A stretch of 11,557 bases of DNA from Pseudomonadota bacterium (GTDB lineage: Bacteria; Myxococcota_A; UBA796; SXON01), in the NCBI GenBank assembly GCA_043750895.1, contig JAYVAS010000249.1:1-11557 (forward strand), in the 5' to 3' direction. Numbering within the stretch: position 1 is the first letter of the stretch; each line of letters begins with the position of its first letter. Below are positions 1 to 11,557 of this stretch, in pieces. The translations under genes and the position numbers were made by a program. The notes under the pieces were generated by a model that was given only the letters and a program-made list of their open reading frames with translations, was not told where the DNA came from and made no database searches.

Positions 1-1112
1 GCGGTGTCCAGGAACACGGCACCCTCGAGCGGCCCGTAGATCGGGTGTCGCAACTCGATTTGGCCGGCAAAGAGGGTGTCGTCCCGCCAACGCCCGGTGG
101 GGGCTCCGCGTAGCAGGTTGGCCCCGCCGGCGTCGGGCAGGCGCCAGTACGGGGTGTCCGGAAGCGGGGCGGTGGCGCCATAGCCGCGCACTGCCAAGGT
201 ACCGCCCGCGAGCCGCGGTGCGGCGCGCACGTCGACCGCGACCAGGAGGTGGGCATAGGTGCCGAAGTTCGCCTCGCTGGCCAGCCGTGCGCTGGCGGCG
301 GGGCCCATGGCGCTGAGCGTGAGATAGGGACCAGCCTCCCAGGCGTCGGTGCCCGACTCGCGTTCGGCGCGCGCCGTTGCGCCGACTTGGAGCGTGAGGT
401 CTCCAACCCGGCTCGCGACCCCGGTGGAGAATTTCTCCACCGCGGTGGTGTAACGTGTTTGGTTTCCCGCAAACCAGGCGTACCCGACGGTGCGCGCGGC
501 GGCCGCCGACGCTTGCCACGAAAATGGCCCGTGGGTGGTGACGCTGCCGGCGACCGAGCGGCCACCCAGAGAGTCGATCGCGGCGCTCGCGTCCAGGCGG
601 TGTTGGTCCCAGAACAGGTCGGGGTGGGAGAACCGGGCGCTGACCCCGACCCCAGACCCGGCCGCCCCGGACAACCCCACCCCAACCACCCAGGTACCCG
701 GGTCCTCGGGGCGGGCTCCGGACCGGGCGATACGGGCGCGGGCGTAGGCGGCATCGAGGGGGTTGCCGACCAATCCGCCCGGGACGCGGTCCGGGTTCGC
801 CTCCACGAACGCGGGCATGTAGAGATTCCAGTCGGCCCAGGCCACCTCGCACCAGGGCTCCGTCTCCGGACACGCCGCGAGCGCTCGGTTCAACCGGGCC
901 TCGTGCACGAAGGGCCCGAGGTTCCCGGAGACCGTCAGCAGGCGAATCCGTGCCATCGCTTCGGCGGCCCGACCCACGGGTGAGGTGTCCGCGGCGTCCA
1001 GGGCGCGGCGCCAGGCGTCGCGGGCCGTCTTCCGGTCGCCAGTCCACCACGCTTCGTCGCCGACCTCGATCTCGGCGATGGCGACGACCTCACTCACCGT
1101 CACCCTGCACAT
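1..1112 (-). CDS. Omp85/BamA-family (bacterial surface antigen)-like outer-membrane beta-barrel protein; N-terminal about 370 aa in window, gene runs past position 1
   Basis: I translated the minus strand by hand in the frame with codons at plus positions 3n..3n+2. It gives a continuous ORF with strong GC3 bias from ATG at 1112-1110 (an in-frame TGA at 1157-1155 blocks any extension; alternative GTG at 1097-1095) to the window edge. The product reads MCRVTVSEVVAIAEIEVGDEAWW...GTWVVGVGLSGAAGSGVGVSARFS...TVGYAWFAGNQTRYTTAVEKFSTGVASRVGDLTLQVGA...TLAVRGYGATAPLPDTPYWRLPDAGGANLLRGAPTGRWRDDTLFAGQIELRHPIYGPLEGAVFLDT. It shows alternating hydrophobic beta-strand patterning and an (V)RGY...ELR.P...L.GAVF.D motif resembling the C-terminal Bac_surface_Ag barrel signature. 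It overlaps the upstream sulfatase-family gene stop by 23 nt. It is not in the ORF track because there is no in-window stop. No signal peptide is visible, which lowers confidence in the product call. Confidence 0.5.
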   Translation of the reverse strand, partial: MCRVTVSEVVAIAEIEVGDEAWWTGDRKTARDAWRRALDAADTSPVGRAAEAMARIRLLTVSGNLGPFVHEARLNRALAACPETEPWCEVAWADWNLYMPAFVEANPDRVPGGLVGNPLDAAYARARIARSGARPEDPGTWVVGVGLSGAAGSGVGVSARFSHPDLFWDQHRLDASAAIDSLGGRSVAGSVTTHGPFSWQASAAAARTVGYAWFAGNQTRYTTAVEKFSTGVASRVGDLTLQVGATARAERESGTDAWEAGPYLTLSAMGPAASARLASEANFGTYAHLLVAVDVRAAPRLAGGTLAVRGYGATAPLPDTPYWRLPDAGGANLLRGAPTGRWRDDTLFAGQIELRHPIYGPLEGAVFLDT

Positions 1113-2589
1113 ACCCCAGCGCTTCGAGTTGGCCTCGGACGTCTTCGGAGACGGTCACGTCGATGGCGGGCCGCTCCCCGAGGTACTCGAGCTGACCGGG
1201 CGCGTTGGGCGTCAACAGGGTGCGGCGGCGGGGACCATTGTTGGTGGTCAGCTCGGCCGTGGGGGGCCAGATCATGAACCGCAGCGGTGGTTCGGGCCGC
1301 GCCACCCGCACCCCGTCGTTCACCACCATCCCGTTGGTCCACAGGCTCCCCTCGGTCCACTGCCAGGGCGCGCCGAGCTGGCGCAGCACCGAGGTGGTGA
1401 GGCGCGTCACGTCGTCGGGCCGCTCCCGCGCGAGGTCGCGGTGTTCGGTCGGGTCGGTGACGTGATCGTAGAGGTCGGCGCTGCCCCGGGTGAGGTCCAG
1501 GTCGAGGCGCAGCGCCCCTTCGCTCACCGAGAGGCGTCGGGTCTTGAAGCGGGAGGTCTCGGCGTAGAACGGTCGAACGGGCACCGGTCCGCGCAGGTCC
1601 ACCCCGTCCCCGCCCAGCCCCGGGATCCCGGCGAGCGCCGCGATGGTGGCGGAGATGTCGACGGTGCCCACCCGCTCGGATCGCACGGCGGGGGGGATGC
1701 CGGGCCCGGCGACCACGAGCGGGATGTCCAGCACCTCGGGGTGCAGCGTGTGGGCGTGGCCCCAGCTGCCGTGGTCCATGAACTCCTCGCCGTGGTCCGC
1801 CAGCACGATGAAGGTGACGGGTCGGGTCCACGCGGCGATCAGCCGGCCCAGCTCGGCGTCGAGCCACGCGATCGACTCGTCGTACTGGTCGGTCTGGAGC
1901 TGGAGCGCTTCGGGGGTGAGCGGGTTGGCCTTGTACCAGGCGTAGGTGCGGTACCGGACCTCCTTGGCGCTCCGCGCCGGGTCGTACTTCCTGTTGTACG
2001 GGGCGGGCGGCAGGTAGGGGTAGTGGGCGTCGTAGGTGTGTAGGAACAGGAAGGCGGGCTGACCGGGCGGGAGGCCCTTCACCCAACCCAGCGCCTTTTC
2101 CACCGAGTCCGCGGTGTGGACCGGGTGATCGAGGTTGGAGCGCTCGGTGATGTTGCCGTCGTCCCACAGCGAGAAGCCGCGGGAGAACCCGAACAGGCGC
2201 GAGACGTACACCGTGGAGGTCAGACCCGCGGTGGCCCATCCGGCGGCGCTCAGGCGCTCCTGCACCATCGGGACCGACGGAGAGAGCGCGTAGACGTCGT
2301 CCACCACGAGGTGTTCGGTCGGCCACTTCCCGGTGAGCATGGTGAGGTGCGACGGGAGCGTCCACGGGGAGGGCGTACGCGCGTCGTCGAAGCGCTGACC
2401 CCTGGCCGCGAGCGCGTCGAGGTTCGGGGTCGTGTCGCGGGCGTAGCCGTAGGCGCCCACGTGGTCCTTTCGCAGCGAGTCGATGCTGATGAGGATGATG
2501 TCGGGCCGGGCCGGATCCCCGACCGGGAGCGAGGGTGGGGCCGGGGTGCAGCCGAGCAGCAGGCCTACCAGGATTGCCACGTGGGCCAT
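1090..2589 (-). CDS. Sulfatase/alkaline-phosphatase-superfamily lipoprotein (probable phospho-/sulfo-transferase or hydrolase; Thr at the nucleophile position)
   Basis: The track ORF is 1090..3045 (-), but its first 152 aa are Arg/Pro-rich low complexity that overlaps the GT gene. The internal ATG at 2589 (plus 'cat' 2587-2589) is followed immediately by a lipoprotein signal, MAHVAILVGLLLGC (lipobox LLGC). The N-terminal DIILISIDSLRKDHVGAYGY metal-binding motif and WTLPSHLTMLTG (compare sulfatase C-x-P-S-R-x-x-x-L-T-G) place it in the sulfatase/LTA-synthase/EptA superfamily. The nucleophile position holds Thr and the Arg is replaced by His. Stop is TGA at 1090-1092. The start overlaps the upstream GT stop by 25 nt. 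Confidence 0.8.
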   Translation of the reverse strand: MAHVAILVGLLLGCTPAPPSLPVGDPARPDIILISIDSLRKDHVGAYGYARDTTPNLDALAARGQRFDDARTPSPWTLPSHLTMLTGKWPTEHLVVDDVYALSPSVPMVQERLSAAGWATAGLTSTVYVSRLFGFSRGFSLWDDGNITERSNLDHPVHTADSVEKALGWVKGLPPGQPAFLFLHTYDAHYPYLPPAPYNRKYDPARSAKEVRYRTYAWYKANPLTPEALQLQTDQYDESIAWLDAELGRLIAAWTRPVTFIVLADHGEEFMDHGSWGHAHTLHPEVLDIPLVVAGPGIPPAVRSERVGTVDISATIAALAGIPGLGGDGVDLRGPVPVRPFYAETSRFKTRRLSVSEGALRLDLDLTRGSADLYDHVTDPTEHRDLARERPDDVTRLTTSVLRQLGAPWQWTEGSLWTNGMVVNDGVRVARPEPPLRFMIWPPTAELTTNNGPRRRTLLTPNAPGQLEYLGERPAIDVTVSEDVRGQLEALGYVQGDGE

Positions 2590-3914
2590 CCTGCGGGGAG
2601 GTAGCGGAGCATGTGGGCGAGGAGGAGCACCGTGACGAACACCCCGAGGACGCTCCGCGCCGAGCCGTTCCACAGCGTGCGCCAACCCTCCCGCGGAGAC
2701 GCGAGGAACCCGCCCGCGAAGACCAGCCAGAGCGGCTCGAGGGGGACGCGGTAGCGGGTCAGACCAGCCAGCGCGGCGATGGCGGCCACGTGGTAGAGCA
2801 CGATCAGGCCGGCGGTCACGGCGTACCACCCCCGCCCCCGGGTGAACCAGCCGATGGTGCCGCCCACCAGGGTCACGAAGCTGAAGCCGACGATGCCGAC
2901 GACGAGCGTCTCGTCGAACCAGGCGGGCAGCCCGCGCCAACGGCCCCACCGGAGGTGGCGGGTCAGCAGGGAGTGCGGGTTGAGCAGCTGGGCCACCCGC
3001 ACCGGCACGCGGGCGAGGAACTCCCCGGGGTTCGCCCGGATCCACGCCATGCCGGCGGCCGCCTCGCAGTCATCCTTCTTGATCGGGTTGCCGTCGCGCG
3101 GGCAGGTGGTCCGGCCACCGGCGATGGCCCGCTCGTAGGCGCGCGCAGACAGGGCGCCGTTCCCGACGTCGAAGGTGATGGGCGGGAAGGTGTTGTTGCC
3201 CAGGTACATCATCTGGCCCAGCGTGCGGTCGGCGAGCACGAACTCGCCCCACTTCTGGGTGGCGTAGGCGCTGTAGGGCGCGACCGTGAGCACGGCGCCG
3301 AGCGCGCAGGTGACGACGCCCCGCCACGCGGCCCGGTCTCGCCAACGCTCCCACAGCAGGGCGACGAAGAAGATGGGCAGCATGTAGGTGGCCACCCCCC
3401 GGAACAGGACGCAGAGACCGACCAGCAGGCCCGGGAGCCACCCGCGCCGACCTCCGCCGGCCCGCGCCCAGCGGAGGGCCAACATCGCGCCGAGCAGCAG
3501 GCCCGAGTAGAGCGTCTCGCTCCACAAGCTGGTGGTGTAGAAGATCAGCGTGGGGTTGAGCGCGTAGAGCCAGGCCGCGATGCGCCCGGCCCGGACCCCG
3601 CCCTGCTCGCGCGCGAGGTCGTTCAGCCAGACGACGCTGCACATCGCCATCACCAGCTGGGTGATCTGGACCGTGCCCGGATAGCCGAAGACGACCTCGT
3701 GGGCGGCCATGACCGCGGGGTAGGCGGGGGCCCAGAGCCAGCCGTGGGTGCCCACCATGCCCTCGCCCTTGAGCAGCGACTCCGCCAGATCCAGGTAGGT
3801 GCACTCGTCACGGACGCAGGGCTTGTCGACCCACACGATCATCGGCACGGCGCGCAGGAGCCCGGCGACCAGCACGGTCGTTCGCAGGGGAAGGTCCTTC
3901 CACCAGCTCCACAT
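2565..3914 (-). CDS. GT-C fold integral-membrane glycosyltransferase, ArnT/PMT-like (GT39/GT83-type)
   Basis: 449-aa ORF with ATG at 3914 and TAG at 2565-2567. It has many hydrophobic helices. The first extracytoplasmic loop carries the diagnostic DE motif (VWVDKPCVRDECTYLDLAESLLKGEG) typical of the PMT_2/ArnT family. The sequence is real-looking, whereas the 562-aa antisense ORF on the plus strand is low complexity. Confidence 0.75.
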   Translation of the reverse strand: MWSWWKDLPLRTTVLVAGLLRAVPMIVWVDKPCVRDECTYLDLAESLLKGEGMVGTHGWLWAPAYPAVMAAHEVVFGYPGTVQITQLVMAMCSVVWLNDLAREQGGVRAGRIAAWLYALNPTLIFYTTSLWSETLYSGLLLGAMLALRWARAGGGRRGWLPGLLVGLCVLFRGVATYMLPIFFVALLWERWRDRAAWRGVVTCALGAVLTVAPYSAYATQKWGEFVLADRTLGQMMYLGNNTFPPITFDVGNGALSARAYERAIAGGRTTCPRDGNPIKKDDCEAAAGMAWIRANPGEFLARVPVRVAQLLNPHSLLTRHLRWGRWRGLPAWFDETLVVGIVGFSFVTLVGGTIGWFTRGRGWYAVTAGLIVLYHVAAIAALAGLTRYRVPLEPLWLVFAGGFLASPREGWRTLWNGSARSVLGVFVTVLLLAHMLRYLPAGWPTWQSW

Positions 3915-3976
3915 CGCCCGGGAGCTAACCGTTCGGGCAGGGTGTCGGTGGGGGCGGATGTGTGTAGCCTGTTCCC

Positions 3977-5032
3977 ATGTGGCGCTGGCTGCTGGTCCTC
4001 CTCCTCGCCGTCACCGGTGTCGCCCGCGCCCAGCCGGTCTGGGCGCCCGCCCCGGAGGTCATGGCGGATGCGCCGTTCGTCGCTCCTCCCTCCGGCGGGT
4101 GGTGGACCGAAGACGGCGTGTACGCGCGGGTGCACGGTGACTCGGAGGACCGGGCCACCGTCCGTCGCCTGGCCGATCGGGCGGCGCACTCGGTGCCGCG
4201 GCTCGCCTCCCAATTGGGGGTGACGGCGGGGGGGCGTATCGACATCTACATCGCCGCCCCCGGCTCCTTCCACGAGATCCAGCCCGGCGCGCCCCCCGAC
4301 TGGGCGGACGGCACCGCCTGGCCCAAGTCGGGGCTCATCTTCCTCCACTCTCCGCGGGATCGGTCCGGCGTGGCGGCCTCGTTGGACGTGGTGCTCGATC
4401 ACGAGCTGGTCCACATCCTCCTCGGGCGCGCGTTCGCCCCCAAGGTCCCGCCGCGCTGGCTACAAGAGGGGATGGCCCAGTACTACGCCGGTGAGCTCGG
4501 CCCCTCCACCGCCGAGACCCTCTCCTCCGCCCACCTCGCCGGCGGGTTGATCCCGCTGGCGACCGTGGTGAGCGGCTTCCCCAAGGAGGTGGGGCTCGCG
4601 CGGCTGGCGTATGCGCAGTCCGCGGATCTCATCGGCTGGCTGGGGACGGAGTACGGGCGCGAGGCGCTCAAGGGCCTCGTCGCCGAGATGCGGGGCGGCG
4701 CGACGGCGCCCCAGGCGATCCTGCGGGTGACCGGCGAGGACATGGACACCATCGAGGCGAGATGGGCCTCGCAGTGGACCGACCCGATGCTGTGGGCCAA
4801 CGCGATCCTCACCTCCGGCATGCTCTGGGGGGTGCTCTCGGCGCTGCTGGTCTTCGGTGGCTGGCGGCGCTGGCGTCGCGGGAAGGAGAAGCTGGCGCGG
4901 TGGGAAGCTGAGGAGGAGCGTCAGCGGCGGTTGCGTGAGGCGGCGCTGGCGGCCCGGCTGGAGCTCGACGGCTACCGCGCCCCCGGTCCCGAGCCACGGC
5001 AGGTGCTGGAGTTCCGGGGGCCGGAGCAGTAG
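3977..5032 (+). CDS. Signal-peptide-bearing HExxH zinc metallopeptidase-like protein (Peptidase_MA_2-like) with C-terminal TM anchor and charged cytoplasmic tail
   Basis: ATG at 3977. The N-terminal signal is MWRWLLVLLLAVTGVARAQP. HELVHILLGRAF (HExxH) is followed by WLQEGMAQYYAG (a gluzincin-type third-ligand Glu motif). A C-terminal hydrophobic helix (ILTSGMLWGVLSALLVFGGW) is followed by an RRWRRGKEKLARWEAEEERQRRLREAALAARLE coiled-coil-like tail. It is divergent from the GT operon, with a 62-bp gap. Confidence 0.7.
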   Translation: MWRWLLVLLLAVTGVARAQPVWAPAPEVMADAPFVAPPSGGWWTEDGVYARVHGDSEDRATVRRLADRAAHSVPRLASQLGVTAGGRIDIYIAAPGSFHEIQPGAPPDWADGTAWPKSGLIFLHSPRDRSGVAASLDVVLDHELVHILLGRAFAPKVPPRWLQEGMAQYYAGELGPSTAETLSSAHLAGGLIPLATVVSGFPKEVGLARLAYAQSADLIGWLGTEYGREALKGLVAEMRGGATAPQAILRVTGEDMDTIEARWASQWTDPMLWANAILTSGMLWGVLSALLVFGGWRRWRRGKEKLARWEAEEERQRRLREAALAARLELDGYRAPGPEPRQVLEFRGPEQ

Positions 5033-5072
5033 CCCCAGCCGCATGGGTTAGTCCCCCCACCCCGGAGTCTCC

Positions 5073-6266
5073 ATGCGCATCTCGAACCGCGCCACGTCGA
5101 TCCAGGAGTCCGCGATCCGCAAGCTCGACGCGGCGGTGGGCCGCGCGAAGGGTGTGCACTTTCACAAGTTGAACATCGGCCAGCCGGACGTGCCGACGCC
5201 GCAGCCGATCCTCGACGCGCTGGCCCACGCCGACGGCCCCGTGCTCGCCTATGGGCCGGCCTCGGGCTTGCTCGAGTGTCGGGTCGCCGCGGCGGCGTTC
5301 CACGCACGAACCAGCCCCGGCCTGGGTCCGGAGCACGTGGTGGTCACCCAGGGTGGCTCCGAAGCCCTGCTGTTCGCGATGTGCGCGGTGTGCGATCCCG
5401 GGGACGAGATCCTCGTCCCCGAGCCCTACTACACCAACTACAACGGCTTCAGCACCGTGGCCGCCGCCAAGGTGGTGCCGGTCCGCACCCGCCTCGAAGA
5501 CGGCTTCGACATCCCGCCCGACGAGGTGCTCGACACCATGGTCACCCCCCGTACGCGGATGTTCCTGTTCGCGAACCCGGGCAACCCCACGGGCGCGGTC
5601 TACCAGGAGTCCACGCTGCGTCGGGTCGCCGCCTGGGCGCGCCGGCACAACCTCTGGCTCGTCGCCGACGAGGTCTACCGCGCGATCTGGTTCGACAAGC
5701 CGCCCCTGTCGGCCCTGGAGCTGGACGACCACCAGGACCACGTCATCGTCGTCGACTCGACCTCGAAGACCTTCTCCTCCTGCGGCCTGCGCATCGGCTT
5801 CTTCGTGTCCCGCAACGTCCAGCTCATGGAGCGGGTGGAGCGCCTCGGCCAGGCCCGCCTGGGCCCCCAGCCCCGGGCCCAACACGCCGCCATCGCCGCG
5901 CTCGGGCTCCCGCTCGACTTCTACGGCGAGGTGCGCAGCATCTACAAGCGCCGCGTGGACGCGATGATGGACGCCTTGGCCCGCCTGCCCGGCGTCGCCT
6001 ACCATCGCCCCGAGGGCGCCTTCTACACCATGGCGCGCCTCCCGGTGCCGGACACCGAGGCCTTCGCCCGGTTCATGGTCGAGGAGTTCCGCGATCACGA
6101 TTCGGGTCGCCCCGAGAGCGTGGTGGTCGCGCCGGGCCCCGGCTTCTACGCGGACCCCACCCAGGGCCGTGACCAGATCCGCCTCGCGGCGGTGCGGGAG
6201 GAGGCCGTCCTCACCCGGGCGATCGAGGTCCTCGGCAAGGGGATCGAGGCGTTTCGGGAGCGGTAG
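5073..6266 (+). CDS. PLP-dependent aminotransferase, class I/II (aspartate/aromatic aminotransferase family)
   Basis: GGAG lies 7 nt upstream of ATG 5073. The N-terminus is MRISNRATSIQESAIRKLDAA...NIGQPDVPTP, with ...GNPTGAVY... and SKTFSSCGLRIGF (the PLP-lysine SK motif), 397 aa. The antisense 429-aa ORF is rejected. Confidence 0.9.
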   Translation: MRISNRATSIQESAIRKLDAAVGRAKGVHFHKLNIGQPDVPTPQPILDALAHADGPVLAYGPASGLLECRVAAAAFHARTSPGLGPEHVVVTQGGSEALLFAMCAVCDPGDEILVPEPYYTNYNGFSTVAAAKVVPVRTRLEDGFDIPPDEVLDTMVTPRTRMFLFANPGNPTGAVYQESTLRRVAAWARRHNLWLVADEVYRAIWFDKPPLSALELDDHQDHVIVVDSTSKTFSSCGLRIGFFVSRNVQLMERVERLGQARLGPQPRAQHAAIAALGLPLDFYGEVRSIYKRRVDAMMDALARLPGVAYHRPEGAFYTMARLPVPDTEAFARFMVEEFRDHDSGRPESVVVAPGPGFYADPTQGRDQIRLAAVREEAVLTRAIEVLGKGIEAFRER

Positions 6267-6290
6267 TTGGTCACCGGCCCCCTCACCCGC

Positions 6291-6323
6291 CCTTCGGGCA
6301 CCCTCTCCCGGGAGGGAGAGGGG
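6291..6323. terminator. Bidirectional intrinsic-terminator-like GC hairpin between convergent genes
   Basis: gcccttcgggc (a 4-bp stem with a ttc loop) is immediately followed by ccctctccc-ggga-gggagaggg (a perfect 9-bp stem with a 4-nt loop, 6301-6322). It sits between the aminotransferase stop (6266) and the cyclase stop (6334-6336). There is no U-tract, which is common in high-GC genomes. Confidence 0.5.
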
Positions 6324-6333
6324 AAGAGGGTCC

Positions 6334-8418
6334 CTACCCCACCATCCCCACCGTCACCCGGTGCACCGGTACCAGCGTGGCGAAGCCCTTGACCGGGATC
6401 GCCCCGACCGGCTCGAAGCGGTCGTCGTCGATGGCGTTGCGGACATCGTCGGTCACCACCACCTGGCCCGCCTCGGCCTTGCCGCACAGCCGCGAGGCGA
6501 GGTTCACCGCGTCTCCGATGACGGTGTACTCGAGGCGCAGCGGGGACCCGATGTTGCCGACCACCACCTTGCCCGAAGCCACGCCGATGCCGGTGAGCAC
6601 GGCCGTCTGGCCCCGCGCGAGCCGTTCCACGTTCCACCGCGCCAGCGCCTCCTGCATCGCCAACGCCGCGGTGACGGCCCGTTTCCGGTGGTCGGGCTGG
6701 GGCATGGGGGCGCCGAAGTAGCAGAGGATGGCGTCGCCCATGTACTTGTCGATGATGCCCTCGTGCGCGAGCACGACCTCGACCAGCAGCGTGAAGTACT
6801 CGTTGAGCAGGGTCACGACCTCCGCCGCGCCCAGGCGTTCGGTCAACGGCGTGAAGCCGCGGATGTCGGAGATGAGCACCGTCACCTCGCGCTCCTCGCC
6901 CGCCAGCGAGAGCTCCCCCCGCGCCAACAGCTCTTGCACCACCTGGGTCGCCATGTACTTGCCGAACATGGTCCGGAGGCGTTCCCGCTCGTCGAGGCCC
7001 CGCGCCATGCGGTTGATCGCCCGGCCGAGATCCCCGACCTCGTCGACCCGATCCTCCGGGACCAGCACGTCGTAGCGTCCCGCCTCGATGGCGTGCGTGG
7101 CGTCCACGATCGCCCCGATGGGTCGGGCGATGCTGCGGGCGAGCAGCCCGGCGAGGAGGAACGCGACCCCGATGCCGCTGCACGCCACCATCCCCGTGCG
7201 CATCGCCCGGTCGGAGAGCTTCGTGAGCAGCGTGGTGATGTCGTAGTCGGCCTGGAGCACGGCGATCACCTGGCCGTCCGCGTCCCGCACCGGGGCCCAC
7301 GCCGAGATCCAGGTGCCGTGGGCGTCGGTGTAGGGGCCCTCCCGCCCGGCGCCTCCGTTCTCGAAGCTGACGCGCGTGGCGGGGCGCAGCTCGTTGGGGT
7401 CGCCCACGAAGGGCACCTCGTTGGTCATCACCACGAACCGGGCGCCGTCGCCGTCTCGACGCAGCGTGTACACGGGGCTGGTGAGCCCGGCCTCCTCCTG
7501 GATGCGGCGCAGCGTGTGCTGGAGGGACACGAACGCGGCCGAGTCGGCGGTGCCGCTGGCGGCCACTTCGGCGTGGAGCGCCGGGTCGATCCGATCGGCG
7601 CCGACGCGCACCGCGGTGAGGAGGTTGTCGCTCATGTGGTCGACCAGGTCGGCCCGGGCGTGTTGGAGGTCCAGGACCACGAGGATGCCGGTGGCGACGA
7701 GCACCGCGGCGGCGCCGGCGAGGCCGATGCGGGTGGCGAGGCGGCCGGCGAAGAACCGACGGAGCGCGTCGGCCGCGCCGTGTCGGGCCCAGGTGGCGCC
7801 GAAGCGGGCGAGCACCCAGCCGACGATGGCGAAGCCGATCGCGGCGCCCAACGCCCGTTGACGGACCATCGCGAGGTCCTCGGAGGGGCGCGTGACCACG
7901 ACGATGCCCGCCGGGCTCCCCCCAGGCGCGGCGATGGGGGCGTAGCCGCTGATCCAGGCACCATCGGCGTCGTAGTAGAGCCCCGTCCGGGTGGGGGTGC
8001 CGGACTCGAAGGCGGGCAACATCTCGGGCCGCAGGGGGTGGGTCTGGCCGACCTCGGGGATCTCGTCAGTGGTGATCACCTCGACCGCCGCATCGCCGGC
8101 CTTGCGCAGCGTGTAGATCGGAGTGCTGGCACCGGAGGCGGTCGCGGCGGCCCGAAGCGCACGGCGAAGGTCGATGAAGGTGTCGCTCAGGCCGTCTCGC
8201 GCGGCGCGCACCTGGGCGTGGGCGTGGGCATCGAGCCCCACCGCGACCTGGGTCGCGACCGACTGCGCCCTGATTCCGTGCTCGGCCGCCGTCTTCGCCT
8301 CCCAGGCGGCGTGCGCGCCGAGGATGCCGAGCGCGATGACCGCGGACGCGACGACCGGGCGCGGATCCAGGTGGCGGCGGGGCGGGATGGGCGGCCTAGA
8401 GGTCGAGAAGGGCGTCAA
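6334..8418 (-). CDS. Membrane receptor class III adenylate/guanylate cyclase: TM, periplasmic Cache-like sensor, TM, TM, second Cache-like sensor, TM, HAMP, cyclase
   Basis: The cyclase catalytic motifs are REVTVLISDIRGFTPLTE, YMGDAILCYFGAP and GIGVASGKVVVGNIGSPLRLEYTVIGDAVNLASRL. There are four hydrophobic helices, and two periplasmic repeats both end in a Cache-like Y.DA.G.WIS.(Y/W)AP(I/V) motif. The annotated start is TTG at 8418 (I verified this by reverse-complementing). There is no obvious SD; the start overlaps the upstream lipoprotein gene by 23 nt, so it is probably translationally coupled. The start could be slightly different. Confidence 0.85.
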   Translation of the reverse strand: MTPFSTSRPPIPPRRHLDPRPVVASAVIALGILGAHAAWEAKTAAEHGIRAQSVATQVAVGLDAHAHAQVRAARDGLSDTFIDLRRALRAAATASGASTPIYTLRKAGDAAVEVITTDEIPEVGQTHPLRPEMLPAFESGTPTRTGLYYDADGAWISGYAPIAAPGGSPAGIVVVTRPSEDLAMVRQRALGAAIGFAIVGWVLARFGATWARHGAADALRRFFAGRLATRIGLAGAAAVLVATGILVVLDLQHARADLVDHMSDNLLTAVRVGADRIDPALHAEVAASGTADSAAFVSLQHTLRRIQEEAGLTSPVYTLRRDGDGARFVVMTNEVPFVGDPNELRPATRVSFENGGAGREGPYTDAHGTWISAWAPVRDADGQVIAVLQADYDITTLLTKLSDRAMRTGMVACSGIGVAFLLAGLLARSIARPIGAIVDATHAIEAGRYDVLVPEDRVDEVGDLGRAINRMARGLDERERLRTMFGKYMATQVVQELLARGELSLAGEEREVTVLISDIRGFTPLTERLGAAEVVTLLNEYFTLLVEVVLAHEGIIDKYMGDAILCYFGAPMPQPDHRKRAVTAALAMQEALARWNVERLARGQTAVLTGIGVASGKVVVGNIGSPLRLEYTVIGDAVNLASRLCGKAEAGQVVVTDDVRNAIDDDRFEPVGAIPVKGFATLVPVHRVTVGMVG

Positions 8419-9331
8419 AGACGACGCCGTAGTTGTCCGGGTCGTAGACGGCGACGATCAGGTCCTCGTTCAACAGCATGATCGAGGGGTAGCCGACCAC
8501 GTCCATCCAGCCCTGAAGCGCGTACTCCTCGTCCCCCAGCACCGGGATGTTGGGGTTGGGGTAGGCGTCGTACCAGTCCGACAGGTCGCGGTTGGAGATG
8601 GCGCCGGCGCTGGCGTCCGAGTCCAGCACCGTGACCCAGTAGATGTCGCCGTCGTTCACCAGCCCGGGGATCGACCGGTACTCCCGATACTCGTCCCAGA
8701 TGGATGCCTGCCCGTCCAGGAACGCGGCGACTTCGTTGCAGTAGTAGCACCACACCCCGGACAGGTCGACCACGACGGGCTTGCCCTTGAATGCAAAATC
8801 GTAGATGTCCACCGTGTCGCCATATTGGTCCACCCAGGCGAAGCGGGGGAGCTGGTCGCCGGTGCTCGCCGTGCCGCGCCACCCCGGGTCGCTCATGGCG
8901 TCCTTGTCGGGGTTGTAGGGCCAGTAGCCCTCGTAGATGCGGTCGTCGGCGTCGGTCGGGTCGTGGCCCTCCGTCACCTCCCAGCCGTCCAGGTAGGTGT
9001 CGCCGTCGGTGTCGGCCGCGGTGGGATCGCTCCCGAGATCGACCTCCTCGCCGTCGCCGATCCCGTCGTCGTCGCTGTCGGTGTCGTCGGGGTCGGTGCC
9101 CCGGTCCGCCTCGTCGTCGTCGCTCAGGCCGTCACCGTCGCTGTCCACGGGGTCGGTGGTGTCGGTGTCGGCGTCGGCGTCCGCGTCGGTGTCGGTGTCG
9201 GTGTCCGCGTCCGCCGGGTCCCCGTCGCCTCGCCCGTCGCCGCCCGCGTGGGAGGTGGCCTCATCCTTGGTTCCGGAGGCGCAGCCGAGGGACACGGCGG
9301 CGAGCAGGCTGATCACGGCGACGAGACGCAT
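8396..9331 (-). CDS. Lipoprotein with thrombospondin-type-3-like Asp-rich Ca-binding repeats and a C-terminal thioredoxin-like (TlpA/redoxin-type) domain with WCYYC motif
   Basis: The track ORF starts at a GTG at 9364. The internal ATG (track 9331) has GGAG 7 nt upstream and begins the lipoprotein signal MRLVAVISLLAAVSLGC, so I prefer it. Then comes about 110 aa of D/T/A/G repeats (DADTDTDTDADADADTDTTDPVDSDGDGLSDDDEADRGTDPDDTDSDDDGIGDGEEVDLGSDP...). Then FKGKPVVVDLSGVWCYYCNEV (a CxxC thioredoxin-fold motif) and YPSIMLLNEDLIVAV. Stop is TAG at 8396-8398. Confidence 0.75.
   Translation of the reverse strand: MRLVAVISLLAAVSLGCASGTKDEATSHAGGDGRGDGDPADADTDTDTDADADADTDTTDPVDSDGDGLSDDDEADRGTDPDDTDSDDDGIGDGEEVDLGSDPTAADTDGDTYLDGWEVTEGHDPTDADDRIYEGYWPYNPDKDAMSDPGWRGTASTGDQLPRFAWVDQYGDTVDIYDFAFKGKPVVVDLSGVWCYYCNEVAAFLDGQASIWDEYREYRSIPGLVNDGDIYWVTVLDSDASAGAISNRDLSDWYDAYPNPNIPVLGDEEYALQGWMDVVGYPSIMLLNEDLIVAVYDPDNYGVVFDALLDL
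9150..9216. repeat. Imperfect hexanucleotide tandem repeat (GTCGGT/GTCGGC/GTCCGC)n inside the lipoprotein gene, encoding (D-T/D-A)n
   Basis: The plus strand reads ggtgtcggtgtcggcgtcggcgtccgcgtcggtgtcggtgtcggtgtccgcgtccgcc, about 9-10 hexamer units. This is a slippage-prone coding microsatellite. Confidence 0.6.
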
Positions 9332-9374
9332 CCGAGGGCTCCGATGACCGGAGGAGCCTACCACGCGGGCGCGA

Positions 9375-10838
9375 TCAGTCGGTCTTGGCGAGGTCCGACA
9401 GGAGCACCGTCTTCATGAGCTCGCCCCCGCTCCCGACCACCGTGATGCGGTCGATGCGGGACGCGATGTCGCCCAGGGCCTCGAGCTCCTTGAGGCGGAG
9501 CAGCACCGGGTTGTTCTCGAGCATGCGCGCGGTGTTGGCGAGCTGACGGGTGGCGGCCGTCTCTTCGCGGCGCTTGATGGAGAGCGCTTCGGCCTCCTTC
9601 CGCGCCAGGGTGACCCGGTTGAGCAGGTCCTTGATCTCGCCCGACAGGATGATGTCCTTCACCGCCGCCAGCTCCAACGCGAGCCCGATCGCCGGCAGGG
9701 TCGCGCGGGCCCGGGCGATGATGGCCTCCCCGAGGGACTCCCGCTCGGCGAGCAGCGCTTCGAGGGTGCGGGACGACACCACCTCGCGCAAGGCGAGCTG
9801 GACGGTGACGTACACCTGGTTCGGCCAGTCGGGCTGCCGCAACACCGTGACCGGGTCCACCACCCGCACCGTCACCGCTGGCTTCACGCGCAGGGGGACC
9901 TCGTCGGCGGTGAGCAGGTCCTGGGCGGCGACGTCGAGGGCCTGCAACGAGAGCGGTACGCCCTTGAGCGACCACCGGGACCCGGTCCACGCGCGGTAGC
10001 GCCCTTCTGGGAGCACCCGCCAGGGTTGCCCGTCGCGCACCAGCACCACGGCGAGGGCGTCGTGGCCGCTCGCTTCGGTCCAGTCCGTCCCGTGCGTGCC
10101 GGCGGGGAGCGGGTCGTCGGGTCCGAGGGGGGTGGGCTCGGCCAGGCAGTCGAAGCGCAGCACGGTGTAGGGTCCCGCGGCCTCCCAGCCGATGTAGCGG
10201 CCACCGTCCAGCACCTGGAGGAAGGCGCCGTTGCGCAGGACGACGGCCCGCTCGTGCTCTCCCACCTGCAGCTCCACCTCACCGTCGATACGCTCGCCGC
10301 GATCGACGGGCGCGGCGTTGAAGCCGCGGGGGATGGCGGCGATCCGCCAGGCGTCGGCGTCCCAGACGCGCCAACGGCCCGCCGGCACCAGGCTGTGGGG
10401 GCGTCCGGCGTACTGCAGCAACCCGGGCTCGATGTACCCGGTCACGGTGGCGCCGGGCGTGTTCGCGGGCAGAGGGTCCGACTCGGTGGCCAGGACGGGA
10501 GGCGCGCGCCGGTCCAGCCGGAGCAGGGTGGGTTCACCGTGGGCGTCCCACCAGCGCCAGCGACCGCGTTCCAACACCTGCACGAACTGGCCGTGGAGCA
10601 GCACCACCACGCGCTCGTGGGCGTCCACCGAGATGATGCGCGCGCCCTCCAGGTCGTCGGGCAGCGGCCCCCCGGCGGGCACCGGCTGGATGGGGAAGCC
10701 GGTGTCGATCTCGATGAACTCGTGGAGACCGCCGAAGGTCCACACCGTGTGGCGGCCCGGACCGTAGAGGCGCTCCAGGCGCCCGTCCTTGAGGTGGGCG
10801 GTGCGGGCGCCCCGCTTGACGACGACGGTGTGGAACAT
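9375..10838 (-). CDS. Anchorless SPFH/band-7 (stomatin/prohibitin-type) protein with four N-terminal tandem partial-SPFH beta-repeats (MVP-like architecture)
   Basis: ATG at 10838 with an in-frame TGA 5 codons upstream; stop is TGA at about 9375. C-terminal half is a canonical SPFH core plus stomatin-type tail: AVTVRVVDPVTVLRQ...NQVYVTVQLALREVVSSRTLEALLAERESLGEAIIARARATLPAIGLALELAAVKDIILSGEIKDLLNRVTLARKEAEALSIKRREETAATRQLANTARMLENNPVLLRLKELEALGDIASRIDRITVV. There is no N-terminal TM helix. The N-terminal 300 aa contain repeated units matching the SPFH N-terminal consensus (ERGVV.RFGK..R.LEPGLHF..P..D.V.KVDLR): aa 4-46 TVVVKRGARTAHLKDGRLERLYGPGRHTVW; aa 75-109 ERVVVLLHGQFVQVLERGRWRWWDAHGEPTLLRLD; a degenerate unit at about aa 150-170; aa 196-230 ERAVVLRNGAFLQVLDGGRYIGWEAAGPYTVLRFD; aa 260-300 ALAVVLVRDGQPWRVLPEGRYRAWTGSRWSLKGVPLSLQALD (the start of the real SPFH domain). 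Confidence 0.8.
   Translation of the reverse strand: MFHTVVVKRGARTAHLKDGRLERLYGPGRHTVWTFGGLHEFIEIDTGFPIQPVPAGGPLPDDLEGARIISVDAHERVVVLLHGQFVQVLERGRWRWWDAHGEPTLLRLDRRAPPVLATESDPLPANTPGATVTGYIEPGLLQYAGRPHSLVPAGRWRVWDADAWRIAAIPRGFNAAPVDRGERIDGEVELQVGEHERAVVLRNGAFLQVLDGGRYIGWEAAGPYTVLRFDCLAEPTPLGPDDPLPAGTHGTDWTEASGHDALAVVLVRDGQPWRVLPEGRYRAWTGSRWSLKGVPLSLQALDVAAQDLLTADEVPLRVKPAVTVRVVDPVTVLRQPDWPNQVYVTVQLALREVVSSRTLEALLAERESLGEAIIARARATLPAIGLALELAAVKDIILSGEIKDLLNRVTLARKEAEALSIKRREETAATRQLANTARMLENNPVLLRLKELEALGDIASRIDRITVVGSGGELMKTVLLSDLAKTD
9939..10829 (-). repeat. Intragenic tandem protein-level repeats (4-5 copies, about 65-120 aa spacing) of the SPFH N-terminal beta-hairpin module
   Basis: See the aligned units listed for CDS 9375..10838. 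The shared pattern is E-R-x-V-V-L-x-x-G-x-x-x-x-V-L-x-x-G-R-x-x-x-W...L-R-x-D. Confidence 0.6.
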
Positions 10839-11078
10839 GATGGGCTCGGGTCAGGGAGAGGGAGGGAGGACGGTCCTGTGCCGCCCGCGGCAATCCCCGC
10901 GGCCACGGTCGGGACCGGGTTCCGGCGACGTGCGACCCGAGGGCCGAACGGACCGGGGGTCCCCGTGGGCAGGCGAGGGTCGGCGCCGGGCGTCGAACCC
11001 AGGGCGGAACAGGGCCGCCTCCCAGGGAGTGCCGGTCGCTACCCCGGCGGTGGGCCTTTCGACCCGCGGATCTGTCGG

Positions 11079-11095
11079 ATTGGGCTGAAGCCAAT
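11079..11095. promoter_or_regulatory. Candidate transcription-factor site: 5-bp perfect inverted repeat ATTGG-N7-CCAAT
   Basis: ATTGGGCTGAAGCCAAT lies about 240 nt upstream of the SPFH gene start, in a locally lower-GC stretch. This call is purely sequence-pattern based. Confidence 0.2.
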
Positions 11096-11112
11096 TGCGC
11101 AACCGTGAGCGT

Positions 11113-11131
11113 CGCCCCCAAGTAGGGGGCG
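11113..11131. other. Stable GC stem-loop (7-bp stem CGCCCCC/GGGGGCG with 5-nt loop AAGTA) in the long intergenic region
   Basis: The sequence cgccccc-aagta-gggggcg is directly visible. It is followed by a second small palindrome, cagg-agttgaa-cctg. There is no U-tract, so its function is unclear (terminator, attenuator or RNA structural element). Confidence 0.35.
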
Positions 11132-11305
11132 CAGGAGTTGAACCTGTGAGTGCGGTGCCCTCCGGAAGCGTTCGGTACGGTCGAAGCGCAGGACGGCCTT
11201 TGGGAACACCCGGCTCGCTGCTCACCGTTCGTACTGACTTCCGACGCGACATCGCCCGTCGGGAGTAACGCGGCGTTGCCCGCGCACGGCGGCGCTGATC
11301 ACCGC

Positions 11306-11341
11306 GGCGGGGATCCCACCTTCAGCACCCGCGGGTCCCCG
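11306..11341. terminator. Candidate terminator hairpin downstream of the LRR-like gene
   Basis: gcggggatccc-(15 nt loop)-gggtccccgc is an about 10-bp GC stem with one bulge, about 55 nt after the TGA of the partial minus-strand gene. No U-tract. Confidence 0.25.
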
Positions 11342-11395
11342 CCCAGTCCTCTGCTCCCCCCGCGCGCTTGGCGGAACGGAGCCGGTGCCGAACCT

Positions 11396-11557
11396 CAGGG
11401 CCCATTGTCCTCGATGGTGACCACGCCGTGGATGTTCTTGACGCCGATGGCGTCCAGCAGGGCGTCGATCTCGGCCTCGGTGAGCGACGGGTTTCCGCGG
11501 ATGGTGAGGTCGTCGACGGAGGTGAGGTTGTGGAGGGCGCTGAGGTCGTCGAGGGCG
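11396..11557 (-). CDS. 3' end (C-terminal about 53 aa) of a gene running in from beyond the window; leucine-rich-repeat-like C-terminus
   Basis: The minus-strand translation of 11557->11396 has high GC3: ALDDLSALHNLTSVDDLTIRGNPSLTEAEIDALLDAIGVKNIHGVVTIEDNGP, then TGA (plus 'tca' about 11395-11397). It has an L..L..L..L.I.GN..L periodicity. It is not in the ORF track because the start lies outside the window. Confidence 0.5.

Follow-up and report, generated by a model that had tools for sequence, protein, structure and literature searches.

The three consecutive minus-strand genes in the window (the whole 11,557-nt stretch of DNA analysed here) are best read, with a probability of about 0.75, as three unrelated units that lie side by side only in the window's lineage and are probably carried on one read-through transcript. 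The SPFH gene does have a conserved partner, but this is a structured RNA encoded upstream of it, not the lipoprotein or the cyclase. On this reading the first unit would be the RNA followed by the gene of a membrane-helix-free slipin/SPFH protein, likely transcribed from the tRNA/RNA promoter, and the RNA could serve as a leader that is processed or structured, or else be a stable partner RNA. The second would be a thioredoxin-like TSP3 lipoprotein at its ancestral chromosomal place adjoining an aminotransferase gene. The third would be a dual-sensor HAMP adenylate cyclase, placed between lipoprotein and aminotransferase only in the window's lineage and beginning at a TTG that arose within the last codons of the lipoprotein. 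The features are collected in table 1.

Table 1. Features of the three genes and of the upstream RNA (positions in the window).
Feature	Position	Strand	Description
Putative -10-like element of the RNA/SPFH unit	11262..11267	-	TACTCC; weak in the window itself
Conserved structured RNA, ~400 nt	~10853..11255	-	5' hairpin, permuted tRNA-like core, variable middle, long 3' hairpin, pyrimidine tract
5' hairpin	11188..11221	-	GCAGCG..GGG-TGTT-CCC..CCGTCCTGC; 12 pairs; near-invariant GCCGTCC(C/T)GCG
T-arm-like hairpin	11132..11146	-	CAGG-TTCAACT-CCTG; TTCRANY loop in every copy; 3/4 stem pairs covary
Closed acceptor-like hairpin	11113..11131	-	CGCCCCC-TACTT-GGGGGCG; 7-bp stem in 11/11 parsed copies
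D-arm-like region	11096..11112	-	AC GCTC ACGGTT GCGC A; imperfect in the window copy; helix paired in 59.5% of cells
Anticodon-arm-like hairpin	11079..11095	-	ATTGG-CTTCAGC-CCAAT; 98.2% paired; compensatory changes in 4/5 pairs
Long 3' hairpin	10883..10987	-	conserved internal loops (CCTGYCCRCGGG ... CYCCGACCGYGGCCG); 35 pairs, 26 compensatory
C/U-rich tract	10853..10873	-	3' hairpin to SPFH start codon; pyrimidine-rich in most aligned copies
Slipin-family SPFH protein, 487 aa	9375..10838	-	five N-terminal beta repeats, SPFH domain, long helix; no membrane helix
Spacer hairpin	9337..9358	-	GGCUCC-N10-GGAGCC; ViennaRNA fold of 9320-9390; contains lipoprotein Shine-Dalgarno GGAG (9340-9343)
Lipoprotein, 311 aa	8396..9331	-	signal peptide, lipobox Cys17, Asp-rich TSP3 repeats, thioredoxin-like C-domain with W-C-Y-Y-C
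Overlap, lipoprotein 3' end and cyclase TTG start	8396..8418	-	23 nt; lipoprotein TAG 8398-8396, TTG 8418
Receptor class III cyclase, 694 aa	6334..8418	-	membrane helix, sensor 1, two membrane helices, sensor 2, membrane helix, HAMP, catalytic domain
Hairpin 3' of cyclase stop	6301..6322	-	CCCUCUCCC-UCCC-GGGAGAGGG; sequence and fold; between convergent genes

At the DNA level the RNA region is conserved upstream of SPFH orthologues. RNAalifold predicted 73 pairs, of which 36 show compensatory changes, and in covariance searches the window RNA is matched by model R1 at 131.9 bits and by model R2 at 126.1 bits. In the R1-fitted alignment 88.9% of the cells are paired (44-50% in slid controls) and the covariation score is 0.431 (against at most 0.12), a value that 0 of 500 shuffles reached; these covariation counts come from an alignment fitted to the structure itself. 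The long 3' hairpin is also recognized in L009, a locus outside the seed, where model R2 scores 105.9 bits. No Rfam family reached the thresholds applied, in the window or in the sampled loci.

The core of the RNA is a circularly permuted tRNA-like domain, in which a T-arm, a closed acceptor hairpin, a D-arm and an anticodon arm follow one another. ARAGORN called no tRNA in the native order, in the window or in any other lineage; when the halves were swapped in silico it called one in 12 of 13 lineages, the sole lineage without a call being that of the window's own copy. The stem of the acceptor-like hairpin has a different sequence in each of the 11 copies, with a loop of 2-8 nt, and a canonical D-arm is present in L006 (TA GCTC AGTTGGTCA GAGC G) and others. 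The loop of the anticodon-like arm keeps the pattern C-U-NNN-R-N, with the triplet UCA in the window and other triplets between lineages. Within the 5' hairpin, the window and L174 have an A-U pair where the others have G-C, and the same hairpin stands upstream of normal-order tRNAs in four sister loci (L013, L020, L021 and L025). A TAC... hexamer recurs at the same place, 30-40 nt ahead of the 5' hairpin, in orthologous loci, and promoter-like pairs are found in L014 and L015 (TTGACG-17-TACACA/TACTCA) and in L005 (TTGCCG-18-TACCAA).

The YrlA-type bacterial Y RNAs, which are partners of Ro60/Rsr, are likewise circularly permuted tRNA mimics with T, closed acceptor and D stem-loops, encoded beside their protein partner. 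A dimeric tRNA has been suggested as the origin of these RNAs. Among the copies of the slipin-linked RNA, those of L005 and L028 keep ACCA 3' of the acceptor-like 3' strand. Unlike YrlA, the window RNA has retained the whole anticodon stem-loop, which places the permutation break in the variable region; it also carries further domains on its 5' and 3' sides and is ~400 nt long; a Ro60/TROVE gene was seen in none of the listed contexts.

The protein encoded next to this RNA matches Pfam Band_7 at 78.3 bits (cut-off 23.6). Neither a membrane helix nor a signal peptide was found in it, which makes it no obvious candidate for an envelope scaffold. Identification as a membrane stomatin was rejected. 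The stomatin/NfeD operons (P. horikoshii PH1511-PH1510; E. coli QmcA-YbbJ) differ in that the window slipin is without an N-terminal membrane anchor, carries ~300 aa of N-terminal beta repeats and has as its conserved neighbour a tRNA(-like) RNA rather than a protein. The missing NfeD partner remarked on in the first-pass annotation is indeed absent (PF01957 was found in no gene context examined), because the protein is a membrane-helix-free slipin whose conserved partner is the upstream tRNA(-like) RNA. The only full-length match in the PDB is to the major vault protein (MVP) family, with which it has the order of parts in common: repeated small beta domains, an SPFH-like shoulder and a long helix. 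However, the window slipin has five repeats where MVP has nine, the identity is 12-15%, no Pfam Vault or MVP_shoulder match was obtained, and true bacterial MVP homologues form a separate, longer family. Vaults carry small RNAs.

The signal peptide of the lipoprotein terminates in L-G-C, and TSP3_bac scores 39.9 bits (cut-off 25). In the family alignment A4, W194, C195 and C198 are invariant and C17 is near-invariant; the invariant W-C-x-x-C is common to the TlpA/ResA-type extracytoplasmic thiol-disulfide oxidoreductases, from which the window lipoprotein differs in having a lipobox and, N-terminally, a region of Asp-rich TSP3 repeats. Its matches to the AhpC-TSA, Thioredoxin_2, ResA and TlpA models are weak, with scores under the cut-offs (thioredoxin-type models at 19.4 against 26 and 18.7 against 27), and only a weak match was found in the PDB (4hqs, thioredoxin family, E 0.0085); many members of its family do have thioredoxin-type Pfam matches. 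Downstream of one homologue, at L175, lies a gene pair for a histidine kinase and a response regulator. The cyclase resembles the HAMP class III receptor adenylate cyclases (P. aeruginosa CyaB, 3r5g; Spirulina CyaC, 1wc1), with HAMP (55.3 bits) and Guanylate_cyc (82.8 bits) above their cut-offs. Its catalytic domain matches solved catalytic domains at E 4e-30 to 1e-21, the closest structures being 6fht, 2w01, 3r5g and 1wc1, and its orthologues form ~65 clusters at 45-60% identity. What sets it apart from the HAMP receptor cyclases named above is its two tandem extracytoplasmic sensors, which are paralogous (40% identity, E 2e-25; an internal duplication) and could not be assigned with confidence to a Pfam family (dCache_1 15.9 bits, cut-off 45). 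This sensor module also occurs in fusion with SpoIIE phosphatases (P0308, P0309).

The first-pass annotation had placed the three genes in one co-directional series with tight junctions, and its coordinates hold throughout. The SPFH stop codon (TGA, 9377-9375) is separated by 43 nt from the lipoprotein ATG, which has its own GGAG, the lipoprotein stop overlaps the cyclase start, and independent gene calls on three other contigs repeat the boundaries. The cyclase TTG is the sole ATG, GTG or TTG between the in-frame stop at 8460 and the first transmembrane helix; starting from the next candidate, GTG 8241, would lose that helix, which is present in nearly all orthologues. The TTG originated in a synonymous TTC-to-TTT change in a lipoprotein Phe codon (GTCTTTGAC in the window, GTCTTCGAC in the relative L088), which suggests that the overlap is in use, and perhaps selected, in the window's lineage. 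The terminator scan found no terminator-like site between the genes. A strong hairpin is present only after the cyclase stop (fold of 6262-6340, -41.2 kcal/mol), ahead of the convergent aminotransferase gene (5073-6266, plus strand), and likely marks the end of the transcription unit. Given the shared direction of the genes, the 43-nt gap, the 23-nt overlap and the lack of a terminator-like site between them, co-transcription is plausible. Bacterial genomes commonly have three genes in one direction with short junctions, and the arrangement itself is no more than chance gives.

Relatives of each gene are found in other contexts. The trio is confined to contigs with identical proteins, and SPFH relatives at 79% (L004/L027), 68% (L173) and 65% (P0005) identity have other neighbours and lack both partners; the genes downstream of SPFH relatives vary or run convergently (DUF1295, LysR, MopE-like, P450). 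In tblastn searches of 80 genome loci, the lipoprotein was near the SPFH gene at none and a cyclase of any kind at one, and both partners are missing at 12 loci with orthologous cyclases and in six contexts of lipoprotein homologues. The syntenic relative L088 has the lipoprotein (70% amino acid identity) and four downstream genes in the window's order (aminotransferase 87%, peptidase 74%, membrane protein 80%, sulfatase 71%), with a mere 34 nt in place of the 2.1-kb cyclase and PmbA/TldD in the position of the SPFH gene; the cyclase is therefore an insertion or a loss at that spot. The single partial exception is L006/L007 (60% SPFH orthologue), where a cyclase of another family (dCache-type in L006) lies 20 nt downstream together with a convergent cNMP-binding protein, and in view of which an SPFH-cyclase link may be recurrent. 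Sampling is thin (closest relatives at 79%, 70% and 60% identity), so the trio may be conserved within an unsampled genus.

The proposal that the SPFH scaffold, a Ca/redox lipoprotein and the cyclase form one conserved envelope-sensing cAMP module, expressed as an operon, is very improbable. It would account for the tight junctions, the overlap, the lack of a terminator between the genes and the synonymous origin of the TTG, and the lipoprotein and the cyclase sensors are both predicted to be extracytoplasmic; however, the orthologous trio is syntenic in no other sampled genome, the SPFH protein lacks a membrane helix and a signal peptide, and in L088 the lipoprotein keeps its place although SPFH and cyclase are both missing. 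Thus, of the operon as one unit, co-transcription stands as plausible, whereas the functional module is unsupported. Also improbable is a looser link, in which the slipin family is recurrently tied to cyclic-nucleotide signalling and the lipoprotein is a passenger. A class III cyclase lies at most two genes downstream in two of ~13 lineages of the multi-repeat clade (the window and L006/L007), and the cNMP-binding protein in L006 fits such a link, but the cyclases are of different build (dCache without HAMP in L006, dual novel sensors with HAMP in the window), their catalytic domains are only 39% identical, and 79 of the 80 loci have no cyclase within 10 kb. Myxococcota encode many cyclases, and therefore the two cases may be due to chance.

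It is possible, if rather unlikely, that the genes are merely adjacent and separately transcribed, the lipoprotein and/or the cyclase having promoters of their own and the spacer hairpin ending the RNA-slipin transcript. In most relatives the slipin precedes a convergent gene and so is normally the last in its unit, and the 43-nt spacer does hold a 6-bp hairpin; this hairpin, however, is without a U tract and gave no match in the terminator scan, and at the 23-nt overlap any promoter would have to lie within coding sequence. The promoter scan, which is not informative for the window's GC content or phylum, gave no sigma-70-like site.

The association of the slipin with an upstream tRNA or tRNA-like RNA extends beyond the window. 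A same-strand tRNA ends less than 600 nt upstream at 57 of 83 slipin loci, the arrays among them reaching 23 tRNAs, and more distant members of the family have real co-oriented tRNA genes or arrays at the position of the RNA. Co-oriented tRNA genes directly upstream of a protein gene are also the arrangement of tRNA-mRNA operons, such as thrU-tyrU-glyT-thrT-tufB of E. coli. In contrast to these, the slipin-tRNA link is family-wide across phyla, and in the window's clade the tRNA has been turned into a non-releasable, permuted domain of a larger RNA. The operon idea is ordinary, whereas the RNA-slipin pair appears to be new and its RNA undescribed.

The 556-nt gap upstream of the SPFH (slipin) gene (10839-11394) can be aligned at the DNA level with the regions upstream of the SPFH orthologues of 79%, 65% and 60% identity, and nhmmer also placed the gap sequence upstream of other SPFH genes at 46-68% identity. 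From seven sequences RNAalifold predicted 73 pairs, 36 of which show compensatory changes. A tRNA-like core could be parsed in 11 copies, in all of which the order of the elements is identical: T-arm, acceptor hairpin, D-arm and anticodon hairpin. The core is a tRNA cloverleaf with all four arms present, in which the 3′ half stands ahead of the 5′ half, that is, a circularly permuted one. With the halves exchanged in silico, 12 of 13 lineages gave a tRNA call by ARAGORN, compared with none of the 13 in native order; the exception is the copy in the window, where the T/acceptor junction is 1 nt shorter and the D-stem contains a mismatch. The acceptor strands pair at all seven positions in ten copies and at six or seven, depending on the register, in the window copy, and their sequence differs in every copy.

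Features of the locus and of the loci compared with it
Feature	Location (strand)	Description
3′ end of upstream gene	11395-11557 (-)	
Structured RNA	10853-11255 (-)	about 400 nt
T-arm of core		5 bp, loop TTCRANY
Closed acceptor stem of core		7-nt strand, 2-8 nt loop, complementary 7-nt strand
D-arm of core		with the usual GG
Anticodon-type hairpin of core		5 bp, loop C-U-NNN-R-N, local hairpin; triplet varies among lineages
SPFH/slipin gene	9375-10838 (-)	487 aa
Lipoprotein gene	8396-9331 (-)	TSP3 repeats, thioredoxin-like domain
Cyclase gene	6334-8418 (-)	694 aa, class III, dual sensor, HAMP
Hairpin	6301-6322	9 bp, G+C-rich, 3′ of the cyclase stop
Aminotransferase gene	5073-6266	convergent to the cyclase gene
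tRNA/slipin locus	L039 4644-9153	example
tRNA/slipin locus	L055 3445-9142	example
tRNA/slipin locus	L066 5392-9134	example
tRNA/slipin locus	L082 8044-9405	example
tRNA beside slipin gene	L037 9335-9408	odd tRNA
tRNA beside slipin gene	L072 9307-9380	odd tRNA
Part of upstream gene	L001 1-1191	396 of its residues
Slipin-cyclase locus	L006 9496-12462	also L007, L008
Lipoprotein homologue locus	L175 5001-7650	followed by two-component pair
Tandem lipoprotein genes	L177 4210-5903	overlap of 4 nt
PmbA/TldD gene pair	L088 4556-7929	pair directly upstream of lipoprotein gene

The MAFFT alignment of the core was not consistent with the structure, and the core was therefore realigned with the covariance model of the 5′ hairpin and tRNA-like core (R1), which scores full-length copies of the clade at 72-134 bits. 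In the resulting alignment, which is fitted to the structure and so favours the fold, 88.9% of the cells are paired, against 44-50% with slid partners, the covariation score of 0.431 (versus at most 0.12) is reached by none of 500 shuffles, and 17 pairs are changed on both sides. Of the helices in the core, those of the T-arm, acceptor and anticodon arm are backed by covariation. The 3′ part of the RNA is a long hairpin with compensatory changes in 26 of its 35 pairs, and the covariance model of this hairpin (R2) also matches a locus outside its seed (L009) with 105.9 bits; as R2 finds matches in the window clade only, the hairpin was rejected as a family-wide leader. Judged from these aligned copies, the RNA is shown to be under selection for its fold. 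Several copies carry a -10-like TAC... hexamer 30-40 nt ahead of the 5′ hairpin, to which L014 and L015 add TTGACG at -35; the version in the window is weak.

Other readings of the gap account for less of this. An open reading frame of 133 aa (10851-11252, minus strand) in the gap was rejected as a protein gene, since it is predicted by none of three gene callers and the conservation tracks RNA pairing. Rfam returned nothing over the window at E ≤ 1 and, at E ≤ 10, only twister-sister, whose 16 bits fall short of the gathering score (34); ARAGORN and the RF00005 model gave no tRNA of standard order and no tmRNA. A tmRNA, whether standard or two-piece, was rejected on account of that missing call, of a G3-U70 pair found in only 2 of the 11 copies, and of the D and anticodon arms that are present. 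Two abutting tRNA genes explain the weak R1 matches in distant loci, L072 and L037 for instance, but this explanation was rejected for the window clade, because there the acceptor strands pair with each other across the short loop and no complete tRNA is present. YrlA and Y RNA differ from the window RNA in that their anticodon stem is built from the two ends of the RNA, whereas here it is a local hairpin; they also have an adjacent Ro60 (TROVE) gene, whereas no TROVE family occurs in any of the listed contexts and no Rfam match was obtained. The permuted tRNA-like core is the reading that we retain. The single-repeat sister group has the same 5′ hairpin ahead of a tRNA of normal order, so that the permutation is a derived state. 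ACCA after the 3′ strand of the acceptor is retained in two permuted copies (L005 and L028), which agrees with descent from a tandem pair of tRNAs, an origin that has been proposed for YrlA.

Upstream of nearly all other slipin genes the weaker R1 matches are real tRNA genes. At 57 of 83 slipin loci the slipin reading frame has at least one tRNA on the same strand that ends within 600 nt upstream of it, and nearly every tRNA within 10 kb of a slipin gene is located upstream and on the same strand. The tRNA-preceded genes (L029-L087) span Gammaproteobacteria, Myxococcota and Planctomycetota, and the tRNAs form arrays of 12-23 in Cellvibrionaceae and of 9-10 in a Myxococcota bin; cultured Lysobacter enzymogenes has the tRNA form as well (L037, L041). 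Considering the permuted RNA in the window clade together with the real tRNAs upstream of the wider slipin family, the conserved unit, as read from gene order, is a tRNA or tRNA-like RNA followed by the slipin gene in the same orientation. A literature search retrieved no paper that links SPFH/slipin proteins with tRNA genes or tRNA-like RNAs. Odd tRNAs are located beside the slipin gene in Lysobacter and Pseudoxanthomonas (L037 and L072), where ARAGORN calls tRNA-His (anticodon atg) as well as an undetermined tRNA whose 'anticodon' has 2 bases, abutting a second tRNA; these may be tRNA-like instead of working tRNAs.

The protein of this unit has its own peculiarities. Pfam Band_7 (PF01145) covers residues 264-426 of the SPFH protein with 78.3 bits against a cut-off of 23.6; the approximately 260 N-terminal residues match no Pfam family, and neither Vault nor MVP_shoulder matches the protein, Band_7 standing alone at E ≤ 0.01. 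The AlphaFold2 model built from the family alignment is confident (pLDDT 88.4) and has five small beta units in residues 1-300, then the SPFH domain and a long helix. No membrane segment is found in either the sequence or the model, where the N-terminus is not hydrophobic and beta strands begin at residue 2. The first-pass annotation had noted that the usual NfeD partner is absent, and PF01957 indeed occurs in none of the listed contexts; p-stomatin, in contrast, carries a membrane anchor at its N-terminus and is encoded beside NfeD. In Foldseek searches the C-terminal half is best matched by stomatin, HflK/C and prohibitin, and over the full length it is matched by major vault proteins (MVP) alone, with 520-590 aligned columns, E-values down to 2.6e-11 and TM scores of 0.33-0.38. 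According to the predicted model, the possible likeness to MVP is one of architecture, not necessarily of common descent of the repeats; MVP homologues previously reported from bacteria belong to a family distinct from this slipin. The number of N-terminal repeat blocks varies within the SPFH family, giving proteins of about 360, 490 and 615 aa.

The SPFH gene had been proposed to form an operon with the lipoprotein and cyclase genes that follow it, and the three proteins to constitute a conserved envelope-sensing module for cAMP signalling. The arrangement itself agrees with the ORF list and the translations, which place three consecutive genes on the minus strand as described, and three further public contigs with identical proteins have the same gene calls. 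The lipoprotein ATG does have its own GGAG (9343-9340) and lies 43 nt past the SPFH stop, and the lipoprotein stop (TAG, 8398-8396) is inside the cyclase ORF, which confirms the 23-nt overlap with the TTG start of the latter at 8418. No start codon other than this TTG occurs from the in-frame stop at 8460 up to the first membrane helix, which is found in nearly all orthologues. At the 3′ end of the lipoprotein gene the window reads GTC TTT GAC, versus GTC TTC GAC in the syntenic relative L088 (8416-8418 vs about 8873-8881), and it is thus to a synonymous TTC-to-TTT change in a Phe codon that the TTG owes its existence. Since TTT is a rare codon in this gene (GC3 94%), its origin by such a change suggests that the overlap is really in use in the window lineage. 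The scan gave no terminator-like site inside the trio, the promoter and terminator scan having little power at the 72% G+C of the window, and the zero matches of the sigma-70 promoter scan are uninformative for this organism. The most that the 43-nt spacer between the SPFH and lipoprotein genes can form is a 6-bp hairpin, which lacks a U tract and includes the lipoprotein ribosome-binding site; with no terminator-like site between the genes, the layout makes read-through transcription across the trio plausible. The downstream limit is the convergent aminotransferase gene. A recent foreign origin of the cyclase gene was rejected, because GC3 is uniform (0.92-0.95) over all seven genes. The upstream gene, which enters the window with its 3′ end, has a C-terminus that resembles leucine-rich-repeat sequence.

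Conservation of the trio is a different matter. In searches anchored on SPFH, cyclase and lipoprotein in turn, it was found only on contigs with 100% identical proteins, and not around 80 SPFH loci, 12 cyclase loci or 6 lipoprotein contexts. The SPFH relatives form a graded series in the protein database, where their sources name them "slipin family protein". The gene that comes next is a DUF1295 gene at 79% identity (L004/L027), a convergent LysR gene at 68% (L173) and a convergent 839-aa gene at 65%; most close relatives have a convergent gene there, and co-directional genes, where present, encode a MopE-like protein, P450 or unknown proteins. At 60% identity (L006/L007/L008) a cyclase gene is located 20 nt downstream, the only such case among these close relatives. 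The L006 cyclase has a dCache sensor, lacks HAMP and is 39% identical to the window cyclase in the catalytic domain, and the lipoprotein gene was not found at these three loci; this is a second, independent slipin-cyclase adjacency. There the cyclase gene is followed by a convergent gene for a cNMP-binding protein. When the 80 SPFH loci, obtained from a scan of one genome per species, were searched by tblastn, the lipoprotein was found at none and a cyclase at one, which is the same locus as L006. For the cyclase, about 65 clusters of orthologues were retrieved at 45-60% identity, and flanks of up to 10 kb at 12 orthologue loci contain neither the lipoprotein C-domain nor an SPFH gene. The lipoprotein is a member of a large family from Myxococcota-type metagenome bins, and its six contexts (L088, L089/L090, L175, L176, L177) contain no cyclase and no SPFH gene. 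In L175 a 55% identical homologue is followed after 69 nt by a histidine kinase and response regulator pair, a second case of a lipoprotein-family gene preceding a signalling gene, and L177 has two paralogous TSP3/thioredoxin-like lipoprotein genes in tandem. Several high-GC contigs with Myxococcota-like genes (L008, L013, L016, L025, L027) were deposited as Klebsiella pneumoniae or Enterobacterales and look like mislabelled metagenome bins.

L088 is decisive here. Its lipoprotein is 70% identical to that of the window, and the genes behind it keep the order and orientation of the window: aminotransferase (87%), MA-type peptidase (74%), a 449-aa membrane protein (80%) and sulfatase (71%). In place of the 2.1-kb cyclase gene of the window there are just 34 nt between the stops of the lipoprotein and aminotransferase genes, and a PmbA/TldD pair occupies the position of the SPFH gene. 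Because this gene order is shared without cyclase or SPFH, the lipoprotein is at its ancestral place, and the SPFH and cyclase genes have come to adjoin it through rearrangement; the cyclase was either inserted here or lost in L088, and neither partner family has this adjacency elsewhere. The PmbA/TldD pair is also found near the SPFH gene on the contig of one SPFH relative (P0005, 65% identity), which hints at an older common neighbourhood that has since been rearranged. As the orthologues in the genomes sampled are not syntenic outside contigs with identical proteins, the conserved second-messenger module is refuted by the criterion of the first-pass annotation itself, and the operon survives as a local, unproven possibility. 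The trio is real as an arrangement and ordinary in kind, a lineage-specific neighbourhood of three known kinds of gene, and nothing was seen in favour of the three proteins acting together. Taken alone it is of little consequence and offers no basis for proposing a new signalling module.

The two other proteins belong, at least in part, to known families. The signal peptide of the lipoprotein ends in MRLVAVISLLAAVSLG-C (L-G-C), a putative lipobox read from the sequence, and Cys17 is near-invariant in the family alignment. Its Asp-rich repeats match TSP3_bac (PF18884) in two stretches with 39.9 bits against a cut-off of 25, and calcium binding by these repeats would be expected from the family. 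The C-terminal domain has sub-threshold matches only (AhpC-TSA 19.4, below 26; Thioredoxin_2 18.7, below 27); the W-C-x-x-C motif is invariant across 22 homologues, and relatives match PF00578, PF13899 or PF08534. In the cyclase, Guanylate_cyc (PF00211) scores 82.8 bits against 21.9 and HAMP (PF00672) 55.3 against 25, the latter at residues 425-475, past the last membrane helix; PDB matches are 6fht (E 2e-38), 2w01, 3r5g and 1wc1. The residues read by eye (D in SDIRGFT, K and D in DKYMGDA, T in EYTVIGD, N and R in VNLASRL) suggest a Lys/Thr adenylate cyclase of subclass IIIb. The two extracytoplasmic modules, each bracketed by membrane helices, are paralogous (40% identity, E 2e-25). The same sensor module is also found as a single copy, in cyclases of some 490 aa with 64-72% identity, and as a fusion with SpoIIE/PP2C phosphatases (P0245-P0249, P0308, P0309), and it is thus a portable domain without a confident Pfam family. 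PADLOC gave no match for the SPFH protein or the lipoprotein, and its PycC models match the cyclase catalytic domain (E 3e-26) by general class III homology. Anti-phage defence was rejected, this generic similarity being all that PADLOC gives, and so was a Pycsar cyclase, the next gene being the convergent aminotransferase and no effector.

How might the unit work? The slipin gene is usually the last of its unit, and it would be transcribed from the promoter of the tRNA or of the RNA. Where relatives bear a tRNA, cleavage by RNase P together with 3′ processing would free it and leave the mRNA. In the window clade the closed acceptor stem would block release of the tRNA-shaped domain, which would then remain part of the leader or of a stable RNA, the latter possibly binding the slipin protein. 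In the window lineage only, the transcript would probably continue through the lipoprotein and cyclase genes to the hairpin behind the latter, and translational coupling would let cyclase synthesis start at the TTG within the lipoprotein end. The furthest-reaching proposal, to which we give a low probability of roughly 0.15, is that the RNA is the partner of a vault-like slipin without a membrane helix, the two forming a bacterial cage-type ribonucleoprotein that binds tRNA-shaped RNA, with slipin genes behind tRNA genes or arrays as the ancestral form.

What makes the locus interesting is the RNA-slipin pair, a finding in its own right. It could matter because, besides YrlA, it gives bacteria a second class of tRNA mimics with circular permutation, and because it ties a whole SPFH subfamily to tRNA genes across several phyla. 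Since MVP is the sole full-length structural match of the slipin, the pair may also provide a tractable bacterial model for SPFH/vault-type cages and small RNAs.
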